Below, piece by piece: positions 1 through 64,000 of a stretch of DNA of 64,000 nucleotides (positions within the stretch are counted from its first letter, which is position 1; the number at the start of each line of letters is the position of its first letter). Below the pieces are notes generated by a model. That model was given only the letters and a program-made list of their open reading frames with translations. It did not search any database and was not told where the DNA came from. Both the position numbers and the translations under genes were made by a program. Source of the stretch: a virus (lineage: Duplodnaviria; Caudoviricetes); the IMG/VR virus record IMGVR_UViG_3300003375_000001, positions 174,518-238,517 of that record; one strand, given 5' to 3'.

Positions 1-338
1 TCCATATCCGCTATATTAGTTATAGCGAGTAAAGCGTTGTTACCACTATAAAAACCGTACAAGTAGGTAGGCAGGCCTACTACTTCAAAGGATATAGATT
101 CCTCGTCTGCGGTATAGGATACGCCTAAGCTGTTCCATTCAACTCCCTGGCCTTCTCCTCCTAGATGTTCAACTGGCGAGTTGGTATACATGTGAACAGC
201 GGTAGGGCCGCGGCTCCACTTGTTCGTGGTAATGTAGTGAGCGTGGGCATTATCACCAACAATAGACCTTGACGCGGGAAGTACAAACGGTTTGTCAGTA
301 TACAGGGTTAGATAAAATAAGAAGGTGTTGTCAGGCAT
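1..338 (-). CDS. Hypothetical protein, N-terminal part (runs off window edge)
   Basis: Manual translation MPDNTFLFYLTLYTDKPF... stays open to base 1; ATG overlaps the polymerase stop (ATGCCTGA, 8 nt). Not in the supplied ORF track. Confidence 0.7.
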   Translation of the reverse strand, partial: MPDNTFLFYLTLYTDKPFVLPASRSIVGDNAHAHYITTNKWSRGPTAVHMYTNSPVEHLGGEGQGVEWNSLGVSYTADEESISFEVVGLPTYLYGFYSGNNALLAITNIADM

Positions 339-3300
339 ACTTTGTAGCCTTTCTATAGCTCTTGTCATTAACAGCATCATTGGACTCGGGGAGCTTGTAC
401 TTGGCAGCGAGCTTAATAAGTCTACGTTCTACCTCTTTGTCCTTAACTGCTAACAGGGGATAATTGTCAATAAGGTATCTTCGTTTTTCTGGGTCGTTAA
501 GTGGAGCAAAGATAGTGGCAAGAACTTTAGCTCTATGCTTGGCGGGTAGAATATTTAGCTTGATCTGATCGTCAACGGCTGCTTCTATTACTGCGCCTAA
601 GCTACTATCAGGTGACTTGCTATCTTCCAGAGCTTTAGCCGTACGTTGCTGAATTACTTGCCAGTCCCATTTGTGAGAGTTGTCTTCCGAAGCCGATACT
701 TCCAGTTCGATTTCAGGCTCTATATTCATCTTCCATCCGAACTCTTCCTCATAGTACTGAGCAAGCCCATGTGTGGCCATATGGCTCTTTATAAGGAGAG
801 AAGGAATCACCAAGTAGTAAGGCTGTAGGTAGTAGTTAGCATCATGGACTGGTTTTTGGTAGTGAGGCCATAGCTTAGGGTTTTCCAAGTCGTAGCCAAA
901 CTGCCTCATATACTTGTCTATCTCTCTGAGCACAAGGTAACCCGAGGTAGAGCCTGCTTCAGATGCGATACCTTGAATAGGAGAGTTCTTAGCCCGACGA
1001 CTAGCGTCAGCAACGAACTTAGGCTTCTCGGTAATGACCCGCCATATATTGCGACGCCGGCCTAGGTTTGATATCAACCACTGCTTCTCTTCTACCGAGT
1101 CAACGCAATAGTCAATGAACTCCTTGCCCTTGCTGAAAGCCTCAAACATTTTGTCGATGATCTCTTGAGCATATTCCTTATCCTTCTTCAGGTCACGAGC
1201 AAGTGTGGCTGAAGATTTTCCGTATAAAACCCCGAATATTATTTGCTTAATGGAATCTCGTAAAGGATCAGACTTCTCAATCCACTTACCAAAAAACCGG
1301 AAGACGTTCTGAATGTGAAGGTCACCTTTTGTCTTAAGCTGCTTAACTAGTTCCTCTATAGTGGAAGCGACAGCCACCAGAAGTTCTTTTCTCAGGGCCT
1401 GACCTGCTCTGAAACTCTCAGCTAGAGCAGGGTCATTAGCCATTAGTCCCCAAAACCTTACTTCGTTAGCGGAGAAGTCCCACTTAACTTGGAGATAGCC
1501 TAGAGGCGCCGTAAACATGCGCTTAATGTACTTGGCTGAAGGCCCACGAGAGGGCACCTGCTGTAGTGAAGGTTTAAATGAATTTAGACGACCAGTAACT
1601 ACATTGAAGAAACCAAAAGATGGACGAAGACAATGGTCCAAAGCAGAGTCAACGCTCTTAACGATCTGGTTGTACCACCCCTTAACGTAGGTAGATAAGA
1701 GCTTGGCAGCTTTACCTCGTTCTTCATAAAGCTTGACTTCAGGGTAATTATCAGAATAGGTCTTAAGGAATAGTTTGTCAATAGCAGGTTTGCCTGTAGA
1801 CGTAGTAGACACGGGGTCTAGGCCCATCACAGTAAAGAACAGCATGGCCTTGTGGTCAGGCTTGTTAGGCTCGAATACAAACTGTGTCTTACCAAACAGC
1901 GAACTACCCTGAACGTTCTTTTCCTTTAGTAGCCTCTTGTTAGCCTCTATGACGTTAGGGGACTTCTTTAGTTCTGCGTCAACATCTTGAATCACCTTCA
2001 AAAGAGGTGATTCCTTACTCATAAGAAATTGCAAGTAGTCGGTGTCAAGATGAGAGCCTGACTGATGGTTATGGCTGATACCTAATACGGTATTCGACAT
2101 CTGCTTAGAAACATGCCGATAGTAAAACTTTTCATAAGTCTTACCTGGAGATAACTTGATTCGTCTAGCCCTAGCCAGTTGTTGCCGACGAATACCTAGT
2201 ACGGACTGGGTATCTGCAACACAGTAGTTTTGCGCGGGTACGTCTTTAAGGATATCAACGTGCCCGATTGTGCTCCGTTGTTCTTTTGAAAACGAGGCCG
2301 TGTAATAGTAGTCGTTACCGTAGTGACAGAAAAGATTACGTAGGTTACCCATCGTCGTCTTTTCACGAACTCCACCTCCAGTGTCAAACTTGAAGCGGTC
2401 CATTAGACCCACGTTTTCATCCAGAAGTACTTCACCAGCAGTCACGTCCCATACCTTGTGGTATAGATAGGGTATCTTAAGCTTAGCCCGGATAACGCGA
2501 GTGTCAAAGGCTAGGTTAGTACCAACAAACTCCTTGACCTTCTTGTTTGTGGCAAAGAACTTGCGGAGCTTACCTTCTATGTACTCTAACTCTTCCTCGT
2601 TGAAACACGTCTTAGGATGACGCCAAGGAAGTAGAAAACCTTCTGTCTCGTCAAAGGAAAACTGAGCAGTGTAGATTGTGTTATGCTCACTTTCAAGATT
2701 CTCTGTTTCTAAGTCAAAGCCTATTGGTTCCTCTGTTTTGACCAATCTACTAAATAGTACGTCAAACTTTTCGATGGTATCAACTACCGTACACTTAGGC
2801 TTTATGTGAGATAAGTCGTGAAGGTGTTTGCCGGCAAAGGCATTCATCAGGTTACGGGCAACGAAGTACAGTAAGTCGGCTGCTCCTGACACGTCGTCAA
2901 AGTCTGATTCGTCATCGTCTATAGTAGCACCGCCCGGATTATACAAACTCTCAAGGTCGAGAGTAGTAGTTACCTTGGCCTCTGTTTCGCCGAAGGTACA
3001 AGTGTGTACCCAGCCTCTCTTATACTGAAAGTTGTCTACTTGATGGCCTATAAGATTGCTAGCAGCCGCGTCACCCATAATGATGACATCCGTCGGCTTT
3101 AGCCTATCTATTATTTGAGTTACGCGCTTTGAGCACGCACGTTCTGCGTTCAGCCTGTCCGTACCTTTCTTGTGGTAGAACTTAGCTGCGTTAAAGTTAA
3201 CGACGGCGATGGAAGCCTCAAAGTCTTTAGGCTCCTTAAAGTATTCTTGGAGAAGACCCCAGGCTGCTTGATTCACGTTGGTAAACGTGGGAATCATTGC

Positions 3301-3582
3301 GTTTGCTTCGTGGTTCTTTATTTTGAGGCTATGGAACAACTCACCATTCTTTATGTCAATAGAATCCATAGACTCAAGGACATAAAGAATACGGCGTTTT
3401 GCCGTTTTCCAAGTAGAGTGAACTTTGGGAACAATCTCGTATCCGTCTTCAATTGCGAGACGGCTAAATGACTCTACAGGTGTTAGCTGACTAACGAGGC
3501 GTTTGAAGGAAGGCATATGGATGTAAGGGAGAAGCCTGCTGATACTGCGATTAACAGTAGGAGCAGGCTTCAGGTTAGGCAA
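331..3582 (-). CDS. polA: Family A DNA polymerase with 3'-5' exonuclease and N-terminal UDG-like domain
   Basis: ExoI GFDLETE, ExoII NLAFD, ExoIII YCVAD; motif A DFSANEVR, motif B KQIIFGVLYG, motif C VHDA; TGRLNSFKPSLQQVP. True start may be M23 (3516). Confidence 0.95.
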   Translation of the reverse strand: MPNLKPAPTVNRSISRLLPYIHMPSFKRLVSQLTPVESFSRLAIEDGYEIVPKVHSTWKTAKRRILYVLESMDSIDIKNGELFHSLKIKNHEANAMIPTFTNVNQAAWGLLQEYFKEPKDFEASIAVVNFNAAKFYHKKGTDRLNAERACSKRVTQIIDRLKPTDVIIMGDAAASNLIGHQVDNFQYKRGWVHTCTFGETEAKVTTTLDLESLYNPGGATIDDDESDFDDVSGAADLLYFVARNLMNAFAGKHLHDLSHIKPKCTVVDTIEKFDVLFSRLVKTEEPIGFDLETENLESEHNTIYTAQFSFDETEGFLLPWRHPKTCFNEEELEYIEGKLRKFFATNKKVKEFVGTNLAFDTRVIRAKLKIPYLYHKVWDVTAGEVLLDENVGLMDRFKFDTGGGVREKTTMGNLRNLFCHYGNDYYYTASFSKEQRSTIGHVDILKDVPAQNYCVADTQSVLGIRRQQLARARRIKLSPGKTYEKFYYRHVSKQMSNTVLGISHNHQSGSHLDTDYLQFLMSKESPLLKVIQDVDAELKKSPNVIEANKRLLKEKNVQGSSLFGKTQFVFEPNKPDHKAMLFFTVMGLDPVSTTSTGKPAIDKLFLKTYSDNYPEVKLYEERGKAAKLLSTYVKGWYNQIVKSVDSALDHCLRPSFGFFNVVTGRLNSFKPSLQQVPSRGPSAKYIKRMFTAPLGYLQVKWDFSANEVRFWGLMANDPALAESFRAGQALRKELLVAVASTIEELVKQLKTKGDLHIQNVFRFFGKWIEKSDPLRDSIKQIIFGVLYGKSSATLARDLKKDKEYAQEIIDKMFEAFSKGKEFIDYCVDSVEEKQWLISNLGRRRNIWRVITEKPKFVADASRRAKNSPIQGIASEAGSTSGYLVLREIDKYMRQFGYDLENPKLWPHYQKPVHDANYYLQPYYLVIPSLLIKSHMATHGLAQYYEEEFGWKMNIEPEIELEVSASEDNSHKWDWQVIQQRTAKALEDSKSPDSSLGAVIEAAVDDQIKLNILPAKHRAKVLATIFAPLNDPEKRRYLIDNYPLLAVKDKEVERRLIKLAAKYKLPESNDAVNDKSYRKATKYA

Positions 3583-3961
3583 AGGACATAGTTACAGTGG
3601 CAGGGCTAGTACCTGTAAATGTGAACCTTACCGCAGTGGGCACTTGCAGAGCAGGGTCTTGCGCAGGTGTATCGGCTGTCATACTGGCTAAGGCCGTACG
3701 CCAGTGATACTGAGCTGGACCGCCTTCAGAGTCTTGGAGAATACGATCTGCGTTTAGAGCAGACTGGGTAATCTCTATCTTGACATTTGCAGCACCAGCA
3801 CCGTATGACATAAAGGTGGGGACGCGTTCTAGCGGACGAACCATGCTAGTAACAGGTACTACTACGATGGAGCCTGTAGAGGCTGTACCGTCATACCCGA
3901 TATCTATCATTTGACTTCCAGAAGGACGGGCCCTGGAAGTACGTTTAACGATTATGGACAT
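3575..3961 (-). CDS. Hypothetical protein (beta-rich, possibly virion)
   Basis: 128 aa; overlaps the polymerase start; operon context. Confidence 0.7.
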   Translation of the reverse strand: MSIIVKRTSRARPSGSQMIDIGYDGTASTGSIVVVPVTSMVRPLERVPTFMSYGAGAANVKIEITQSALNADRILQDSEGGPAQYHWRTALASMTADTPAQDPALQVPTAVRFTFTGTSPATVTMSFA

Positions 3962-3964
3962 AGG

Positions 3965-4564
3965 TTAGACTGCAGGTGTAGGCGTAGGGGTGTCTGTTGG
4001 AGGAGTAGCCGTAGCAGTTGTGTCTGTTGGAGGCGTCGTTGTAGCCGCCGCATCTGTAGATGGTGTCGTTTCTGTTGGAGGCGTAGCCGTAGCAGTTGTG
4101 TCTGTAGTAGTGTCAACTGGTGGTGCAGGTGAGTCAATAACCGGAGGCACTGTAGCGTCAGTTAGAGGCACGATAGTGTCTAACACGGGGTCGGCGGGGT
4201 GACCTTCTTGCGCGTCTATGGCTATAGAATCTGCTTCCAAGGAGGCCTCTACTTCTGCAAACTTTTCAGTATCAGCTGGTGGCACGTACAAAGCGGCGAT
4301 ATCAACGTTACCCGTTGTAGCTGCTTGGATTGCGTCAATACTAACTTTAACGAACCCTTCATCCTGTAGCATAGCTATAACGGCATCCGGAAGAATATCC
4401 AAGTTTTCGATGGACATGGCGGCTGTTTCTCTGCTGATACCACCATAGTAATTAAGGATACCTGCGTAAGAAACGAAGTCCTGTGCTGTTAGCTGTTCGG
4501 TAAGCTCTGGGGAAGTGGTCGCGTTCAAACGAATCAGAGCGTTTTTAATGATGATGGCTGACAT
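3965..4564 (-). CDS. Hypothetical protein with Thr/Pro-rich repeated C-terminal tail
   Basis: 199 aa; tail TTDTTATATPPTETT...TDTTATATPPTD is encoded by DNA direct repeats at about 3990-4105. Confidence 0.75.
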   Translation of the reverse strand: MSAIIIKNALIRLNATTSPELTEQLTAQDFVSYAGILNYYGGISRETAAMSIENLDILPDAVIAMLQDEGFVKVSIDAIQAATTGNVDIAALYVPPADTEKFAEVEASLEADSIAIDAQEGHPADPVLDTIVPLTDATVPPVIDSPAPPVDTTTDTTATATPPTETTPSTDAAATTTPPTDTTATATPPTDTPTPTPAV

Positions 4565-4627
4565 AGTAGTCCTTTGCTAGGTAAATGCTAGGTGATGTCT
4601 GTTTGAATACCACCTAGCGGTTTGTGA

Positions 4628-7600
4628 TTACTTGAGCTGAATGCCCGTATACAACTGAGGAGATACCTTTTGAAGTCGCTTACGTTCCTTCTTGAGGTCT
4701 TCAATGTTAGTGATGACAAACCCTTTCTTTATCATCAGAGCCAAGTGATGGTCTAGTTTAGCCAAGTTAGACACCGTACCGTAAAGTTGATTTTTGGTGT
4801 CGGCCTTGTAGAAACGAACACCTGGAACCTTAACCTTGTTGATAGCCTTCATTGTTGCAGGGTGACCTAACAACGGCATAGCCACATATACTTGATCTTC
4901 GTATATCAGTGGATAAGGGAACAGCAGAGACATGTCAGCATTGGCCTTGTGCTGCATTTGGAAGAACGACCTTACAGTAGCATCTGTTGCCATGCCAAAC
5001 TGGTGCACCGCGTTCTTTCTTTGCTTCATCCAACGCTGATAAACGTTCTTACAAGCATTGTTAGACTTGGCATCGAAAGTAAACCCCGCGTCTGTCCAAG
5101 CCTTGAACAGCTTGAACATATGCTGAGGCGTCTTCATGACAGCGTACATATAAGGCTGAGGCTGGGTGAAGCCGATACCTTCAAGAGCGCGAGCACCACC
5201 CGGGTTCTTTTCAACGCCATCAAACTCTAGGTTTATGAAGTCATTGACCACTGTAATTTCCAGAGCAACGTGGATGCGCTCGTCTGTGTCTTCAGCCTTC
5301 TTCTTGGGGATAACAACCTCGGTTGCGTTCTTTACCTGGATGTCATATGGAACATCGAAAGGGATGTCACCTGACTCTTTGAGAATCAGTGTACGCATGT
5401 CACCGTGGTTAGTCTGCGCTCTATTGATAACGAAAGCGGCAAGCTTGTTAACTACGACCTTGTTACCACTAGACAATTCGATGCGTAAGGCCCTCTTACT
5501 TAGGCCCACGATCTGACCATCGCCATACTCCGTGTGAACCCAGAAGTTAGAGACCTTGTTGAATTCTGCGCGACTAAGCTCTTTCTGCGCAATGGACTCT
5601 TTTTCTTCTCCTTCGTCCTCGTCATCCTCTTCAGAGTCGTCCAAGTCCTGCATAAGAAACTGATCGTAACGAACAAGCCCCAACTCCTCAGCCTTGTATA
5701 TGTCAAGACCTGGCACATAAGGGACTCTATACATCAGCTTAGAATTAGGCAAGTTGGGTGCGCGCACAATTGGGGTCATGCGGCAGGAGCCGTCTTCGTT
5801 CATGTCTTCCGGATGTTGCTCCCGATACGCGGCGTAGTCCTTGAACTGAGCTACGTGCATTGCCGTGTATGCTTCAAATGCAGGGCGCAGCTCATCGGCA
5901 GTAGTTTCGTTCGACCTAGCAATAACGTCTAGAGTCATCGGAAACAGGTCAGGGCTAGGAACGTTCTCATCACTGTATAGAGGGTTACCCGCTTCCTCGA
6001 ACTTAGTGATAACAACCTTCTTAGATACCAGGTAGGCTAGCTTGGTAACGTCGATTGTTCCAGCTGCGATGACCCAGTCTATGTATATGAACTTGCGCTC
6101 TTCCTTGACCTTGATGTTAGGTCTGCCAATACGGGAGTTACCTTGTTCAAGAGCACCAGGCGTCCAAACGGAATCAACACGAATTAGCCTAGAGCAATTG
6201 TGAACTAGAACTGGTATAGCAACGTCAGCTTTACCTTCTGTAGTGCCACACGCAAAGAAGTTATGGTTTCCTTCTACTTCAAGGTCATACTTATAGTCAC
6301 CAATGACTTTAGCACTATGCAAAGGTGTGATAGCATTAACGGTAAGATAGTGGTTGTTTATAAAGGAATCCAGTCTAGCGTGAACTTTCTCTAGACCTTC
6401 GCTATCGTAACAGGCATCAGCTTCTATAATAAGACACTCTATACCCTTGTCAGCATAGGCTTTTATTAGCTTACGATCATGTACTTTACCTCTCTTTGTA
6501 TATTGGCGAGCACCAATAACCTCAACGACACGCAAAGAACGACCCTTGGAGCTAGTGTGCTCGGTAGAAATAAAGTCTGGATTTTTAACTACGCGTTGTC
6601 CGTCGATTTCAAGGGAAACGAAGTACTGACCGTCGCCCACGTACTTCAAGCCAGGTATTTCAAGCGAAATTACATTACGCTCAGGCTTATTAGGAAGTGT
6701 TCCTTGAGCCTTTAGCATGGCGCGTACGCCTTTGGCTGTAAAAGAAGGATCTGTGGCGTGACGGGCCTTTACTATAGAACTACGGAGCTTACGTGACGCA
6801 GGCTTCAGACACGCGTCCGATATAGCATTACCCCAGTCAACGTCTTCGCCTGTTTCACGTTTGGCTTCCCAAATACCTTTTGATACAACACTCCGGGCCT
6901 CTCGATTTTCTTGGATTTCCCAGTAGGCATTTCTGCGTTTGGAAATAAGTTCTCGATAAGCAGCGTCTTTCCAATTAGCTTTAGACCTCTTAGACATAGC
7001 CTTACGGGCTTCATCTGTAGAGCAAGCTTTTGCTATGGCTGCACCTACAACCTTCTTATAAACGTCGTCTGCCCAAAGTGCTCTTAGTCTATTACTGTGG
7101 GCTGCGCGGCGCACAGGATCTTTCCATGCTTTTTTGCCCCCTTCCGTTGTTCTCTTACGCGCAGCCTTACCTGCGGGCATGGTCTCAAACGCTTTACGCT
7201 TGGCTACGATTAGTTCCCTGTAAGTATCGTCCTCCCAACGCGTGGTAGCATGAAACACTTGAGTTTGCTTATAGTTTGCAAATTTCTCTGTATCAATACC
7301 ATGCACGGTTGCTCTGTGCTTGTTTAATCCAGGACCTGGGCGGAAAATATAGCCGCACTCTGCGCACGCCACGTTCTTTACCTGACCTCTTGGGATAAAC
7401 GAGCCGTCTGCGTCCAGTTTGAGCTGATCAAATTTACGGCCGTAAGTAATAAGCTGGTCACCTACTTTAAGGTCTTTGGCTTGAACTTCCTTACCGCCTT
7501 TCAAAAAGAAAGTATGGTTGTCCGTACACTTTACCTGTGCCCGTTCACCTGACTTATTGTCCTGTGTGGACACGCTAACAAACTTGTCCTTATCACGTAC

Positions 7601-10600
7601 TTTGGTACGGATCTTTCGAAGAATCTTACGAGGTTCTATCTTCTTAGTTTCCAAGTCATAAGACAGAACTTCTGTGATGGCGTCGTTCTCGTAAATATCC
7701 TTAATAGGCAATGACGTTTTACGATCAATCAGAACAGGTGTGTCCGCTGTGAAGCAGAATTGAAGGTTCAAGCCCGTGTTCATAGAAACTTCAACACCCA
7801 CCATAATTTTCTTGTTGGGGTTGGTTTCAAACTCGGCTCCGCACTCAGCCTTGTTAGAAGCCGTATACAGAATTGCTTGGGCTTTAAGCTCTGGAGGTAA
7901 GCACTCGAAGATAGTCTGAGCCGACTGATTGTAGTTACAGAAAATCAGTACCTTACCTGGCGTATTACTATCCAGGTGCTTCTTAACCAGTTCAATTACT
8001 TTAAGAACCTTAGGGCTGACTCGGTCTTCACCTTCCAGCATAACTGTAGCCAGAGGGTCGGCGGCTGGAGATATAACGTAGCGTTCTAGTCGTTGCAGAT
8101 AGGGCTTGAGCAGGCTATCGATGTCAAGATCGTCTGCATTGGACTCCTCGTCTTCACCGTCCTCTGATTGCCCCGTAAGCAAGAACCTCAGTGCCTTATT
8201 CTTAGACATCTCCTCTTGAATAAGCAAGGTTACTTCTTCAAGAATAGACTTGTAGACGTGTTGTTGTTTAGGTGTCAAAGACACCATGTGCGTATTTTCT
8301 TTCAGCAGAGGCAAGAAGGCAGCCCACTCTTTACGTTTAGCGTTAACCACTACCACGCTAGACTTAAGACGAGACATAATGTCGTTTTCCGCACCTGGCT
8401 TCCACGACATGACCTTGTTGCCACGAACGTCATCGGCATACTTATTGATGAAGTCTGCTTGACTACCAAAGATGGAAGGATCAAACAAACTCACCTGCTT
8501 AACCAAGTCCATCAGGCTGTTAGGCGTAACGGTACCAGAGGCTAAACGTTTGTAAGGGATATCGGAGATAAGACGAGCTACCGCGTTCTGACGGCCTGTT
8601 GTGCCCTTCAAGTAATGGGACTCATCGCAAGCCACGTAGTCAAACTTGAACTTGCGCAGCATTTCGACAACAGGAAACACATTGGTAGGAGCTACGCCAT
8701 AACCAATCGGCGTCTTTTTACTCTTACCATTACCAATGTTATAGTCTGTCACAACCACAGTATTAACGGGGGCTGTGCGGATCATCTGTTCCAGACCACT
8801 CAGGCCATGGCGACGAGGACTCATAGTATAGCTATTCACCGCGATCACGTTAACGCGACCTTCAGTGAAGTACACGAACTCCTTGACGTACTGGCCTACA
8901 AGGTGTGAAGGGCACATGATAAGGACACGGTGTACGTGACCTAACTTCATTTCCTTCAGCGCGTCTGTCAGAATCATTGTGGTCTTACCACCACCTGCGC
9001 TAACTGCTAAGATAGCAAACTCTGGAGAATTCCTAAGAACGTTTTGAGCACGAACTTGGTGAGGCATTAAGCCTTTGCCTTCACCCACAAAAGGAATAGA
9101 CTCGCCTTGGTAGTTGGCATCTACACCTTGGTGCTCATACTTTTTACGAGCCTCACGGTCTGTCGAAAACGTAGTTTCGATATCCTTTCCGTACAGCTCT
9201 GCTATCTTAGTTACCGCCACAACGCTACACACGGTTTGAACCGTGTAGGCTATGCACAATGTCTCAAACGAGGTGGCAGCCAGTTCGTTAACAAGAGCGA
9301 TAGCTTCCCAAATAGCCTTCTTACTATTGAGGTTAGTCTCCACAGTGAGAATGTCGGCGAAGGTGATATCACTGGGTTCTGTCTCAGCCTCGTCGTCTCT
9401 AGCCCTAATCGTTTCTACCATTACGGGCAAAAGCGTTTTCAGGTCTGGCATAGGAGTTTTCACATTGCCATTGCCTGTTGACACTGATCGCAATAGAGTA
9501 TAGGCATTGCCTCCGCGTTCACCGTTCACTGGCTGACGAAGCAGGCGGGCCGCGTGAGTTGCATTAACCGGATACGAGCGATCAAGAGACTTGACCATCA
9601 ACTTACCATCACGGTTAGAATAGGCAAACTTCAGGTTAACCCAGTCGGTAAATATAGGCTGTGACGGTGGAAACTGCTTACGTTCCGTAGTCTTGTCAAG
9701 AGGTATGGCACATAGCACACCGTCTGCCTGAGACAAGGCAGCTCTAAGCTCCGAGTCATACTTACCTACGTTGTTTGACTCTTGAGGTATGTACCATAGA
9801 TCCGCGTTTTCGTCTATGAGAATACCGTGTTCATTCGCGCGAGACTCACCCTTTACGCCTTGAATAGACTGAGCTATAGACGATAAGGGGAGTGCAAACT
9901 TTGGAGGGTCACGGAAGTAGCCTAGGCGGCCGTCAATCCATTCACGGATAAGACCATAGAAGTCAATTGGTCGAATCTGCATCCAAGGTGTCTGACACAA
10001 GTATTCTGCTTGCATTGACGTTACTTCGAACGTCAAAAAGGTTGTGACCTGTTCGCCTACAACTGCTATGGACACTTGACCGTTGTTCAAACCCTTAAGT
10101 GCCGCAAGATAAGCAGTCTTGAAGATACCTCCAGTATCGCGGAGAGACTCGACGGACTGGGTATGCGTTACTTGGATAGTCACAGTTTCGTTAGGGAACT
10201 GAGGTGTCAACGAAACCGCTGGATCAGTATATAGACCTTCTGGCTGGTCATTACCACAGAATATTTGCTTCAGTTTTTCTGTCCAGGTGCTGGCCCCTTC
10301 AAGAGGCATAGTGAACACAGGAACAGACACTTCAAACGTGTTGTTGAGCTTCTTTACCTTTACAAGGCTAGACGCAGCGGAATCAGTCCAGAACTCTGCT
10401 AGCTGATTGATAGCCTTGTTGTACTGCGCGCGATCACGACCAGAAGGTGGACGTTGAACCAGTTGAGGATATAGGACAGCCGTAGTGAAAGCAGCCCAAG
10501 ACCAGCGAGAATTCTTGATCCTGTTGTTATACAGGAACATGAACCCCGTTTTCATGTCTAAGGCACGCACGAAGGCAGGGTTAGAGAACGCGGGGTCTGC

Positions 10601-10723
10601 CTTCAGCGTAGAAACAGGCCGTTCAGACGAAGCCTTGACAACATAGTTGCGTGCTATCTGACGTGCCATTTCCATGACACGGTCTGACCGCGCCACGGAC
10701 TGAGGTTTGATTAGGATTTTCAT
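4628..10723 (-). CDS. SNF2-family (SF2) helicase/ATPase precursor with one intein
   Basis: Q motif LMPHQ, Walker A AGGGKT, Walker B CDESH, motif III SGT, motif VI QGNSRIGR; intein in motif V (TGLNLQF|CSRLI). About 1511 aa after splicing. Confidence 0.92.
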   Translation of the reverse strand: MKILIKPQSVARSDRVMEMARQIARNYVVKASSERPVSTLKADPAFSNPAFVRALDMKTGFMFLYNNRIKNSRWSWAAFTTAVLYPQLVQRPPSGRDRAQYNKAINQLAEFWTDSAASSLVKVKKLNNTFEVSVPVFTMPLEGASTWTEKLKQIFCGNDQPEGLYTDPAVSLTPQFPNETVTIQVTHTQSVESLRDTGGIFKTAYLAALKGLNNGQVSIAVVGEQVTTFLTFEVTSMQAEYLCQTPWMQIRPIDFYGLIREWIDGRLGYFRDPPKFALPLSSIAQSIQGVKGESRANEHGILIDENADLWYIPQESNNVGKYDSELRAALSQADGVLCAIPLDKTTERKQFPPSQPIFTDWVNLKFAYSNRDGKLMVKSLDRSYPVNATHAARLLRQPVNGERGGNAYTLLRSVSTGNGNVKTPMPDLKTLLPVMVETIRARDDEAETEPSDITFADILTVETNLNSKKAIWEAIALVNELAATSFETLCIAYTVQTVCSVVAVTKIAELYGKDIETTFSTDREARKKYEHQGVDANYQGESIPFVGEGKGLMPHQVRAQNVLRNSPEFAILAVSAGGGKTTMILTDALKEMKLGHVHRVLIMCPSHLVGQYVKEFVYFTEGRVNVIAVNSYTMSPRRHGLSGLEQMIRTAPVNTVVVTDYNIGNGKSKKTPIGYGVAPTNVFPVVEMLRKFKFDYVACDESHYLKGTTGRQNAVARLISDIPYKRLASGTVTPNSLMDLVKQVSLFDPSIFGSQADFINKYADDVRGNKVMSWKPGAENDIMSRLKSSVVVVNAKRKEWAAFLPLLKENTHMVSLTPKQQHVYKSILEEVTLLIQEEMSKNKALRFLLTGQSEDGEDEESNADDLDIDSLLKPYLQRLERYVISPAADPLATVMLEGEDRVSPKVLKVIELVKKHLDSNTPGKVLIFCNYNQSAQTIFECLPPELKAQAILYTASNKAECGAEFETNPNKKIMVGVEVSMNTGLNLQFCFTADTPVLIDRKTSLPIKDIYENDAITEVLSYDLETKKIEPRKILRKIRTKVRDKDKFVSVSTQDNKSGERAQVKCTDNHTFFLKGGKEVQAKDLKVGDQLITYGRKFDQLKLDADGSFIPRGQVKNVACAECGYIFRPGPGLNKHRATVHGIDTEKFANYKQTQVFHATTRWEDDTYRELIVAKRKAFETMPAGKAARKRTTEGGKKAWKDPVRRAAHSNRLRALWADDVYKKVVGAAIAKACSTDEARKAMSKRSKANWKDAAYRELISKRRNAYWEIQENREARSVVSKGIWEAKRETGEDVDWGNAISDACLKPASRKLRSSIVKARHATDPSFTAKGVRAMLKAQGTLPNKPERNVISLEIPGLKYVGDGQYFVSLEIDGQRVVKNPDFISTEHTSSKGRSLRVVEVIGARQYTKRGKVHDRKLIKAYADKGIECLIIEADACYDSEGLEKVHARLDSFINNHYLTVNAITPLHSAKVIGDYKYDLEVEGNHNFFACGTTEGKADVAIPVLVHNCSRLIRVDSVWTPGALEQGNSRIGRPNIKVKEERKFIYIDWVIAAGTIDVTKLAYLVSKKVVITKFEEAGNPLYSDENVPSPDLFPMTLDVIARSNETTADELRPAFEAYTAMHVAQFKDYAAYREQHPEDMNEDGSCRMTPIVRAPNLPNSKLMYRVPYVPGLDIYKAEELGLVRYDQFLMQDLDDSEEDDEDEGEEKESIAQKELSRAEFNKVSNFWVHTEYGDGQIVGLSKRALRIELSSGNKVVVNKLAAFVINRAQTNHGDMRTLILKESGDIPFDVPYDIQVKNATEVVIPKKKAEDTDERIHVALEITVVNDFINLEFDGVEKNPGGARALEGIGFTQPQPYMYAVMKTPQHMFKLFKAWTDAGFTFDAKSNNACKNVYQRWMKQRKNAVHQFGMATDATVRSFFQMQHKANADMSLLFPYPLIYEDQVYVAMPLLGHPATMKAINKVKVPGVRFYKADTKNQLYGTVSNLAKLDHHLALMIKKGFVITNIEDLKKERKRLQKVSPQLYTGIQLK
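6197..7756 (-). mobile_element. 520-aa intein in SNF2 helicase with zinc finger and PD-(D/E)xK-type nuclease
   Basis: Begins CFTADTPV, block B KCTDNHTF, block F YDLEVEGNHNFFA, ends VLVHN with +1 Cys; internal CAEC...H...H finger and NPDFI...VVEV nuclease-like motif. Confidence 0.93.
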
Positions 10724-10732
10724 TTGTATGAA

Positions 10733-11452
10733 TCAGCTAAGGGATTTAACAACACTGTCAGATACTTCTTTATACTGGGTCTGGATATAGTTTGCAAGAC
10801 CTGATTTGATCTCTAGCATTTCGGTGCTGAATACCTGGTAATCGTCCTTCTCCATACGAGGTCTAGCACTTGCTTCTAGCCTTGACAAGGCAGTAACGAT
10901 TTGCACAGCTATATCCATAAAGGCAGGGCGCACATGTCTCTCAACTATGTGCTGCCCTAACATACCTTTGTCCCGTACTGCCTGAACGTCAGCTATCAAT
11001 TCTCGCATTTGAGACACGGTCATGTTGAAACCGTGTATTCCTCTAGCGCCGTGTGACGTACGGACAGGGTGCTCCACAACAGGGAGAATCGATACCATCA
11101 TCTGCAAGAGCGAGCGCAGTATCAGAGTAACGGCACCGTCGTCTTCTCCAAGCTCCAGCATCTGAAGAATTACATCGCTCTTTTCGCCAAACTTAGACTT
11201 AAGTGCCTGTTCGATTTCAGCGTCGCTAGCGGGCGTTGAAACTACAGGCATATCTTTATAGGGCTGGACTATAGCTAAAGCCGTAGTAGAAGACTTAGAT
11301 TTTTTCTTGATCTTCGTCGTTGTGACTATGGCTTCAGGTTCGTCATCCACTGAAAAGGCCGAAGCCCGTCTGCGAGACTTGTCGTTATTAACAGGTTGGC
11401 TGACGGGCTTCGAAGGTGGCTTTTTTGTAGTAGGGAAGGACTGTAGTTTCAC
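10733..11452 (-). CDS. Hypothetical protein
   Basis: 239 aa; basic N-terminus, helical C-terminus; tight operon spacing. Confidence 0.75.
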   Translation of the reverse strand: MKLQSFPTTKKPPSKPVSQPVNNDKSRRRASAFSVDDEPEAIVTTTKIKKKSKSSTTALAIVQPYKDMPVVSTPASDAEIEQALKSKFGEKSDVILQMLELGEDDGAVTLILRSLLQMMVSILPVVEHPVRTSHGARGIHGFNMTVSQMRELIADVQAVRDKGMLGQHIVERHVRPAFMDIAVQIVTALSRLEASARPRMEKDDYQVFSTEMLEIKSGLANYIQTQYKEVSDSVVKSLS

Positions 11453-11466
11453 TTAGAACCTATGGA

Positions 11467-12261
11467 TTACAGAGCAGACATTTCACGGACTTGCTGCAAC
11501 ACAAGGTTCATATACTCCGGGCTGTAAGAATACTGTAGCTTCCAGTATTCTTCTGGCGTCAATTTTGCATCCATAGCAGAAGCCGCTTTAACCTTGTTGC
11601 GAATAGAAGGAATGTTCTTAGTGTCCAACTCGGCAATAGACACGATGACATCGGATGGCACAGCCACTGCTTTCTTGATCGAGTTAGCAACCACAATGGC
11701 GTCACCTTGATCATTGTGACCAATGCACACACCGTAGTCCATGTCAGCGCCATAGCGTGCGGCATTGACGAAAGCAACAAAGTAAGAGGTCTCGGACGTT
11801 GAAGGTGCTACCTTAGCCTGTTGCACAAAAGAGATACGAGGTGTAGAACCACGAGGACTAACACGAGCGCTCTCCAGCAAGTGAGCAAGGTCATCAACAC
11901 CTTGACGGGCTAAGTACTTACCGCTGTGACCTTCTTTCATTTCCCAACGAGTTTGATCCTTCTCGTCCATGTATATGTTTGCAGCTACTTCACGGAAGCC
12001 AGCAACAACAGGACCATCAACCGATCGAACTTCGCGGTTGGGCACAACAAAGCCAACAGCGTAGTTCTTACGCTCGTCTAACCAACGGAAGCTGTCTTTG
12101 ACAGGACGCGCTTGGTTATTCAGGGCCAGAGAGATTTCATCGAACAAAGTATCCTTGTCTTTAACGCCACCCACAATGGTAGCGGTAACAAAAGCCAGCT
12201 TGGCTTCAGGAGCGCTAGCGACAATACGGTACTCGTTGATAGTAGCAAGATTTGAAGGCAT
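11467..12261 (-). CDS. Hypothetical protein, probable virion component
   Basis: 264 aa; AGGA SD upstream; lies in the structural cluster. Confidence 0.75.
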   Translation of the reverse strand: MPSNLATINEYRIVASAPEAKLAFVTATIVGGVKDKDTLFDEISLALNNQARPVKDSFRWLDERKNYAVGFVVPNREVRSVDGPVVAGFREVAANIYMDEKDQTRWEMKEGHSGKYLARQGVDDLAHLLESARVSPRGSTPRISFVQQAKVAPSTSETSYFVAFVNAARYGADMDYGVCIGHNDQGDAIVVANSIKKAVAVPSDVIVSIAELDTKNIPSIRNKVKAASAMDAKLTPEEYWKLQYSYSPEYMNLVLQQVREMSAL

Positions 12262-12317
12262 GGTGTTTTCCTATTTCAGTTTGAAGAGTATGATTGTAAG
12301 GGATGGCTCAACGTCAC

Positions 12318-12941
12318 TTAAGCACCGTTGGCTTCTTTTCGCGTGGGGTCGGAGATTCCGTCATCAGTAAATTCGTCGATTTCGTCATCGTCGTCTTCAC
12401 CGTCAGTAGTAAGTTCGTCTACCAGTTCGTCGTCACTGGTATCGATTTCCTTATCCACTTCTGTATGTGTGTCTTCTGCGTCGGCTTGTTCAACAAAGAA
12501 CTCCATCGGTTCTTCTATTGCCAAACCGTTGTCTTCCATGTATTGCTTACCACGGGCTCGGATTTCGTCTTCGGTGAATAGAACTGCGCGTTCTACCGCT
12601 GACAGAAGGTCTGTCTGAAGAATAGGGCCTGCTGAGGCTATTCCTGGATTGACGCTTTGCACGTCACCGAAGTTGTCATCAGCAACTATCATGGAATTGA
12701 TGAGAGGCCATAAATCGGTTTCAGGTATACCGATAGCCATAGCAAGAGCTGCCACTTGAACAGGCGTGGGGGCAGGAACTAGTTCCATGTACGAGTCCAG
12801 CACCATCAATAGGTGTTCGGAGACAGGTTCAGGAGACAAGGTTTCTTGGACAAGCTCTGGCTCGGATGTTATGTCCAGAATGTCGTCTTCACCTATGGTA
12901 ATTTCGTTTTCGAAAGGCATGATTGAGTTCTCCTGTCCCAT
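12318..12941 (-). CDS. Highly acidic hypothetical protein
   Basis: 207 aa D/E-rich; AGGAG SD upstream. Confidence 0.75.
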   Translation of the reverse strand: MGQENSIMPFENEITIGEDDILDITSEPELVQETLSPEPVSEHLLMVLDSYMELVPAPTPVQVAALAMAIGIPETDLWPLINSMIVADDNFGDVQSVNPGIASAGPILQTDLLSAVERAVLFTEDEIRARGKQYMEDNGLAIEEPMEFFVEQADAEDTHTEVDKEIDTSDDELVDELTTDGEDDDDEIDEFTDDGISDPTRKEANGA

Positions 12942-12974
12942 AAAAATGAGTCAAGTGGCATAGAGCGTAAAAGA

Positions 12975-13256
12975 CTAAAGGTGTGAATGCCTCTTGCCGT
13001 GACACCTATCGCAAAGTGTCAGAAGATTGGCTTTAGACGTGGTTCCACCTCTAGAAAGACGAATAGCATGATGAGTGTCCAGTTTGACCTTTGATCCGTC
13101 ATGGCGAATAGTACCGCCAACGGCTTTACAGGACATACAGGTTTTGTCATCACGCTGCTGCACTTCATTAACAGTGGTGTACCATTTAGGCCCGTAGGTA
13201 TCGCGCCTGATTTTTGCTACACCACTGCCTTTTGCATATCGAGCACGCGGTCTCAC
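12975..13256 (-). CDS. Small HNH endonuclease
   Basis: CMSC...DTHHAIRLSRGG..SKANLLTLCDRCH (CxxC + HNH + CxxCH). Confidence 0.88.
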   Translation of the reverse strand: MRPRARYAKGSGVAKIRRDTYGPKWYTTVNEVQQRDDKTCMSCKAVGGTIRHDGSKVKLDTHHAIRLSRGGTTSKANLLTLCDRCHGKRHSHL

Positions 13257-13295
13257 TTGTGTTTGTCCTTTGGCTTAGTAGAAGGAATCCACCAG

Positions 13296-14099
13296 TTAAA
13301 AATGCGAAGGTAGTACCCCAGCAGTAGTCCTTGAATCATAGCTGTCCATTCGTTCGCCCGATATAGCGTTTATAATTGGCACCTTTTTAAGGATAGCAAC
13401 GGCCCCGCTAGCCATACCTTGCCAGTAAGAGTCGTAACCCTTGGCTAGCAAGGACTTAAAGAATTCGCTGGTTTCTTCGCCGTACCATTCGTCCTGCTCG
13501 TCTTCAGTAGGTATATAAAGCTTGCGTACGTCTATGTAGCAAGCCCATACTTTTCCTGAGCCATTACCTGTGTACTCGTCTTTAGCATACTGAATGTCTT
13601 CAGCAAACCACAAGCCGTTGGAGGGAATCCTGAATTGCATATTCCCTGTATGTGGTGTACCATGAAACATAATCCTAGGTAGCTTCGAACTCTTGAAAGG
13701 GTTCTCTATTACGTGATTTGGCCAAAAGTCAAACTTGGTCATAAGACTATTTATAGCGGAGTCAGACGTAGACGCTGGTCCTGGAATCCTAGTGGCTGTT
13801 TCCAGCCTGGCCTGAATCTGTTCGAGGTGCTTATCGATAGTGCTAACGACACTAGCGTGTACCATCTTCTGAAAGATGTCTGTAACGTAGGCAAAGTTGT
13901 CGCCTTTACCTTGTTTAGCTGCAGCCTTCTTAGCTTCGTTCCATTTCTTTTCAAGCTCAGAGACGGAACCTTTACCTTCAGACGCTAACTTCTTTATGTA
14001 AGGTGTTGGCATTGCAGTTTCCTCATTACGGTCGTTACCTAGGCCTTGACGCCTTTCCTTTAGCCGTCGTAGCCATCTATCAATTTTCTCTTCCATCAC
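13296..14099 (-). CDS. Small helical N-domain fused to an ADP-ribosyltransferase-like domain
   Basis: MFHGT, GLWFAED, AKDEY, KVWACYI and GYDS pattern of ART-PolyVal-like domains. Second start at 14012 (MPTPYIKK) has a GAGG SD. Confidence 0.65.
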   Translation of the reverse strand: MMEEKIDRWLRRLKERRQGLGNDRNEETAMPTPYIKKLASEGKGSVSELEKKWNEAKKAAAKQGKGDNFAYVTDIFQKMVHASVVSTIDKHLEQIQARLETATRIPGPASTSDSAINSLMTKFDFWPNHVIENPFKSSKLPRIMFHGTPHTGNMQFRIPSNGLWFAEDIQYAKDEYTGNGSGKVWACYIDVRKLYIPTEDEQDEWYGEETSEFFKSLLAKGYDSYWQGMASGAVAILKKVPIINAISGERMDSYDSRTTAGVLPSHF

Positions 14100-15586
14100 C
14101 AGTACCTCCTGTAGCCATAGCCTGGAGATACAGCGTTTAAGCCAATACCAATAGCACCCATAGCCCCTATCTGACCAGAAGCGTTATCCAGGTCTCCATC
14201 ACCAGAGGTAACTGCCATGATCTTCAGGTTCTGCTTGAACGGTTTCATTTCTGCGTCAAGACGTTGCTGCAAGGTGTCAGCTAAACCTTGGTAATACTGG
14301 GTCTTGTCTGTGTTCAAGGAAATAGCTTGACCTTGAAACTCGAAAGCCTTTTCACCTTCAGCTAGGTATTGCGCACGAAGCATGGCTACTTCCGCGTAAG
14401 ACAGCCAGTACTCTCTAATACCTCCGGACGCATTGGTCATGTCAAAAGACGTTATCATGCCTGAAGCAGCATTGAACATATCTTTAGCTCTACGTAGCCA
14501 TGCGATAATAGTAGTGGTATCAAACAGCGTATCGGGGAAGCCTAGCATTGTTGTTCTAGCCTTCATCACTAACTGGCGCACATCTTCTATAGCATTCAGC
14601 ATAGAACTGTTTACCACGTATAGCCTGCCGGTTTCTCGATTGTTAGGCCCAGAACCGTCGTTGTATTTCCAGCTTAGATTGAAGGGCTCTAAGCTTGCTT
14701 TCAACACTGAAGTGTCTATCTGAGTTGAGTAGTACCAACCGCCGGATACCCTAGACTTAGTGTTTACTACCGAGTAATGAACAACCAGGTTGTTGCCTTG
14801 ATAGACTTCGATTCCTACGCTTGCGTATAGGCGATCAAGGACTAGCCCCGGTTGTGCGAGGTCACCGTACATTTCAACAGGGCTATCAGGACCTAGAGGT
14901 ACAGACGACTGGCCCAGAACGGTGACGCCTTCTGACATCACCTGGACGTTCGTTGGGTTTGTTGGGTCTAGGTGAAGTTCCCAACGAATCTGATAGCGTT
15001 GAGCTTCCAGTGTAGGAGGTGTCTCTGAGGGTACGTTAACAACGGCCAACGCGGTAACGTCAGTGGACATAGAGCCGTTGTTGATTGTATAGCTATAGGC
15101 ATTACCTGTAGAGTATAAGGTACCTAGGCTATCAATCAACGACCATTTTACAAATCCCTGAGAAACATCAGTTCCTGCGGGAAGCATAAAGAATGCTGTT
15201 CCCACAGACGCGTCGCCCGCTTGGATACTATCAACGAGAGCTTGGAAGGCGTTTGGGCTTTTGGTAGAGTAAGGCACACTGAGATCGATGTCAACTAGAA
15301 CCGCAATGGTCACAGTCAACGTTCGAGCTCCCGAGGTCGTTACTTGCAGTTGAGTGCCGTAAGTTGTACCTAGTACTCCACTGTTAGCAGGGAGAGTGAA
15401 AGTTGTCGAGGACGTAGGAACTACAGGAGTTCCGTACGTCAACATAGGTGTAGTCGCCGGTATGGTTTGAACAATTGTTACCGACGTTACTGTCTCGCCT
15501 GTTAGAAGCAGGGGTGTAACGTCTACAGTAAAGGACGAAGCCTGGTCGTCCTTAAAGTAAACAAGAGGTTGAATATTGTTTGACAT
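14096..15586 (-). CDS. Probable head-tail adaptor/neck protein with N-terminal beta-sandwich domains
   Basis: C-terminal helical region (AMLRAQYLAEGEKAFEFQGQAISLNTDK) resembles large-myophage neck proteins; family assignment from recall. Confidence 0.55.
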   Translation of the reverse strand: MSNNIQPLVYFKDDQASSFTVDVTPLLLTGETVTSVTIVQTIPATTPMLTYGTPVVPTSSTTFTLPANSGVLGTTYGTQLQVTTSGARTLTVTIAVLVDIDLSVPYSTKSPNAFQALVDSIQAGDASVGTAFFMLPAGTDVSQGFVKWSLIDSLGTLYSTGNAYSYTINNGSMSTDVTALAVVNVPSETPPTLEAQRYQIRWELHLDPTNPTNVQVMSEGVTVLGQSSVPLGPDSPVEMYGDLAQPGLVLDRLYASVGIEVYQGNNLVVHYSVVNTKSRVSGGWYYSTQIDTSVLKASLEPFNLSWKYNDGSGPNNRETGRLYVVNSSMLNAIEDVRQLVMKARTTMLGFPDTLFDTTTIIAWLRRAKDMFNAASGMITSFDMTNASGGIREYWLSYAEVAMLRAQYLAEGEKAFEFQGQAISLNTDKTQYYQGLADTLQQRLDAEMKPFKQNLKIMAVTSGDGDLDNASGQIGAMGAIGIGLNAVSPGYGYRRYW

Positions 15587-15594
15587 CAGGTTCC

Positions 15595-16731
15595 TTAGTC
15601 TCTGTCTTCAGTTGTATAGTAAACAGGCTTACCTACTGCGGTAGTTAACTCAGGGCTAGCTGGTATGTAGCCACTCGATGGAGACGTCCTAAATATGTAG
15701 TAGGTACCAAAACCTCCTGGCCCCGTTTCCCATCGACCTTTGTTCTTTAGTATTTCTACTATGGCGTTGAAGGCTTCAGGTAGCAACTTACGGGTGAATG
15801 GACCAAAGTTGTGATCTGTGCCCTCTACGTGTGTCTTCAGATTTTTATCCCGAGCCTTGTTTATTTTATCTAGGAGTACTTTGACTGCGTGGTTAAGAGG
15901 CATAGACTTAGGAAACGATAACTCTCCGTCATCAACTCCTAGCCTGGCCCAAGAAAACCGTCCACCGTCTTTAGTGAGTTTGTACGCAGGCGCGAGCATG
16001 TACTCGTCTTTAATACCCTCGTAACTAACTATCTTTATTTCCCTCAGGCCTTCGGGGTCAGTGGCTACATAGTCAAAGAGCCCCTTGTTATAACCGTAAG
16101 GCCTCTTTTCTACAGTCCATCTCGGCAAAGCTGTCTTCAATTCTTTAAGTACACTTTCGGGAGAAGTATCTGTTACCATCTGCCCAGACTTCTGCTCCTC
16201 TTCTAGCTCAGAGGTTAGCGAGTTCAGGATAAAAGGCCAGGAACCTTTAAGCTTGGGCAAGTATTCGTCATTGGCTACTTGCTCAACAACATCTTCCCCC
16301 TCAGGTGTTAGCTCCGCTTTCAGAAGTTCTAGTTTGCGTAAGCTATCACTTATAACCTTAAAGCAAGCAGAGCCTTTTAATTTATCTGTACCTAGTGGGC
16401 CAAAAGGTCTTTCTATAGCATGAGCAACCTTATGCAAACGTGTGGAAGTATCCTCTTCCACAGCGTACGATAGAATGAAAGTAATGGACTCTAGGGCATG
16501 TGTAAGAGTAGTGAAAGGTAAGTAAGCCTTATTGTAGTAGTAGTCACTATGAACATTACCTTTTTTGCCCCTTGCTTTATTAAGGCACTTATCAAACCTC
16601 ATCCTAGAACACAAAGATTTTATCTTTGGTAAGACCTGCTCAGCTAAAATAGCAACCTGCTCAGGCGTGAACGGTTGAGCTGAGGTCACCTTAAGACGGG
16701 CGGCTATCTCTCTAACGTGCTTGGCAATCAT
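15595..16731 (-). CDS. Hypothetical, candidate internal head protein
   Basis: 378 aa; N-terminal KHVREIAARL motif shared with neighbouring genes. Confidence 0.7.
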   Translation of the reverse strand: MIAKHVREIAARLKVTSAQPFTPEQVAILAEQVLPKIKSLCSRMRFDKCLNKARGKKGNVHSDYYYNKAYLPFTTLTHALESITFILSYAVEEDTSTRLHKVAHAIERPFGPLGTDKLKGSACFKVISDSLRKLELLKAELTPEGEDVVEQVANDEYLPKLKGSWPFILNSLTSELEEEQKSGQMVTDTSPESVLKELKTALPRWTVEKRPYGYNKGLFDYVATDPEGLREIKIVSYEGIKDEYMLAPAYKLTKDGGRFSWARLGVDDGELSFPKSMPLNHAVKVLLDKINKARDKNLKTHVEGTDHNFGPFTRKLLPEAFNAIVEILKNKGRWETGPGGFGTYYIFRTSPSSGYIPASPELTTAVGKPVYYTTEDRD

Positions 16732-17303
16732 GAGTTGTTTCCTTCATATAAAGTCTTGAGCTTGTCCTGAGCCATATGCAAACGGTGCTTGGCTGCTGGA
16801 TCGAGATTCTTACCTGCGCGGTTGATGTAGAAGTTCAAGGAACCCATAGCAGAGGTCAGGCTTGGGTGAGCCGCCTTGAGACCATGAGCTATCTTGTCAG
16901 GAGTCTGCTTGAAGAAACCTTCTGGAGGAGACCAGCTCGTCTCTACGTTGTCGGTCCAGGCTTTCTCACTAAGCAAGACGGAAGCCCTGTGGTCTTTAGC
17001 CGACCACTTCTTCAGCACTACCTTGTGAGCCTTAGCCTCATCACCTTGCCACTTACCAGCGTTTATAAGAAAGTAAGCTACCTGCATTGCAACGCCAGGA
17101 ACTCCGTATTCGTCAAAAGCCTGTTCCATAGACCGTGCGTAAGCCCGTGCTGAAGGGTCTGCCAAGCTTGGACCCACGGCTACCACGGCTAGGATAGAAG
17201 CAATGACAGGCTCTGGTACGTTAGCCTTACGCAGTTTAGTTGCAAGGTCTTCTACTAAAGCTTGCGTAATAAGTCTGTCGGCTATCTCTTGGATGTGACT
17301 CAT
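16728..17303 (-). CDS. Two-domain protein with C-terminal DUF3175-like domain
   Basis: Start at 17303 (MSHIQEIADRL) by ATGA overlap; SAMGSLNFYINRAGKNL matches the DUF3175 pattern. Confidence 0.7.
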   Translation of the reverse strand: MSHIQEIADRLITQALVEDLATKLRKANVPEPVIASILAVVAVGPSLADPSARAYARSMEQAFDEYGVPGVAMQVAYFLINAGKWQGDEAKAHKVVLKKWSAKDHRASVLLSEKAWTDNVETSWSPPEGFFKQTPDKIAHGLKAAHPSLTSAMGSLNFYINRAGKNLDPAAKHRLHMAQDKLKTLYEGNNS

Positions 17304-17632
17304 TGCAATTGCACCCAGCCTTTCTCTATAGCGTACTTGCGCGCGCTTTCCGTGCAGTCTTCCATCCACTGTAAGGGGATATCCTCAGACGACTCGCTAG
17401 CAACCAGGCAGCACGGACAGCCTTCCATAGCTCGAAGACCTGCGTGTTCTAGAACGTGGTTAGTGATGTTCCACATAGAACCTATCAAGGGGTCAAAGGA
17501 CGGTTCAGCACCCTCTATCTGATTAACCATTTCAGCGTGACAGGCCTCAGCGGTTTGCGCACCAAACTTGGACAGGCCTTTGGCTTCGACAAACTCACGT
17601 AGCTTGTCCCAATGTGTTTGACACCATTGCAT
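17300..17632 (-). CDS. Hypothetical Cys-containing protein
   Basis: 110 aa; AGGAG SD; GCPCCL motif. Confidence 0.7.
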   Translation of the reverse strand: MQWCQTHWDKLREFVEAKGLSKFGAQTAEACHAEMVNQIEGAEPSFDPLIGSMWNITNHVLEHAGLRAMEGCPCCLVASESSEDIPLQWMEDCTESARKYAIEKGWVQLQ

Positions 17633-17641
17633 AAAGAACTC

Positions 17642-18076
17642 CTATTTGTACCTACGTTGATTTCTACGAAGCCGGTCTTCCTCTGCTTTTATCTGAGCAG
17701 CAGTAGGCTCGTATACTTCCCAAACAAGAACTTGCCTGCGAGTTCCTGCGCCTTCAGTGTCTGTTAGCTTACCATTTATCAAGGCCATGACATGTTGACT
17801 ACTCTGAAGGAAATATACACCCTTAGAAAACTGAGCTAATGCGTCAGCTAGAGTATACTTGTCCTTAGCCATGTGTGCATAGTTAGCTTTAGCTTTTAGG
17901 CCTCGGCTGTCCATGATAAAAGTCATGTCAAGTAGAGACCTAGGGTATTCCTCAGGAGTCAACAAAGGTTTCTTAAAGTGAGCTAACACTGCGTTAGTAG
18001 CTACTACACTACAACGATCTGGGCTAATAGCGCTCAACGCCCGGAGACGTTGAGCTATTTCTTGCAAGTGGCTCAC
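17642..18076 (-). CDS. Small protein with papain/C39-like Cys-His-Asp pattern
   Basis: DRCSVVA...GVYFLQSSQHVMALINGKLTD. Confidence 0.5.
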   Translation of the reverse strand: MSHLQEIAQRLRALSAISPDRCSVVATNAVLAHFKKPLLTPEEYPRSLLDMTFIMDSRGLKAKANYAHMAKDKYTLADALAQFSKGVYFLQSSQHVMALINGKLTDTEGAGTRRQVLVWEVYEPTAAQIKAEEDRLRRNQRRYK

Positions 18077-20376
18077 ACTCGTTCAACCCGAGTCTTCAAG
18101 TGGTCTTCCAACTCAGGTGTCAGTGTGATGACTTTAGTCAATCCCATGTCAGGTGCATCAACGATCAGGCGCTTGTCCTTCTTGTTGCTAGACATACGCA
18201 CACCAAATTCCATACCCTTCGTCAACGTGAAACGAGTGCCTCGGAAATTCAGGATGATTGGCTTACCTGTGTATCGCAACCAGGTGTATTCATCAGCACC
18301 TTTGATACGAGAGGTTTCGTCGTTAGAAGTCTTCTTACCAGCTGTCTTTTTCCAAGCGTAAAAGTTATCAATAATGTCCTGTTCCGTTTTGTAATCGTTC
18401 ACGCCTTGATTAGGTAACAGCCTGCCGTTAGGGAGCAGAACAAAGCGAAAGCCTTTCTGCGGACCTTCTACGATCTTGTAACCTGCTGGAAGTGTTTTAG
18501 GCTTAGTAGCAGCTTGGGACTTCTCAAGATCGTCTTCCTTCTTTAAAGGAATTTCTTCAATGTCATCGTCCTCTTCTTCCTCAGCATGGCCACAGTTAGA
18601 ACAAGGTTTGACATCTTCCTTAACTTGTACCTTTTGCTTGTTTTCATCAGGTACTTCGTCAATGTCTTCGTCAGCAGGTTCGACGCTCAAATCACTGTCC
18701 CCAGAAGGCTCTGGGGTAGCCCCAACGGACGGTTTTTCGTCATTCTGCGTAAATGTACTGTCTTTCCCCGAATCGTCAGTTTTCAAGGGAATTTCTTCCA
18801 CTTCATCTTCTGCGGCTTCGGGGTCGTCTTTTGAAGAAACAGGTTCATCTGCACCTTCTGGTACCTTGCCATCAGGATTAGTAGGTACTTCCTTGTCTTC
18901 GTCTGCACGACCGTCATTACCTATGTCTTCGCCATCGTCAGGCTGGTCGTCCCCGACAGGCTCTTGCTCGGAGTTACCTTCCGGTTGACCTTCTTCGTCC
19001 TTGTCTGTAAACTCACGAGGGTGATCGTCACCAGGAGCTTCAGTAGGAACTTCTTCTACTTCCTCGTCGTCATCTTCGCGAGGATCAGTTTCGTCTTTCA
19101 GGTCCTCGCTGGATACGCCTGGACGGGGGCTGTCAGTAACATCGTCAGTAACGGTCTTGTCTCGAGGATGAGGCGTGACGGCGTCTTGAGGTGGAGGATG
19201 CATACCGGAATGAGCGCCTGCAATATCATCAGCAGTCTTTTCCCAAGCTTCGTCTGGGATATCGCCAGACTCAAGCATGTCAGCCAGAGAATTGATAAAG
19301 CCTACCAGCATCTTTTGTTCATCAATACCAGCGGTCTCTGTGCTACCATGAACTACAGAGTGACCAGCAGCCTTCATAGCGGCCTCAGCGAACCAGTGAC
19401 CGCCAACGTGCTTCAAGGCAATCATAGCAGGCGCGTGAACCAAGTGAGACAAACCACCTGTTAGGGCAATACCTCCAGCGAGTGTAGCTGCTTCCACGCC
19501 AAGGCTCTTAATAGCTTTCTTGGAGTGATCGTCTAGTTGGTCCCAGCTACGGATATGAACGAGCTTCGCGATACCGTGTAGCCCGTCTTTAACTTCCTTA
19601 CCTTGATGCAGAAGGTGTTTAGCAAATGCGTGAGACTTATCGCGCAAGTGTTGAGCAGCCGTGCGCCGCTCAGGACTGCCAGCCTGTGTGCCACCGTCCT
19701 GAAAGAACTTAGCCGCTGTAGGTGGCATCTTCTTCAAACGCTGCACAAGGCGTTCCGACAGCTTAGGCTTACCTGGAACTGCGTCGTTTGCTGGCGCGTC
19801 TGTTGGCGGCGTAGCTGGTTGAGGTTGTTGAACTGGTGCTGCCGGTTGAGGGACTACGGCTGGAGGTTGTTGGGGTTGAGGAGGTGTTACGACTGGAGGT
19901 TGGGGTTGGGCCGGTTGCTGTGGAACTTCAGGTTGTTGAGGTGCAGGTTGAGGTGCAGGTTGAGGTGCAGGTTGAGGCTGTTGAACTGGCTGGGGTGCAG
20001 CCGGTTGCACAACTTGAGGTTGAGGCTGTTGCTGATTCAGTTGGTCATGCGCGTACTTGGACGCGGGATGCAGTTGAATATACTGCTGCTGTTGATCGCG
20101 GTTCAAGGAATTCCACCAGGCATCTTGTGCTACTGCGTCTGCTTGCAGTTGATAACCGTATGTGAAAGCTAGGCTCTTAGCTCTGTCGGCTAGACCTACA
20201 ACGTGAGCAAAGGCTACGACCTCTTCGTCAGAAACTCCTGCGATGGTAGCGAAGGTGTTGAGGTATTCACCAAGGACACCTTCATTTGGCTTCACTGTAG
20301 AAGCTTGAATACTAGGACGATCGTTGATGAAGGTACGAACGCGGGCGTAAGCGGAAAGAGTAATAGGCTTGTTCAT
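18073..20376 (-). CDS. Large low-complexity protein (Pro/Gln tract, hydrophobic helices, acidic tract)
   Basis: 767 aa; WWNSLNRDQQQQYIQLHPASKY motif; QPAPQPAPQP repeats; long D/E-rich region. Confidence 0.8.
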   Translation of the reverse strand: MNKPITLSAYARVRTFINDRPSIQASTVKPNEGVLGEYLNTFATIAGVSDEEVVAFAHVVGLADRAKSLAFTYGYQLQADAVAQDAWWNSLNRDQQQQYIQLHPASKYAHDQLNQQQPQPQVVQPAAPQPVQQPQPAPQPAPQPAPQQPEVPQQPAQPQPPVVTPPQPQQPPAVVPQPAAPVQQPQPATPPTDAPANDAVPGKPKLSERLVQRLKKMPPTAAKFFQDGGTQAGSPERRTAAQHLRDKSHAFAKHLLHQGKEVKDGLHGIAKLVHIRSWDQLDDHSKKAIKSLGVEAATLAGGIALTGGLSHLVHAPAMIALKHVGGHWFAEAAMKAAGHSVVHGSTETAGIDEQKMLVGFINSLADMLESGDIPDEAWEKTADDIAGAHSGMHPPPQDAVTPHPRDKTVTDDVTDSPRPGVSSEDLKDETDPREDDDEEVEEVPTEAPGDDHPREFTDKDEEGQPEGNSEQEPVGDDQPDDGEDIGNDGRADEDKEVPTNPDGKVPEGADEPVSSKDDPEAAEDEVEEIPLKTDDSGKDSTFTQNDEKPSVGATPEPSGDSDLSVEPADEDIDEVPDENKQKVQVKEDVKPCSNCGHAEEEEDDDIEEIPLKKEDDLEKSQAATKPKTLPAGYKIVEGPQKGFRFVLLPNGRLLPNQGVNDYKTEQDIIDNFYAWKKTAGKKTSNDETSRIKGADEYTWLRYTGKPIILNFRGTRFTLTKGMEFGVRMSSNKKDKRLIVDAPDMGLTKVITLTPELEDHLKTRVERV

Positions 20377-20410
20377 TTATTTCTCCGACGTGTCTGTGTA
20401 AAGAGGTTGT

Positions 20411-21622
20411 TCATTCGCGGTTCGTATTCAGAATCTTGGCGGCCTTCTTAAGGTCGTCATCCGACAGTTTGAAACGGGCTTTGAGAAATTCAAGGTCTTC
20501 AGGCTGCACGAATGTTTCCTTGTCACGGCGTTGAATAAAGAACTTTATGACCCAGCCCGTTTCGCTTTTGTAAGGCGTCAGGCTGAGTTTATTGTTCTTG
20601 GAAATCTTTGTGATGCCAACCATGTCCAAGTAAAGTTGACGCGTGATGTCATCAACTTCTTTTCTGTCTTTAACACTAGGCTTCAAAAAGAATTGCACCA
20701 GGCCCTCAGGTGTAATCTCGATGGTCTTGATTCTAGTCTGATACTCGAACAGGCTCTTTGGAATAGCGCCAGGCTTTAGCAAGAGGTCGAGTGGCAAAGC
20801 ACCTACAGAGTTAGCAAAGCCGTCTAGATCAAGCAGAGTATTGATACCACGAATGGCCGACTTTATATCTGCAACCTTCTTGCGTAGCAGATCGCCAGAA
20901 GGTGGTTCAAATGTAGTCATAGTGGCCAGATAGAACTGCGGGCCTTTCTCTACTGAGTGTGTGTAGGACACCGCGATGAAAAGCTTGCTAATTTCTTCAC
21001 CGGTTTCAGACACCAGACCATTGAGTTCAATGTAATTGGTAAACGCAAGTTCACCTTCTACCTCAAACATGTATACCCAGCTATTGCTAGCCTCGTATTG
21101 CACACTGCGTTCTAGAACTTGACAGATAGCAGCCACGAAACGATTAAACTCCTGCGGCGCGTTGCCGTTGGCTAAGTCACGGAGGAACGTGAAAGCTTCG
21201 TTAAGCTTGTCCATAACGGATTTACGCATGCGTTCAATTTCAGCCGACGCGTGTCTAGCTTCCTTGCTATCGCGAGGAAAGGACGCAAGCATTTTGCTTT
21301 GCATCGTGTCTAGCGTTTGCAAGGTGTCGTACAATTGGCGTGTGACCGCGTAGTTTTCTTGGAGGCTCTTAAGCTCACTAGGCTTAAGCTTTATGGTATT
21401 GGTAGGCTTGATCTTCGGGCTGTCTTTGATGTTCTCTTGGTCAATAGTGAACAAGGTAGCTTGTTGCAGTACCTTCTTGGACTGGCGCAGCAAAGCATAC
21501 GCGTCGTCCACGTCTTCACCGAGCTGTTTGAGATCCTTCATAACTTCTTCCACATACCGATAGTTGGAAGAAGCAACACTGTGTTGAGTGATTGTCTTTG
21601 ATTTTGCGTTTGGAGTTGCCAT
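20411..21622 (-). CDS. Hypothetical protein, probable virion component
   Basis: 403 aa in the structural cluster. Confidence 0.75.
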   Translation of the reverse strand: MATPNAKSKTITQHSVASSNYRYVEEVMKDLKQLGEDVDDAYALLRQSKKVLQQATLFTIDQENIKDSPKIKPTNTIKLKPSELKSLQENYAVTRQLYDTLQTLDTMQSKMLASFPRDSKEARHASAEIERMRKSVMDKLNEAFTFLRDLANGNAPQEFNRFVAAICQVLERSVQYEASNSWVYMFEVEGELAFTNYIELNGLVSETGEEISKLFIAVSYTHSVEKGPQFYLATMTTFEPPSGDLLRKKVADIKSAIRGINTLLDLDGFANSVGALPLDLLLKPGAIPKSLFEYQTRIKTIEITPEGLVQFFLKPSVKDRKEVDDITRQLYLDMVGITKISKNNKLSLTPYKSETGWVIKFFIQRRDKETFVQPEDLEFLKARFKLSDDDLKKAAKILNTNRE

Positions 21623-21623
21623 A

Positions 21624-22946
21624 TTATACTCTGCTATATCCTGTTAGATTGTCGCGGGCCAGCGCGGGCGTGCGAGGCGTGTGAACCTGAGACCTACGAG
21701 GTAGTATGTTGTAAAGCTCGGAAGGCTGTACAGGCCTTACGTCGCACTCCCACCCAAGTATGTTCCATCGTTTGTCGTTAGACATGTTTGTGCTCTTGAC
21801 GTGAAGGATTTTCCCGTATGTAGAGTCAGCTATGATGTCATTGGCTCTTACAAGAGGGACTATAGGTGATACCACTAGTTGAAAGTCCTGCAGAGCTTCA
21901 AGGGCTGTTTGAATAGAACTCTTTTGCAGCTTAGGGAAGTCCAAGTAGGCAATCTGTTGACTCTGATTGACCTGAATCTCTACGTGAGTCCATTCCGTTG
22001 TAGCCGCAAACATAATTTGAATGGTATGAACAAACCCATCGCAGTAAGGGATTAAGTCAGAAGCCTGCGATAGTAAGTTACCATCAACAAAGAAAGAGCA
22101 AGGTATCTGAGTGCGACCATTCCAGCATGTTAACGCGTCAACACCAAATGCGAAATTGGGCAACACTACTTGGAAAGAAGCTTGAGTTCCTGTTACTGAA
22201 GGCGTGAACAACTCGAAGTTGACCTGACCGTCATCTCCTAATATGGCGTTAGGCCATTGGAAATTAAGTACTTGCCGCCAGCCGTTATAAACAGAGAAGC
22301 CACCTACAAAGTTTGTACCAAAGCACACAGGGCAAGCTCTGTCAGTAGTTCCTATCCCGAATGAATCGTCAAAGCCTTCAGGAAGAACTTCTACTAGGGT
22401 ATCTACAGGCCCGTTAGGTCCAACGCCGTCGGGAACTAACGTGGTCACGCCTGGAGTGTTTGGATCATTAGACCAGAGATCGCTAGGAGAACCTATTATG
22501 TGTTCAGGTGTGTTAGCGTCTACTTCCCAGACAGACGGCAGATCGGGCCTTAAGGTTTGATTGACCTGCTCTTGGTCAATACTAAACAAGCTGCTATCGC
22601 CTTTCGGGCTGTCTAACAGTGCACCTACTTGTGTGGCAGGCCGTGTCCCGTATTGACTAACTCCAAACTCTAGGCCGTTAGCTAGCATTTCATTGACGAA
22701 GGCTACGTCTCCGTTGCCGTCCTCTCCTAGTCGTGTCTTGAGGGCAGATGACTTAGATCGACACGCGCACCTTACTCCGCAAGTCAGCCTGTGATAAACA
22801 ATGGCTTCATAGCCTTGAGGTATAAAGGCTTGATGGTACTTAAGACGTTGCACCGGAGCCAGTATGTCTATGGCCTGCCGGGCTACGTCAGCTACTCTAA
22901 CGTTAGACGGGAGTAGATGGTTGTTGGTAGATAACTTGATTGGCAC
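21624..22946 (-). CDS. Probable head-closure/neck protein with Cys motifs
   Basis: CGVRCAC...ACPVCFGTNFVGGF pattern typical of large-myophage head-completion proteins (from recall). Confidence 0.55.
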   Translation of the reverse strand: MPIKLSTNNHLLPSNVRVADVARQAIDILAPVQRLKYHQAFIPQGYEAIVYHRLTCGVRCACRSKSSALKTRLGEDGNGDVAFVNEMLANGLEFGVSQYGTRPATQVGALLDSPKGDSSLFSIDQEQVNQTLRPDLPSVWEVDANTPEHIIGSPSDLWSNDPNTPGVTTLVPDGVGPNGPVDTLVEVLPEGFDDSFGIGTTDRACPVCFGTNFVGGFSVYNGWRQVLNFQWPNAILGDDGQVNFELFTPSVTGTQASFQVVLPNFAFGVDALTCWNGRTQIPCSFFVDGNLLSQASDLIPYCDGFVHTIQIMFAATTEWTHVEIQVNQSQQIAYLDFPKLQKSSIQTALEALQDFQLVVSPIVPLVRANDIIADSTYGKILHVKSTNMSNDKRWNILGWECDVRPVQPSELYNILPRRSQVHTPRTPALARDNLTGYSRV

Positions 22947-22993
22947 GTTTAGCCTTTCAAGTAAGTCTGTAAGAGGCCATTTTTATTCCGATG

Positions 22994-23001
22994 ACTGTTA
23001 A
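22994..23001 (+). promoter_or_regulatory. ACTGTTAA motif, candidate phage promoter for the + strand ruvC operon
   Basis: Only + strand copy found; 47 nt upstream of the + strand start at 23049. Confidence 0.6.
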
Positions 23002-23048
23002 GTCAGTAGTAATAAGATTAAAATGAGCAGAACCAAGTATACCAAATC

Positions 23049-23684
23049 ATGCCAACGGTGAGAATTTTAGGTCTAGACCCAGGAACAAATTCCTTTGCTT
23101 ATTCCGTTTTGGAGCTAACGACCAAAACAGAAAAGGCCTCAGTAAAAATTCTCCAAAGAGGATTCATAAAGTCAACGGTATTTGACTTGCGAAGTCCAAA
23201 GTATCTACGTGTCCAGATAGCAGCTTTCAAGAGTTGCGTTAATAGCCTTATAGAAACCAACGAGGTGAAGTTTGTAGTAGCTGAGAGGTATCAGTCGAGA
23301 GGTATGGGTGGAGCGACCATTGAGCACGTAAACATCATGCTGGGATGTTTACTTTCTAGGTTCGATGTGAAGACTCGTATCTTTCCAGCTTCACAGTGGA
23401 AGAACGACTTGAACCGCAAGGGGTTCGTCCTCAATGACGTGTATGAAGCCTATAAAAAGATCATAACGCCGCATGAGATAGACGCAGGGCACATAGGCTG
23501 GTATGGTGCCAACGCGCTATCGAAAGGTCTACTATCTCACGTAGGCATCTTAGAGTCCATCATAGCTACAGAGCAGCAAGATGTTGTAGCAGACATTCCA
23601 GGATACGGTGAAATAGACACGGTAGAAATTAAAAAAGGTCTGTCCAAAGAGAAACGCAACAAACGGAAGAAAAGAAAGAAATGA
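23049..23684 (+). CDS. ruvC: RuvC-like Holliday junction resolvase
   Basis: ILGLDPGT (first Asp), VVAERY (Glu), HEIDA (C-terminal acidic residues). Confidence 0.85.
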   Translation: MPTVRILGLDPGTNSFAYSVLELTTKTEKASVKILQRGFIKSTVFDLRSPKYLRVQIAAFKSCVNSLIETNEVKFVVAERYQSRGMGGATIEHVNIMLGCLLSRFDVKTRIFPASQWKNDLNRKGFVLNDVYEAYKKIITPHEIDAGHIGWYGANALSKGLLSHVGILESIIATEQQDVVADIPGYGEIDTVEIKKGLSKEKRNKRKKRKK

Positions 23685-24049
23685 AGTGCCCCGTCAATGA
23701 CTCAGAAAAAGGCAGTACATGCAGGTCAACCGAGTGTATGTATAACTCGAATGGCGCATGTAAGTTTGTTATGGTACAAGGCATGTACGAAAACAAAGAC
23801 GACAAGATGGTATCTGACTATTTTGGTGTCAGTGTTACTGAAGTTAAGTCGAGAACACGTCTTATAAAGGCGGGCCTGGCAACCGCTCAGTTCTTTGAGT
23901 TCATAACGTCCAAGAACATAATGGACGCAAAGGAAATAGACTTCAGACTTGTCCGAGAGAGTGAAGACGAATTTGATGCATGGAACAAGACCCCCATCAC
24001 TTGGGACGAAGTTCTATTCGCTCTATCTATCATTCACGATAGCCTGTAA
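23681..24049 (+). CDS. Hypothetical protein with N-terminal Cys cluster
   Basis: ATGA overlap with ruvC; CP...C...C...C. Confidence 0.75.
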   Translation: MKCPVNDSEKGSTCRSTECMYNSNGACKFVMVQGMYENKDDKMVSDYFGVSVTEVKSRTRLIKAGLATAQFFEFITSKNIMDAKEIDFRLVRESEDEFDAWNKTPITWDEVLFALSIIHDSL

Positions 24050-24060
24050 AATAGACCAAA

Positions 24061-24100
24061 GGAAAGCCCGCTAACTTTTCATCAAGTTAGCGGGCTTTCC
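24061..24100. terminator. Bidirectional terminator between convergent genes
   Basis: Perfect 17-bp inverted repeat GGAAAGCCCGCTAACTT with a 6-nt loop. Confidence 0.85.
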
Positions 24101-24116
24101 TACGGACATTATAATA

Positions 24117-24878
24117 TCAAGACATGCGTGACTTGAGGAATGTTTTGATACGGTCGTGCTTAGTTGTCTGCACGTAGTAGTCGGCTTCCTCAGCACTAAG
24201 CTTGCCACGAACTTTCAGATCGTTAATGGCAGACGCTTCGGTGAGTTCGTTGTTCTTGGTAACCCAAGATTTGAAAGGTGGGGATACTTTGGGGAACAGA
24301 TCGAGGTTAGGCGCGTCGATATCGGTAACAGAAATAGCTCTACGGCTACGCCCGTTGACCTTATCAAGTAGAGCCTGATGCTCGTTGTCCTCGTCGTCGT
24401 CACCCGTAGAGATAGTGACGTTCTTACCGATTTGATTGGCCTGAGTAGCTGCGCGCACGGCTTCAGACTGGGCTTTCAAACGATGCTTTTCTGTCTTTGC
24501 AGATTCTCGGCCCAGAAGCTCTTCCGCGTACTCGTTAGTGACAGGCATGATCGTGTCACTATTGATGGCGTCCAAGAAGTGAGACGAATTAAGGATGGCC
24601 TTTTGTGGAGCCATCTTAGTGAGGTCGATTGGAAGCCACGAGTTAGGGATTTCGATAACGTCTGTCTTACCGTCAGCCTGACGGATAGAGATAAACACAT
24701 CGCCCTTATGGCTAGAAACGTTGTCGCTGGTGTTGATAACCCAGATAGGGGAGGAAGGCTTCAGGGAACGAAGCTGAGAAATGGTCAAAGCGTTTGACGT
24801 GCTAGGCGCAGGAATATTGTCGTCTTCGCCTGCAAAGTCATCGGCGTCTTCAAAATCTTCATCAGGTGCGTGTTGCAT
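24117..24878 (-). CDS. Hypothetical protein
   Basis: 253 aa; ACTGTTAA motif at 24925-24932 upstream. Confidence 0.75.
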   Translation of the reverse strand: MQHAPDEDFEDADDFAGEDDNIPAPSTSNALTISQLRSLKPSSPIWVINTSDNVSSHKGDVFISIRQADGKTDVIEIPNSWLPIDLTKMAPQKAILNSSHFLDAINSDTIMPVTNEYAEELLGRESAKTEKHRLKAQSEAVRAATQANQIGKNVTISTGDDDEDNEHQALLDKVNGRSRRAISVTDIDAPNLDLFPKVSPPFKSWVTKNNELTEASAINDLKVRGKLSAEEADYYVQTTKHDRIKTFLKSRMS

Positions 24879-24954
24879 AGGGAGTCCAAACCAAAAAGTT
24901 AGGCTGTTGTTGTAACACAGCGAATTAACAGTTTAGACTCCCGCAATTGGACTA

Positions 24955-25980
24955 TCAGAGTTGACGGCGCAAGGACTGTAAAAAGCGGTCAGCCGCGTCA
25001 CTCGGGATACCCAAGAAAGACTCTACTTTGGACCTGTATCGAGTAAAGTCCATGCGTTCTAACGCGTCTGAGTTGCGAGACCCCAAAACACGGCTAAAGT
25101 CATCGTCCTGTTCGCCTATCAACAACTGAAGGTACCTTCTTTGCAAAGGCTTTAGGCCACCTCTCCGGGACATTAGCTGTTTGAGACTAGTTACCAGCTC
25201 AAAGTTCTTGTTAGTTCCAGATATCCCTACCGACAAGTAGGAATGGGTCGTGAACCCCTGGCCTTCAACGTGGGCAGGCATGTCCGCAATTACGTCAAAG
25301 GACGTCTTTAGCGAAGTAACGTTGCCCTGATCGTCGGTTGTTAGGGACTGCCTCTTAGCTGATGTGTGCTCATCTATCACGTTCATCGTACGATTACGGA
25401 TAGCCACTTTAGCCGACTTCTTTAAGTGATCAAAGTTTTCCCAACAAGGAAAATCTTTCATTATCGCAAGAAGGCCCGCGTGGATGAGGTCGCTGTAAAG
25501 GTTGTCTAAACACATACCGTAGTTAGTAAGAAACCTTAGCTTCTTAAACACTAGAGACCTAGCGTATTTAACTACGTCTGGTGCATTGATAGCCTCTGCA
25601 ACCCATTGGTCATACTGGCTTAGCGTAAAGACTGTGCGTTTCAACCGTTTCAGTTCTTGAAGCTTCTTGCGCAGAGGCGGATGCATTATAGCCAAGGCTA
25701 GTGCATTCTGGTCTTTGCGCGTCAGGCTATGACCAGTGAGAGTCACGTCATTGAACTTGGCGTGCACCCAAGCTTTACCATCACGAAGCAGCCTGCCGTT
25801 TTTCTGTACCTCTATACGAAAGTAGTGAACGTCAAAGTCTATGCCAGCAGCCGCAAGGTTAGCTGAAAGTTCTTGGTGTATCTGACCTTTGAACAGAAAC
25901 AGTAGGACATTCCCGTATAGACATATCTTCTTTTCGTTAGTCAGGCCTACAGCCGACTCAATTACATAGGACATACCCAT
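24955..25980 (-). CDS. Divergent phage RNA polymerase sigma-factor-like protein
   Basis: Region-2-like DLIHAGLLAIMKDFP...SAKVAIRNRTMNVID; region-4-like LKPLQRRYLQLL...FLGIPSDAADRFLQSLR. Confidence 0.6.
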   Translation of the reverse strand: MGMSYVIESAVGLTNEKKICLYGNVLLFLFKGQIHQELSANLAAAGIDFDVHYFRIEVQKNGRLLRDGKAWVHAKFNDVTLTGHSLTRKDQNALALAIMHPPLRKKLQELKRLKRTVFTLSQYDQWVAEAINAPDVVKYARSLVFKKLRFLTNYGMCLDNLYSDLIHAGLLAIMKDFPCWENFDHLKKSAKVAIRNRTMNVIDEHTSAKRQSLTTDDQGNVTSLKTSFDVIADMPAHVEGQGFTTHSYLSVGISGTNKNFELVTSLKQLMSRRGGLKPLQRRYLQLLIGEQDDDFSRVLGSRNSDALERMDFTRYRSKVESFLGIPSDAADRFLQSLRRQL

Positions 25981-25995
25981 GATAGAGCCTCACAA

Positions 25996-26709
25996 TCAAC
26001 GATGTTGAGTTATGGAGAACAAAGGATCTGTCTTGCTTCGTTTGGCAGCCTTGTTTGCTCTGGCTTCTAAAACACTGGGGTCTGTATCGAAGGTTGGAGG
26101 TTCGTAATCAATCTTGGCCATAGCCTTAGCCTGCTTCGCGTTGTCTCCGCGAATCTTACCTTCTGCTATAAGCTTAGCCTTCTTCTTGTCGAACTCTTCC
26201 CTAGAGGTAATCAGAGAAGACTTAGGAAGCAAAGCTACCAAAGAACTGTTGTTGCACTTGAGGTAGTCCCGGCCTATCAACATGATAGATTTCTCTGGGC
26301 CTGTGGCCATGACAAACGCAGAGAAGTAGTTTTCCAAAGAGTCGTTCCCCGTGCAAAAGTATACCTTTTGCATGAAGTGAAGACCTACCTTCTCCAAAGA
26401 GGCCGCACACTTCAACAGGCCCATAAACACTCTACTCTGCTGAGGCGAGAATACAGATACCAGAGAAGCCATTTGACCTACTACCGTTGGCCCTAGAGAA
26501 CGGAAGGCCGTAACGTTTGGAGTGTAGCAACTAGGTGCACTAGCCCCTGGCCTTACGCCTTGTGTATGACAAAGAGCCCCAATGGAAGGGTGTGAAGTTC
26601 CTTTGTAGTGAAAGCAGTCCCCACAACGTAGGTTAACGTTGTCTTTGGTCAGCTTAGCCGAGTCGCTTGTGTCCGGTTTCAGTTTAACTATTTGTCTCGG
26701 GGCGGGCAT
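25996..26709 (-). CDS. Hypothetical protein with CxxC...C...C motif
   Basis: CGDCFHY...C...SC. Confidence 0.75.
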   Translation of the reverse strand: MPAPRQIVKLKPDTSDSAKLTKDNVNLRCGDCFHYKGTSHPSIGALCHTQGVRPGASAPSCYTPNVTAFRSLGPTVVGQMASLVSVFSPQQSRVFMGLLKCAASLEKVGLHFMQKVYFCTGNDSLENYFSAFVMATGPEKSIMLIGRDYLKCNNSSLVALLPKSSLITSREEFDKKKAKLIAEGKIRGDNAKQAKAMAKIDYEPPTFDTDPSVLEARANKAAKRSKTDPLFSITQHR

Positions 26710-26727
26710 ACTTAGCTCCTAGTTATG

Positions 26728-27252
26728 TCATGTAGGGAAGTGTTTCGAGTACTCCTGATCTATTAAGGCAGATATGTATTCGCCCGTCGTCAGATCAGTA
26801 AACGACTTAAGTGCTTCTAATTTTCGTCTTTGTTTTCCTGTTAGTTCAAGGTGTACAGGGGCCTTCTTATTCGGATCGTCTTTAGTGGCGAGCCAAGCAG
26901 TGTATACCACGCGTGACAAGTATAGCAGACGTTCGTACTCTTGTCTACCTATGCGGTTCAGAGAAGAGACTACTCCAGGTGTTATTGCAAAAGGTGAGCC
27001 TTGAGCTATCATGCCTTCTGCAATTTTGTGCAAAAGCGTGTGATGTCCTGTGCAGAGACTTACGGTTGGCCCTTTGGCACCGCCGTAAGCTTGAGGAACA
27101 GGGTGGTGTTCCTCTCGTATGATACCGGGGTCATCACCACCCGAGTCTATGAATAACTTACGGCATACCCAGCAACAAGGCAATACCAGTGTCTGGCGTA
27201 TTGGTGCTTCTGGTATGCCAGTAGTAAAGTCATGAGTTAGGGTACGCGCCAT
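26728..27252 (-). CDS. HNH-like nuclease with C-terminal ribbon-helix-helix-like segment
   Basis: CWVC...EHHPVPQAYGG...VSLCTGHHTLLH; C-terminal VHLELT...LEALK...GEYISALI. Confidence 0.65.
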   Translation of the reverse strand: MARTLTHDFTTGIPEAPIRQTLVLPCCWVCRKLFIDSGGDDPGIIREEHHPVPQAYGGAKGPTVSLCTGHHTLLHKIAEGMIAQGSPFAITPGVVSSLNRIGRQEYERLLYLSRVVYTAWLATKDDPNKKAPVHLELTGKQRRKLEALKSFTDLTTGEYISALIDQEYSKHFPT

Positions 27253-27739
27253 AACTATTTTTGTGATCTGGCTGATCGCATGTTAGCACACTGGTATTAA
27301 ACATAGAACACACAGGGTCATCCAGCGTTACTGACCGTAGTGTTGCGCGCAAAGGCTTCAAGTCCATGTTGAGTGTATTGACAAGGCTCAGACAAAAATT
27401 CTTTGCTGAAGCACCTCTCAGGGGATCGTTGACCCATTTGAAGTAAGGCTTCATGTTAGGCAAGGGGCCTACAAGAAACTCTGCAAGGTCTGTTCTATGC
27501 GTCACGAGGTCTAGAAAGATATCCAGTTCCGACTGTTTCAAGCGCGGGTTGAACAGGAGCTTGGCGCTGTTAAACTGGAGGTCGATTGTAGAGGTAGCCT
27601 CGTGGTCTATGTCTTCCATAATAGGAGCAGACACAAATATTGTGGGGTTGCGCTCAAGCTCTATAGGAGCGCCTCCCGATATCGTGTGCAAGTAACCGAG
27701 AGACTTAGGGTCAAATTCTGCGATTAGAACTCTCATCAT
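27230..27739 (-). CDS. Hypothetical protein
   Basis: Start at 27739 (MMRVLIAE) by ATGA overlap with the upstream stop. Confidence 0.7.
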   Translation of the reverse strand: MMRVLIAEFDPKSLGYLHTISGGAPIELERNPTIFVSAPIMEDIDHEATSTIDLQFNSAKLLFNPRLKQSELDIFLDLVTHRTDLAEFLVGPLPNMKPYFKWVNDPLRGASAKNFCLSLVNTLNMDLKPLRATLRSVTLDDPVCSMFNTSVLTCDQPDHKNSYGAYPNS

Positions 27740-28611
27740 GCGTCTCCAAAAGCGAATGACCATCGCGTCAGTGCGAAAGCTCCGCCTGAACACTTACGAA
27801 GGATAGCCAGCTCGCCAGGCGTTATTAGCCAGTAGCACCGAGCGCCTCGCCACGCCGATGTCACTTCTATAACCTCGTAACGCGGAAACTTAGACAATGC
27901 CGATTCTACAATCTCGGCATAAAGGCCTTCAGCCTCGTCCCTATGACGAGAGGTCCATTCAGAAGGCTTCAACTCAGGGTTCTTCATCAAGGAGTGAATG
28001 TAGTCCCGAGGAATTACAAGCACCTTCTCTTTTGTAAGAACAGTGTAGCCGCCTAGCGAAGTACTAGGTACCCCATGCTTTGCCAGCATGTTGTAGCTGA
28101 TGGCATTTATAACGTCGATAGGCTGAGCAGGGCCGCCCGTACGCTTGACTTGTGTCCATTTACCCTGCTTAAGCTGAGGAATGATAGGCGCTGATCCTAG
28201 CCAAATTTTGTTGTGTTCGATAGCTGTCAGCACTTCGGAGCGGACGAGGCCATAAGAACCCATTTGCCTAGGGATATCTGCGGCAGCATCTGCTTTTGTA
28301 GTTGAGTCCAATGAACTGCTTATGTAGTCAGCCACGCGAGCCTTGAAAGACAAAACCACGGGGTTCAGCACTGCGGCTGCACCAGCTTTGGACAGCATGC
28401 CACTACTAAGTTCGTCACGTACGGACGAAAAGGTGTTCATCAGTTTTAGAATGTCTGGGCGCAAAGCCGAATGCTTCTTGCCGATGTCGTTGAGAACAGA
28501 GTGAACGCTTTTGTGGAGAGACCCATTATCGGGGTCTATAAGAGAAGCCTTGACGCGAGCCGATACCTGACTGGCGTGCCCCTCAAGGGTTAGTGAATCG
28601 GTGTAGTCCAT
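27736..28611 (-). CDS. Hypothetical protein
   Basis: 291 aa; GAGG SD. Confidence 0.75.
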   Translation of the reverse strand: MDYTDSLTLEGHASQVSARVKASLIDPDNGSLHKSVHSVLNDIGKKHSALRPDILKLMNTFSSVRDELSSGMLSKAGAAAVLNPVVLSFKARVADYISSSLDSTTKADAAADIPRQMGSYGLVRSEVLTAIEHNKIWLGSAPIIPQLKQGKWTQVKRTGGPAQPIDVINAISYNMLAKHGVPSTSLGGYTVLTKEKVLVIPRDYIHSLMKNPELKPSEWTSRHRDEAEGLYAEIVESALSKFPRYEVIEVTSAWRGARCYWLITPGELAILRKCSGGAFALTRWSFAFGDA

Positions 28612-28710
28612 TTGGAATTAACCTCTCAAAGACTGTATAGAAAAGGTTTGTAGCAGTAGAAGCCACTAAGTAGAGAAGGCAGACCTGGTCATTCGAGAGA
28701 ATCCAGAAAC

Positions 28711-28758
28711 GCAAAAGAGCCTGGTCCCACGATCTGTTAGGGAGTCAGGCTCTTTTGC
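28711..28758 (-). terminator. Terminator after histone-like gene
   Basis: 13-bp inverted repeat GCAAAAGAGCCTG/CAGGCTCTTTTGC. Confidence 0.75.
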
Positions 28759-28780
28759 TGGATGTCAGATTCGGTAGATA

Positions 28781-29074
28781 TCAGATATCGCCGAAGTCGT
28801 CGTCTTTCACCTTGATGGACTTCTTGACAGGCTTGCCACCTTTGACGACCTTAGCAGCCTTCTTTGCGGGAGCCTTCTTAGCCGGTGCACCCTTAGCAGC
28901 CTTCTTAGCTGGTGCAGTCTTGACGACCTTAGCAGCCTTCTTTGCGGGAGCCTTCTTAGCCGGTGCACCAGAAGCTTCAGCTTCTTGCGCGGCTTGAAGG
29001 GCTTCCAGTGTCGTGTTCAAGGCGGCGGTTTGCTTCTGGGCCTTGTTAGCCAGTGCAATTGTTCGTTTGCTCAT
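28781..29074 (-). CDS. Histone H1-like Lys/Ala-rich protein (97 aa)
   Basis: PAKKAPAKKAAK repeats; start MSKRT at 29074 with an AAGGA SD. Confidence 0.85.
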   Translation of the reverse strand: MSKRTIALANKAQKQTAALNTTLEALQAAQEAEASGAPAKKAPAKKAAKVVKTAPAKKAAKGAPAKKAPAKKAAKVVKGGKPVKKSIKVKDDDFGDI

Positions 29075-29103
29075 GATGTTTCCTTTTCCGTGTAGGGAAG
29101 TAT

Positions 29104-29173
29104 GCGAGGGTCTCTGTTTGAAAATCCTCAAATTCAGCTAGCGAGACCCTCACGAGAAACGCTGATTTTGAGG
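29104..29173 (-). promoter_or_regulatory. H-type pseudoknot in the 5' UTR of the histone-like gene
   Basis: S1 29161-29173 pairs with 29126-29138 (12/13 bp); S2 29143-29153 pairs with 29104-29114 (11 bp); stems interleaved. Confidence 0.65.
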
Positions 29174-29191
29174 CTCATTTACTCACAATTC

Positions 29192-29220
29192 ATTATAACA
29201 CAATTTTGCGCTTGTGTCAA
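29192..29220 (-). promoter_or_regulatory. Consensus sigma70 promoter
   Basis: TTGACA-17 nt-TATAAT with TG extension. Confidence 0.9.
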
Positions 29221-29270
29221 ATGATGTAGTGAATCAAATTGTGGTTGTCGTTAAAAGTTAACAGTTCCTA

Positions 29271-30809
29271 TCAGTCCAGCCACCATTGAGTTTGAGACTT
29301 TGTTGGACGATTGTTTTGTTGATTGAACTTCGTCAGACAGAATTCAAAGTAGGCTTTTACCGACTGGGCTGGCTTCTTTCGCTTGGCAATAAGAGCTTTG
29401 AGCTTGGCTTTAGTTTCGGCTAACTTGGTTTTCAAGTTGTCCTGATCAAGCTTAGCCAATTGCCTTACCTTCAGTTCCAGAATTTGATTAGCCTGTTCAA
29501 CCGTTATCTTCAAACCTTTGGCAATCAGCTCTGCGGTGTTTGGCTTACGCAAGGCATTCATGATAGTGTCCAAATGATCACACGCATGAATGAGAAGTTC
29601 CATATAGGCAATGTGCTTTTCTACTTCACCTATTTGGTAGTCAAGCGAATCGGCTTCAAGTTTTACTCGAAACTTGAGCCAGGTCATGGCAAGCTCAGGA
29701 ACAGACAGAGCCTTGAAAGTTGTGTCCGCTTCGTTGCGACCATTGCGCACTCGAAGTTTTCTATCCGACACATAGACGTTGTAGCTGACCTTACTTCGCG
29801 TGAGAGCCTTGACCTTTTCGGCTACCGCGTTAAAGTCATTCATATTCACTGTCTTGCGAACTTGAATAACGTAGCTAAGGCCCTTACCTGAAGACACACC
29901 TTGCACCATGCTCTTCCACCATCTGGACTCTTCCAGTTGTCGCTTGGTAGGAGCTTTCTTTGACTCGGGGAGCTTTCCTTGCACCTTTGCTATCACAGAG
30001 CCTATGTTTACTTCAGGGGCAAACTTGTTCCACGAGATAGTCTTTTTGCTGGTGTCTATGTCTAGCGGAGACTCAAACTCGATGGTCGCATTAGGCGTGT
30101 TCATCAAGTTTAGGATGGACTCTCGATTCGATTTTGACTTTACTACCTGAGCACCCCAGGAAGTATTGAAACGTAGGCCCTTAGCAAAGTCTACAGGCGT
30201 AACCTCCTCTCTGTCTAGCATCCTACACATCAACGGCAGAAGAGACTCAGGAGTAAAGCCAGGTAAACTTGATTTGGTACCGTAACCGATACCCGTTTGA
30301 GAGTTGAATAGAATGTTTGGCAGCAGGCAGGGCAGATATACAGGCTCTTCATCCTTGTCATCATAGTTTGGCATTATTGGCGACACCGCCAAATAGTTTG
30401 GCTGCACAAACTGCCGACCGTATATAGACAAGCGAGCAGCAGGATACCTCATGGCCGCTGCGGGGTCTACTAGGTTACCCCAGTTCCCTTGCCCTTCAAG
30501 AATAGGTACGTCGCACGTAGCGGCGACAACCATAGCTCCATATATGGAAGAATCCCCGTGGGGGTGGTACTTACCAATCACGTCACCAACGATACGGGCT
30601 GCTTTGGTATACTCTCTAGCTATCTTTGAAGAGGCCCACGTTATGCGTCTGGTGACAGGCTTTAAGCCGTCCTGCAATGCTGGGGTGGCACGTTCCTCGT
30701 TTACTTCTGTGCCATAAGCTTTCAACGATACTTTCGCGTAGTCTCCAAGTTCTACGCGGCCTACTTCAGCCCGCTTCGTTGATTTAGCGGCTGGTGGTTT
30801 CTTTGTCAT
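29271..30809 (-). CDS. gyrA: Type IIA topoisomerase subunit A (GyrA/ParC family), no C-terminal pinwheel
   Basis: DGLKPVTRR, GKYHPHGDSS, GQGNWG, catalytic AAMRY; only 512 aa, so probably not a supercoiling gyrase. Confidence 0.93.
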   Translation of the reverse strand: MTKKPPAAKSTKRAEVGRVELGDYAKVSLKAYGTEVNEERATPALQDGLKPVTRRITWASSKIAREYTKAARIVGDVIGKYHPHGDSSIYGAMVVAATCDVPILEGQGNWGNLVDPAAAMRYPAARLSIYGRQFVQPNYLAVSPIMPNYDDKDEEPVYLPCLLPNILFNSQTGIGYGTKSSLPGFTPESLLPLMCRMLDREEVTPVDFAKGLRFNTSWGAQVVKSKSNRESILNLMNTPNATIEFESPLDIDTSKKTISWNKFAPEVNIGSVIAKVQGKLPESKKAPTKRQLEESRWWKSMVQGVSSGKGLSYVIQVRKTVNMNDFNAVAEKVKALTRSKVSYNVYVSDRKLRVRNGRNEADTTFKALSVPELAMTWLKFRVKLEADSLDYQIGEVEKHIAYMELLIHACDHLDTIMNALRKPNTAELIAKGLKITVEQANQILELKVRQLAKLDQDNLKTKLAETKAKLKALIAKRKKPAQSVKAYFEFCLTKFNQQNNRPTKSQTQWWLD

Positions 30810-30857
30810 CTGTTGACTTTCTGTATTTAAGGGTGGAGGTTGTGTGCTTGGAATAGC

Positions 30858-31057
30858 AGCCTAGGAGTACAGCAGCCCGATCGACTTGAACTCGGTTGTA
30901 AACTCTTTATCTAGGGTTTGGACAAGCTTTGATTTTTGAACGTGTACGAGTTTGAACGTTGCAGACTTAAGGTTTGAACGTTTACCTTTGAGCGTTAAAC
31001 TTTCAACTTTTACGCTAAATAGTTTAGCATGCACCTGACGCATGTGCCTACAAGGCT
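30858..31057 (-). ncRNA. Candidate ncRNA with a 7-nt periodic array (GTTCAAA-like)
   Basis: About 12 heptamer-like units at 30928-31015, flanked by hairpins; 5' AGCCTTGTAGG can pair with 3' CCTAGGCT. Confidence 0.5.
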
Positions 31058-31130
31058 AACTGTGACAGGAATCGAACCTGCGACTACCGACCTTTCACGT
31101 CGATGCTCTAACCGACTGAGCTACACTGTT
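31057..31130 (-). tRNA. trnF: tRNA-Phe(GAA), atypical, CCA not encoded
   Basis: Cloverleaf with GCTC/GAGC D stem and GGTTCGATTCC T loop; anticodon loop GT-GAA-AG; A4:A69 mismatch; followed by GCC. Confidence 0.8.
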
Positions 31131-31234
31131 ATATACACCGATATTTAAACCCTCGGTATAACGGGCCCTCGTGTTTCTACTGTTCGCTAACCAAACACAC
31201 AACATCGAAACTAACTACATCAGGTTAACAGTAT

Positions 31235-31912
31235 TTAATCTGGGATGTGAACCGTTGTCTTCACGTTTATCTCGGACAAAGCAAAGTCCACGTTAGTCGT
31301 GAAGGCTGCAAGGGCTTCTTCCCGCTTCTTGACCTCTTCCACGATGTTAAGAGGGTCGATCAACACAGGCATGCATCGTGTCTCAATGGACTTGCGAGTG
31401 CTTTCCAGCAGTTCCGCAGAGACCTCTTTATCACCAGCCTTGATCTGAGATTGTTGAGTCTCGATCTTGCTATTAACATCCCTCATCTCCTTTTCGATGA
31501 AGCCGGAGATACCATTGAACTGCCGCTTCATCATGTCAATGACGGTCTGTTGAACTGGCACTGACGCCTTGCGCTCAATGGCGTCTGCGATTGTCATTTC
31601 TTCAGTGCCAATGGTCACAAACGTCGTAGCATTAGCCTTCACTAAAGCAGCCTTAAGCTTCTGCTTGCGTTTGATCAGGTCGTTCAAGGACTGATATTCT
31701 GTCACCATCGCAGCAGCCACCTCGCTGGGCTTTGGAGAAGCCACTGCGCTGATTGTGTTACCTGTTTGCGTGAGGAGCATAGCGTTTGCGTCAGTACCCC
31801 GCTGCACGGCAACATAGGATGTTGTCTGAGCCAGGCTAACGATACGGGCTGTGAGGGTCTTCAACTCGGATAGAACGCGAGTGAGGGACATTTCTGTGGT
31901 CTTTGTAGTCAT
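31235..31912 (-). CDS. Coiled-coil hypothetical protein with internal pseudo-repeat
   Basis: MSLTRVL/MTIADAI and ANATTFVTI/INVKTTVHI paired motifs; LIDPL motif. Confidence 0.85.
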   Translation of the reverse strand: MTTKTTEMSLTRVLSELKTLTARIVSLAQTTSYVAVQRGTDANAMLLTQTGNTISAVASPKPSEVAAAMVTEYQSLNDLIKRKQKLKAALVKANATTFVTIGTEEMTIADAIERKASVPVQQTVIDMMKRQFNGISGFIEKEMRDVNSKIETQQSQIKAGDKEVSAELLESTRKSIETRCMPVLIDPLNIVEEVKKREEALAAFTTNVDFALSEINVKTTVHIPD

Positions 31913-31971
31913 GGTTAACTTTGAGAGTTGAGTAGGGAGGACTGTCTTTTCAGACTTAAGTATTTAACAGT

Positions 31972-33822
31972 TCATTTATGAACAAACTTGTTGCAAGACT
32001 TGATTAGGTCAAGGGTGAGAGGAATTTCTCTGAAGGCTGCCCATCGTTTAGACAGACGAAGCAACTGCCGAATTCCTCGGCCACTTCGTTTAGGAAATGC
32101 TGAGGCCACTTCAGTCCAGTCTAGTTTTTCTTTGACCTTTTGAAGCTCAGCCTGTGTCTTCCAGATAGCCGCACTTTGTTCCAGATTAGGCAACTTGAAT
32201 TCTATGACCACGTTAGACCTGCTTAGGATGGCATCGTCAATGTCTTGAGTACCATCGTTAGTGGTCTGGTTTGTAGTAAGGACGAGAACGCCCTTAAAGT
32301 ATTCCAGTCTGCGCAGGAACACACCTACGAGAGCGTTTTGGGATATGTCGATACCACGCGTGTGAATGTAGGCATTCGCCTCGTCAATCATAAGGACGCA
32401 GTTCCAACGTTCGGTTCTGCGAAGAATCTGCTGTAGGTTTTCTTCCAGAGAGGAAGAGTCCATGCCTAGTTGGTCAGCCGGTACCTTGTATAGAGGCTTC
32501 TTTGAAGCTTCCGCCAATACCTCAGCTAGCAGAGTCTTACCAAGACCAGGTGCGCCGATACAGGTAATGATTACTGCTTGCGACTTACCTTCTATGATGT
32601 CGTCCACGTCTTCGTCGGTAACCGAGGCTACCAGCATGCGCGTCATGTCTTTCACATCGGGATCGAGAATAAGCTTATCGTCAAGGCCTTCCTTGTACTT
32701 ATAAGGCTTAAGGTTCTTGACGTGTACTGTGTGAAAGGCGTACTTTTCCAGGTGGAATATCTTCAAGAGAAAGTGCATGGGGACTTGCACGTAAGGTGTT
32801 TCGGAGAGGTTTTCTATCTCTTGATGAAACTCCGATCGTGCAGCGATAATTGAGTCTTCCAGCTTGGCAGACTTCAAGATACCTCGTAGCTCTTCCCAAG
32901 GAACCTTGCCTTCGGCTTCTTGGCTAGAAGCCGCTTTGCTCCTTCGAAGGCCTCTAGGTCGGTCATCCTCATCCTCATCCTCAGTATCGTTGTCCCTATC
33001 AAGAACGAAGGCAGGAATAGTGTCCAATATACACTTGGAAGGGTTCCCTTCTGTCAAAAGGTTGTAGCCGCTTACGTCGTTGCCTCTAACCTCGAGCTGT
33101 TCACCAAATCGGTAGAATAGGCGCTCCATCAGAGAGAACTGTTTATCGTATAACTCCGTCATGCCCTCCGATTCTATGAACCAGCCATGGTGACTAAGCA
33201 AGTCTTTGATAGTAACCGATATTGTTGATTCCTCTAGCATTACGGCGTCTACAGTAACTGCGGCTGAGTCTTTGCGGGGTCTGACAGTTACCTCTTTGTA
33301 TAGAACACCTTTAGCGTCGTACAGACTAATCAGGTCACTAACATCAAAGGTGATGGTCAGTCCTACAGGTGAGGACGACCATATATGAGAATGGTGAAGG
33401 CACATTCGAATCCAAGGAGAACCCGAATAGTCTTTGCCCAATTCGATTTTAGTTACCAGGTAAGCAAGGACTGCGTTGAACTTTCCCTGACGGAACAGCC
33501 ATTGACGTTTTGTATTACTGACATAGGACCTAAGGGCAGGCCCGATGTCTGACATACGAGACAAAGGTTCATCTGTGTCGGTAGATGTAAGGAGACCGGA
33601 GTAGGTGAACCTGATGGCCTGAGCGTACGGAGTCTCTTTGTCTTTAACCAGTTCGGCTAAAACGGTTACAGACCCCGGATTGAGTTCATCCAAATCAACT
33701 TCCAAGTTGCGCAAAGGTCCGTTCGAGAACATACCAGCGGCTTTGGCTAGAGTCTTTATCTGTTCGGATCTAGTCGCAGCCTCTATAGCTATGGACTTAG
33801 GAATTTTGATTATTGAGTTCAT
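31972..33822 (-). CDS. AAA+ ATPase with large N-terminal region
   Basis: Walker A GAPGLGKT, Walker B LMIDE, sensor LTTN, IDDAILSR. Confidence 0.9.
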   Translation of the reverse strand: MNSIIKIPKSIAIEAATRSEQIKTLAKAAGMFSNGPLRNLEVDLDELNPGSVTVLAELVKDKETPYAQAIRFTYSGLLTSTDTDEPLSRMSDIGPALRSYVSNTKRQWLFRQGKFNAVLAYLVTKIELGKDYSGSPWIRMCLHHSHIWSSSPVGLTITFDVSDLISLYDAKGVLYKEVTVRPRKDSAAVTVDAVMLEESTISVTIKDLLSHHGWFIESEGMTELYDKQFSLMERLFYRFGEQLEVRGNDVSGYNLLTEGNPSKCILDTIPAFVLDRDNDTEDEDEDDRPRGLRRSKAASSQEAEGKVPWEELRGILKSAKLEDSIIAARSEFHQEIENLSETPYVQVPMHFLLKIFHLEKYAFHTVHVKNLKPYKYKEGLDDKLILDPDVKDMTRMLVASVTDEDVDDIIEGKSQAVIITCIGAPGLGKTLLAEVLAEASKKPLYKVPADQLGMDSSSLEENLQQILRRTERWNCVLMIDEANAYIHTRGIDISQNALVGVFLRRLEYFKGVLVLTTNQTTNDGTQDIDDAILSRSNVVIEFKLPNLEQSAAIWKTQAELQKVKEKLDWTEVASAFPKRSGRGIRQLLRLSKRWAAFREIPLTLDLIKSCNKFVHK

Positions 33823-36800
33823 GAAGAGTAAGGTGCAAAGATGGAGGGAAGGCCAGACGCTTCGTACAAGCAGCTGGTTAGCAGTTTGGCGATGTCCGCT
33901 GTTTTGAAGTGAACATTAACAGCCGTGAATGGATTGTCCGAGTCTATCAAAACCCCAAACACGACAAGAGGCTCACTGGGATATCCTTTCCTTGTAGTAG
34001 TCAAAGTCTTTCTTAGCTTCATCGAAGGCACCTTTAGCCTTTCGGGTAGGCGTTTTACGCATGGAATTTCTCCTTAGAAGGAAAGGGGATTATAACAGCA
34101 GTTGTAGTTCTGGCTCTGGGAGGAGTGTTTCCGCCGACATGGTTATGCGGGTCAAAAGTAGCTCCATCGATCCGTCGACACCACGAAACACCGATTTCGT
34201 TCACTCTGGGGTAGCCCCTTTCAGTAACACTAGTTATGGTGCCCGGCCCTACGGGGCTGGCGTCAACAGGATCTCCTACTTCGAGACAGTCAGGGCTAAA
34301 TTGATTTTTCTGCAAGTTGATTCTCCAGAGTAGTCAAAACACGGTAGAAGTTTACGCGAGGCAAAATTACCACCGTCCAAGATGGCAAGTGCATAAAGAA
34401 GTAGCCTGTTATCACAAGGTTGCCTTTGATCTCGCCGTCGTGCTCGACCAATTCCGTTTCAAAGCTGTGCATCCCTTTGATAGCCTTCGCAAAGGTCATC
34501 GTACCATCGGACGCATCGATAACCCTCCAGGGTAGACCAAACGTAGGACAGCTAGAGTCCAAATGGTCATGATTGAAACGGATAGACCTTTTAACGCTTT
34601 TGCTGTCAAACAAGAAGAGCCAGCCTTCTGGAAGAATTTGCGGAGTACCTTTATTCATCGTTATCTCCTATAGTAGATGGCATTACCCAAGTTTGAACTG
34701 GTAACTTTAAGTCGCACAAGGCTTCTACAAACACCTTGCCTTTCTTGGTAAGGGCGTAGTCCATATTGGAATTCGGCCCCTTAGGCTCTAACAGACCCTC
34801 GTTAGATAATTTGATTAGCCAGTGTTCGGATGCAGAGGAACCCGCAGAGATAATGCCGGGGTAGTCTTTGCCATAAACAAAGACGCCAAAGCTCTTAGCT
34901 ATGAGAAGCATAAAGAGAGCGATTGGAGGGTGGCGAGGGTCAATATCGGTTTTTGGTTTCATGACAGGCGGAAGGGTAGTTAATTGTGGAATGACAACAG
35001 AGGCGAAGTCCGGAGGGTATTGCATGATCAGAGATACTCCGAGGTATGATGTTCCAGCTTAGTTGCCGCACCTTTCAAAGACGTATAGTCTTTCCGAAGG
35101 CCATCTATTACCGTAAGGGCAGAGGCTAGCATCGTCAAAGTCTCCTCTAGACTAGAGTGCGTCGACCTGTGACGATAGTCTGTGGTGTCCAGGCGCGTCC
35201 TGACCTGGTTTCGATTTTCAGCTCGAACAATACCCAGGCCTGAGTCCGTTATCTGAAGACGCGATACCTTTGGCCAGCCGGAATGGCTTTCTGGCCCCAC
35301 GTCGTTTAGATGCCCCTGATCCAAAAGAGACTGTATAGCAGCAGAAACGTCGTCAGGGTCTAAGTTGGGGTAGTAACGAGTTATCATGGTGAACACATTA
35401 GGTCTCAAGGGTAGACGTAGGTCAGCCTTAGACTTTTCCCACACAAGACTAAGTATAGACAATTCAAGGTCTTTATTCATGCTGACTCCAAGCATAATGG
35501 TTAAAGGACAGGCCGAAAGACAATAGTGGAACACCGTCTCCGCCCTGTAAGTACACGTTGTAGTGTAGACACAGCAACTCGTCCGCGTACAAGGCAGCCT
35601 CAGCAACAGAAGTTGTAGACCAGGATCTAAGAGGTACTGGCCAAGTCTTGCCAGTAGAACTTATTATTAGTGCAGTGCAAACAATCGTGAATCTCCTCGG
35701 ACGCGTTCTACCGGTTTCTTCACTCATAGACATACTTGAACTCCGTCTTGGACTGTTCTCCATATTCTTCAGACCAATTCTCCAGCTGGCTTATCTGAGG
35801 GCTAAACTTCCAGTCATAGTCAGACGTGGACTCCCTGCTACGCCACAGAAAGCCTATTGGCTTACGCTTATCATCCTGTAGTCCTGCAGCTTTTTGAGCC
35901 ACTAAGGTATCAACCGTCTGCTTGATGCGCTCCCAGTTTCCTGAGTTCGCTTCTTCAGGCTGAAAGGTAACAAACGTTTGAAGTTCACGTAGAGACCAGG
36001 GGTATACGGCGCCCTCGGTAAACAGAATTCCATAGTCCCTAAGGTACTCCGATATGGTCTTGCGTTCAGTATCGGACAGTGGCCTGATATCGTGTTCACA
36101 GGTGTTGGCCAAGTCAAAGACGTGCTTAACATCTACGCTAGTGGCCGGGCGCGGGCGGATAAACAGCTTGAGAGCCGCTACCAGCTCTTTAATGTAAGCC
36201 TTGGTAACCTGAGCTTCGAACATCCAGTCGAAGAAAGGGCTTCCTTCTTCGTGAACAAGACAGGATAACTTTTCAAGTTTAGCGTAGTTCATTTAGACTC
36301 TGTATAAAGGGAAGAAGGTCAACGAATGCGAGACTCGTTGACCTGGTTTAGTTAGGCGGCCTTAGCAGCACGGGACAGAATAAGAGCCTTGACGTGGCTC
36401 ATGATCTGCTGCCGTGTAGCACAGTGGAAGCTGGTGAGTTCTTTCGTATAACCAACTTCGAAAGTCATCTTGAGGACACGCTTCTTACACAAGTCGGTAT
36501 TGTTGGCATCGACCGTTATGATAAAGTCAAAGTTCAACGCCTGAGCAAAACACTTGTTATTGGCGTCAATGGTAGACGAGATAATGTCCCAGCCCTCCTT
36601 GCGCAGTGCGGCGACGCCGGAAGGTACTTCGTGCGCCCAGCTTGCTTCCGCTGGATATATTACGAGGAAGCGTTCCTTTACCGTATCAGCCGATTTAGGA
36701 GAAACGGTCTGTGGAGTTGAGTTGCTGTTCAAACCAGAGAACATGCCGCGGATAAAGTCCTGCATGCGAGTCTCTGACTCCTTGATGAGCGTTTCCATGC

Positions 36801-37152
36801 GTATCAGAATTCGCGTTTCCATCTGGTTTACCTCCTTTCGAAGATGTTGAATGGCCTTGAGTTCGAGGCTATCTGTCGGCAACACAATAGCGTCAGCAGA
36901 GTCATTAACACTTTCGGACCATTCCGTGTGGGCCTGCGAATCCCGCATCGCGTCAATCTTTGATATAACTAACAGAGCCTGCTCTGTGCTGAGTTGGCGG
37001 CGACGTTCAAGAGGAAGAGCCTCCACCTGAGCGTAAGAACGAAGAAGGTCTGAGTCAGGCAAAAGGCGAACAGTAGGGTCAGCCTTGAGGCGATCAAAGG
37101 CCATGCCAAGTTGAATCAGTTCCGAGCGTTTCCAAACAATACGGGATTTCAT
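33819..37152 (-). other. Run of small hypothetical CDSs: 33819-34031, 34055-34315, 34296-34658, 34651-35025, 35028-35480, 35473-35763, 35720-36292, 36352-37152
   Basis: Co-oriented, abutting or overlapping ORFs; no family recognised. Confidence 0.65.
36316..36344 (-). terminator. Probable terminator
   Basis: 10-bp inverted repeat AGGTCAACGA/TCGTTGACCT followed by a pyrimidine run on the minus strand. Confidence 0.65.
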
Positions 37153-37230
37153 GACAGTAAGCTCCTAGGCTTAGATTTGAGTGCTGCACTTTAAAGGCGT
37201 GCAACTTACCTATCACAAACTGGCTGTTGG

Positions 37231-37626
37231 TCAGGAGTGACGAACTATAAGACCAAGTAACACCGCAAACGAGAAAATTCCCAGCATCGAAACAAACAAA
37301 ATCAAGGCTGTGTGCTGGCTTTCCTCTTCCCTGTATTCCGACATACTGTCCGAAGATACCGAGCTACTAGCCGCCTGTGGCATCTGGCTAGAGTGGGGCA
37401 TGACCCAGGTGCGAATAGCACTTCCAGTAGCTGGTGTCTCCTCTTCTGTGACATGACCTACCGATTCGGTGCTTTCACTCAAGTGAGACGTGTGACCTTC
37501 AGAAACGGTTGCGTGTGACGACACTGAACCGTGGCCACTGCCAGAGCCACCTTTTGCAGTCGCACTTATCATGAGTGCGGGGAATACGGCAACACAAAGA
37601 CAAACTGCAAGAATCAATTTCTTCAT
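37231..37626 (-). CDS. Membrane-anchored protein (signal peptide, Ser/His/Gly linker, C-terminal TM helix)
   Basis: MKKLILAVCLCVAVFPALMISATA signal; hydrophobic LILFVSMLGIFSFAVLLGLIV. Confidence 0.75.
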   Translation of the reverse strand: MKKLILAVCLCVAVFPALMISATAKGGSGSGHGSVSSHATVSEGHTSHLSESTESVGHVTEEETPATGSAIRTWVMPHSSQMPQAASSSVSSDSMSEYREEESQHTALILFVSMLGIFSFAVLLGLIVRHS

Positions 37627-37935
37627 GACAATCTCCAGTTAAATTAACGAATAGTTAGAACCTGTTTTATCTCCCGAGTTTTGGTGTCTCTTTCCCGTTA
37701 AATGCGGCCAATTCCTTGGACTTGTCGCCTCTATAATAAACGACATGAAAGGTTGTTGGGTTAGACATGGTATGGACTCCTTAGCGACGGTCGTCGTCAA
37801 GATAGTTAATCCAACGACCACAGTTCATACACTTACCTTGGTCGTTTTCTTTGGGCACACGGCAAATGCACCAGTAGCCTGGTTCTATAGTGTTGCGAAT
37901 CATAAGGTGACTGCTTCCTTGTTAGCGTAAAAACA

Positions 37936-38202
37936 TTACAGATATCGGCGTTTGAGTTCAATCACCGTCGGTGGCAACATCAGGCTTACGTAGTTTTCAC
38001 CAGGTCTAAAATCACTTGGATAGTTGCACCACTCAAGAGGGCCGCCCCTGCGAAAGCCCTTCCTAAAGCGCCCGTCACTATAGAGTTCAACCTTTTCGCT
38101 TTCAACAAAGTCTCTCAACTCCTGAATAGTTTCGGCTTGGCACACTTCGGTAAGAGATTCACTCTTAGAGAGGCGCATGTCATTAAGCATTAAAACGTAC
38201 AT
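37936..38202 (-). CDS. Hypothetical protein
   Basis: 88 aa abutting the upstream ORF. Confidence 0.7.
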   Translation of the reverse strand: MYVLMLNDMRLSKSESLTEVCQAETIQELRDFVESEKVELYSDGRFRKGFRRGGPLEWCNYPSDFRPGENYVSLMLPPTVIELKRRYL

Positions 38203-38535
38203 TCATTCTCCTTCGGGTATGACGGTCCATCGTCCTGAAGTCATATCAGGTTCGTATCGGTTGACCTGGTTGACGTACTTGTTACCACGATGGTCTTCAG
38301 CAGGTTCGTCGTCAAAGCCCACTATGTTTTTCTTGCCTTGGTACGTAGTTGGATCATCTTCGCTGAACCCATTTGTTTCGTCAACACTGCAGGTCAACGT
38401 AGCTGGACGCGTGCAATGAGGGCAGGTATACATTTCTTTTCGCTCTTCCCCATAGGTATTCATTAGAGTAAGAGCGTCTACTGTCCAGTAGTGACCTCGC
38501 TCACACAAAAATTCTTCGTAACCTTCATAGGACAT
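38203..38535 (-). CDS. Hypothetical zinc-ribbon-like protein
   Basis: CERGH and CPHC motifs; AGGAG SD. Confidence 0.72.
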   Translation of the reverse strand: MSYEGYEEFLCERGHYWTVDALTLMNTYGEERKEMYTCPHCTRPATLTCSVDETNGFSEDDPTTYQGKKNIVGFDDEPAEDHRGNKYVNQVNRYEPDMTSGRWTVIPEGE

Positions 38536-38559
38536 GTTTCATTCTCCTAGTTAAGTGGT

Positions 38560-38652
38560 TGGTGCGGGAGGTGGGACTCGAACCCAACAAGGTCTCTTTC
38601 GAGAACCGGCGGTGTTTAAGACCGCTGCCTATACCAATTCGGCTACTCCCGC
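38560..38652 (-). tRNA. trnL: tRNA-Leu(TAA)
   Basis: GCGGGAG/CTCCCGC acceptor, long variable arm, loop CT-TAA-AC, CCA encoded; one extra T in the T stem. Confidence 0.92.
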
Positions 38653-38732
38653 GCACAGGTATTGTGTTATTTAACTAATACCTTCTTCCAGTTGTTGACA
38701 AAGGTAAAATACTATTCGACTGAACTAAATTA

Positions 38733-38807
38733 TGGTGTCTCCTACTGGAGTCGAACCAGTGTTGACGGCTTAGAAGGCCGTAGTATTATCCACTATACGA
38801 AGGAGAC
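38733..38807 (-). tRNA. trnR: tRNA-Arg(TCT)
   Basis: GTCTCCT/AGGAGAC acceptor, ACGGC-CTTCTAA-GCCGT anticodon arm, CCA encoded. Confidence 0.93.
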
Positions 38808-38834
38808 CACTCTATCCAGTTGAGCTATGGGCAG
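38808..38834 (-). pseudogene. 5' tRNA fragment (acceptor strand plus D arm) fused to tRNA-Arg(TCT)
   Basis: CTGCCCA-TA-GCTC-AACTGGATA-GAGT-G directly abuts tRNA-Arg; no matching 3' half downstream. Confidence 0.7.
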
Positions 38835-38841
38835 GTCGTGA

Positions 38842-39003
38842 CTAGTCTTCCGACTTGATCAGCTTGTCAATCAAGCGTTTCTCCTTCTGCTTCATTGCCT
38901 TAAAGACTTTCTTGCGAGGCTTCCCAGGAGCACAGCAATCGCAATGCCAACCTCCTGAGCCAAGGGCAAAGAAACGAAGGTAAAACTTTTTCGACTTGAT
39001 CAT
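38842..39003 (-). CDS. Small basic protein (53 aa) with CDCC motif
   Basis: MIKSKKFYLRFFALGSGGWHCDCCAPGKPRKK...; GGAG SD; below the ORF-track cutoff. Confidence 0.7.
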   Translation of the reverse strand: MIKSKKFYLRFFALGSGGWHCDCCAPGKPRKKVFKAMKQKEKRLIDKLIKSED

Positions 39004-39064
39004 CGTGTGCTCCAGTAGTTGTAATTACCTCGCATGATGAACTCCTTCATAGATAAAAACACAA

Positions 39065-39299
39065 TCGGAGGAACTACAAGTCTGAGACCCCGAAGTCCTA
39101 CCGGCTGCATTCTTGCGTTCAGATCGTGGCCTTTGACCTGACCGCTGTCGTACAACTTGGCTACTAAGCGAAGACAAAACGGTGGCAGCGTCCGTCAGGG
39201 CCTAGTAACCCGTATACCGTTCAAGAGTTGCCAGACTCTCACTGTTAGAGTTTCTTCCCTCGAATACTAGGTGGACGGTATCAGTCCCTAGCTTCAAGC
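39065..39299 (-). ncRNA. Candidate structured rod-like ncRNA downstream of the hammerhead
   Basis: ORF-free; nested long-range helices found by hand, e.g. 39186-39199 with 39137-39147 (11 bp) and 39232-39237 with 39079-39084. Confidence 0.6.
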
Positions 39300-39353
39300 G
39301 TGCTTACGCCCTTGCGAGCGTTTCGCTAGATTTTCACTAGCTCATCAGAGCAC
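39300..39353 (-). ncRNA. Type I hammerhead ribozyme
   Basis: GUGCU-CUGAUGA-GCUAG(UGAAAAU)CUAGC-GAAA-CGCUC(GCAA)GGGCG-UA-AGCAC: full core and three stems; GUA cleavage between 39305 and 39304. Confidence 0.93.
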
Positions 39354-39710
39354 TTAAATAAAGAAGTCTGTTTCCGATACCAGCGTGCCGTCAGCCTTGT
39401 GGTAGAACGTTCCAGAGACACCTTCTTCCATGTCGTTATACAACATAGACCAAAGCCAATCAGGTAAGTCGGGAATAAGTCTTCGAGCCTTACCTTGCAG
39501 ATAGTCGCGGACGTCAAGGTAATCAAACTTCTTTTCTCTAACAGCCTGAGACAACCTCGGATCATCAAGCTGGTTGTAGATGTACTCGTCCGAATCCAAC
39601 TTTGAAAGTTCTTGGATGTTGAGAAAGAAGTAGTTCAACTGAACATCCCAGCCTGCGCGAAGAACAACAGGCTGACCTTCGCATACTGTCATGAGGGAAT
39701 GGTTTGACAT
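39354..39710 (-). CDS. Hypothetical protein
   Basis: 118 aa; AAGGA SD; its stop codon abuts the hammerhead. Confidence 0.75.
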   Translation of the reverse strand: MSNHSLMTVCEGQPVVLRAGWDVQLNYFFLNIQELSKLDSDEYIYNQLDDPRLSQAVREKKFDYLDVRDYLQGKARRLIPDLPDWLWSMLYNDMEEGVSGTFYHKADGTLVSETDFFI

Positions 39711-39737
39711 GAGTAGTTCCTTAACTGTGGTGGAAGG

Positions 39738-39812
39738 TGGTGGGCCGTGCTGGTTTCGAACCAGCGACCAAAGACTTATGAGGTCTCTGCTCTCCCACTG
39801 AGCTAACGGCCC
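39738..39812 (-). tRNA. trnI: tRNA with CAT anticodon, probably Ile2 (lysidine type)
   Basis: G1:C72, C4:G69 and C5:G68 (TilS determinants), ileX-like TGGTCGCTGGTTCG, CCA encoded. Confidence 0.85.
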
Positions 39813-39821
39813 TCCGTAAAC

Positions 39822-40412
39822 TTACTTACCTTTTCTTGTATTCTTCCTATCCAAAATCTCTGTGCAAGCTTTTTCGTACCCAGTTACTACGTGTTTGTAC
39901 GTTCGACCTCTTAACATAAAAGAAATTATGATAGGTGAGACCTTTAGCTTTCTAGCTCCGTCAATTGGTCGCATACGTCCGTTTGCTTTTGCAAACCTCT
40001 GTCTCAACCTTGCGACCTGCGCATCCGAAAACTTAGACATCTTGTTAGCCTCACCTTTTAACGCTCGGTGTAGGCCATGTTTGATGGCGTGTTGAACGTT
40101 ACCTGAGTCAGTAACCAACTCTAAGTTGGACAAACGTCTGTTTTCTTTATTACCGTCTTTATGATTGAGTATACGGTCTTCTGGTACGTGGCCTCTATAA
40201 ACAATCCAGACAAGTCTATGAATCTGCATGTGCCGTATTTTGTCCGCAGCACAGTCCTTCATAGAAATTTTCGGATAGCCTCCGCTACCAGTTGCGCCAA
40301 TAACCCGACCAGTTACGTTGTTAACAACAAGCCCCAACTTAGTCACTGAAAGGACTCCGCGCTTAACCCGAGTCAAAAACCATTTGTCATTTTCTGGGTT
40401 ATGTCTTTTCAT
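39822..40412 (-). CDS. HNH homing endonuclease next to tRNA
   Basis: IHRLVW...LNHKDGNKENRRLSNLELVTDSGNVQHA plus a C-terminal HTH-like tail. Confidence 0.9.
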   Translation of the reverse strand: MKRHNPENDKWFLTRVKRGVLSVTKLGLVVNNVTGRVIGATGSGGYPKISMKDCAADKIRHMQIHRLVWIVYRGHVPEDRILNHKDGNKENRRLSNLELVTDSGNVQHAIKHGLHRALKGEANKMSKFSDAQVARLRQRFAKANGRMRPIDGARKLKVSPIIISFMLRGRTYKHVVTGYEKACTEILDRKNTRKGK

Positions 40413-40441
40413 ACGGCGTCCGGCCCATCAAACTTCACAAC

Positions 40442-40648
40442 TTACTTAACTCGATCCAACGCCCGCTTGGCGCGTTGTGGAACACAAACGTCGTCGGCAG
40501 AAAATACTACGCCGTTCTTAACTACCACGTCGGTGTTCAAAAGAATCTCGACCATCTTCCAGAGACACACGACAACCGCCACCAGAAGAAAGAAGGTGAT
40601 GATAGCCTCTTCGGGGTACTGCTGAATGAAACTTGAAACTGATTGCAT
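40442..40648 (-). CDS. Small membrane protein
   Basis: TM segment AIITFFLLVAVVVCLW; AGGAG SD. Confidence 0.7.
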   Translation of the reverse strand: MQSVSSFIQQYPEEAIITFFLLVAVVVCLWKMVEILLNTDVVVKNGVVFSADDVCVPQRAKRALDRVK

Positions 40649-40688
40649 GACACTAGCTCCTATCAGATGTCGTTAACAGTTTATGTAC

Positions 40689-40734
40689 GCATCTTGATTT
40701 TATCAGAAAAACCATCTAAATCGTTGATTTTCAA
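40689..40734 (-). promoter_or_regulatory. Extended -10 promoter with conserved upstream box (copy 1)
   Basis: TGA-TAAAAT; 39/47 identical to 60372-60418. Confidence 0.65.
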
Positions 40735-40776
40735 CAGGTTTTTGTCAAAAAACGACAAATTTAGCCGGTTTTTGCA

Positions 40777-43203
40777 TCATTTTTGAGCATTTTGCAGTGT
40801 TTTCAGAGCGAGGTTAGCTCTGTCTATGTCTGCCTGAATTGCTAGAGTGCAGTGATTGGTGTCTAGGCGGTCTAGCAGCTTGCAAAGCAAGCACCCCCAC
40901 CTCTTACCTGCGTTACGCGCCATGGCCGATTCTGAGCTTACGGTTATGCCACTGCGTCGAAACAACAGGACAGAGAAAAGGTAGTCAAAGGTTATGATGA
41001 ACAAGTGACCAGCTGAGTTGTTGCTGGCACGAAGACATAGCCATGCGAACAACAGAATGGCTAAGGCTGATATAAGGGTTGAGTAGTGATGCCAAAATTG
41101 AACAAGGTCCAGAGACAGGAAGTCGGAAGGCTGAAACATGTTTAAGCTAGAGGCGACTTATTAGGCCGCCGTCTTAGGTTATCAGAGATAGAGGGCTTTC
41201 ATCTTTTCGTAAACAGAAACATGACAATAGTATTGTCGGCCGCAGCTGGATCCGGAACCAGGCCGGTGAGCACGTTCGACTATGTTTCTTGCCAAGTCTT
41301 CAGTTGCGTAGTAGTCCCAAACTTTGAATTTGGAAATACCACCAGGTCTAAACCAACAGAAATAAACTACAACCCAGTCCTTACGTCTTTCAGTTGAGGA
41401 ATGGCTTACGGCTTTTACGTCCACTACGCCTCGGCGTACGTTCTTGCAGCGGAGGCTTTCTTCACGGTATGAACTTGACATGATGCTTAGGTAGAAGTTG
41501 TTACTATGCAAGCATGTTATTCTCCTTCAGTTGAGAGGCCAATAAAAATGTTAGGCCAAGTTGTACCAGTTTATGCGACTAGGTCTCTTCCAACGCTGGA
41601 CGCTATGCTAGCTCAGCCTGAGTGCACAGGTACGTGAATTAAGTATGTCCCCGGAAAGTATAGGCTTTCTACGGGGCTGGACGATGATACCTGAAAGCCT
41701 ATCTCGGCTAGTTCGCCCTTGATGACCATGTTGTCAAGAAACTTACCTATCATGGTTACGTCGTCCCAGATAGGTGGTATAACAGGTATCTTCGCTATCA
41801 GGTCAACACGAGTTATACCGGGTTGATATTTTACAAGTGTTTTTACCGATCTAACGAATGCTCTGTACCCGGTGTCTAACTCTGTGCCTGTTGTCATGAT
41901 ACTAGTCCTGTTTGATAGTGGCTGTGTCGCCAGGCAAACTACTTTGGAAAAGCTTCTCACGTAGTTCTCTACCACGACGAACATGGTTTTCGGCGTCTAT
42001 GTACTTTTGCCTGCTAGCGGAGTCTATCTCCTTATCAAGATGATATTGGATCAAGGCCTCTAGCTCATACTTCTCAAGGTCTAACGTGACTTTAGCCATT
42101 TGCTATACTCCTGAGCGCAATAAACGATAGCGATGTTTAGCTGGTCGTGTTTTAGTTTTTCTCCGTAAGTGCGTACTGCAAAATACACACCTGAATTATG
42201 CTCATACACACGAGTTTGCGAAATGGACTGTATGATGCCAAACTTTAGGGTCTTCAAAACTTCAAAGGCTTGTTCGCTGGACTCCAACGGATTGTAGAAT
42301 CCAAGTTTGTTCTTGAACGCAAACATCATGAGGTCGCCAACATCGGTAAGCTACAAGCTTACCTTGTTGACTTCCACTTGCATAACATCCGCACACGCCT
42401 CAATAGCAGAGGCGTCGCTTTCCAAACTGAATTGAGGCGTGGTCATATGCTAAATCAGATGTGTGAACTATGGAGAGACTGATAACCGTTGCCACGGTTA
42501 TAGACGATCTGGGCCAGACGTTGCGCGTGCCCATTTTGGGCGGCGATCAAGATGTCTTTTCGAGAAACGAAGTGCTGCACTGGCGCGTTGTTGATGAAGT
42601 GAACTGGTGACAAGAAATAAAGAGGATTCTTGTGCGAGTTCTTTACCTGACGTGCTGCATTAGTGAGGTAAGGTTCATTGCCGGCAAGATCGATCTTGTC
42701 TGCCTTGAGACGTTTCTTTTGTTCACGGCGGGCCTTGGCGAGTTTGTTGCGAGCGATACTCATTTGGATTCTCCAGTAGTAGAGGTTGGTTGAAAGTGAA
42801 CGAAGGGTGGAAATACGCGAATGCGAGGAACGGAAGGCAGCGTTATGTCTACCGTAAGGGAATTGACTACCTTAGCCTTCTGGACCTTAGTTGTCTTGGT
42901 GAAAGACCAAGACAGTTGTCCAAGATGCTTTAGAGCCTTCATATCAAGATAGTGGCCTTTCAACCTCTGATCGAATAGCTTGTATATGACCAAGGCGTCT
43001 ATGGTGTTAAGGATACCGCAGGTCTCAGTGTCTGTAGGAGACCTAGCTTTCGACAGTATGTCTTTTAAGGACAGAGGGTCTGCTATGTCAGCACTCGTTG
43101 TACTGATGGGAGTGAACCTCGTTTTACGAACGTCTAAGAGGCCTACTTCAGACTTCCTGATAAAGGCCCCGTTGTTTAGAACGACTTTAACAGCTATGAG
43201 CAT
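40777..43203 (-). other. Run of small hypothetical CDSs: 40777-41139 (membrane, TVSS...HC motif), 41182-41511, 41613-~41900, 41902-42099, 42081-42329, 42455-42763, 42760-43203
   Basis: Co-oriented abutting ORFs. Confidence 0.65.
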
Positions 43204-44795
43204 TATAGGGACTCCATCACAGAAGGTGGCACCTTAGCGTAGACATGCTGTGGATTGTCCATGTCGAGACCTAGGCCTGACATATGAGGAAAGGCCTTCT
43301 TAACAGGCGTAGCAGGCGTAGCAGGTTTAGAAACTACGGAGTGGCGAATGATCTGCTTTCCATCCCATTTAGACCTACGCTTGAAAACCACTGTGGTGCT
43401 TTCAAGGTCTTCCAGAGCGTCAAGACCTTGCTGGTCAGTTTCGCCTTTATAGTGATCATGTTCATAGTTGGTTTCGTAGACTACGGTTATGGGCTTAACT
43501 TCCCGCTTGGACCTGCTCTTACCCTGCTCATATGCTGCAGGATACCAGGTGCTAGGCTCTGGTCGAGCGTACAAGTGCTTAGGCTCGTCAGTGTTCAGGC
43601 CTAGCTGTTCTGAATTAGGATCGTACTCAGGAGTAAAGCCCGCATACGAGTCAAAGTACATGAGGATAGGGCCAGTACGAGACTTAAGAGGCTTAAGGCT
43701 AGTAAGTTGATCTCGAAATTTTTCCATCCAAAACCCATAGAATGAATTTTTACCTACTACCGACAGAGTATCTGCGTCCTCTAGCGTTACAGCGGCTTCG
43801 ATGTTAGGCAACGAGTACTGTTTTCCTATAAAGTCCCCTGCTATGCTATGGATATACACGTCGCTGAAACCAGCAGCCTCCAATAGGGCTTTTTTGCTGA
43901 TAAGGCCATTTACATGGTGCTCTGACATGGCCTTAACATCATGAATAGCAGACATACTACCAATCATGGATAGTTCGCCGCGTTTGAAACCTCCGTGTAG
44001 CCCCTTAGGAGTGATAACGCCAGACTCAGCCTGGTCTGTAGCAAAGGTTGAAGATTCAACCTTCAGGCAGTCTTGCGTAGTACCTAGAGTATGAACCTGG
44101 TGGTCTTTAACCTGGCAGTCTTGCGTAGTACCTAGAGTATGAACAGAGTACTTTTCGATAAGAAGGTCTGCCATATACTCTCTCGCCTCGACACCCGGAT
44201 GTACTTTATCGTTTGCGGAGGTGAGGGTCAAGGTCTCATAGCCAACGGGGTCAGGTTTCGGCGATAACAGAGTGATCATGTCAGAGGTAATATTCAGAGG
44301 TCTGTCCTCTGGAGCTTTCACCTGCTGGCCTGTAAACGACATAATAACCGACTTTGCCTGCAATACATTTTTGGCAGGGTCCTTGTTTAGAGAAAAATCT
44401 CTAAACAGATGAATTGTTGACATTATAGGAAGATCACTGAGGCACTCCACGACTTTACCTTCGGGTAGATAAAACCAGTCAGGAACGTAGGCAACGCCGG
44501 TGGGCAGAGCCTTACCGTCTGTATATATGCGCACGGCCTTAATACTTGGCTGAGGTTTGTACTGCATGGAGGCAGCCGAATTACAGCCAGCTGTGATATC
44601 ACCTGCGCACTCGTTTAGACTAAGAGGCAAGGCTCCTTGAGTAGTCATAGCGGCACTACTGACCGGAACGACGCGGGCTACACTATTAGTCAACACACTT
44701 GCACTTGCATTGGTTGCCTTGGCGTCTACACGTACCGTTACGCTACTATAGGGCAAAGTTTTCTTCTGATAAGAGGTTAGCTCAAAGTCTTTCAT
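43203..44795 (-). CDS. Hypothetical protein with an internal 16-aa duplication
   Basis: 530 aa; VHTLGTTQDC occurs twice; ACTGTTAA motif at 44831 upstream. Confidence 0.75.
   Translation of the reverse strand: MKDFELTSYQKKTLPYSSVTVRVDAKATNASASVLTNSVARVVPVSSAAMTTQGALPLSLNECAGDITAGCNSAASMQYKPQPSIKAVRIYTDGKALPTGVAYVPDWFYLPEGKVVECLSDLPIMSTIHLFRDFSLNKDPAKNVLQAKSVIMSFTGQQVKAPEDRPLNITSDMITLLSPKPDPVGYETLTLTSANDKVHPGVEAREYMADLLIEKYSVHTLGTTQDCQVKDHQVHTLGTTQDCLKVESSTFATDQAESGVITPKGLHGGFKRGELSMIGSMSAIHDVKAMSEHHVNGLISKKALLEAAGFSDVYIHSIAGDFIGKQYSLPNIEAAVTLEDADTLSVVGKNSFYGFWMEKFRDQLTSLKPLKSRTGPILMYFDSYAGFTPEYDPNSEQLGLNTDEPKHLYARPEPSTWYPAAYEQGKSRSKREVKPITVVYETNYEHDHYKGETDQQGLDALEDLESTTVVFKRRSKWDGKQIIRHSVVSKPATPATPVKKAFPHMSGLGLDMDNPQHVYAKVPPSVMESL
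44066..44144. repeat. 31-bp exact direct repeat, 48-nt period
   Basis: ggcagtcttgcgtagtacctagagtatgaac at 44066-44096 and 44114-44144. Confidence 0.95.
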
Positions 44796-44840
44796 GATTT
44801 CTCCAAGAAGTTGAATTCATACAAACACGTTTAACAGTAG

Positions 44841-45596
44841 CTAGTCGTTACCGTTTTCAGACTTGACGCATAGAGGTCCATTATAAAGTTCTTGGGCATC
44901 GGGGTTGGCGCAGTTAAGCTGATACCCGCATTTGGCGCAGTAGTACCTTTGAGTGCTTCTATTAAACCAAGTGGCTCCAGGACTCAAGCAAGCTTGCCTA
45001 TTGCATAGGCCTCCGAAGGCCCCCTTTGTTTCAGAATTAACTTCGGACTCTTCCAGATCAAGAATATCCTTCAGTAGACTTTCCAGCTCCTTTGAGGTAG
45101 CCATAAGCCTTTTCTCCAGAGGAGTAAAACTAGTTGCGGTCTCAGCCTCTTCTGCCCAGGACATAACGTCAGCGCATAGTTTATCTAGAAACTTGTGGGG
45201 CAGTCTAGCATGAGGAAGATCGAACCTAGTCCATTCTTTGATGACGGATGACGCAACGGGGTCGAATTCAAAGTAGGAATGATTATGAAAGACAACGCGT
45301 TCCACGTCTCCTAGGCGACGACTGCGCGTGGCCCAGACTTCAGGAGTAGTAAATAAAACGCGAGAGTCCACGTAGTCGAAGTCCACGTTCCTAATAAATT
45401 TCGAATACGTTTCGACAACGAAACGCCGAAAGGCGTCAGTGTGCAAGCTTACGTGCTTAGAGTCGGAGCACAGAATAACAACGAAGCGGTTGGTTAAAGC
45501 TTCGTTAATGGCGCGTTCGTACATGCGAGACGTACGACCTGACTGACGACCTGCGTTGAGGGCTGTAAGAGAACGGGAGGGGTAGTCGTGTGACAT
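44841..45596 (-). CDS. Hypothetical protein with degenerate P-loop and C-terminal Cys cluster
   Basis: GRQSGRT near the N-terminus; CNRQAC...YCAKC; start set at MSHDY. Confidence 0.65.
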   Translation of the reverse strand: MSHDYPSRSLTALNAGRQSGRTSRMYERAINEALTNRFVVILCSDSKHVSLHTDAFRRFVVETYSKFIRNVDFDYVDSRVLFTTPEVWATRSRRLGDVERVVFHNHSYFEFDPVASSVIKEWTRFDLPHARLPHKFLDKLCADVMSWAEEAETATSFTPLEKRLMATSKELESLLKDILDLEESEVNSETKGAFGGLCNRQACLSPGATWFNRSTQRYYCAKCGYQLNCANPDAQELYNGPLCVKSENGND

Positions 45597-45603
45597 AAAT
45601 AAA

Positions 45604-45619
45604 CGGGGCCGTAGCCCCG
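45604..45619 (-). terminator. Probable terminator
   Basis: CGGGGC-tacg-GCCCCG followed by TTTATTT. Confidence 0.6.
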
Positions 45620-45733
45620 CCCTATTAGGCGTCTTGGTAGAACTTGTCCTGTTCAAGACGAAGTTGATTGAAAGGTTTGCCGTGTACTTTTCTGGGATTG
45701 TTACACATCCAACAGGCACTAGGCTTTGGGGTG

Positions 45734-46264
45734 TTAACCACTATGCCTAGCGTCGGGGTCTAAGGAGCAGCCGTTTATGTGAAAGAGTATTCCATGAGAT
45801 TCTAACGCCCTAGTCATGGCCTCTAACGTAGCGGGTATAGGTTCGCGTGTTCCGCTTTCAAAGTCTGCTACTGTAGAAACAGCTACGCCAGCTTTAGCCG
45901 CGAGGTCCTTTTGAGTCCAGTCTATCAGCATGCGAGCAGCCTTTACCTTACGGTTTGGAGGAACGAAGGCTTGGCTAGAAACAGACACTGGGCGCACGTA
46001 GTTGGCAGGATTTATACCAGCCCACGCAGACAACATGGCTAAGCTGGCAGCGTCGGGCTTACGACCGAGTTTCATCCGGCTTAACGTTGTCCTGCTAACA
46101 CCTGTTTGTTCACTAACGGTCTTCCAGTCAATGTTTCTAAGGGCTACCATGTTAGACAAGGCACTATAGAAAGCAGAAGCGTCAAAGAAACTAGGCTGAA
46201 CTGTTGGTACTAGCCTTTTATGTGAGGGTTCCATAGCTAAAGCCCTAACCAGTGTGTTATCCAA
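45734..46264 (-). CDS. Tandem Cro/C1-type HTH protein
   Basis: Two HTH units: VSEQTGVSRTTLSRM and TQKDLAAKAGVAVSTVADFE. Confidence 0.85.
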   Translation of the reverse strand: MDNTLVRALAMEPSHKRLVPTVQPSFFDASAFYSALSNMVALRNIDWKTVSEQTGVSRTTLSRMKLGRKPDAASLAMLSAWAGINPANYVRPVSVSSQAFVPPNRKVKAARMLIDWTQKDLAAKAGVAVSTVADFESGTREPIPATLEAMTRALESHGILFHINGCSLDPDARHSG

Positions 46265-46714
46265 GAGAAGCCAGGCACTTTCTCCCAGATAAAGTGCTCA
46301 AGAGGAAAGCTGATTGTCAGCATGATCCAGAATGAAAGTGACTTTAACTGCGACCTACATTCGTGATAACACTCAACTAGCTTCCCTTGTTTATCTATAT
46401 GCTGGTGAGACACGGTCTTAAAACCCAAACACCTTGCGCATAGCTGGTGACATACCTTCAGCCATAGATGCTTTGTCTTCTTCGTCAGCAGGTTCGTCGT
46501 ACTCGCCATCGATAACTTTCTGCCTCAGTTCGTGAAGACCTGCCTCATGCAACAACCCAGCTAACGCCGTTTTGCCACATATGTACTTTTCATTCTTGAA
46601 GTCATGGTACTCACCGGCTTTAGCCTCTTCAATCATACGCGTGATGAGAGGCGTAACCGGCGTAACCTTTTCCAGCTCAACTACGAGGTCTGTGCGTGTG
46701 TCTTTCTTAGTCAT
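46237..46714 (-). other. Two small hypothetical CDSs (46418-46714; 46237-~46420, membrane)
   Basis: AGGA SD before 46714; overlapping stops and starts. Confidence 0.6.
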
Positions 46715-46722
46715 GATGTTTC

Positions 46723-47244
46723 CTAGTAAGGGTAAAGGAGGACGCCGGAAACGCCGACGGGTTCTTTCTTAGCTGTGTCAAAGGATATAAAACAGTGACC
46801 GTCGTCTACAGTACGAGGTTTTACTCTAACCACTCGGACTTCCTTAGGCGCGCTGCAAGTCAGGTCTTCGAAGCTACAAGCTATTAAAGGATCACCTGAC
46901 TTCAAGTCCTTGGCCATAACGCAGCCTTCTTGAACCCTGGTGTCTCCGTTTTTATAGCGAAGCAGGGGGAACACGGTGTGGGGTAAACAGGTCAACTTCT
47001 TACCTGTTGACAAATTGATTTGAACTACCGAAGTACCAGAGTCTTTTGACTGTGACACGCCAAACGCCTCGGTTAAGTGATAGCCTCTGTCCTTGTTCCA
47101 AGATACTACAGTAAACCTAGCGTTGGCAAAACTAGACTGACCTTCTATAACCCATGGATCGTCAATCCACTGACTGACTTCCGTTATGTCCTGTCTACCT
47201 GGCAGTCTTAACTGCAAAGTAGGATTGTATAGAACGTTAGACAC
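46723..47244 (-). CDS. Stand-alone, catalytically dead Hint-fold (pseudo-intein) protein
   Basis: Block A-like VLYNPTLQLRLPG (Cys1 to Val), block B-like VVQINLSTGKKLTCLPHTVF (TxxH lost), AKDLKSGDPL, block G-like SGVLLYPY (HN lost). Confidence 0.75.
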   Translation of the reverse strand: MSNVLYNPTLQLRLPGRQDITEVSQWIDDPWVIEGQSSFANARFTVVSWNKDRGYHLTEAFGVSQSKDSGTSVVQINLSTGKKLTCLPHTVFPLLRYKNGDTRVQEGCVMAKDLKSGDPLIACSFEDLTCSAPKEVRVVRVKPRTVDDGHCFISFDTAKKEPVGVSGVLLYPY

Positions 47245-47959
47245 CTAGCAACTCCTTACGTGTAGACACGTCGTCCGACATGAGCAAGGTGAAGTACGTG
47301 TTCTTTTCAGCCATCTCCGTAGTCACTTGTTTAAGCCTACGTGTGGCAGGGTTAAAGACAGCGTACTCGATCAGCTCACTAGGAACTTCACCCCAGCCTT
47401 TGATATGCTGAATATGTAAGTTAGCGGGTGCACCCAATCCCTCTAACGTGGTTCGAAGATCGTTAGCTGATGGGCCGAACACGTATTCACCCTTGTAGAT
47501 GGAATAGTACTCAGGAACGTCTACAAGGTGAATATAGCCGGCCTTGAACAAGCCGGGCATATACTTGTAGAACAAGGCCAACTCGAGGTTGTTGATGTGG
47601 CCACCGTCGGGATCGGGGTCACTCAACACACAGATAAAGTGTGTGCGCAAGTTCCCGATAGGGTTCTCAAGGTTCTTGGCGTCAAAGCCTATCATGGCCA
47701 AGATGTAGACGATCTCTGCGCTAAGAAGTACTTTCTCGGGAGACTCCCGAAACGCATTCATGATTTTTCCCTTGAGAGGAAGGATCTCTTGATACCTGGA
47801 GTCACGAGCCTCGCGGCAGTTGTGAACTACTACGCCGTTGGCGATAAAGTTTTGGTTTTCATACCTATGTCCTCGGGTAGTTTGATTCGTCACGTCGTAT
47901 ACAGGTATAGGCTTGTCAAGCTTAATTCGCTTGACAGACGTGACTGTCCTCATTTTCAT
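47237..47959 (-). CDS. gyrB: Split-intein C-half (47 aa) fused to the C-terminal TOPRIM part of topoisomerase subunit B
   Basis: MKMRTVTSVKRI...VYDVT...NFIANGVVVHN|CREARD...ILPLKGKIMN...DPDPDGGHI...KGWGE. Confidence 0.93.
   Translation of the reverse strand: MKMRTVTSVKRIKLDKPIPVYDVTNQTTRGHRYENQNFIANGVVVHNCREARDSRYQEILPLKGKIMNAFRESPEKVLLSAEIVYILAMIGFDAKNLENPIGNLRTHFICVLSDPDPDGGHINNLELALFYKYMPGLFKAGYIHLVDVPEYYSIYKGEYVFGPSANDLRTTLEGLGAPANLHIQHIKGWGEVPSELIEYAVFNPATRRLKQVTTEMAEKNTYFTLLMSDDVSTRKELLGV
47819..47959 (-). mobile_element. IntC of naturally split intein
   Basis: Blocks F and G ending HN, +1 Cys; net charge about +5. Confidence 0.92.
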
Positions 47960-47996
47960 AGAGGGTGATTCATCTGTCAATTGAAAGGAAGTTATC

Positions 47997-49241
47997 ATGA
48001 AAGATACCGTAGCTGAAAGATTGTTTAAAAACGGGGTAATAGCCCGAGGCCAGTGCCCCATAGAGGAAAAGGTCGTTACACACCTACTTAAATTAACAGG
48101 TCGTGAACTCAAACAGGCTTGCTGGCTAAAGTTACCTAAACAAGCCTTGGACTTACTATTAGCTGCTACCATAGATGCACAAACATCCTTAGGCCTGTCT
48201 AGACCGTCTACGTCACACAAAGGTATTTTAGAGGACGCGTTTGTAGCTTACCTATTAAACGACAAGATGAAGTTTAAATGCCCAGGGTGCAACCAGTTTA
48301 CGTTACCTATAGCAGAGAAAGGTACAGGCCGGTATCGTAATTCTTTTTGCACCATAGCGTGTATGAACGCGTGTGAAGAGGTAGTGAGGAGAAGGAGAGG
48401 GACATGCAAGGCACGCTATGGGTATGAAGAAGCAAACCACAACCCAGAAATAGCTGAAAGACGAAACGCAAACGTGAGAAGGGTCCAGAAGGAAAAATAC
48501 GAAGATATTCAAAGGTCAAAACGAAAAACGGCGTTAAGTAACTGGGGTGTAGAACATCACATGCACCATTCTGTATTTAGAGCAGAAACTAGCCGACGAA
48601 ACGTAGCTTTGAACACTTCAGCGTTAGGTAGAGCCGCGTACAAAAAGCGAAGTGGTTTTGACAACCCTATGCATGACCCAGCTACCCTAAAGAAAATGTT
48701 GGACACAAAAATAGCTAGGTATGGCACAACGTCTTCATCACCTCACATGAAAGGCAACAAAGGTAGGAACAACTTTAGTTCTACAGAAATGCAACAGGCG
48801 ATAAGAACGTCTGACGGGAAATTGAAAGGACGGGTGATGAAACAGCAGCTTACGGTTAAGGTAAGCTTTAGAGGGAAAGGGCTACTGGTAGGCTCAGGAT
48901 TAGAAGCCTCATTTGTTAAACGCCTAGAAGAAAACAAAAACATCAAGGCTGTAGTTCAAGGAGATAAACTCCCTACTATAAGTGTCGGCACTAAACGTTA
49001 TTTTCCTGATCTAGGGTTAATAAGCACCTCAGGAAAGAAAGCTTTAGTAGAGGTTAAGTCTCCTTTCACTTTCAAAGCAGAAGGAAGCAAGGTTATAGCT
49101 TGTGCCCTAGCTGCCGTTAAGGTAGCAAAGAAACACCAGGCTGTTTACGTCATGGCTGTGTGTGAAGGGAAGAATGAGTGGAAGACAATGGTCAACCCTA
49201 CCAAAGCACAGTTAGTAAACTACTTAGTATCCATTATGTGA
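47997..49241 (+). CDS. Free-standing putative homing endonuclease (Zn finger, YG-x repeats, TnsA-like PD-(D/E)xK domain), inverted between the intein halves
   Basis: CPGC...FCTIAC; SGLEASF...YFPDL...LVEVKS; AAGGA SD; 3' end overlaps the IntN stop by 18 nt. Confidence 0.85.
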   Translation: MKDTVAERLFKNGVIARGQCPIEEKVVTHLLKLTGRELKQACWLKLPKQALDLLLAATIDAQTSLGLSRPSTSHKGILEDAFVAYLLNDKMKFKCPGCNQFTLPIAEKGTGRYRNSFCTIACMNACEEVVRRRRGTCKARYGYEEANHNPEIAERRNANVRRVQKEKYEDIQRSKRKTALSNWGVEHHMHHSVFRAETSRRNVALNTSALGRAAYKKRSGFDNPMHDPATLKKMLDTKIARYGTTSSSPHMKGNKGRNNFSSTEMQQAIRTSDGKLKGRVMKQQLTVKVSFRGKGLLVGSGLEASFVKRLEENKNIKAVVQGDKLPTISVGTKRYFPDLGLISTSGKKALVEVKSPFTFKAEGSKVIACALAAVKVAKKHQAVYVMAVCEGKNEWKTMVNPTKAQLVNYLVSIM

Positions 49242-52200
49242 GACTACTTTCTTACCGTCTAAGTCTTCAGCCTTAGTATACAAACCGTCATCCGTTAAGA
49301 ACAAATGGTCGGGAGTACACGTTATAACCGTTCCGTCGTCTAACTCGACCTCTACTAGATCGCACGTCTCTTTTGTAATTATGGGTACAGAGAAAGTTCC
49401 CGTCATTATCTTGTTGGTATCAAAGTCTAAGAAAGGTCCTTGCCATTCCAACGCGTTCTCATGCAAGTAAGATAAAGACTGAGGACCTCGTTCTGTTTGC
49501 ACTATAGTGCTTCCGATAAAACACCCGCCAGCCGCGCTCTCTCCTTCCAGAATGAAAAGCTCACGCTCGGCAGGAGTGCAGTTAGGTGACAAGGCAGCGT
49601 TATGCTTCATGCCACCTTGTGACGCCTTGCGTAGCTTACCAATAACGTCTTTGCTTGCTTTGAACTGAGTCTTTAACTGCTTGAGGTCAAAGCACCTTTG
49701 GCATAGAGCTTCAGTTAGAGCCTTGTTTTTCTTGAAGAAGGTAGTAAACTCTGCTAGCAACGTCTCCTTAACTGGTCCGTCACCACGTTCATCAACCAGC
49801 TTTTCCTTAGTCTGGGATGCGAAGCGAGGGGAGCTCATCTTGACGTTGATAACGCCTAGCACACCGTCCTTCAATTCGTTAAGCGTAAACTCCTGGCGTT
49901 TCTTGACGAAAGGCTCAAGAGCTGCAAACATAGCAGAGAACAAGGCATTGAAGTGAACACCTCGCTCTGGGTTGGACAACCCGTTCGTGAAGGCCTGCAT
50001 ACCGCAACCGTCATAGTTGGTGAATTGAAGCACTACGTCCATCAACACGTTTGTGAAGTGAAACACAGCAGGGTCGATAGGCTTAGACTGGGTCTTTGCT
50101 ACCTGATCAACGACAAACTGCTTGGGTCCGCCAGGATGACAGATGGTTTTGTTCTTGCCTGAGTGATGCTGAATCTCAACCGTGAAGCTAGGGGTAAAGT
50201 AGCAGGCCATGTTAGCCCACTCGAAAATGAACGTACCCGGAAAAGACTTTGCAGAAAAGATGCTGGGATCTGGCTTGAAGTGAACTAGCGTGCCTTTTGT
50301 CAGAGGCTTATTACTAAAAGGGCTAGGATAGGTAGCGCCGGAAAGCTTCTTTAGCTCTTGTGTAAGCTTACCTTGCTTAAAGCCAATAGTCCACCACGCA
50401 CCCTTATAGAAAGTAGTGACATTGAAAAACGTTGACAAAAAGTTTGTGGCTTTTATGCCGATCCCGTGCGAATTGGATACTAGCACTCCAGGCTCCACAA
50501 AGAAACAGTGTTGTCCGTCCACCGTAAGGTCGTAGACCGAAACAGCTTGATTTACCTTGTAAGGCCGTACTCCAGTAATTCGGTGGTTGAAGTTATTAAC
50601 AAAGTCTTCAAGACCTTCAAAGGTTATTCCGTGCTCGTATTCAATAATGGCAAGACCAAATTTCCACTGAGGCGCACAAGAAGCCTTAACTAATGAGTAT
50701 GCTTCTTCTGTAAGAGACTTAGCTTTCTTAAGGCTAGAAACAAAGTAAGCTACCATTTTGCGCAAAGACTCGGGGGCGCGCATACGAATTTCAGCTTGCA
50801 TCATTCGAAGCTCTTGAGCTTCTTCGGACTGGTCTTCATGCAATACAAGAGGCCCACCACTCAGCAGGTGTCTTTTGAACTTTGTCAGCGTGGTATACCT
50901 ATACAACTGAGCATACCGTCCATAGATAACAGCCGAGGTTTTTGGCCTACGATTAAACTCATGAGGCGTAACCTCAGATATATCGTCAAACGTCTCCAAG
51001 TGTTCACGCCACACCTTAAGCGACTTTTGCCAGTTAGCGTTCTTGCTAAAGGTTACAGGATCTGTGCCAGTTCCATTATGTAAATCTTCGAGCTTATCTT
51101 CTGCAATAGGTGACCTTCCAACCTTTGACTTTAGTCCCAACAGGTACTCATCAACCAAGGTTACAAGGTCAGGCTTTGATATATAACGAAGAGCCTTGAG
51201 CCAGGTTATCTCACTATTCCTACGAACAGCACTATAGGTAGAAGACGTTATTTTACCAAAGCGTACTTTAGCTCTAGCTGCTATACGAATAACTTTTTGC
51301 GTATAGGACTGGTAAATAAAGTCTTCGTCTACATTTTGTGCACTAAACTTAATTGAATTATGTGCCCTTAAGTCGGCCTGTTTGACGCGAATGTGCACTT
51401 TTGCATATTTGGATCGGCTTTCTGAATGTTCTCTGTGATGATCAGACACGGTGAGGACTTTAAGGTTAGAAGGCCTATTGTCCTTCCGTATAGAGTTCTT
51501 ATGGTGTACCTCATCCACGTGAGGACGAAGTTCATACTCATGATAGTGCTGTCCTACACGCCGGTGGATATGGAACCATTTGCCTTGTTCTGTTTGATGT
51601 TGATACCCATCCCGATCTTCTTTATAGTAGGTAGACACTAAGGAAGTACCAGGCAAAAGATTCTTAGCCTGAACACCTTTTATAGCTCCACCTCTACGTG
51701 TATAGAATACATGATCAGGTGTACATCTAACCGTAGAGTCATCGTCTAGAGTAACCTCTACAAGGTTACGTGTCCGCTTCGTTAATTGGACGTGGCTGAT
51801 TTGAGAGGGTACGCACTTACCTGTGACCTTGTTATAAGTCATCAAAGGTATAGGCTGAGGGTTGTTGCACCAACGTTCGTATAACTTTTCTAGTGTTACA
51901 GTCTTTCCACTCAACAGCCGAATCTTTGTATCACCTGTGAAACACCCTCGACTAACCTCGTAAGCAGAATCCTTATCCAGCTTGCCACCTGCGTGCAACA
52001 CAGAGGTAATAACCTGCAGCCCTGGAAGCTTGTACTTGTTACCAGAGATACTGTCCGTTACCTCCATCAAGCCAGTCGGCATACCTCGTCCGTCATCGTG
52101 AACGTAGTAGCTTCCGTCTTCCGCTATCATGAAAGTAGCCTTGGTAGCATGACCGCCAAGAGCCTCGTCCACTACGTTGTCCAGGGCCTCTCGACAGATG

Positions 52201-52325
52201 GTAAATACACCCGCCGCGTCAGTAGGGCCAATGTACATACCCGCTTTAGCGCGTACGGCTTGAACAGACGTTAGCGCCTTAAGAGCACTTTCGTCATACA
52301 CTTTCTTTTGAGGTGAGGTAGCCAT
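49224..52325 (-). CDS. gyrB: Topoisomerase subunit B N-terminal part (GHKL ATPase, start of TOPRIM) with a full intein and a terminal IntN
   Basis: RAKAGMYIG, EALDNVVDE, DDGRGMP, LHAGGK, FASQTKEKL, LFILEGESAAGG|C. Confidence 0.95.
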   Translation of the reverse strand: MATSPQKKVYDESALKALTSVQAVRAKAGMYIGPTDAAGVFTICREALDNVVDEALGGHATKATFMIAEDGSYYVHDDGRGMPTGLMEVTDSISGNKYKLPGLQVITSVLHAGGKLDKDSAYEVSRGCFTGDTKIRLLSGKTVTLEKLYERWCNNPQPIPLMTYNKVTGKCVPSQISHVQLTKRTRNLVEVTLDDDSTVRCTPDHVFYTRRGGAIKGVQAKNLLPGTSLVSTYYKEDRDGYQHQTEQGKWFHIHRRVGQHYHEYELRPHVDEVHHKNSIRKDNRPSNLKVLTVSDHHREHSESRSKYAKVHIRVKQADLRAHNSIKFSAQNVDEDFIYQSYTQKVIRIAARAKVRFGKITSSTYSAVRRNSEITWLKALRYISKPDLVTLVDEYLLGLKSKVGRSPIAEDKLEDLHNGTGTDPVTFSKNANWQKSLKVWREHLETFDDISEVTPHEFNRRPKTSAVIYGRYAQLYRYTTLTKFKRHLLSGGPLVLHEDQSEEAQELRMMQAEIRMRAPESLRKMVAYFVSSLKKAKSLTEEAYSLVKASCAPQWKFGLAIIEYEHGITFEGLEDFVNNFNHRITGVRPYKVNQAVSVYDLTVDGQHCFFVEPGVLVSNSHGIGIKATNFLSTFFNVTTFYKGAWWTIGFKQGKLTQELKKLSGATYPSPFSNKPLTKGTLVHFKPDPSIFSAKSFPGTFIFEWANMACYFTPSFTVEIQHHSGKNKTICHPGGPKQFVVDQVAKTQSKPIDPAVFHFTNVLMDVVLQFTNYDGCGMQAFTNGLSNPERGVHFNALFSAMFAALEPFVKKRQEFTLNELKDGVLGVINVKMSSPRFASQTKEKLVDERGDGPVKETLLAEFTTFFKKNKALTEALCQRCFDLKQLKTQFKASKDVIGKLRKASQGGMKHNAALSPNCTPAERELFILEGESAAGGCFIGSTIVQTERGPQSLSYLHENALEWQGPFLDFDTNKIMTGTFSVPIITKETCDLVEVELDDGTVITCTPDHLFLTDDGLYTKAEDLDGKKVVSHNGY
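49227..49523 (-). mobile_element. IntN (99 aa) of naturally split intein
   Basis: CFIGSTIV...VEVELDDGTVITCTPDHLF...AEDL then stop; net charge about -11. Confidence 0.92.
50472..51944 (-). mobile_element. 491-aa intein with HNH endonuclease in the ATP-lid motif of subunit B
   Basis: EVSRG|CFTGDT...CTPDH...VHHKNSIRKDNRPSNL...VYDLTVDGQHCF...VLVSN|SHGIG. Confidence 0.93.
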
Positions 52326-52999
52326 TAGAAGTTTGACAGTAAGAAGTTGGCGAGTTCGTATGCATCGGTTCGGGACAGCTGTGACTTAAGGAACGATCTG
52401 CTAGTTCCAGTCACCCAGTCTTTACCAATCATGTCTTGAGTTTTAACAGCAAGGGTTTTAGCCCCGCCTGTGTCCTCAACAGCAAGATGTATACGGTAGG
52501 TCTTAAAGTCAAGGGCTGCTACTGTTGGAGGGGGAGGTGTGTCCTGATAGAACATACCATTGGGTATTTCCAGATCAAATACAGGGCGGATACGCCAAAG
52601 GACGTCGCCTCTGTCTGCACGTTCCTTGGCCTCGCGTCTTACACGGAGAGAGTACCTGGACATGTACTGGCTAAACTGATCTATAATCTGAGTCGCAGAC
52701 TTTTGAGCCTCTGCGTTGGGCTGGATGATATAGATAACGGTTCTGTCTTCCGTCTTACACAGAAGATCCGTCTTGCTTACGGCGTCTTCAAACTGACTAA
52801 GGATCTGAGAATATATGTCAGTCCAAGCGTGCACCTTTATCTTTTGACCTTTAAGCACGGTGTGCCTAATTATGTCCAAGCTTACAGCAGGAATCCTAGC
52901 CGTAGACAGACCGCAATCTATCATGGCTCTGTAGTCTTCCGGTGCTACCGGGTACACATGATCACGTAACGTAACAAGGTTGATTATATTGCTTGACAC
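52325..52999 (-). CDS. Hypothetical protein
   Basis: 224 aa; stop overlaps the subunit B start (TAATG). Confidence 0.72.
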   Translation of the reverse strand: MSSNIINLVTLRDHVYPVAPEDYRAMIDCGLSTARIPAVSLDIIRHTVLKGQKIKVHAWTDIYSQILSQFEDAVSKTDLLCKTEDRTVIYIIQPNAEAQKSATQIIDQFSQYMSRYSLRVRREAKERADRGDVLWRIRPVFDLEIPNGMFYQDTPPPPTVAALDFKTYRIHLAVEDTGGAKTLAVKTQDMIGKDWVTGTSRSFLKSQLSRTDAYELANFLLSNF

Positions 53000-53033
53000 G
53001 CTATTGCCTCGTAGGTTTGTATGAAATGGACAA

Positions 53034-53066
53034 AGCCAGGTAGAGGCTCATAATCTCTACCTGGCT
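53034..53066 (-). terminator. Probable terminator
   Basis: Perfect 12-bp inverted repeat AGCCAGGTAGAG. Confidence 0.7.
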
Positions 53067-53082
53067 ATAACTTAAAGAACTA

Positions 53083-53583
53083 TCAGATTGAAGAAATGCT
53101 AGACACATCCACATCCGTTGAAGCTGGTTTGACTACAGGAACTGGCGCTTTCACCAAACCCAGCTCTTGGAGAGCGTAGTCTCGGATGTCAGACTCTTGC
53201 TTGCCCAACCAAGTCAAGGCCTGGAGGAATGCGTCAGGGCCTTTCTCTTGAGCCTTGCGCAAACGGCTCACTGCAATCACCTTCATGCCAACGAATTCAA
53301 TTTGGACATGCTTGGCGGGGCAGAGAGGCATGCCGTTCGCATAATGGCACTTCTGCTTAGACCCATCGATCTCCGATTCGTCGTCGCCGGGGAACAGCGC
53401 GCTGCACTTGACGCAGTCCCCCTTATACATCTTGAGTGTCCATTTACCCGCCGCGTCTTGCGGGGGCAGCAAGGCATCTGGCAGAGGAACCGACAAGGTC
53501 TCTACGTCATCAGTATCGACTACTACAGGTGCTAGCAGTTGAGATACACCAAGCGGGTTACCGCCGGCTAGATCATTACTCAT
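53083..53583 (-). CDS. Hypothetical protein with CxxC...C...C motif
   Basis: Start MSNDL with AGGAG SD; CVKC, CHY, CPAKH. Confidence 0.75.
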   Translation of the reverse strand: MSNDLAGGNPLGVSQLLAPVVVDTDDVETLSVPLPDALLPPQDAAGKWTLKMYKGDCVKCSALFPGDDESEIDGSKQKCHYANGMPLCPAKHVQIEFVGMKVIAVSRLRKAQEKGPDAFLQALTWLGKQESDIRDYALQELGLVKAPVPVVKPASTDVDVSSISSI

Positions 53584-53669
53584 TGAAATTCTCCTGGTGA
53601 GATAACAAGGGAGGACTTGAAGTGGCTTACGTCGCAAACCGCTTACCACTTCAGTTTAACGGGAGTAGA

Positions 53670-54377
53670 TTATTCTTCCCAGTCGAAGTTGTCGTCGTCA
53701 GAGGCCTTCTTGCCTTTGGCAGGAGTTTTCTTGCCAGGCTTCTTGGCAGGAGGCTCATCTTCGTCTTCAGACTCGTCTTCTTCGTCCTCTTCTTCCTCTT
53801 CAGCTTCGTCTTCTTCGTCAGGATCCGCGCGCTTTGAGGTCTTCTTCGCAGGTGCCTTCTTCGCAGGAACTTTCTTCTTCTTAGGAGCTTCCTCTTCTTC
53901 CTCTTCAGCTTCGTCTTCTTCGTCTTCCTCTTCAGCTTCGTCTTCTTCCTCTTCTTCGTCAGGATCGGCACGCTTAGAAGTTTTCTTCGCCGGTGCCTTC
54001 TTAGCAGGCACCTTTTTCTTCTTAGGTGCTTCCTCTTCAGCTTCGTCCTCGTCTTCAGCCTCGACCTCATTGCCTTCGTCGTCAGCGATGCTGATAGTAA
54101 TGCCGCGATTTGGAGCGAACAGGATCTTGTTGTTGTCGTCAGTAACGATCAAGTACAGATCCTTTTCTTCACTCCACTTGACTGACTTGGCAGTCACGGT
54201 CCAGCTGTAGACGCCGGCGATCATCACCAGGCCCTTTGAGTCAGAGTAGGGGATTTGCTGACGGTCAACGATTTCCTCGCCGACTACGCGCATTGTTTCA
54301 AGTTCGGGATGCTTCTGGGGTGGACCCGAAACAGGACGCAGGGCAGAGAGAGTCGTGAAGGTAACCTTGTAAGACAT
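53670..54377 (-). CDS. Charge-block protein: folded N-domain plus alternating acidic and KKKKVPAKKAPAKK blocks
   Basis: ~47-aa unit duplicated at protein and DNA level; GGAG SD. Confidence 0.85.
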   Translation of the reverse strand: MSYKVTFTTLSALRPVSGPPQKHPELETMRVVGEEIVDRQQIPYSDSKGLVMIAGVYSWTVTAKSVKWSEEKDLYLIVTDDNNKILFAPNRGITISIADDEGNEVEAEDEDEAEEEAPKKKKVPAKKAPAKKTSKRADPDEEEEEDEAEEEDEEDEAEEEEEEAPKKKKVPAKKAPAKKTSKRADPDEEDEAEEEEEDEEDESEDEDEPPAKKPGKKTPAKGKKASDDDNFDWEE

Positions 54378-54401
54378 TGCTTTTTCTCCAATTGGAAATA
54401 T

Positions 54402-54447
54402 CGACTTCAGTTATTTAGCATGGACGGGGAAGTCAAACCCGGCATGC
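54402..54447 (-). promoter_or_regulatory. H-type pseudoknot in the leader of the charge-block protein gene
   Basis: S1 GCAUG-C-CGGG/CCCG-UC-CAUGC; loop UGACUUC pairs with downstream GAAGUCG; L1 2 nt, L2 0 nt, A-rich L3. Confidence 0.55.
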
Positions 54448-54620
54448 GTAGAATTAACAGTTGTAAAAACCGTCAGTTCTAATGAGTTGTTCATAGTGGA
54501 GATCCAGGAACAACTAACAGCAAATAACGTAGTAGCCGTTTACTGTTAGGTAGTTTCCTGCTCTGGTCCACTAGAACAGAGAAACTAAATTAACAGTAGA
54601 ACGAAATGACCCTAAAAAGG

Positions 54621-55280
54621 TCATTCTTCAGAGTCGGCCTTAGGCTGGCGACCGCTCGGCGGCAGTTGCAGTTCAGTAAAGGCACCGCGCAGGTTATTTG
54701 ACGCACGGCGAAGCTTACGATAGACAGGGTCGGCCTTGTCTTCGTACCACTTCCAACTAGCTTTCGCGGCGCCGGGCCTCTTGACTAAACGAGCTGCATT
54801 GGTAACGCGTGATAACACAGAGCCGTCAGCCTTCTTCACACCTGCCCGCAGAATTACCTGAAACGTCGCATTGCCAGGCAAACGACTTTGAGGATTCGCC
54901 GCCCAGGTAGCGGCCATAAGTCTTTGCATGATGGCGACAACGGTCTTTGCGTCGTACGTCAACATGTCGAAGCGTTTCGCATCTGGATTGTCCCAACGAC
55001 CACGAACCCGATTCACTGAAAACTTGGGAGACAGAAGCCCGTCTTTTGCCGTCTTGAATTTGACTTCAATGAAACACGGCTTCATGTCTTCCGGTGCTGC
55101 ATGCACCAGCAAGGCCTTCTTCTGCTCAGGGGTCAGCGGAGTGGCCTTGGCCTTCTTGGCTGCAGGCTTCTTTGCTGTACCATTGGCCTTTGCAGCAGCT
55201 CGGGCTGCTTGCATAGCCTTCATACGGTCTGACTGGCTCATGGGAGCCTTCTTTGCGGGAGCCTTCTTACTTGTAGGCAT
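54621..55280 (-). CDS. Basic protein with Lys/Ala-rich N-tail and a folded domain
   Basis: MPTSKKAPAKKAP...; FIEVKFKTAKDGLL domain. Confidence 0.8.
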   Translation of the reverse strand: MPTSKKAPAKKAPMSQSDRMKAMQAARAAAKANGTAKKPAAKKAKATPLTPEQKKALLVHAAPEDMKPCFIEVKFKTAKDGLLSPKFSVNRVRGRWDNPDAKRFDMLTYDAKTVVAIMQRLMAATWAANPQSRLPGNATFQVILRAGVKKADGSVLSRVTNAARLVKRPGAAKASWKWYEDKADPVYRKLRRASNNLRGAFTELQLPPSGRQPKADSEE

Positions 55281-55420
55281 TGGCTTTAAGGCGAGGCGCA
55301 TTTTACGTGTACTCCAAAAGATAGTGTAGAAGTGTTGAATTTGCACAGAAAATTAACAGTAACGAGTTTATCACAGATTTTCTGCGCAATTCTGAAAATG
55401 TGATGTTTTAGGGGTAAATA

Positions 55421-58400
55421 CTAAGTTTTCGTAGCACCGCCTATAACTTGGTGTTTTTCTTCAAGGAACACCTCGTATTCAACAATCTCCGCTCGTCCAG
55501 TTGCTACCAACAGTTCTAGTGGAGTTCCGGTGTTGCGTAAGGCTCTTACGCCTAGATCAGTGCGAGAAGCCGTAAGGTAAGCCATCTTCTTTAGACGGCC
55601 TTCTATTGAAAGACAGAAGGCCTCCAAGTCAGGCCTTCGCTTTGACCTTGATCTAGGCTTAGTGCCAAGAGCCGATCTAGAGTCCTTGGGTTGATGACCA
55701 GGACGTAGACGGCTTATAGTAATACGCGGACGCTTAGGTTGATCAGTCATCGGAATAGTCTACGTTAAGTAGGTCTCCACGTTTAATACTCTCCCTCGTG
55801 GCTAGAGCTGTCCTTGTCAATACTGGAATGTCTTCCCAAGCACGTTCAAAGTCACGCTTTGCTTGACGCAGCCTATTCTGAATGTCTACCAGTTCGTCGC
55901 AATTCTTAGCGTGGTCAAACAGGTCGACGATAGGTAAGGTATTTCTTACCATGTCACGAAACTGGCGATCCGTCAGTTCCGCATTGTCAACATTCACACT
56001 AAGGTGAGAGACGAAACTCAAAGCCGGTATTTTGTCAATGGTCATGGTTAGTCCCAGGTGATAGACTTATACTCAAACACCTTAGTGGTGGGGTTGAGTA
56101 GTAGGAGGGATGGGCCAGAAGACATGTCAAAGCCTTCAGGACTACGGACAATCATAAAGTTTATCCTGCATAGCGCGTTGACTTCATGCGCTTTACGACT
56201 TTTCATTTCCTCTTCTGTAGGCAAGTAAGCCGAGCATGGAGAATTTCCTTCTAGTATCAATCTTGTGTGCTTAACAGCATAATTTATCATGGCAGAGGCC
56301 ATGTCTGAAGGCAAGTCTAGCTTATCCGACTTATCGGTTACCTTATCCCACATAAGAGGCAGCAGCTCAGAAAAAGAGCTTCGGTAAACGTTTAGCATGC
56401 GTTCCCTGTCAGTAAGACTGCTAACACTGTTGTTCAGGTAGTAGGTAGCGTGTAGGCTACAGTTTCCTGTCGCTTCGTCAGTATGGTATGCAGCCTTACT
56501 GAAAATCTCGCGTGCTAGTGTCATAGGGTACCATGACGGAGAGTCTAATACTTTTCCTAGTATCGAGTTGTCCATGTCAGTTCCTTCTCATTCTGGCAAT
56601 GTCCAGTATTTCTTCGTTAGAAAAGACGGGGACTTCGTTAGACTTGTGTAATCCGGCCGTGCCCTTCATGTTAGACCCCGTGTATTGCGTCGAAGTCTTA
56701 ACATACGTTGGTCCCTTAAGAGAATCAAAGTTAGTCTTAACGGGACCACCTTCACAAGGTCTGCTTGAAGGAACATACTGTGCTACCATTTTAGCCGTAG
56801 CTGAAGTAGGTCGCGGCCCACGGCCAAACTTAGGTAGTTTGTCCCAGGCCGCAATCATCTTTCGATAGCTTTCCAAGGCTTCTTGTTCAGCCCTTGTTAG
56901 AGGCTTCTTTTGCTTGCGTCTTTTGGTCATTCATTTGTCCTTCAACTATTGCCTTGTCCCCGTCTATCATCTTTAATACATCTATCTTCACGGCCATGCC
57001 TTCAAGAGACATATCTTCCCAGAGTATGTTGCCTGAGTCAGAAACAAGGACTCTCGTTCTATGACCTGAGGCTAACTCCACGTAAAAGACACGGGCACCC
57101 AAAATCTTACCTAAAGAATTTCGCTTGCGAGCATACCGTGTTAAGTCATCGTCAGGCCACCACTTAGTACCAAGCTCGTTAACAAGACACGGCGTAGTAT
57201 CAAATACACTACTGGTTAGTACGCCAAGCACGTCTTCTATCTTTACTATTTCGTCCATAGGATATCATCCGTTATCAGGACCAAAGGCTCTATAGCCCGC
57301 AGTTTTCAGCCTGGCAATAAACTCGTTAAGCTCTTTCCAGTTTTCAAAATGCTGTCTATATTCTAGGTCGTCAACGTTGGTCAAATGAACGTATGGAGGT
57401 ACAGGCACCCAACTTCCATTTGAATTAGTAGCTGACGGTACAGAATCATCCCAAACTTGATCTAGAACAGATACTTCATGAGGTGTACCACGCATGTCAA
57501 TTCCTTTCGACAAACAAGTTAAGTGGTGGCAGCGGAAACTCGCCGCGTTGAACCAGGCTTTGGGATATCTTGAGATAGAGTTCTTTCACGCCTAGGTAGT
57601 CTGACGGGCGAGAAAAGGATGCAGCAACGAGTTCTACAAAAGTAATCAAGTCCTCACGGCTAAGACGAAGTTCCAAGGTGTGATAGCCACCGTTATTGGG
57701 ATAGCCTATACGTTCTTCCTTGGTAACTAGTTTCTCTAGGAAACCTCCGTACCACATTCGGCCAAGCAAGTGCCCTCCAGCTGTGTGTTCAGGGAGGGAC
57801 ACATCAACCCAAACAAGATTAGACTTTTTCATGAGTCACAGACTTCCGTAGAGTTCTAATAGACGCCAGAAAGGTGAAAGGTCTATATCAGTAGAGTTAA
57901 CATACTTACCAGATGTGTAAGTCCCCATCAAGTGAACTGAACAGTCATCGCAGCGAGGGTAGTACCCGTCTTCGCTACAAGAATCAGGTTCCAGGCCGTA
58001 CAAGGAAAGCATGATAGAAGCATGATCAGGTAAAAACCGGTAATCATGCAAAGCCAAAATATGGGCGTGCAGACTTTCAGGACGGAAGTTAGTCAGGCCT
58101 GTGCCGCCGTAGAAGTCAGCATTAGACGAGGCCTTGTAGTAAGCTTCTATGTATTCAGGAAACTGAAGGGCTATACCCTTACGCAAGTCAAAGGTGTTGA
58201 AGGGTGTGGGTTCGAAAGGTTTGAAAAAGCTCATGCTTGCTCCTTAGTAGCAGTGATGTGGTAAGGGATAAGTATGTCGTCAAGATTGGCAATTTCTTGT
58301 GAGCCATCGTCCATGCGAAGACCAACGACATGCCAAAGGTCAGAAGAGCCTTCATTCCTCACGCCAAAATGTTGAACAACTTCACGTTCTTTGCCTTTGT

Positions 58401-58818
58401 AAGGAACGAACTTCTGGAGAAGCTGGCTACCATACTCAACTTGATAGCCTTCGCCAAGGTCCTCGTCAAGATCAGCGAGAGGCATGCTACCAGAGGGTTG
58501 TGAGAGAAAGGTCAACAGGTAATCACGTACCTTTTTCGCAGCGTCTTCGCTAACGAACTCAATAACGTTATCCCACTTGCGACCTTGTTGGTAGCCTACA
58601 GCTACAGGCTCACCGTCCATGTAGTAAACAGTACGGCCTACCCAGCTGTCCGTACACAGCCAGTGTGACAAGTAGTAAGCCTTTACCCTGGCTTCGAAGT
58701 CTTGACAAGGCACTTCAATATAGCCTAACCATAGAGCCGATGTAAAATCGTCGGGGTCTGCAATGCTGGTGTTTTCTTTTGACTGGTCAACGCGTTGAAT
58801 GAGTTCAGAGAGTTTCAT
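55421..58818 (-). other. Run of small hypothetical CDSs: 55421-55750, 55743-56045, 56048-56575, 56577-56930, 56887-57258, 57265-57513, 57497-57832, 57836-58234, 58231-58818
   Basis: Co-oriented overlapping ORFs; 56577-56930 carries YTG...LHKSNEVPV...DIARMRR, a motif recalled from T4-like phage hypotheticals. Confidence 0.7.
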
Positions 58819-59072
58819 GTTGATATGTCCTGGTTTGCCTCGCCTGGATACTGGCGTTTAAAGGTTGGTGTAGTAACGTAGGCTCTCGCCGTGAGGTCGT
58901 AGCGGACGCCGTCGTTTGTGTTCTTCAAGTATTCCTGCAAGTCTTTACTGGCTTGAGGCATGCTGATACCAAAGTAGTCCATCAACATACTACGGTTGAA
59001 CTTACCGTAGTATGTGAGGAGGCTATCGATGAATCGCAAACGCTGTTCCAGCGCGTAAGAACGAATAGACAT
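58815..59072 (-). CDS. Stand-alone winged-HTH resembling the DNA-binding domain of CapW/WYL regulators
   Basis: QRLRFID...GKFNRSMLMDYFGISMPQASKDLQEY...YD...Y; no WYL domain follows. Confidence 0.75.
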   Translation of the reverse strand: MSIRSYALEQRLRFIDSLLTYYGKFNRSMLMDYFGISMPQASKDLQEYLKNTNDGVRYDLTARAYVTTPTFKRQYPGEANQDIST

Positions 59073-59089
59073 GTAAGGCTATCTCCTGG

Positions 59090-60375
59090 TTAGTTAAACT
59101 TAGCAACAAGAGCCTGCAAACTTTCTTGCGAAGCTACCTTCTTAGGCATGCTGATCGTATTGCCTTTGATCACGGCCTTAAGCTTAGGCTCAGACTTGGA
59201 GTCTGAATCGTTGCTAGCGTGCATGTTTACAGTAACGGGAGGTTGAATCCAAAGATTGAACATACGAATGAACAAAGGCAACCCGTCACGCTTACCTCCG
59301 GCTGCTTCGAGGAAGTCCAAGTGGGAGAAGTCTTGCGTTCGAATCTCGTACCAGCCGTAACCCACAGAAACGATGTCAACGATCTGCAGGAGTTGTCGAC
59401 CTCGTTGTGTTTTCAGGAACTCAGACATCAAGTCCTTGCGGACCTGGAGCTTTAACACAGAGGCTTTTCGCTTCAGGTAGTATCGATGGCGAGCGCCAAA
59501 GAAAGCAATAGTACCAGATGCGTAGGCCTTGAGTGCTGGGGCTTGGTAAGACATTACTTGAACTCCGAAAGATGTGATTGATATTGGAGAGGATGACAAT
59601 CGTCCCGCAGAGACTGATTACTTCTCTACGCCGACCTTGAACGACTGCAAGCTTTTATAGGAGTGCTTACTTATCTCCGTCCTAGTTCTTCCTAGACGTT
59701 GTGAAGTTCCTTGAGTGAAACTTCACGCAGCCCCGCGTCCTTCTCATGACGCAAATACTTCTTGTCGACCCATACCACGGCGGTTTGAGTTTCGAGGTAG
59801 ATATCAACGAGTTCTCCAATCTCCAGCTTTGAATGGAAAGTGAAAGACACGCGGTCTCCAACGCGAAACAATTCCTCCGGGGAAGTGTCTGAGCTAAGGC
59901 TCGTTTCTGCAAGGTGCTTGGCGATTGCCAACCAGCCCTTCTCAGGATCTTCCACGCGTATTGCAATTCCAGGAACAGTCCAGATAGGCTGACCTGAAGG
60001 CGTTACGGCATGAACGATAGAAAAGTGTTGACGGGCTTTCATCGAACCAGTGCCAACGCTCTGACTTACTTCGACACCAAAACGTTCGCCGCCACGTTCC
60101 TTAGAGAACTTGACTTTGACATCGAGGTTACCTCGAAGCTTGACAGTGACTTGACCACGGCCCGAAACCTTATCGGTACCAACCAACTTACCATTAAAGG
60201 CTCGGGCTACGGAAGTAGCCTTGGCCTTGCTCTGAGTGTCACGCATGGTGAACTCCTTTTCAACAGTACTACTAGGACATGGATAGTGGATTAAAGAGCG
60301 GACACACCACCTAGCCTCGTGAGCTAGTTTGCGATGTGTAAAACGACATGCGACTACCCACACATGCGTTTGCAT
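59090..60375 (-). other. Two hypothetical CDSs (59090-59554; 59692-~60244)
   Basis: Co-oriented ORFs downstream of the 60372 promoter. Confidence 0.65.
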
Positions 60376-60480
60376 CTTTATTGTAACACAAAAACCGAGC
60401 TAAATCATTGATTTTGAACGATTTTTCGTCATTTTTGAGTGAAAAACACGATTTTTGACGTGTTTTTGTTACATTTTTGA
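60372..60480 (-). promoter_or_regulatory. Extended -10 promoter with conserved upstream box (copy 2) and phased A-tracts
   Basis: TGT-TACAAT; homologous to 40689-40734; A4-5 tracts at roughly 10-bp spacing across 60411-60480. Confidence 0.65.
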
Positions 60481-60493
60481 CGCCTAGTAGTGT

Positions 60494-61469
60494 CTAAGCT
60501 AGCTCTACGTGATGAGTTTTGATGCATGACGCAGGAGTGCGGGAATATCGAATAGATACACAAGGGTGTTGGACGTAAGCTGTTGCGCCAACGTTCTTAG
60601 CCCATATATCCGCCTGTAGCCTACTAGGAGCTAGGATACGCTGTGTCCTTGTGTCTTTAGTAGAACGCTCACTGGTATAGCCTATGTGATAAGGGTACAC
60701 TCTGTTAAAGATGACTTCGATTGGAAGATCGGCACGAACATAGCAAAAGTCTAGGAATCCAAAGGGCAGTAGGTTGGTCACTGATATCTCTTGAACTTCC
60801 TCAAAGCGTAGACTTATCTGAATTAAGCCTGGCTGTTTTCTAAGCTCAGGATACTTAGTCATGAGGTCTATGGCTTCTTGCAAGTCAAACACCTCGTAAT
60901 GGCGTGTTTGTCGAATCATGGATTTGCACTCCAGTCAGAGCACTTGGTTACCTCAACACGGATGTCGTAGCCGTGTTGACGTGTAAGGTCTTTGGCTAGC
61001 CCTATGTCACCGAGACGGCTAGCGACGTTAACCTTGTAACGCAGGCCTTCATACGTGCAGAACAAAAGGTGTTGTTCTATATAAGGCTTGTATGCCATCT
61101 GCGTAACAGCCGACAAGGTTTTATGGTGCAGGACAAAGCAGGCATACCTAACATTCGCGTCACGGCTCATCACCTGAGTTTCAATCCAGTCAAATATGTG
61201 AAGGGGAGCTTCGTCTTTCGGATTGTCTTTGGTGGAAGACTTACTCACTTGACTTCTCCTTGTGTGTTTGTCTTAAGGGCGTCGGGGTCAATTACAGCCG
61301 ACTCTGGTATCCAGCGGCCTAAGTGTGTTTTGACCATGCAGCCTTGAAGAGGCCCCCATTCAGTAGCCTCGGCCAGGTGTGCCCATTTACGCGAGCAGGT
61401 TTCGGCACAGACCACAGCGTATAGTCCCCAAATAGCGATCAGCACAATTACTTGAGCAATGACTTTCAT
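60494..61469 (-). other. Three small hypothetical CDSs (60494-60919, 60916-61248, 61245-61469 membrane/secreted)
   Basis: 4-nt start/stop overlaps. Confidence 0.7.
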
Positions 61470-61481
61470 TTGATTCTCCAG

Positions 61482-62036
61482 TTAAGGTTTGATGACGTAA
61501 AAGTTTTCACCGGCGTTACCAACGTTCTTGCCGATGAGGTGAATGCAGCTTATCTGGTCTTCTGACAAGTCGCGGTCTAGGTTTGATGGTAATCCCACGT
61601 ATATAGCTCTAGCGCCTTTAGACAAAGCGCTTGCAATAACTTCCGTAGCCCAACCACCGTGATCAGGTCGGCATATAACTGGCCACAAGCTAGAGCACCA
61701 AGGAATACCCTTAGTAACATCTAACATCATGACACAACCAGAAGAATCAGACCTGTGAGCTATGTCACAAGCTGACATACTGAAACCACGTTGAGTAGCT
61801 TCTACTGTTGTAGCTCCGTTACCTGCACCACAGTCTACAAACCGCAAGTCTTTATACATTTGAAGGTAAGACCAGAATGTTTCGTTAGGCACAAAGAATT
61901 GGCCAGGAGGCAGTTCTATGTTTCCAACTAGGGCTTGTCTCATACTGCGTAGTGATAGTAGGTGTTCACCAAGAGTTGTCGTCATAAATATCGCCTTCGT
62001 CTTTATGGTCAATAGCGTAAACTTCGGGGTTGTCAC
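61482..62036 (-). CDS. Small class I SAM-dependent methyltransferase-like protein
   Basis: Motif I FVDCGAGNG, then ACD and MLD; substrate unknown. Confidence 0.6.
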   Translation of the reverse strand: MTTPKFTLLTIKTKAIFMTTTLGEHLLSLRSMRQALVGNIELPPGQFFVPNETFWSYLQMYKDLRFVDCGAGNGATTVEATQRGFSMSACDIAHRSDSSGCVMMLDVTKGIPWCSSLWPVICRPDHGGWATEVIASALSKGARAIYVGLPSNLDRDLSEDQISCIHLIGKNVGNAGENFYVIKP

Positions 62037-63904
62037 TGAAGAGGTAGTCCCAGCACTTGTTAAGCGGTAGGGGACGCATCTGCGTTTCGATAATGGAATC
62101 TGGCTTTAGACTCATTCCTGAGAATATTACGCGCAAGGACTCAGCTTGGGCTGAAGTTATAGGCTTTGGTCCTCGGTCAATGCTAGGATAGCCTGAGATA
62201 CGGCAACCAGCAATTCGAACGGCCGACAGGTCTCCACTGCGTGCAAGTTCGTAGTCCTGAAACAGGCGTGGCCGAACTTCTTCAATGTCATCTGGTATAG
62301 AGAACCTATCAGCTTCAGGCTTCTCAGCTACCCAAGCGTTAAAGTCATCTGGGAATAGCAAAGCTAGTATAAGCCCATGAGTGAATTGCTCTACTAGGCT
62401 ATACACGTTGCCATCAACGTCAACCACATAGCCGTAGTTACTATACTTGACCCAATGTCTTTTGTCCTTATCGGTGAAGGAGCAGACCAAAGACGCTTTT
62501 TCTAAGGTTAACATACTTTCTCCTAGTTAACAATCGCAACGGTAAGAGTGAGGACAGTACGGTGGAGGTACATACGGAGTGAAAGTAGTTAGTGACAAGT
62601 CAACGTAATCCGTATCGTCAGGCTGACATACACTTAGGCAATACTGGTACAAGGTTTTACGTTTAAAGATTACCCTTGAGTAACCCAACGTAGGCGATTC
62701 GATGTCTAAGTGTTCGTAAGGTCCTATTGCCCGCATGGTTGGTTTATAGACACGATCAAGTTCATCCTGATCAAACACTGTAGTGAAAACAAACCTAGAG
62801 TCTATACCGATTGTGTGCAGCTTTGACCTCAGTTCAGCTTCTGGCATGTCCTGCCACTTCCATAAAGAAGGGTCACTCATGACTCTAACTCCAAGTCCTT
62901 AGCTGTTGTCACTTGATCTTCTTTACCCTTGTCTCTTACAGGTCTTAAGTACTTATCTAGAATAGAGTAGAAAAAGAAAGTGTCGTCATATGACGACACT
63001 GCGTACGAAAGGCCGTCTTCTAGTAAAAGAGGAAGCATAAGCAATGGTCGAGTAGCGCCCTTAAACAACCAAGCACTAGGATCTGTGGGATCTATTTCAG
63101 TTACCATAAGCACGGCACCAATGTTGCACTCACACCCAGGCCCTTCACCAATAATGACGCAGGTGTCGCCGGGCTCACAGCGTAAAGCCATAGTGTTCTC
63201 CTTTCTACTACTAAAATGTTTGGTGTTTGTTGCGTAGCACTTCGGCATACCCTGGTTTGTACTTGTATTCTGCCGGGCTAAAGAGTCGAGTACTACCGTC
63301 GATTTCTGCTAGCAGTACCAAACACTCAGTGTCATAGCGGCCTTTCAAAACGTATACCCAAATGTGCCTTTCACCTTGACGTGCCAAATAAGCGTACAAC
63401 ACTGGGCCACTGTCGCCACTGTAAGAATAACGCGACCCAAACAGAGTACTCTCATCTTCGAAGGAACAAGTATCTCCTTCCTTATACAACTGTTCGGGTA
63501 TTGGTCGAGCTTCACAGACAGAGGCATCTGCAAATGAAACAAATTCACTTCGGCAGTGAACACAGCTATAACGGGTTAAGGACTTAGGCATCTTTCTTTC
63601 TCCTGAGAATGAGGACGATTAAAACAAGTATAACGTTACCAATCAAACTGAATTCTAGAAGGTTAATGTGTGTTTGGTTTGGCTGAAAACAAACAGTGGA
63701 ATTGGCGTCCCACTTGGCGGAGGTTGTTGATAAGCAAGAGGGGTCTATTGGTGGGGGTAAGACCGGTGCTTCCGAGCTAGAACCGTTCTTGCCAATTGAA
63801 TGGAAAATGAGACCAGCAGAATTCATGGCACTTCCTGTTGCCACGCCGTAATAAGCACCTTGATTAAAGCCGTTAGACATTAGACTTCCTTCGTGCAATG
63901 GCAA
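61966..63904 (-). other. Run of small hypothetical CDSs: 61966-62514, 62527-62880, 62877-63248, 63211-63591, 63584-63904 (C-terminal TM)
   Basis: Co-oriented overlapping ORFs. Confidence 0.68.
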
Positions 63905-64000
63905 CGTGATCTTCAGTGTATTGAACGGCGCTGGCCTTGTTGGTAAGAATTAGCCAGCAGTAATAAAGGCGGCGCGTCCATGGCAAGCCGTAGCCGTTCC

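Follow-up and report, generated by a model that had tools for sequence, protein, structure and literature searches.

Genomic context and the H1-like gene

The window, that is, the whole stretch of 64,000 nt analysed here, corresponds to bases 174518-238517 of a 238,517-base record of an uncultivated phage in IMG/VR, with direct terminal repeats. Nearly all genes lie on the minus strand, as do all features described below, and coordinates are those of the window unless the genome or a relative is named. A gene for a GyrA-like subunit of topoisomerase II (29271-30809; Pfam DNA_topoisoIV, E = 1.5e-62) is followed, after a spacer of 196 nt, by a gene for a protein of 97 amino acids (28781-29074), and this in turn by a gene for a 291-aa protein without known function. 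The nearest named phages are Burkholderia phage BcepSauron and Ralstonia phage phiRSL1, with a topoisomerase identity of about 40%. The gene order, from topoisomerase through a small Lys/Ala-rich gene to a homolog of the 291-aa protein, is kept in the relatives, which are designated here by locus numbers (L002, L019, and so on). In L017, a more distant phage, the region before the 291-aa homolog (1361-1762) codes for a basic protein in which three AT-hook-like KRGRP motifs take the place of Lys/Ala repeats; judged from its sequence, it would be an analogous DNA-binding protein occupying the slot of the H1-like gene.

The 97-aa protein is rich in lysine, alanine, and proline (23 K, 26 A; pI 10.4); its N-terminal part is short and helical, its repeats are of the PAKKA type, and its tip, DDDFGDI, is acidic. 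In the window and in L002 it starts with MSKR(T/A)IALANKA. It has no match in Pfam or PHROG and does not reach the gathering threshold of HC2 (PF07382), a family that is matched by a single ortholog, that of L011 (E = 9e-11). 'H1-like' is used here as a description of composition and repeats, not of Pfam membership. In the literature, no description of these H1-like genes or of their leaders was found. An acidic-aromatic tip is present at the C-terminus of every H1-like member [DDDFGDI, DDDFPEN, DDDFLEA, DSFPNV, SDFDI, SEFLL, ADFDL, or EDFLV; 28781-28801 (minus strand) in the window, 6094-6114 in L002, and further in L008, L009, L011, L019, and L029-L063]. Bacterial SSB recruits partner proteins via a DDDIPF tip. 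By analogy with this motif, which it recalls, the H1-like tip may be a motif to which replication or topoisomerase proteins from neighboring genes dock.

Promoter, upstream block, and terminator

The H1-like gene is preceded by a sigma-70 promoter (29192-29220) composed of the -35 hexamer TTGACA (29220-29215), a 17-nt spacer, a TG extension, and the -10 hexamer TATAAT (29197-29192). The original prediction had called this promoter perfect, and it does match the consensus at 12 of 12 positions; it is the sole 12/12 match when both strands of the 238.5-kb genome are scanned, with 11/12 at three other sites. Transcription is predicted to start near 29185, giving a leader of about 111 nt, in agreement with the untranslated region of about 110 nt that had been proposed. 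The -10 hexamer plus downstream bases (TATAATGAATTGTG) recurs as a near-unchanged copy before a different gene in L023 (approximately 4440-4465) and in part in L019, a recurrence that suggests an early-promoter form common to the clade.

Upstream of the -35 hexamer lies a conserved 19-nt block, CGACAACCACAAUUUGAUU (CGACAACCACAATTTGATT; 29232-29250), identical in L002 and with a single occurrence on the minus strand of the genome. Its core, CAATTTGAT, is also found upstream of the L009 promoter, and CACAATTT within the block is an inverted repeat of AAATTGTG in the promoter spacer. From its sequence, the block may be regarded as a candidate regulator site.

At the other end, 3' of the stop codon of the 97-aa gene, a terminator-like hairpin, AAAAGAGCCUG ... 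CAGGCUCUUUU, followed by GCGUUU, was read from the sequence (28707-28756); a simple scan missed it, its loop being above the limit of the scan. The presence of this hairpin makes the H1-like gene likely to be monocistronic, a unit made up of the strongest promoter, a structured leader, a small basic protein, and a terminator.

In the distant relatives L022, L029, L032, L038, L043, and L063, no sigma-70 consensus is present and the leader is headed by a (C)TGTAAAT(A/G) or CGTAAATA motif, located about 90-110 nt upstream of their H1-like genes; this motif may be a -10-only or a phage-specific promoter. GTAAAT was also considered as a class of phage promoter in the genome of the window, and was rejected as it is not enriched there. 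Directly upstream of the L019 promoter (approximately 4150-4225), two tandem units of about 33 nt each contain a CCCC...GGGG hairpin (GTCAAAACCCCATTTATTTGTGGGGAATGC).

Structure of the leader element

Between promoter and start codon, 70 nt (29173-29104) contain two interleaved helices, S1 and S2, with all parts at the places given in the original prediction. S1 is formed by a 5' arm, CCUCAAAAUCAGC (29161-29173), and a 3' arm, GCUGAAUUUGAGG (29126-29138), position 29161-29173 pairing with 29138-29126 in 12 of 13 pairs around a central A-A mismatch. S2 is formed by GUGAGGGUCUC (29143-29153) and GAGACCCUCGC (29104-29114), the former pairing with 29114-29104 in 11 pairs, one of which is U-G. The arms follow each other in the order a-b-a'-b', and no nucleotide is common to any two of the four, which is the arrangement of interleaved, non-overlapping arms of an H-type pseudoknot. 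Three loops connect them: the pyrimidine-rich L1, GUUUCUC (7 nt; 29154-29160), complementary to GGAAAC of the ribosome-binding region; L2, GCUA (4 nt; 29139-29142); and L3, AUUUUCAAACA (11 nt; 29115-29125), long enough to span 13 bp.

S1 begins about 12 unpaired nucleotides after the predicted 5' end of the transcript. The ribosome-binding site lies outside the element: the distance from the end of S2 is 18 nt to the Shine-Dalgarno sequence AAGGA (29085-29081), close to the 20 nt expected, and 29 nt to the AUG (29074-29072), a start that is conserved in L002. The 17-nt block between pseudoknot and ribosome-binding site (29085-29101) contains a UUCC-N6-GGAA mini-hairpin and is the best-conserved part of the leader. 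In the tails of the L026, L043, L063, L011, and L009 leaders, CUUCC, CUUUCC, or CCUU is located a few bases 5' of a purine ribosome-binding site, so that fold-back is possible there too; the pattern hints at a general translational damping of H1-like genes across the family.

Several other readings of the element were rejected. Neither helix is followed by a U-run, as an attenuator or terminator would be; a 14-codon frame, MSLKISVSREGLAS, running from an AUG at 29177 through S1, L1, and S2, lacks its AUG in L002 and is no conserved leader peptide; and the arms are found only at the element within the genome, which disposes of a dispersed repeat. Searches against Rfam gave no covariance-model match at E <= 1 on either strand of 27000-31000.

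The energy of the pseudoknot was taken as stacking plus a Dirks-Pierce-type penalty (9.6 kcal/mol and small per-base terms), the penalty being a crude one. In this rough estimate, the element reaches -30.5 kcal/mol as a pseudoknot vs -21.7 kcal/mol in its best nested fold; the corresponding values are -32.8 vs -23.3 for L002 and -33.5 vs -25.2 for L019. According to Arnott A-form phosphate coordinates, L1 (7 nt) has 25 Å to cross over the deep groove of 11 bp and L3 (11 nt) has 44 Å to cross over the shallow groove of 13 bp. Both are long enough for an H-type pseudoknot, and the loops of L002 and L019 also suffice. A fold-mask-refold pseudoknot search consumes parts of the second helix in its first layer.

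The original prediction had offered a conformational switch between the two stems as an alternative to the pseudoknot. The pseudoknot gained support from the interleaved helices, from the compensatory changes, and from the recurrence of the layout in L019 (both below), and the switch lost ground: with arms that have no bases in common, loops of sufficient length, and a gap of about 9 kcal/mol in favor of the knot, the modeled energies make a pseudoknot more likely than an S1/S2 switch. Since the four arms overlap nowhere, there is no competition of the kind seen between attenuator or riboswitch helices.

Comparison with chance

Leaders were scored by the best pair of interleaved helices, using nearest-neighbor energies. 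The leader of the window scores -35.7 kcal/mol in total (-15.7 and -20.0 for the two helices), dinucleotide shuffles averaging -13 kcal/mol, and no shuffle reached its total or its weaker-helix energy (0/300 and 0/200 in two sets of shuffles). When 11,920 segments of 120 nt from both strands of the genome were ranked, the locus came second by summed energy, after a 21-bp hairpin with a trivial partner, and first by the energy of the weaker helix, its two strands being counted as one site. The runners-up trail by a few kcal/mol; as this margin is modest and some segment must rank first, the genome-wide rank by itself proves little, and the real support comes from the relatives. Helix energies are alike on both strands and leave sense and antisense indistinguishable; in L002 the antisense strand scores above the sense strand. 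The next-best interleaved pair outside the locus is located on the minus strand at 173358-173517 of the genome, about 1.0-1.2 kb before the start of the window (-34.6 kcal/mol in total, -10.7 kcal/mol for the weaker helix).

Conservation of pairing in a close relative

The only close relative found is the L002 type, with a topoisomerase 80% identical to that of the window, compared with 40-54% in the other relatives. It is represented by 8-9 contigs from one ENA study and one Logan run, all of which carry one identical leader, and across all collections searched the element exists in two sequence versions only. A single-protein scan of IMG/VR returned no further relatives of the leader; a profile of the 291-aa protein run against IMG/VR and JGI metagenomes returned one distant locus and one L002-type locus only; no further leaders matched exact patterns of the conserved promoter and of the 17-nt block; and protein searches returned the H1-like protein itself alone and, for the 291-aa protein, the L002 type alone.

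Between the leaders of the window and L002, blastn detects two conserved blocks only, the promoter (32 nt, 97% identity) and the 17 nt before the ribosome-binding site (100% identity). The 70-nt element between them has diverged beyond its reach and has nonetheless retained its helices, which means that pairing was kept while the sequence drifted. In the ungapped alignment of the two, 22 of 23 pairs are standard, one cell being set aside as a gap, and there are no one-sided changes; when the gap is counted as unpaired, 21 of 23 pairs are kept and the two lost are both at the outer end of S2, so the cores of the helices are unbroken. Three pairs show double compensatory changes in L002, one in S1 (A-U to G-C) and two in S2 (A-U to G-C and U-A to C-G). 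When partner columns are slid by one to three positions, pairing falls to 26-48%.

Changes are less frequent at paired positions (10/46, 22%) than at unpaired positions (16/26, 62%; Fisher p = 0.002). If the 10 stem changes are placed at random, the probability of three or more compensated changes is 0.003, and that of two or fewer broken pairs is 0.0014; a covariation shuffle control, weak on two sequences, gave 68/500. The covariation in homologous leaders that had been suggested as a check on the original prediction is therefore present behind both helices, as one plus two compensatory pairs from a single pairwise comparison. This support is real, but thin. The loops are poorly conserved (0/4 positions kept in L2, 5/11 in L3), a pattern that speaks against an aptamer for a ligand and in favor of the shape of the helices as the selected feature.

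Leaders of other orthologous genes

The interleaved-helix score was also computed for about 20 distinct leaders that belong to orthologous H1-like genes. In L019 (topoisomerase identity 46%), a leader of unrelated sequence contains interleaved helices of 13 and 18 bp with loops of 13, 1, and 10 nt. Its total of -37.6 kcal/mol is reached by none of 200 shuffles, and it clearly tops its own locus (-17.2 vs -11.7 for the next). That the layout is kept with a wholly different sequence fits recognition of shape, not of sequence.

About fifteen relatives in all have ordinary hairpins only. The leaders of L008, L011, L021, L022, BcepSauron gp166, BCSR5, and L017 contain nothing beyond shuffles, or ordinary nested hairpins, and the same holds for the leaders of ten relatives that a topoisomerase profile retrieved from IMG/VR. 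An interleaved pair of 8 and 9 bp in L009 beats its shuffles, yet it does not exceed what coding segments of that contig give, and the leader has a nested fold of greater stability; the pair was discounted. As far as these sequences go, the interleaved layout is confined to the subclade closest to the window, where it has two unrelated sequence forms, and is absent from the wider family.

Discussion

Taken at slightly better than even chances, the best explanation is that the element is a real, selected RNA leader of the pseudoknot type that acts in cis on the H1-like mRNA. Positions 29173-29104 would fold in the mRNA as a large H-type pseudoknot; from the energy model we infer that both helices form simultaneously, and the action in cis would be post-transcriptional. 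The 13- and 11-bp helices would stack into a near-continuous duplex of about 24 bp, and this could be a duplex-like docking site for the encoded nucleic-acid-binding protein, which would limit its own translation, possibly aided by L1, which would pair with the ribosome-binding site only once S1 opens. Both functions put forward in the original prediction, translational autoregulation and stabilization, are proposed by analogy. Feedback by the encoded protein is the specific mechanism that we prefer, tentatively and, taken alone, at clearly less than even odds. More speculative, and unlikely in this full form, is a version in which the knot mimics about two turns of a double helix, the H1-like protein senses its own excess there and stops translation as the pairing between L1 and the ribosome site closes, and the arrangement arose at least twice in one clade of jumbo phages.

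The conserved fold might instead be a stabilizer or processing site of the mRNA, with no feedback by the protein, a possibility that we consider modest and only a little below that of feedback. It would block decay that depends on the 5' end, or present a double-strand-specific RNase with a stacked duplex of about two turns, and so give a long-lived message and an abundant protein. The strongest promoter and an own terminator suggest a unit for maximal output, the element is close to the 5' end and at a distance from the ribosome-binding site, its helices are conserved and its loops are not, and a stacked length of about 24 bp is within the range of RNase III substrates. Known 5' stabilizers, however, require a nearly flush 5' hairpin, and the roughly 12 unpaired nucleotides before S1 exceed what is found in them; moreover, a plain hairpin would suffice, which leaves the retention of an interleaved layout unexplained. 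A different kind of switch from that between S1 and S2, centered on L1, appears improbable. It would alternate between a knotted state with the ribosome-binding site free and a state with S1 open, in which L1 extends S2 and the site is closed, the balance depending on a protein, on temperature, or on folding during transcription. In each of the three leaders, whose sequences differ, L1 is complementary to the ribosome-binding region of that leader (GUUUCU:GGAAAC in the window, CCUCUU:AAGAGG in L002, CUCCU:AGGAG in L019), L1 is paired with the Shine-Dalgarno sequence in the nested MFE folds of the window and L019, and on geometric grounds the two states should be exclusive, because L1, with S2 formed, could not both cross S2 and stack outward. 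The window duplex (-6.3 kcal/mol) is equaled by 9 of 1000 random oligomers, but by 74 of 1000 shuffles of the loop; over the window, L002, and L019, random oligomers match the complementarity in 9, 17, and 55 cases per 1000, rising to 70-83 per 1000 with composition kept, so that its significance is marginal. Nothing similar is seen in L009, and with S1 at about -20 kcal/mol against about -6 kcal/mol for L1 and the Shine-Dalgarno sequence, closure would depend on a strong effector.

Two further explanations carry very little weight. The inverted repeats could act in the DNA, as operators for a dimeric regulator or as a cruciform, with the RNA fold as a by-product. They lie just downstream of a strong promoter, a common operator position, the half-sites of a palindromic operator would co-vary too, and helix energies are similar on both strands. 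Yet the arms are interleaved and 22 and 28 bp apart, and we know of no operators or extrudable cruciforms built in this way; on the opposite strand, the conserved U-G pair of S2 would become a mismatch of A with C; and L019 has the same layout with a wholly different sequence, all of which makes action in the DNA highly unlikely. Chance complementarity devoid of function is equally hard to credit. Some segment of a 238-kb genome must come first, here by a modest margin, and there is a single informative relative; against this stand the compensatory changes and the contrast in rate between stems and loops (each p of about 0.002-0.003), the recurrence in L019, and the placement in the leader of the strongest promoter.

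Among known systems, the preferred reading, a pseudoknot leader bound by the encoded protein, is closest to the operator of phage T4 gene 32. There, binding of the gene product to its own mRNA is nucleated at a leader pseudoknot of about 28 nt, next to which more than 40 nt of unstructured RNA, containing UUAAA/UAAA repeats, cover the ribosome-binding site (PMC535899). T4 gene 32, like that of RB69, and the H1-like gene are alike in that their leaders bear a pseudoknot toward the 5' side and that they belong to a DNA-metabolism module, with a product that is abundant and binds nucleic acids irrespective of sequence; in both, the pseudoknot forms the 5' boundary of the operator, a putative one here, and precedes the ribosome-binding site. 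They differ in that the present element measures 70 nt with helices of 13 and 11 bp, in that UUAAA/UAAA repeats are absent from its 29-nt tail (AUACUUCCCUACACGGAAAAGGAAACAUC), where the mini-hairpin is found instead, and in the product, which is an OB-fold ssDNA-binding protein in T4 and a Lys/Ala-rich H1-like protein here. There is no sequence similarity between the two leaders, and the element is an analogue of the gene 32 operator, not a member of its family.

In the rpsO (S15) and rpmI-rplT (L20) leaders of E. coli, the encoded RNA-binding protein stabilizes a leader pseudoknot and represses translation; the rpsO pseudoknot is in equilibrium with hairpins, and in both leaders the ribosome-binding site is inside or adjoins the pseudoknot, whose fold mimics an rRNA site. 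Here, in contrast, 18 nt separate the pseudoknot from the ribosome-binding site that follows it, and no natural RNA target is known that the fold could imitate. The chlamydial proteins Hc1 and Hc2 (HC2, PF07382) and other bacterial H1-like proteins with Lys/Ala repeats resemble the 97-aa protein in composition and repeats, but the synthesis of Hc1 is under translational control in trans by a small RNA and not by a leader pseudoknot. The pseudoknot riboswitches of Rfam (preQ1, SAM-II, fluoride, guanidine-III, and others) likewise have an H-type pseudoknot in the 5' leader; their helices are short and bases in their loops and junctions are conserved, whereas the present element combines long helices with loops that are conserved less than any other part of it.

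Leader pseudoknots that meter their own nucleic-acid-binding protein are textbook knowledge in T4 and rare elsewhere, and to our knowledge none has been described for histone-like proteins. The leader RNA of the H1-like gene is new, structurally unusual for its long helices, and, from its limited covariation and one independent recurrence, probably functional; by analogy, it is probably a control element of the kind known from phage T4. If autoregulation holds, the element would reveal how the amount of a DNA-coating protein expressed from the strongest promoter of a jumbo phage is adjusted, and would provide a compact RNA-protein pair; should the duplex-mimic form of it hold, this would be the first autogenous RNA operator for a histone-like protein. 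Even if it serves as a stabilizer only, it would still be a new conserved structured RNA family outside Rfam, in a poorly studied clade of phages related to phiRSL1 and BcepSauron.

What the first reader, a model, noticed from the sequence alone, without database searches (positions are those of the whole stretch)
30858..31912. Coiled-coil gene, CCA-less tRNA and heptamer-repeat RNA: candidate protein-RNA module
Seen: directly after the tRNA-Phe discriminator comes a hairpin (AUGCUAAA/UUUAGCGU) and then a 7-nt periodic array GCGTAAAA GTTGAAA GTTTAAC GCTCAAA GGTAAAC GTTCAAA CCTTAAG TCTGCAAC GTTCAAA CTCGTACAC GTTCAAA AATCAAA (30928-31015). A hairpin CCGA/UCGG and an end-closing helix AGCCU..AGG/CCUAGGCU follow. 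A period of 7 is not codon-compatible. The upstream 225-aa protein has a two-fold internal repeat. I recall this protein family being followed by similar AAA-periodic non-coding tracts in other genomes, but that is unverified. Inference: a single-stranded repeat RNA onto which the protein polymerises (one protomer per heptamer), with tRNA 3' processing generating its 5' end.
Basis: partly seen in the sequence, partly recalled or inferred. Interest (0 to 1): 0.75.

Follow-up and report, generated by a model that had tools for sequence, protein, structure and literature searches.

The report
Phage heptamer-repeat RNA with partner protein
Directly after a widespread phage gene of unknown function (the T5.085 family, mislabelled "tail fiber") lies a conserved, intricately folded ~370-base non-coding RNA that carries a run of about a dozen 7-base repeats, with a tRNA gene nested in this copy. 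I found this gene-plus-RNA pair, from phage T5 to Bacillus chromosomes, in no RNA database or paper that I searched.

Summary
The 7-nt array at 30927-31015 (- strand) is the most 7-periodic stretch of the 238.5-kb phage genome.

The same kind of array (consensus G-N-U-Y-A-A-A, typically about 8-12 units) follows the homologous ~208-aa gene (phrog_1491, T5.085 family):
- in 66 of 70 sequences searched, the few without a hit being mostly truncated;
- in phage T5, PVP-SE1 and six other named phages of Gram-negative and Gram-positive hosts;
- in Paenibacillus and Psychrobacillus chromosomes.

The array is one part of a 250-480-nt structured RNA:
- a long closing helix P1 (here 31206-31186 with 30857-30836);
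- a 5' pseudoknot;
- a variable insertion site, which here holds the tRNA-Phe;
- the array;
- a three-helix 3' domain ending in GGCUG;
- a long-range pseudoknot.

All helices covary. G.U pairs outnumber A.C pairs 49 to 4, so the structure forms in sense-strand RNA. Rfam 15 has no match.

The tRNA is nested and optional, so it is not the RNA's 5' boundary. Protein binding to the array is plausible but untested: pairing held in both directions tested, and a homodimer is predicted, but the protein is near-neutral. Function is unknown. This is a probable new RNA-protein module.

The parts
31235..31912 (-). Gene for a 225-aa protein of the T5.085 / phrog_1491 family. It is labelled 'tail fiber protein' in databases, without support.
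   Evidence: phrog_1491 E 2.3e-48. No Pfam, NCBIfam or PADLOC family. 739 GenBank phage records hold a homolog. 3657 clusters at 50% identity. AF2 model pLDDT 90.9.
30836..31206 (-). Whole structured non-coding RNA element (~371 nt), from the P1 5' strand to the P1 3' strand.
   Evidence: Homologous elements of 250-480 nt follow the gene in 66 of 70 sequences searched. No Rfam 15 match.
31186..31206 (-). P1 closing helix, 5' strand, followed by the conserved GCGAA junction (31187-31182).
   Evidence: Inverted repeat I1. The single-sequence MFE fold recovers it. In about 58 of 63 loci the best complement of the 12 nt after GGCUG is immediately followed by CGAA.
30836..30857 (-). P1 closing helix, 3' strand, directly after the invariant GGCUG (30861-30857).
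   Evidence: Matched loci give 11.3 of 12 pairs, mismatched loci 5.8 of 12. The 5' strands are only 32% identical between loci. G.U 49 against A.C 4.
31134..31167 (-). 5' H-type pseudoknot: S1 31167-31163 with 31152-31148; S2 31160-31153 with 31141-31134; GGUUUAAAU loop motif.
   Evidence: The same S1/S2 order with covarying stems is seen in L002, L008, PVP-SE1, the T5-like phage and subfamily I. Real regions reach 11 or more base pairs in 75% of cases, shuffled ones in 32%. The window coordinates were assigned by eye and string search.
31054..31131 (-). tRNA-Phe(GAA) without an encoded CCA, nested in the RNA's variable insertion site.
   Evidence: ARAGORN and Rfam, 58.9 bits. Nested tRNAs occur in 6 of 36 elements, with varying identities: Glu, Ser, Leu, Gln, Phe.
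31014..31047 (-). Two short hairpins between the tRNA and the array (31047-31031 and 31028-31014).
   Evidence: Read from the sequence. A hairpin precedes the array in relatives as well.
30927..31015 (-). Array of about 12 heptamers (family consensus G-N-U-Y-A-A-A).
   Evidence: top-ranked in the genome. Consensus and spacing mode of 7 across 36 elements. The number and order of units are conserved in subfamily I.
30857..30916 (-). 3' domain: Pb 30915-30911 with 30864-30860; Pc 30905-30902 with 30868-30865; Pd 30895-30892 with 30880-30877; then GGCUG.
   Evidence: Covariance model R1 hits window 30857-30923, E 1.2e-3. 94.4% of cells are paired against 70% in shuffles, and 11 of 12 pairs show compensatory changes.
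31177..31183 (-). Candidate long-range pseudoknot strand ACAGUAG, pairing with CUGCUGU at 30875-30869.
   Evidence: The partner covaries in close relatives: L002 ACAGUAG/CUACUGU and L008 ACAAGUG/CACUUGU, read. In other subfamilies the equivalent 5' segment pairs with the Pd loop. For this window it is an inference.
30861..31043 (-). 60-codon ORF over the array; not a gene.
   Evidence: No family hit. Only 8 of 36 elements have any ORF of 40 or more codons, and these lie at non-homologous positions.

Best explanation
The region is a ~371-nt structured non-coding RNA (31206-30836, - strand). It probably begins as the 3' extension of the mRNA of the T5.085-family gene.

The RNA folds into a compact core:
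- a 21-bp closing helix P1;
- a 5' H-type pseudoknot;
- a three-helix 3' domain ending in GGCUG;
- a long-range pseudoknot that ties the 5' and 3' domains together.

Two things loop out of this core. One is a variable site, which in this phage has taken up a tRNA-Phe gene. The other is an ~85-nt run of about 12 GNUYAAA heptamers with no conserved pairing partner.

Shown here: the RNA family, its architecture, its strand, and its pairing with the protein gene in phages and in some Bacillota chromosomes.

Inferred: the RNA and the co-encoded protein, which is predicted to be a homodimer, form a ribonucleoprotein. In this reading the evenly spaced heptamers are a multivalent platform that binds several copies of the protein, as periodic triplets bind the TRAP ring. 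Where a tRNA is nested, RNase P and RNase Z would cut the RNA into two pieces that P1 and the pseudoknot hold together.

The biological role is unknown. The constant association with tRNA-rich phage regions suggests a link to tRNA or RNA metabolism, or to host takeover.

My odds: structured RNA family about 0.95; functional gene-RNA module about 0.85; the protein binds this RNA about 0.5; the array is the binding site about 0.4. The confidence given for this explanation as a whole (0.5) is that of the ribonucleoprotein reading.
For: Periodicity: the array is unique in the genome.

From the protein side: R1 found a 3' domain in 66 of 70 sequences searched, always on the gene's strand and once per sequence. 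In 64 of them it lies downstream of the gene; in L011 it lies directly upstream. The window's own copy is among them. In most loci the strongest 7-periodic stretch also lies 140-750 nt downstream.

From the RNA side: 31 of 31 loci found with an RNA-only pattern have the gene directly upstream.

Named phages: T5, PVP-SE1, STG2, BCP8-2, AM2, phiCD211, Special G, pVp-1 and KIL3 all have an unannotated 360-640-nt gap with the array and P1.

Cellular genomes: in the Paenibacillus and Psychrobacillus chromosomes the gene, the RNA and an intrinsic terminator form one isolated unit among ordinary cellular genes.

Covariation:
- P1: 11.3 of 12 pairs in matched loci, 5.8 of 12 in mismatched ones.
- Pb: all four Watson-Crick pair types at two adjacent positions.
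- 3' domain: 94.4% of cells paired, against 70% in shuffles and 33-58% with slid partners.
- Long-range pseudoknot: 65% of matched pairs reach the mark, against 11% of mismatched pairs.
- 5' pseudoknot.

Strand: G.U 49 against A.C 4.

Array: the number and order of heptamers are conserved in subfamily I while the N positions vary.

Protein self-association: score 0.51, best of 3 controls 0.01. In the tool's calibration this mark was reached by 20 of 30 proteins solved as pairs of one chain and by 1 of 23 solved as single chains. These counts hold only roughly here, because my own alignment and four copies were used. The three runs agree in at least 86% of contacts, and the partner's pLDDT is at least 80. 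The model supports binding; it does not show it.
Against: - There is no expression or binding evidence of any kind.
- The protein family is near-neutral (median pI 6.2, net charge about -1), which is unusual for a protein that coats RNA.
- Several conserved basic residues (R83, K87) lie in the predicted dimer interface rather than on a free surface.
- The fold has no known RNA-binding relative. The best solved match is 3kdq, of unknown function (Z 10).
- Single-sequence folding does not predict the array to be less paired than the rest of the RNA (unpaired probability 0.41 against 0.39).
- In a few loci other genes or tRNAs lie between the gene and the RNA: 299 nt holding a 90-aa ORF in L028, about 920 nt in L017, and several tRNAs in L008.
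- Many loci come from closely related phages of one sample, so the raw counts overstate independence. The covariation measures rest on 36 non-redundant elements.
Confidence: 0.5

Rival explanations
1. The RNA works without the neighbouring protein. Either it is a sponge or decoy whose repeats hold a universal host factor (a single-strand RNA-binding protein, a ribonuclease or a tRNA enzyme), or it is an RNA-only assembly like GOLLD or ROOL. The gene is linked only through co-transcription.
For: The RNA has an elaborate fold of its own. It sits in phage regions rich in tRNAs and other non-coding RNAs such as drum, skipping-rope, RAGATH-36 and twister-P1, as GOLLD and ROOL do (PMC5737381). The protein is near-neutral and has no known RNA-binding fold. 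Hosts range from Enterobacteria to Clostridia, so any host partner would have to be universal.
Against: Gene and RNA stayed paired in both directions tested, and in cellular chromosomes they form an isolated two-part unit. In L011 the order is inverted but the adjacency is kept. Co-transcription alone would not keep one particular gene next to the RNA across such diverse genomes.
Confidence: 0.25
2. The element is a cis-acting 3' UTR. It stabilises or processes the mRNA of the upstream gene (and of nested tRNAs), or lets the protein regulate its own synthesis. It has no function in trans.
For: The RNA starts 10-50 nt after the stop codon in most loci. The window's element contains no promoter-like site. 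Terminators follow it in the bacterial loci.
Against: Size and complexity far exceed known 3' stabilisers: 250-480 nt, two pseudoknots and a unit number conserved within subfamily I. The RNA keeps its structure when separated from the gene by 300-900 nt or by tRNAs, and when placed upstream of the gene.
Confidence: 0.1
3. One reading: the array is a free single strand whose 5' end is made by tRNA 3' processing, and the protein polymerises on it, one protomer per heptamer.
For: The array and the gene-RNA module are real. In this window RNase Z cleavage at the tRNA would indeed create a 5' end just upstream of the array.
Against: 30 of 36 non-redundant elements have no nested tRNA. Conserved, covarying RNA lies 5' of the tRNA. 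The model predicts a symmetric dimer, with no evidence for a polymer.
Confidence: 0.1
4. The heptamers act in double-stranded DNA as iterons for a DNA-binding protein (operator, centromere or origin), like the 7-bp heptads bound by the omega repressor of plasmid pSM19035 (named from my own knowledge).
For: Seven-bp direct repeats are a known iteron format. Here and in Lactococcus phage AM2 the array lies upstream of a topoisomerase or gyrase gene.
Against: The array always has one orientation relative to the gene and lies inside helices that covary as RNA. G.U outnumbers A.C 49 to 4 on the sense strand. Downstream genes differ between genomes, and terminators follow in bacteria. There is one copy per genome. 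No ribbon-helix-helix family is detected in the protein.
Confidence: 0.03
5. The 60-codon ORF 30861-31043 is translated into a small protein.
For: It is open from ATG to stop.
Against: There is no Shine-Dalgarno-like sequence before it and no family hit. ORFs are absent or lie elsewhere in 28 of 36 relatives. A 7-nt period does not fit codons.
Confidence: 0.01

Closest known systems
TRAP (MtrB) bound to the Bacillus trp leader, and HutP bound to hut mRNA (from my own knowledge)
   Same: Evenly spaced short single-stranded motifs are read by a symmetric oligomeric protein. HutP sites (UAG plus a 4-nt spacer) also have a 7-nt period.
   Different: Those are 3-11 triplets in a regulatory leader, not 8-14 heptamers held in a pseudoknotted scaffold. 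The proteins have different folds. Nothing here points to attenuation. Binding is untested here.
GOLLD and ROOL large ornate RNAs
   Same: Large, multi-pseudoknot RNAs of unknown function, found in phages and prophages next to tRNAs (PMC5737381; PMC12286853 listed).
   Different: Their Rfam models gave no match. This RNA is smaller (250-480 nt), carries a periodic repeat array, and has a dedicated protein gene. GOLLD and ROOL assemble as RNA-only complexes.
Protein-sponge RNAs CsrB/RsmZ and CrcZ (from my own knowledge)
   Same: Many copies of a short motif on one RNA hold several copies of a protein.
   Different: Their motifs (GGA in hairpin loops; A-rich AANAANAA) are irregularly spaced. Their partners are global regulators encoded elsewhere.
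Bacterial Y RNA (YrlA) with Rsr
   Same: A closing stem formed by the 5' and 3' ends, a tRNA-like module inside, a gene for the protein partner next to it, and occurrence in phages.
   Different: The YrlA model scores only 15.1 bits here and 36.7 bits in L031, against a gathering score of 69, and it matches only the tRNA-like insert. The protein has no TROVE domain.
Heptamer-armed cassettes around S23p / rRNA intervening-sequence four-helix-bundle genes
   Same: Arrays of 7-nt period are tied to a small helical protein gene across many phyla.
   Different: In those cassettes two inverted arrays flank the gene and pair with each other. Here a single direct array lies inside a separate structured RNA beside the gene. 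No member of this family matches any Pfam family, so none matches the S23p family.
ToxI-type antitoxin RNA repeats of type III toxin-antitoxin systems (from my own knowledge)
   Same: A tandem-repeat RNA is encoded next to its protein partner.
   Different: ToxI repeats are about 36 nt, lie upstream of the gene, and each folds and is cut out. The protein here matches no PADLOC model.

Membership tests
T5.085 / phrog_1491 protein family | Full-length match to the family profile; length of about 205-225 aa | tested here: met
   phrog_1491 E 2.3e-48 over residues 5-223. T5 T5.085 is 32.6% identical over 98% of the query. The profile search gives 3657 clusters of uniform length.
Tail fiber protein (the database label) | Fibre-like fold, or location in the virion gene module | tested here: not met
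   The AF2 model consists of helical hairpins with small beta elements. The fold searches returned no fibre. The gene lies among early and DNA-metabolism genes in T5 (RNase H, exonuclease), and here between an AAA ATPase and topoisomerase II subunit A.
tRNA (the nested gene) | Cloverleaf match to the tRNA models | tested here: met
   ARAGORN tRNA-Phe(GAA) at 31054-31131; Rfam tRNA model 58.9 bits against a gathering score of 29.
Any Rfam 15 family, including GOLLD, ROOL, YrlA and tmRNA | Covariance-model score at or above the family's gathering score over the element | tested here: not met
   Only the nested tRNA passes in the window. Nothing overlaps the element in PVP-SE1 or in 15 other loci at E <= 0.01, except a sub-threshold YrlA hit on a tRNA-like insert.
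TRAP-type triplet-repeat RNA target | (G/U)AG triplets spaced by 2-3 nt, and an MtrB-family protein | tested here: not met
   The period is 7 and the consensus is GNUYAAA. No Pfam family is found in any of 32 members.
Heptad DNA iterons bound by ribbon-helix-helix proteins (omega/ParG type) | 7-bp repeats that act in duplex DNA and are bound by a ribbon-helix-helix dimer | tested here: inconclusive
   The period matches. But the array lies inside covarying RNA helices with a strand-specific excess of G.U pairs, and no ribbon-helix-helix family is detected. DNA binding itself cannot be tested with these tools.
Type III toxin-antitoxin (ToxIN-like) or other known defence systems | Match of the protein to a known defence or toxin model; repeats of about 36 nt upstream of the gene | tested here: not met
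   PADLOC gives 0 families. The repeats are 7 nt long and lie downstream of the gene.
S23p / intervening-sequence heptamer-armed cassette | Inverted heptamer arrays flanking a four-helix-bundle gene of the S23p family | tested here: not met
   There is a single direct array. P1 is not built of heptamers. No Pfam hit in any member.

The most novel reading that the evidence does not exclude
This is a new class of ribonucleoprotein, shared by many large phages (T5-like, rV5-like, Bastille-like, 949-like and jumbo phages) and some Bacillota. A pseudoknotted RNA scaffold presents about a dozen 7-nt repeats on which dimers of a dedicated ~208-aa helical protein assemble in a fixed number. tRNA genes can be nested in the scaffold, so that the mature particle is a two-piece RNA. 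Its role would lie in tRNA or RNA metabolism or in host takeover.
Probability: 0.4. Interest if true: 0.9.

Novelty: categorically new. Interest (0 to 1): 0.86.

Why it matters
Phage T5 is a classic model phage. A conserved ~350-nt RNA appears to have gone unannotated in its early region, next to a gene that hundreds of GenBank records call a "tail fiber protein".

If the module is what it seems, it adds a new large structured RNA class, and a protein family of several thousand 50%-identity clusters, to the short list of ornate bacterial and phage RNAs of unknown function (GOLLD, ROOL, OLE, raiA).

It has three features that make it unusually easy to study:
- a strictly linked protein partner;
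- a simple repeated motif that can be mutated or counted;
- culturable model systems (T5 in E. coli, PVP-SE1 in Salmonella, Bastille-like phages in Bacillus).

It also corrects a widespread misannotation. And it shows tRNA genes nested inside another RNA gene, which matters for automated annotation of phage "tRNA islands".

Tried and rejected
- Expression data: no RNA holder was listed for the window or for L047. Laying the four candidate runs gave only short contigs of uncertain DNA or RNA origin, which say nothing about transcription or RNA ends.
- Close relatives: megablast of the region against phage records found nothing. A single-protein scan of viral contigs found nothing. The closest homolog is 46% identical.
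- Promoter-cluster idea (GTTGAAA resembling a -35 box): 0 promoter-like sites in the region. The motif is conserved as RNA.
- Is the array predicted to be unpaired? Single-sequence partition functions gave 0.41 against 0.39, which is uninformative. The statement that the array has no conserved partner rests on the subfamily alignment.
- BLASTP of the two protein halves found no alignment. Only a 16-column repeated motif appears by hhalign.
- Fold searches (PDB Foldseek, AFDB clusters, VIA wide, ESM Atlas) gave only uncharacterised viral or bacterial proteins and generic helical bundles.
- Literature: 'T5.085' gave 0 papers. Searches on heptanucleotide repeats, phage non-coding RNA, GOLLD/ROOL, T5 RNA-seq and phage structured-RNA surveys found no description. 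The survey of about 10,000 unnamed candidate structured RNAs from IMG/VR (PMC10690425) may contain a fragment of this element; its main text does not describe it, and I did not open its tables.
- Ideas considered and left as speculation, for lack of any test: that the heptamers mimic anticodon loops or T-loops, or are RNase E, Rho or primase sites.
Full report
**Context.** The window is the last 64 kb of a complete 238,517-bp virus record with direct terminal repeats. Its only full DNA holder is a freshwater metagenome. Nearly all genes in the window lie on the minus strand. The finding covers three things: a 225-aa gene (31235-31912, -), a tRNA-Phe (31054-31131, -), and the 244 nt between that tRNA and a topoisomerase II subunit A gene (29271-30809, -; Pfam DNA_topoisoIV E 1.5e-62).

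**The observation.** On the minus strand the tRNA discriminator is followed by GCC, not CCA. Two short hairpins follow, and then an 88-nt A-rich stretch. In that stretch base identity peaks at lags 7, 14, 21-22 and 28. Scored by identity at lags 7 and 14, it is the single best 88-nt window of the whole genome: 0.51, against 0.405 for the next best, with a genome mean of 0.247 and sd of 0.036. ACGTTCAAA occurs three times exactly and once with one mismatch within 61 nt, and only once more in the 64 kb.

**The recollection about other genomes is right.** The protein belongs to phrog_1491 (E 2.3e-48), named "tail fiber protein" there. It matches no Pfam, NCBIfam or PADLOC family. Homologs are found in 739 GenBank phage records, T5 gene T5.085 among them. 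A profile search of 1.84 billion representative proteins finds 3657 clusters, almost all 203-225 aa long and unfused.

In the first three relatives I read, the gene is followed by an unannotated gap of about 400 nt holding the same kind of heptamer array. These were metagenomic L002, Salmonella phage PVP-SE1 and the T5-like phage STG2. In most of the 60 further viral loci analysed, out of 65 fetched with the protein alignment, the most 7-periodic stretch within 1.5 kb on either side lies 140-750 nt downstream of the gene on the same strand.

Over 36 non-redundant elements the unit consensus is G-N-U-Y-A-A-A. Successive units are spaced by 7 nt in 156 cases, by 6 in 45 and by 8 in 44. Some lineages use AAU or AAC in place of AAA.

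**The array is one part of a larger structured RNA.**

1. *Closing helix P1.* I searched without bias for the best complement of the 12 nt that follow a conserved GGCUG. In about 58 of 63 loci the partner lies 10-50 nt after the gene's stop codon and is immediately followed by a second conserved motif, CGAA(A). In matched loci 11.3 of 12 positions pair, against 5.8 of 12 when the strands of different loci are combined. The 5' strands themselves are only 32% identical between loci. In the window P1 is 31206-31186 with 30857-30836. It was also found as an inverted repeat and is recovered by single-sequence folding.
2. *The 3' domain.* It has three nested helices: AAAUCC-Pb, then Pc, then the Pd hairpin, closing with GGCUG. 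In Pb two adjacent pairs show all four Watson-Crick types, with 0-2 of 30 sequences broken. On a 12-sequence seed 93.7% of cells pair, and 8 of 12 pairs have compensatory changes. The covariance model built from that seed (R1) finds one hit per sequence in 66 of 70 sequences searched, always on the gene's strand. The window is among them (30857-30923, E 1.2e-3), as is T5. On the 46 distinct hits 94.4% of cells pair, against 70% in shuffles and 33-58% with slid partners. That alignment is fitted to the model, so it leans towards the model's structure.
3. *Long-range pseudoknot.* In most lineages a 7-mer about 14 nt after CGAA is complementary to the Pd loop, in many different versions: CAUAUGC/GUAUAUG, UAAUAAC/GUUAUUA, GUUUGCC/GGCAAAC, CUGAUCU/AGAUCAG. 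Among matched pairs 65% reach the mark, against 11% of mismatched pairs. In the window's own subfamily the partner seems to be the segment just 3' of Pd instead. The pairs are ACAGUAG/CUGCUGU here, ACAGUAG/CUACUGU in L002 and ACAAGUG/CACUUGU in L008, read. For this window that is an inference.
4. *5' H-type pseudoknot.* Its two stems covary, and an A-rich or GGUUAAAU third loop follows them.
5. *Variable site.* Between the 5' pseudoknot and the array lies a variable site. In 6 of 36 elements it holds one or two tRNA genes, of differing identity: Glu, Ser, Leu, Gln, Phe. The window's tRNA-Phe is such an insertion.
6. *Unit order.* Within subfamily I the number and order of units is conserved while the N positions vary: about 7 units, then a small hairpin in which one unit pairs with its own complement, then 4-5 more units.

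**RNA, not DNA or protein.**
- G.U pairs outnumber A.C pairs 49 to 4 in P1, and 13 to 4 in the 3' domain. My helix search rewarded G.U, so the contrast is somewhat inflated, but the partners are anchored independently by CGAA.
- The orientation relative to the gene is constant.
- ORFs over the element are absent or not homologous in 28 of 36 relatives.
- The window's element contains no sigma-70-like promoter and no terminator.
- In the bacterial loci an intrinsic terminator follows P1.
- The genome has a single copy.

**How tightly are gene and RNA linked?**
- From the protein side, R1 found the RNA in 66 of 70 sequences searched. The few without a hit are mostly truncated (L043, L070, L072); L065 has the element in a variant form that the model missed.
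- From the RNA side, a pattern taken only from the RNA of subfamily I found 31 viral loci. All 31 have the gene directly upstream: 22-29 nt away in most, and 299 or 921 nt away where an ORF has been inserted.
- In L011 the RNA lies directly upstream of the gene instead.
- Six more named phages were checked: Bacillus BCP8-2, Lactococcus AM2, C. difficile phiCD211, the Erwinia jumbo phage Special G, Vibrio pVp-1 and Pseudomonas KIL3. All have an unannotated gap of 370-640 nt with an array and a P1 candidate, and R1 hits 5 of the 6.
- In the Paenibacillus rhizovicinus and Psychrobacillus chromosomes the gene, the RNA and a terminator stand alone among ordinary cellular genes.
- The flanking genes differ from genome to genome. 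The gene-RNA pair is therefore the conserved unit.
- Many viral loci come from one sample and are close relatives. The independent evidence is the 36 non-redundant elements and the range of taxa.

**The protein.** AF2 gives a confident model (pLDDT 90.9) of long helical hairpins with small beta elements at one end. The halves share a repeated N-A-x-T-x-V/I-x-I motif. No solved or predicted structure of known function matches. The best is 3kdq, of unknown function, at Z 10, and the rest are generic helical bundles. The family is near-neutral (median pI 6.2).

A four-copy fold supports self-association through a symmetric interface that includes the conserved IDPLN loop. The score is 0.51, and the best of 3 controls is 0.01. 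In the tool's calibration this mark was reached by 20 of 30 proteins solved as pairs of one chain and by 1 of 23 solved as single chains. These counts hold only roughly here, because my own alignment and four copies were used. The runs agree in at least 86% of contacts, and the partner's pLDDT is at least 80. This supports a dimer; it does not show one, and it says nothing about RNA binding. The "tail fiber" label has no support from the fold or from the gene's position.

**What it most likely is.**

*Shown:* a new family of structured RNAs of about 250-480 nt, paired with a dedicated protein gene.

*Inferred:* the two form a ribonucleoprotein. The regular, conserved run of heptamers, held out from a pseudoknotted core, looks like a multivalent single-strand platform. 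The nearest precedents are TRAP and HutP, where a symmetric oligomer reads periodic motifs (from my own knowledge). The dedicated, self-associating neighbour protein is the obvious candidate reader. Against this stand the neutral charge, the lack of any known RNA-binding fold, and the absence of data.

**Comparison with known systems.** Rfam 15 has no match for the window, PVP-SE1 or 15 further loci. The neighbourhoods do hold known phage RNAs, namely drum, skipping-rope, RAGATH-36, twister-P1 and a tmRNA-like gene, so these regions have been mined before. Neither the paper that described those motifs nor a later survey of phage structured RNAs describes this element in its main text. It resembles GOLLD and ROOL in context, Y RNA with Rsr in its layout of closing stem, tRNA-like insert and partner gene, and sponge RNAs in its repeated motifs. 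It fails the membership test for each. Earlier notes of this scan describe heptamer arrays as inverted arms around S23p genes, which is a different architecture.

**Verdict.** The element is very probably a previously undescribed RNA class with a partner protein, present in classic model phages. That makes it directly testable.

Noticed in passing
window 28781-29131 (-): A 116-aa protein made largely of AKKAPAKKAAK-type Lys/Ala/Pro repeats, with a 27-nt tandem repeat at 28873-28930. Its composition resembles histone H1 or AlgP. It lies just downstream of the topoisomerase gene in a jumbo phage and has no family hit.
   Followed up: no
window 53617-54377: A strongly repetitive stretch (141-nt tandem repeat, CTT/CTC-rich on the + strand) that would encode an acidic Glu/Asp-rich repeat protein on the minus strand.
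   Followed up: no
window 31972-33822 (-): A 616-aa AAA ATPase lies upstream of the module. It matches phrog_29662 ('ATP-dependent protease') and the PADLOC IetA models (E 3.7e-13). The order AAA ATPase, T5.085-family gene, RNA, topoisomerase II subunit A is conserved in the closest relative, L002.
   Followed up: partly
L073 5081-5636 (phage T5, NC_005859 40848-41566): The T5 record annotates 'rnaX', a 719-nt 'stable RNA with unknown functions', about 2 kb downstream of the T5.085 module. The module's own RNA is not annotated.
   Followed up: no
L031 1025-1432: A phage-borne tmRNA-like gene (45.1 bits, just under the gathering score of 47) lies immediately upstream of the T5.085-family gene. 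The RNA element of this locus contains a tRNA-like insert that scores 36.7 bits with the Y-RNA-like YrlA model.
   Followed up: no
L036 437-564; L025 255-333; L044 395-459 and 2655-2766: The module sits in 'RNA islands'. RAGATH-36, skipping-rope, twister-P1 (below its gathering score) and drum RNAs, along with many tRNAs, lie within 1-2 kb of it in different phages.
   Followed up: no
L106 4001-4915 and L107 4001-4890: In the Paenibacillus rhizovicinus and Psychrobacillus chromosomes, the gene, the RNA and a terminator form an isolated unit with no phage genes nearby. Many Psychrobacillus species hold the gene. This suggests a cellular role or an old domestication.
   Followed up: partly
L028 2138-2410: In one phage lineage a 90-aa, very acidic ORF is inserted between the gene and the RNA.
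   Followed up: partly
L106 about 681-750: An unrelated, near-perfect heptamer array (ACGTTAT repeated about 7 times) lies in a Paenibacillus intergenic region 3.9 kb upstream of the module.
   Followed up: no
protein P0189: One family member is 474 aa long with three matched stretches. It is apparently a tandem duplication of the otherwise unfused ~208-aa protein.
   Followed up: no
window 38560-39812 (-): A second tRNA cluster (Leu-UAA, Arg-UCU, Met-CAU) lies 7-8 kb away on the same strand.
   Followed up: no

Follow-up and report, generated by a model that had tools for sequence, protein, structure and literature searches.

The freshwater phage represented by IMG/VR record IMGVR_UViG_3300003375_000001 contains a single GyrB-like gene in its complete 238.5-kb genome, and this gene is broken within the TOPRIM-coding region. 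The two parts of the conserved gene are adjacent, retain their original order and orientation, and together encode a complete protein. The upstream part ends in-frame with the N-terminal half of an intein (IntN), the downstream part opens with the C-terminal half (IntC), and a free-standing endonuclease gene is located between the two. This fractured-gene layout is real and conserved across relatives, and trans-splicing of the two halves is considered a very probable explanation of the locus. Layouts of this kind are already known (Dassa et al. 2009; PMC2677866); relative to the literature searched, the novelty lies in which protein is split, in the family of the nuclease and in the antisense direction of its gene.

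The window, i.e., the whole 64,000-nucleotide stretch analysed (positions 174,518 to 238,517 of the record), contains the features below; open reading frames and translations place every element of the locus where a preliminary description of this DNA had located it.

29271..30809, minus strand: GyrA-like partner (topoisomerase II small subunit), not split, at a distance of about 18 kb
47237..47818, minus strand: C-extein, 193 aa, with the TOPRIM remainder, the GyrB C-terminal domain and the stop codon
47819..47980, minus strand: IntC, with block F (PVYDVT) and block G (NGVVVHN), followed by the +1 Cys
47997..49241, plus strand: separate homing-endonuclease-like gene, encoding 414 aa in the direction opposite to the topoisomerase gene
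49224..49241: convergent overlap of the IntN and nuclease 3' ends, 18 nt
49224..52325, minus strand: N-half gene, an ORF of 1033 aa with GyrB-like GHKL ATPase, transducer and TOPRIM start
49227..49523, minus strand: IntN, 99 aa (aa 935-1033), with block A (CFIGST) and block B (TCTPDH)
50472..51944, minus strand: cis intein with HNH endonuclease domain (HNH_3 match), 491 aa (aa 128-618)

The divided topoisomerase and its cis intein

The N-half is composed of extein residues 1-127, the cis intein (128-618), extein residues 619-934 and IntN (935-1033); its 3' end reads ...TCTPDH...SHNGY and is closed by the stop codon at 49224-49226. The C-half ORF (47237..47959, minus strand, 240 aa) comprises IntC as residues 1-47 and then the 193-aa extein. 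Removal of both inteins leaves 636 aa, in agreement with the length of about 636 aa proposed earlier. The profile phrog_543 (topoisomerase II large subunit) matches the N-half (4e-65) with its positions 153-450, up to residue 934, and the C-half with its positions 451-636, beginning at the +1 Cys, so that the break between profile positions 450 and 451 coincides with the junction. Pfam matches are DNA_gyraseB (1e-19), Intein_splicing (1.3e-13) and HNH_3 in the N-half and DNA_gyraseB_C (1.3e-9) in the C-half; HATPase_c and Toprim both match weakly. GyrB structures in the PDB match the C-half at about 7e-24, starting from N47, the last intein residue, and in this comparison the junction immediately precedes the bacterial GyrB segment SAK(Q/S)GR.

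All hallmarks of a type IIA B subunit are present, namely the GHKL ATPase, the transducer, the TOPRIM E...DxDxD signature and the C-terminal tail. The TOPRIM domain starts on the N-half as E927-G-E929-SAAGG and continues on the C-half with DPDPDG (D114-P-D116-P-D118-G) and KGWGE; thus, the TOPRIM glutamate (E927) and the three aspartates (D114, D116 and D118) are located on different polypeptides. The GyrA-like partner is intact (PF00521 at 6.7e-64, G000:C1:203881-205209). This finding, together with the single GyrB-like gene, indicates that the phage's own enzyme depends on rejoining of the two halves.

The ATPase region is interrupted by the cis intein, which is inserted in the SRG/SHGIG motif (the slash marks the site) and contains Cys1, an RCTPDH block B and a C-terminal end ...VLVSN/S. 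Its penultimate residue is Ser instead of His, as is also the case in its homologues. Related loci L008 and L033 contain homologous cis inteins at the same SRG/SHGIG site, and L002 provides the exact intein-less allele, AVSRG/SHGIGIKATN, with an N-half of 540 aa. With a cis intein and a split intein, an active enzyme would require one cis and one trans splicing event.

The split intein

A natural split intein at EGESAAGG/C of the TOPRIM domain, as the preliminary description had proposed, is supported by the phrog_543 break, by alignment to the NrdJ-1 intein and by the reading frames. The minus strand across the gap contains stops in all frames, and the reading frame differs between the halves, showing that the intein is truly split. 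The insertion site is presumably that of the Ssp GyrB intein of Synechocystis. IntN aligns over its full length to the NrdJ-1 split intein 8ubs (E 0.003), which is the best solved match; as the part aligned is the N-terminal part of that intein, the break can be placed at the canonical position, after the N-terminal blocks and ahead of block F. In the relatives, L008 carries an HNH domain exactly at the split point, while L013 is contiguous there.

The proposed 99-aa length and acidic character of IntN hold (pI 4.3, net charge -11), as does the basic character of IntC, which in its 47-aa form has a pI of 10.3 and a charge of +4.7 and ends VVVHN/C. The 47-aa length is less well founded, as IntC has three candidate starts: ATG 47959 (47 aa), TTG 47980 (54 aa) and ATG 47998 (60 aa). 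The position of TTG 47980 is occupied by an ATG in L002, and the 54-aa form is favoured because a conserved TDESPS stretch is also found inside IntC of distant relatives; IntC is therefore probably 54 aa rather than 47 aa long. The C-half lacks a recognisable Shine-Dalgarno (SD) sequence, and this, together with the ambiguous start codon, makes its expression an assumption. None of the RNA runs searched for the locus holds it.

The class 1 splicing residues are complete (C935, T1007-P-D-H1010, D22, H46-N47 and C48) and are kept in the relatives. Across eight diverged loci, Cys1, the block B T-x-x-H, the block F Asp, the terminal HN and a +1 Cys, Ser or Thr are conserved; in the IntC alignment D22, H46 and N47 are nearly invariant. 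Charge complementarity is found in all eight, with IntN between -8 and -13 and IntC between +0.6 and +4.7. Comparison with the 79%-identical L002 gives pN values of 0.32 for IntN, 0.28 for IntC and 0.27 for the nuclease, at a saturated pS of 0.74-0.84, and thus indicates purifying selection on all three.

A predicted complex of IntN (residues 930-1033) and IntC (residues 1-55) scores 0.88, compared to 0.00 for the best of three controls; by the mark applied, 51 of 78 solved complexes pass, as do 2 of 108 mismatched pairs. Between prediction runs 96% of the contacts agree, and the partner pLDDT is 81. The two halves are thus predicted to associate. Since solved split-intein complexes exist, the score shows likeness to them and may reflect a memory of these structures.

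Association without splicing would turn the intein halves into a non-covalent dimerisation module that holds the topoisomerase pieces together. Nuclease-split phage genes whose products assemble through their tails are documented (PMC3045599), and the predicted IntN-IntC interface would permit such assembly here, but Cys1, the block B His, the terminal Asn and the +1 nucleophile are unnecessary for mere association. These residues are nevertheless kept in eight lineages in which the exteins are only 31-45% identical and synonymous sites are saturated, and a loss of splicing is considered highly improbable.

The conserved residues instead suggest that the halves are competent for trans-splicing. 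In the proposed mechanism, the only GyrB-like subunit would have carried a mobile intein in its TOPRIM domain, and this intein would have been broken at the canonical endonuclease position. The two halves would be translated separately, and acidic IntN and basic IntC would assemble into the Hint fold and join ...EGESAAGG to CREARD..., while the contiguous HNH intein in the ATPase region would remove itself in cis. The product would be a 636-aa subunit with the TOPRIM Glu and DxDxD on one chain.

Fractured genes with split inteins have been described for gp41, IMPDH, DnaE, NrdA, NrdJ, ligase and terminase, and topoisomerases are not among them (PMC2677866); the gp41, NrdJ and IMPDH precedents cited in the preliminary description are thus confirmed by this source. 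The type IIA topoisomerase B subunit lies outside the eight host proteins listed by Dassa et al. (PMC2677866). As in the GOS inteins gp41-1, gp41-8, NrdJ-1, IMPDH-1 and NrdA-2 of that study, the split is located at the endonuclease insertion point, and the charge complementarity is the same as in the NrdJ-1, IMPDH-1 and DnaE split inteins (PMC2677866). Contiguous GyrB inteins are likewise found in the TOPRIM EGDSAGG/S region, but they are single polypeptides, in contrast to the natural split seen here, and the Ssp GyrB intein has been split only artificially, as a tool (PMC11766414). In T4, the TOPRIM domain of the same enzyme is divided into gp39 and gp60 by insertion of the homing-endonuclease gene mobA, in line with the nuclease-gene split cited in the preliminary description, and the pieces must reassemble. 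This occurs non-covalently and without an intein, whereas intein halves are present here; charged-tail assembly has been proposed for both gp39/gp60 and Aeh1 NrdA-a/NrdA-b (PMC3045599). A phrog_7229 match gives an estimate of about 25 residues for the distance of the T4-type break downstream of the window's break. The preliminary description knew of no split intein in a type II topoisomerase, and none that is natural was found for a gyrase or topoisomerase in the literature searched.

The antisense nuclease gene

The gap between the intein halves is filled by the nuclease gene on the opposite strand; its ORF, motif and fold substantiate the earlier assignment as a PD-(D/E)xK endonuclease gene located where inteins usually carry their endonuclease. 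The gene is preceded by a strong SD (AAGGAAG), and its 414-aa product consists, in this order, of a helical N-terminal domain, a four-cysteine zinc module (C95, C98, C118 and C122), DUF7487 repeats and a C-terminal PD-(D/E)xK domain with the catalytic motif E303, P337-D338 and E352-V-K354. An alignment of 31 sequences shows no variation at E303, D338, E352 and K354 or at the four cysteines of the zinc module. The protein matches DUF7487 (1.8e-10), phrog_3339 ('homing endonuclease') and, weakly, RE_endonuc. DUF7487 is a very large, uncharacterised family (25,826 representative clusters at E <= 0.001) of which no mention was found in the literature searched.

The AF2 model of the nuclease has a pLDDT of 86, exceeding 90 over residues 290-414, and shows a restriction-endonuclease-like core fold that carries the acidic-acidic-Lys motif. 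A profile search against PDB sequences gave nothing significant, and a Foldseek search of the PDB with the whole model gave no match at E <= 0.001. With VIA-align, the best structural match of the nuclease domain is Tn7 TnsA (1t0f; Z 9.6, rmsd 3.9 Å, 115 aligned); Hjc matches at Z 7.4, and relatives give faint Pfam Tn7_TnsA-like_N matches. TnsA has the closest fold, but it shares no significant sequence similarity with the nuclease, which lacks a transposon context and has different zinc and repeat modules at its N-terminus. Vsr and I-Bth0305I share only the fold with the model (Z 5.5 and 5.0), and no sequence match to either was found.

The 26 loci of Dassa et al. contain three coding regions on one strand, separated by 27-51 nt, with GIY-YIG or Vsr-like (EDxHD) endonucleases, and hairpins that hide the ribosome-binding site (RBS) have been described (PMC2677866). 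By contrast, the nuclease here is encoded on the plus strand and the topoisomerase halves on the minus strand, its 3' end overlaps IntN, and it combines DUF7487 repeats with a TnsA-like domain that bears E...PD...ExK. When the 5' region of the nuclease gene from four loci was folded as RNA to look for RBS-hiding hairpins, z-scores ranged from -1.3 to +0.4 and nothing was conserved. Contiguous inteins with nested antisense LAGLIDADG ORFs are attributed to Gorbalenya 1998 in bioRxiv 10.1101/2025.01.02.630785; as far as that account goes, they resemble the present locus in having the endonuclease on the strand opposite to the intein and differ from it in being contiguous rather than split and in carrying LAGLIDADG ORFs where a PD-(D/E)xK nuclease is found here.

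As the nuclease gene converges with IntN and starts near IntC, transcription of the C-half would have to cross the nuclease gene in antisense. A scan for sigma-70 promoters and intrinsic terminators gave counts at or below the shuffled expectation and therefore says nothing on C-half transcription. The AF2 model of a downstream 173-aa ORF is unusable (pLDDT 48). It is unlikely that the antisense placement is a selected design and not an accident. If it were, nuclease expression might be coupled to topoisomerase reassembly via transcriptional or antisense-RNA interference, resulting in a stable, self-limiting symbiosis of intein and nuclease, and the diverged natural split inteins would form a family, perhaps mutually orthogonal and perhaps usable as trans-splicing tools.

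Relatives and stages of the intein site

The order N-half, antisense nuclease, C-half is also present in L002-4, L005-6, L007, L033, L090 and a contig of ERZ1426851, i.e., in six other phage lineages from independent assemblies. The nuclease gene is antisense in all seven lineages that carry it (window included); its 3' overlap with IntN is 9-26 nt in the six loci measured, and its start lies 35-102 nt from IntC in the lineages that keep it. IntN homologues were found in seven other loci, and the split intein in at least seven other metagenomic lineages.

The window stems from a metagenome assembly, and in principle misassembly or sequencing errors could have made a contiguous intein with its endonuclease in frame look like one with an inverted segment; in L008, the single ATGA overlap between the IntN-HNH frame and the IntC frame could indeed be a 1-nt sequencing error. 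Yet a second, separate assembly of a freshwater metagenome run, maybe from the source sample, gives an identical contig at a depth of about 46 that covers 46700-52400 without difference, answering the doubt raised in the preliminary description. Moreover, the six other lineages, obtained from different samples and with different assemblers, show the same antisense gene and 3' overlap, and purifying selection acts on the antisense ORF, which is also preceded by an SD of its own. The probability of an artefact is practically nil.

Other relatives differ in the state of the same TOPRIM site. L013 contains a contiguous mini-intein and L008 an HNH-bearing form, while the split intein is accompanied by an antisense nuclease remnant in L091 (E 3e-7) and by no nuclease in L089. 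In the alignment-based scan of IMG/VR, the site is empty in about 70 of 80 related loci, which provides the comparison with intein-less alleles called for earlier and shows that targets exist. Intein identity across the eight members is 36-55%, except for one close pair at 85%, and the +1 residue is Cys, Ser or Thr.

Searches beyond these loci were negative: an IMG/VR scan with the C-half as single protein found nothing, a nucleotide search of GenBank phages with the locus and a tblastn search of them with the nuclease gave no match, and tblastn of the C-half against cultured phages revealed no phage with this split. BcepSaruman gp170 (98% coverage) was rejected, being one ORF with an insert elsewhere, after DPDPDG. 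PaBG-type matches starting at query residues 2-8 are taken as the N-extein end probably aligning to IntC because they resemble IMG/VR matches that lacked the intein by HMM.

The nuclease is presumably active and would cleave intein-less alleles in co-infecting relatives, after which the IntN-nuclease-IntC cassette would be copied into them. Alternatively, the cassette could be a fixed, domesticated relic in which the intein still splices while the nuclease no longer homes and either has another role or is on its way out. Nuclease identity tracks extein identity with r 0.94 across locus pairs, which are non-independent, and suggests mainly vertical descent; in addition, L089 and L091 have lost the nuclease and retain the split intein. 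This alternative is fairly unlikely, because the E...PD...ExK motif and the zinc cysteines are invariant across the alignment, the nuclease pN is well below pS, and empty sites abound. Furthermore, inteins of distant lineages (36-53% identical) are more alike than their exteins (31-45%), as expected for a cassette that moves between alleles.

Protein trans-splicing tools are built on natural split inteins, of which few families are known. To these the locus contributes a family of at least eight diverged members, together with an unsplit relative for comparison. With this locus, type II topoisomerase joins the enzymes that are maintained in phages in fractured form, and the DUF7487 family is linked to a putative homing-endonuclease role. 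As the relatives represent many stages of the intein and endonuclease life cycle at one site, they lend themselves to the study of how split inteins originate and persist.

Layout of the divided topoisomerase gene

The virus record is complete, 238,517 bp long and bounded by direct terminal repeats; the window is its final 64 kb, is present in one freshwater metagenome run and carries almost all of its genes on the minus strand. A search of the phage genome found a single GyrB-like gene, divided into an N-half and a C-half with a nuclease gene between them, while the GyrA-like gene at 29271-30809 is intact. The composition profile shows a strong AT skew at 53670-54377 (-), which encodes 235 aa with a basic-acidic unit (APKKKKVPAKKAPAKKTSKRADPDEE, then Glu/Asp runs) present twice.

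Features of the divided gene (arrows mark intein-extein boundaries)
52325..49224, minus strand: N-half, ORF of 1033 aa
N-half residues 1-127: start of the GyrB-like GHKL ATPase
N-half residues 128-618: contiguous (cis) intein with HNH domain (CFTGDT..., RCTPDH, ...VLVSN↓S)
N-half residues 619-934: remaining ATPase, transducer and first TOPRIM motif (ILEGESAAGG)
N-half residues 935-1033: 99-aa intein N-part, IntN (CFIGST..., TCTPDH...), then stop
47997-49241, plus strand: nuclease gene, ORF of 414 aa, strong SD upstream
47959..47237, minus strand: C-half, ORF of 240 aa

The C-half begins with a 47-aa intein C-part (IntC; ...PVYDVT...NGVVVHN), followed by CREARDSRYQEILPLKGKIMN..., DPDPDG, and KGWGE with the GyrB C-terminal domain. 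The preliminary description had proposed a split intein in a GyrB-like gene and a product of about 636 aa. Both intein halves were found at the expected site, the combined extein length is 636 aa, and matches to homologous proteins break at the junction: positions 153-450 of the PHROG profile for the phage topoisomerase II large subunit match the N-half, ending at residue 934, positions 451-636 match the C-half from the +1 Cys (the first C-extein residue), and the alignment of bacterial GyrB structures to the C-half begins at N47, the last intein residue (E about 7e-24). Over its full length, IntN can be aligned to the solved NrdJ-1 intein (E 0.003), which was among the first split inteins described from fractured genes; the net charges are -11 for the acidic IntN and +4.7 for the basic IntC. 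Since the two halves lie in different frames and the gap has stops in every minus-strand frame, the intein is truly split, and the break parts the TOPRIM glutamate E927 in the N-half from D114/D116/D118 in the C-half.

The IntC length of 47 aa described earlier holds for ATG 47959, but the start is ambiguous and several candidates may serve: IntC would have 54 aa from TTG 47980, where the related metagenomic locus L002 has ATG, or 60 aa from ATG 47998. The sequence TDESPS, encoded from the 54-aa start, is identical in L002, and (D/E)(S/T)PS occurs within IntC of distant relatives. An SD is absent at all candidate starts, as it is at the N-half and about half of the phage genes; a clear SD precedes the IntC gene in L005, L007, L033 and L090. 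Scans for promoters, terminators and RNA structure gave nothing above chance.

A 173-aa ORF at 46723-47244 (-), with a GTG start overlapping the C-half stop (GTGTCTAA), gives a Hint-like match to a mini-intein profile in hhalign (probability 95%, E 3.8e-8, 115 columns), with Cys1, the block B TxxH and the terminal HN all replaced (LTCLPHT, ...GVLLYPY); its AF2 model (pLDDT 48) is too low for use. L002 (54% identity) and L008 have homologues 3' of the C-half, L005, L007, L089 and L091 have none there, and the split intein can thus do without this ORF.

That the inverted segment is an assembly artefact is scarcely credible: a separate assembly of the run, which may be the source sample, gave one contig identical over 46700-52400 (depth about 46), and, more weightily, the same antisense layout recurs in relatives' contigs from different samples and assemblers.

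Split and unsplit relatives

Searching with the C-half returned 12 further clusters of 232-251-aa proteins, each starting with a homologous IntC, on contigs from various samples and assemblers. An N-half ending in IntN, a DUF7487 gene on the opposite strand and an IntC-bearing C-half follow one another in L002-L004 (C-half 79% identical to the window's), L005 and L006, L007, L033, L090 and a 201.8-kb ENA contig; where measured, in six lineages, IntN and the 3' end of the nuclease gene have 9-26 nt in common. Intein-less alleles, to which the preliminary description had looked for comparison, do exist: the split site is empty in about 70 of the 80 best IMG/VR relatives, and L002 has an exact intein-less allele at the cis-intein site (AVSRG↓SHGIG), its N-half being 540 aa. 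The cis HNH intein of the window recurs in L033 and L008.

At the split site, L013 carries a contiguous 141-aa mini-intein in a single ORF. In L008 (4919-6141), an HNH domain is fused after an IntN of the same lineage, and the stop codon of this fusion shares bases with the start codon of the IntC frame (ATGA), which reflects either a recent split with the nuclease still on IntN or a 1-nt assembly error. The split is kept in L091, where the nuclease is reduced to a 59-codon antisense remnant (E 3e-7), and in L089, which has a 246-bp gap without nuclease.

Further inteins were seen in these phages and in one cultured phage. On the 201.8-kb contig (ERZ1426851; protein P0016), the large subunit is split three ways: a 540-aa N-half, then, beyond the 453-aa DUF7487 gene on the opposite strand, a 174-aa protein (IntC, a 21-aa extein and a second IntN) and, only 34 nt downstream, a 208-aa C-piece; a nearby GyrA-like gene is apparently fractured too (174 aa, a 363-aa ORF, and 484 aa with an intein match). 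The 286-kb phage L033 has one cis and one split intein in its GyrB-like gene and apparently two contiguous inteins in its 1215-aa GyrA-like gene (7603-11250). Upstream of the complete split gene of L007 (1531-3194), a 282-aa partial duplicate of the topoisomerase N-terminus with a cis mini-intein and, soon after it, a stop, followed by a GIY-YIG/NUMOD3 endonuclease gene, looks like a relic of endonuclease-driven gene conversion. In the cultured jumbo Burkholderia phage BcepSaruman, gp170 (L095:3768-6347) is interrupted at a third site, within the TOPRIM motif, by about 170 aa that resemble an intein (DPDPDG↓PFVGET...IMSAN↓CHIN) and apparently have a non-canonical first residue; gp170 is annotated as a GyrB-like topoisomerase, with nothing on the insert.

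Conservation and probable trans-splicing

All eight split loci have the junction SA(A/G)G↓CF ... VVHN↓(C/S/T), keep the block B T-x-x-H and the block F Asp, and show charges of -8 to -13 for IntN and +0.6 to +4.7 for IntC. Compared with L002, pS is saturated (0.74-0.84), and pN values of 0.32 for IntN, 0.28 for IntC and 0.27 for the nuclease (exteins 0.11-0.15) place all three under purifying selection. The predicted complex of IntN (930-1033) with IntC (1-55) scores 0.88, a mark reached by 51 of 78 solved complexes and two of 108 mismatched pairs, and the best of three controls scores 0.00. Runs share 96% of contacts, with a partner pLDDT of 81; as solved split-intein complexes exist, this shows likeness to them and is no proof of binding.

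Purely non-covalent assembly of the halves, as proposed for T4 gp39/gp60 and Aeh1 NrdA (PMC3045599), appears improbable here. The conserved splicing residues, the selection, the predicted complex, the lack of another GyrB-like gene and the broken TOPRIM domain favour protein trans-splicing, by which the topoisomerase halves are very probably joined.

The antisense nuclease and known fractured genes

At its 3' end the nuclease gene shares 18 nt with the end of IntN on the opposite strand; its start codon is 16-37 nt away from candidate IntC starts, or coincides in part with one of them in the palindrome TCATGA. Its product matches DUF7487 in Pfam (1.8e-10), with a weak restriction-endonuclease match, and its repeat region matches a PHROGs family labelled 'homing endonuclease'. 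Alignments of 8 and 31 members show invariant C95 and C98, C118 and C122 invariant bar one exception, and repeated (R/K)YG(V)xN modules. The opposite-strand PD-(D/E)xK gene reported previously is borne out by the confident AF2 model (pLDDT 86, disorder at residues 247-284 only), whose C-terminal domain has this fold, and by the invariant E303, D338 and E352-V-K354. The top structural match is TnsA (Z 9.6, rmsd 3.9 Å, 115 residues), followed by Hjc and tRNA-splicing endonucleases, whereas Vsr, I-Ssp6803I and I-Bth0305I reach only Z 5.0-5.5; at sequence level, no solved protein matches.

Fractured genes were defined from 26 GOS loci of eight enzyme types, no topoisomerase among them, with every ORF on one strand and GIY-YIG or Vsr-like nucleases (Dassa et al. 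2009); the fold and sequence results place the present nuclease in neither family. The window locus shares the defining features; what sets it apart is its host protein, the nuclease family and the orientation. The observation stands confirmed, and the first reading of it, as a gene fractured by a split intein, is supported. Antisense endonuclease ORFs inside contiguous inteins are known (Gorbalenya 1998, as cited in a later paper). A full-text literature search, with subscription journals largely outside its scope, found neither a natural split intein in gyrase or topoisomerase nor a mention of DUF7487.

The DUF7487 family is very large: a cut-off of E <= 0.001 yields 25,826 representative clusters, and one of E <= 1e-30 still yields 3,927. 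A second DUF7487/PD-ExK gene (414 aa, E 1.4e-48 to the profile) lies outside the window at 87647-88675 of the full phage record G000:C1 (L094:1498-2742, -). It is free-standing, outside any intein, and antisense to its neighbours, a 175-aa ORF and a helicase-like gene whose start it overlaps by 29 nt. [quoted passage not shown]

Follow-up and report, generated by a model that had tools for sequence, protein, structure and literature searches.

Inteins are usually viewed as selfish inserts that either splice or decay. The HO and WHO endonucleases of yeasts are free-standing proteins that come from an intein-like homing element and have kept a LAGLIDADG nuclease together with a DNA-binding domain, the two parts that account for their function (PMC7282813). 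BIL and pretoxin-HINT domains are found inside larger secreted or toxin proteins, where they keep their catalytic residues and release cargo (PMC3482391). Fractured genes that combine split inteins with a free-standing homing endonuclease were reported by Dassa et al. 2009 (PMC2677866), and no mention of gyrB, gyrase, or topoisomerase was found in that article's main text. The terms "stand-alone," "free-standing," "degenerate," and "domesticated" do not occur in a broad review of inteins.

The stretch of DNA analyzed here (64 kb; hereafter the window) forms the end of a 238.5-kb phage record that is complete and bears direct terminal repeats, and a single sequencing run, a DNA run of a freshwater metagenome, contains it. 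The window encodes a fractured gyrB gene followed by a 173-amino acid (aa) open reading frame, ORF173, which is probably an exapted, noncatalytic intein relic, likely serving as a binding module of the topoisomerase II operon.

The split gyrB locus and the gene at its end

The two halves of the window gyrB flank an endonuclease gene on the opposite strand, and ORF173 follows the second half (table 1). The endonuclease gene starts 37 nt from the start of IntC, from which it diverges, and its 3' end converges with that of the gyrB N-terminal gene in an 18-nt overlap (49224-49241). Because of this placement, a promoter serving IntC-TOPRIM and the Hint gene would lie inside or upstream of the endonuclease gene; a promoter and terminator scan of the locus gave nothing beyond shuffled expectation. 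Away from gyrB, a weak Intein_splicing match (E 1.6e-3) was seen at about 6248-6355, inside a 2031-aa ORF (4628-10723) of the window, and a strong intein match (E 2e-17; G000:C1:167606-168046) falls in a gene just beyond it.

Table 1. Features of the topoisomerase II genes and ORF173, in window positions
Feature	Position	Strand	Description
gyrB N-terminal gene	49224..52325	(-)	ATPase and transducer exteins, intein 1, C-terminal IntN
Intein 1 (HNH domain)	50472-51944, aa 128-618, 491 aa	(-)	within gyrB N-terminal gene
IntN	49227-49523, aa 935-1033, 99 aa	(-)	C-terminal in gyrB N-terminal gene
Homing endonuclease, free-standing, DUF7487 / PD-(D/E)xK-like	47997..49241, 414 aa	(+)	antisense between gyrB halves
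IntC-TOPRIM gene	47237..47959, 240 aa from MKM	(-)	start set by homology to the 240-aa L007 gene
IntC	47819-47959, 47 aa	(-)	start of IntC-TOPRIM gene; ends VVHN/C
TOPRIM plus GyrB_C extein	47240-47818	(-)	rest of IntC-TOPRIM gene
Junction	47237..47257	(-)	AAGGAG 47257-47252, 7-nt spacer, GTG 47244-47242, upstream TAA 47239-47237
ORF173	46723..47244	(-)	173 aa plus stop; stand-alone protein of predicted Hint fold, no exteins, no splicing residues
gyrA-like topoisomerase II subunit	29271..30809	(-)	17 kb from gyrB; directly after gyrB in relatives

ORF173 is a real gene. Its GTG start codon and the TAA stop codon of the IntC-TOPRIM gene fall within an 8-nt overlap (GGTGTCTAA), and a perfect AAGGAG ribosome-binding site lies 7 nt 5' of the GTG. 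The start is secure because the first in-frame ATG does not occur before residue 110 and homologs use the same GTG. The reading frame is free of exteins, internal stops, and frameshifts. The original prediction, made from the sequence of this DNA by itself, had placed the ORF start inside the IntC-TOPRIM stop and described an uninterrupted frame without exteins, and both observations are confirmed, the former by the GTG and TAA coordinates and the 8-nt overlap. The overlap is also present in two contigs carrying homologs, L007 and L005, and the full arrangement of AAGGAG, GTG, and 8-nt overlap occurs in three lineages; on a further contig, L006, a single base (3854) separates the annotated gyrB and Hint genes. 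Judging from its own ribosome-binding site and a start codon overlapping the gyrB stop, ORF173 would be co-produced with the TOPRIM half.

A +1 frameshift producing a GyrB-Hint fusion, in the manner of Hedgehog-type C-terminal autoprocessing, was considered and dropped in view of the strong ribosome-binding site and start and the lack of a conserved nucleophile at the junction. DNA binding through charge was dropped as well, the pI values of the family proteins (6.1-8.6) being unremarkable.

The region 3' of the Hint gene differs among contigs. In L007 a terminator-like hairpin (GGGGC-TTCG-GCCCC) stands immediately 3' of the gene, followed by about 900 nt without a called gene (L007:10525-11438), and the variant contig L010 has three small ORFs at this place. 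In the window, a 98-aa ORF (46418-46714) lies 8 nt past the ORF173 stop; it has no family assignment, and neither L006 nor L007 has a conserved counterpart at the corresponding place.

Fold and active-site positions of ORF173

Structure models and profile comparisons agree in predicting a complete Hint fold for ORF173. The ESM Atlas contains the exact sequence, and the Atlas model (pTM 0.73) matches its ten nearest cluster types with TM scores of 0.67-0.78 over 136-162 of the 173 residues. Intein or Hint Pfam families are listed for nine of these ten cluster types, the tenth being replicative DnaB helicase with no Hint family, and PT-HINT clusters are among the structural neighbors. The ORF173 chain also reached a pLDDT of 82-84 with ESMFold2, within a complex run that included IntC-TOPRIM.

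Local hhalign comparison of the four-member family with an alignment of six inteins gave a score of 52.5 (P 5.7e-8, probability 94.7%), compared with at most 21 for the reversed family alignment and more than 30 column shuffles, and at most 18 for 44 unrelated phage ORFs run against the family profile. The six inteins were the window split intein, window intein 1 minus its HNH insert, the L007 split intein, the L006 mini-intein, and the TOPRIM insertions of phages BcepSauron and RSL1 that are described below. With hhalign in global mode, ORF173 residues 5-173 cover the whole intein from end to end, and blocks A, B, F, and G of the inteins are collinear in the family, at an ORF173-intein identity of only about 14%. 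A BLASTP comparison with intein 1 aligned residues 46-127 with 161-236 and residues 137-153 with 593-609, in order, at an E value (0.18) that is weak alone. When a poor AlphaFold2 model was compared with 48,161 PDB chains using VIA-align, the top five were all inteins (Prp8, gp41-1, MchDnaB-1, PI-SceI domain I, and PI-PfuI; Z 4.7-5.5, residues about 80-160), a ranking that we use as corroboration only because the Z values are low in absolute terms.

These results bear directly on the original prediction, which had aligned the ORF end to end with an intein through a series of short matches. The full-length alignment was reproduced by hhalign in global mode, with shuffled and reversed controls scoring far lower, and the piecewise matches reappeared in order in both BLASTP and hhalign. 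The fold check that the prediction had proposed likewise came out in favor of a Hint domain, in nine of the ten Atlas rows. Two more distant homologs introduced below, P0004 and the L022 ORF, belong to the same Hint/intein Atlas families by features, and the latter also by structure.

It is extremely improbable that ORF173 is a chance ORF or has some other beta fold. Such a reading would explain why Pfam and PHROGs gave no match (the Pfam intein/Hint models stayed below threshold), why neither the single sequence nor the profile retrieved anything significant from the PDB by sequence (top match BIL domain 2lwy, E 0.23), and why the AlphaFold2 models were poor (pLDDT 39 from one sequence and 46 from four), with no Foldseek match for them in the PDB. 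It would leave unexplained the concordant Atlas, hhalign, and VIA-align results and the existence of conserved homologs.

The residues on which splicing depends have been replaced. Intein position 1 corresponds in ORF173 to L5 in the profile alignment or to V4 in the alignment of the original prediction, neither of which is a nucleophile, and to I in P0004. Where canonical inteins have TxxH in block B and end in HN followed by C, the window protein (P0001) has LPHT and YP followed by Y; the same C-terminus accompanies HPDS in P0006 and NPDT in P0002, and P0004 has TPET and ends in KQ followed by E. The block B His is Thr or Ser in all four aligned members and, by eye, is also missing from the L022 ORF along with the canonical C-terminus. 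The loss of Cys1, TxxH, and the terminal HN that had been predicted for ORF173 was therefore confirmed in all members.

The boundaries of the protein are close to those of an intein: ORF173 begins 3-4 residues before block A and stops at the +1 position, and P0004 continues five residues further. ORF173 nonetheless has none of the attributes by which an intein is recognized, namely in-frame insertion in a host protein, a position-1 Cys/Ser/Thr, TxxH, a terminal Asn, and a +1 nucleophile. With the position-1 residue, block B His, terminal Asn, and +1 nucleophile gone, splicing or cleavage by any known route is excluded. The conserved residues of the family are mostly those of the Hint core and therefore do not point to a new functional surface. 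Active inteins score 95 against each other in profile comparison, and the family scores only 28-36 against inteins, for which reason we dropped the idea that ORF173 is a recent duplicate of the neighboring intein.

Family, synteny, and selection

An exhaustive HMMER search of 1.84 billion representatives and a word-seeded search of 5.8 billion protein clusters yielded a family of four protein clusters, P0001 (the window protein), P0002 (51% identity), P0006 (53%), and P0004 (36%), to which we add a distant 180-aa ORF (ORF180) on contig L022. There was no match to 50,697 phage records in tblastn searches with P0001 and P0004, nor any from megablast of the 9-kb locus, and family scans of IMG/VR, metagenome, and genome contigs found no additional member, retrieving only a contig already in the set. 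The exhaustive search also matched P0003, a 3,295-aa repeat adhesin, and P0005, a 514-aa repeat protein, both of which were judged spurious because their scores sum over tandem repeats.

Every member lies directly 3' of a phage gyrB-like gene. P0002 comes after a GyrB_C tail, which it overlaps by 8 nt as in the window. P0006 is represented by eight contigs, the longest of which, L007, has a gyrB-N gene, an antisense DUF7487 endonuclease gene, a 240-aa IntC-TOPRIM gene, and the Hint gene, with intein 1 absent; the shorter contigs show the covered parts of the same layout. P0004, on L006, follows an unsplit 805-aa GyrB with a contiguous canonical mini-intein (C1, TPDH, HN/T) at the same GG/C site. 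The Hint gene is accordingly older than the gyrB fracture, since its homolog accompanies an intact intein at this site.

The most distant candidate was found by scanning with the GyrB middle region. L022 is an IMG/VR contig of 178 kb (GyrB 53% identity) on which ORF180 is located between the gyrB stop and the gyrA start, abutting both. The hhalign score of ORF180 against the family is 27-30 (P 3.5e-4 to 1.5e-3), compared with maxima of 19.4 for 15 shuffles of its own sequence and 18 for the 44 unrelated ORFs, and the only matches of its Atlas model (pTM 0.59) are Hint proteins (TM about 0.6). On the basis of this modest profile score combined with position, size, and predicted fold, we take ORF180 as a distant fifth member. 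Its placement between gyrB and gyrA makes the Hint gene a member of the topoisomerase operon, not an intein accessory.

The L022 region (L022:6015-15433) is rich in inteins, which occur in the gyrB ATPase domain (HNH; the site of window intein 1), at the GG/C site, in TOPRIM, and in gyrA. The GG/C-site intein is broken in two, with IntN-HNH and IntC encoded by separate genes that share 4 nt (ATGA). A single reading frame runs through the abutting gyrB, Hint-like ORF, and gyrA, interrupted only by TAA codons. The Atlas cluster nearest to P0004 is also the one nearest to the L022 ORF; it has no name and comprises 115 viral proteins with a length of about 162 aa. Stand-alone Hint-like proteins of phages may form a larger population, as yet unnamed.

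Downstream of the Hint gene the neighboring genes vary among lineages, with no wider conserved module visible. This variation, and the presence in the Atlas of clusters of viral proteins of about 160 aa with similar features, would suit a role unrelated to topoisomerase or intein, for example in host takeover or counter-defense, with the Hint fold as a scaffold and the position after gyrB an accident. We regard such a role as unlikely given that coupling to the gyrB stop is maintained in every lineage, even after relocation of gyrA, and that PHROGs, which includes phage counter-defense families among many others, gave no match.

The Hint gene is under purifying selection. Between lineages, pN is 0.22-0.57 and pS, which is saturated, is 0.62-0.83 (0.33 and a saturated 0.79, respectively, for the window and L007), and dN/dS is about 0.2 for the closest pair, L007 and L005 (68% identity). 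The open frame and a length of 172-174 aa are kept down to 26-34% identity, with 180 aa in L022. The expectation of a dN/dS well below 1 was thus borne out, by the closest pair and by pN values below pS throughout. Between the window and L007, the Hint protein is 54% identical, IntN and IntC 55% each, the endonuclease 62%, and the exteins 80-85%, so that the Hint gene is constrained, yet no more than the mobile parts of the locus.

Divergence as fast as that of the mobile parts (54% identity vs. 80-85% for the exteins) also fits a weakly constrained relic. In its extreme form, the gene would be a functionless remnant of a mobile element, a decaying intein copy kept by linkage to an essential gene. 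Evolution at the pace of the locus's selfish parts, confinement to a very small clade, and the lack of an evident new conserved polar site would all be in keeping with this, but we consider it highly unlikely, because an open frame of fixed length (172-174 aa; 180 in L022) has outlasted the saturation of synonymous sites, pN is well below pS, and the start codon and ribosome-binding site are retained.

Eighteen other phage gyrB loci (Xanthomonas phage PhiXhv-15, Burkholderia phage BcepSauron, Ralstonia phage RSL1, L013, and 14 IMG/VR loci) have neither a Hint-like ORF nor a GG/C-site intein. In most of them gyrA comes directly after gyrB or overlaps it, and because of this prevailing adjacency the Hint gene looks inserted at the gyrB-gyrA junction. 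RSL1 and PhiXhv-15 each have a small ORF between the two genes (117 and 67 aa, respectively), neither of which is related to the family.

A different insertion, of about 180 aa, was noted after DPDPDG in the GyrB TOPRIM of BcepSauron (L002:5001-6104), RSL1 (L003:5001-6107), and L029 (an IMG/VR phage; aa about 539-720), whose records annotate the genes concerned as plain topoisomerase. It begins with Pro (PFV...), ends SxN/C, and scores weakly against inteins with hhalign (19-27). The insertion could be an intein that has decayed, or one of an atypical kind that lacks the nucleophile at position 1.

The GG/C-site intein was found in 4/4 assessable Hint-bearing lineages versus 0/18 Hint-less loci. 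A maximum-likelihood tree of the intein-free GyrB middle region groups the window, L007, and L006 with full support and weakly places the Hint-less L029 between this group and L022; monophyly of the Hint-bearing lineages was not rejected by the AU test (p 0.21). As a single origin of both the Hint gene and the GG/C-site intein is compatible with the tree, their co-distribution amounts to one event and carries no statistical weight.

This distribution separates what stands of the original prediction from what does not. ORF173 had been described as a catalytically dead Hint protein coupled to the split-intein C-half, possibly a chaperone or regulator that forms a three-component splicing-control system with the two intein halves. 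The Hint fold, the loss of catalysis, the coupling to IntC-TOPRIM, and the purifying selection were upheld, but specificity for the split intein was not, given L006 and L022. Homologs had been expected to co-occur specifically with split-intein alleles, and the L006 homolog sits beside a contiguous mini-intein. No homolog was found beside an intein-free allele, as the prediction would have it, although the presence of the GG/C-site intein in all four lineages represents only one event. With a gene that predates the split and the order gyrB-Hint-gyrA in L022, the three-component system as originally formulated is not supported.

A less restrictive proposal is that the dead Hint protein binds the GG/C-site GyrB intein, whether split or contiguous, and alters the yield or timing of splicing. 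The 4/4 versus 0/18 distribution is what such a helper would produce, as is an amino acid divergence of the Hint protein equal to that of IntN and IntC; its profile score is weakly closest to GG/C-site inteins (36 vs. 28 and 21), and it is apparently co-translated with the IntC-bearing half. We nevertheless think this proposal unlikely. The co-occurrence is compatible with a single evolutionary event, the cis-splicing contiguous mini-intein that is also accompanied by a homolog should require no helper, the complete and closed Hint fold that is predicted offers no obvious site for IntN or IntC, and the resemblance to the intein is remote at about 14% identity. To our knowledge, moreover, the natural split inteins characterized so far splice without helpers.

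Origin, function, and relation to known systems

We return to the reading that we prefer, an exapted intein relic in the topoisomerase II operon. ORF173 would be a former mini-intein that kept the Hint fold and lost its host protein together with the residues for splicing and cleavage. A single origin appears probable, in a small clade of freshwater jumbo phages, where an intein-derived segment would have landed at the gyrB-gyrA junction of the operon. The abutting order gyrB-Hint-gyrA persists in the most distant member, L022, and in the window lineage gyrA would have been relocated later, with the Hint gene remaining beside gyrB. The protein most likely acts as a noncatalytic binding module, and its putative partner could be either a subunit of topoisomerase II or the GyrB precursor that bears the intein. 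Complex prediction, run on the pair IntC-TOPRIM and ORF173, scored 0.01, a value that speaks neither for nor against binding.

Two more specific roles can be imagined, neither of which we would put forward as more than an outside chance. The dead Hint protein might be a dedicated trans-acting partner of the GG/C-site GyrB intein that times the appearance of active topoisomerase II. Alternatively, it might be a noncovalent adaptor whose old extein-binding cleft grips GyrB at the C-terminus and GyrA at the N-terminus, the trace of a protein-splicing junction that once lay between the subunits. If either were true, ORF173 would be the first viral Hint fold put to new use as a subunit for regulation or assembly.

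A bare intein fold that lacks both host protein and chemistry, is under selection, and is tied to an essential replication operon suggests that the Hint fold can be reused by viruses as a protein module like any other. As a compact, expressible protein of 173 aa, ORF173 has neighbors against which binding and effects on splicing can be tested directly: a natural split intein, the contiguous version in a relative, and two topoisomerase subunits. Should it prove to have no effect, the locus would be a clean example of intein relics persisting beside genes that attract inteins.

Compared with class 1 mini-inteins, such as the GG/C-site GyrB intein, gp41-1 (PDB 6riz), and Prp8 (6owu), ORF173 shares the predicted fold, the size of about 150-170 aa, and the order of blocks A, B, F, and G, and it spans, within 3-4 residues, position 1 through +1. 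It differs in having no host protein, position-1 Cys/Ser/Thr, block B His, terminal Asn, or +1 nucleophile. The arrangement of the window gyrB matches that described by Dassa et al. (2009) in that IntN ends one gene, an endonuclease gene follows, and IntC begins the next; the window differs in that its endonuclease gene is antisense. BIL and pretoxin-HINT domains resemble ORF173 as Hint-fold domains outside classical inteins, whereas ORF173 is a single-domain protein without cargo, catalytic residues, or any other Pfam or PHROG domain. HO and WHO are likewise intein-derived, free-standing, splicing-dead, and retained, and differ from ORF173, a bare Hint domain of mini-intein length in which Pfam and PHROGs detect no nuclease. 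Among published cases, we regard these yeast endonucleases as the nearest precedent for an intein derivative that is retained, stands free, and no longer splices.
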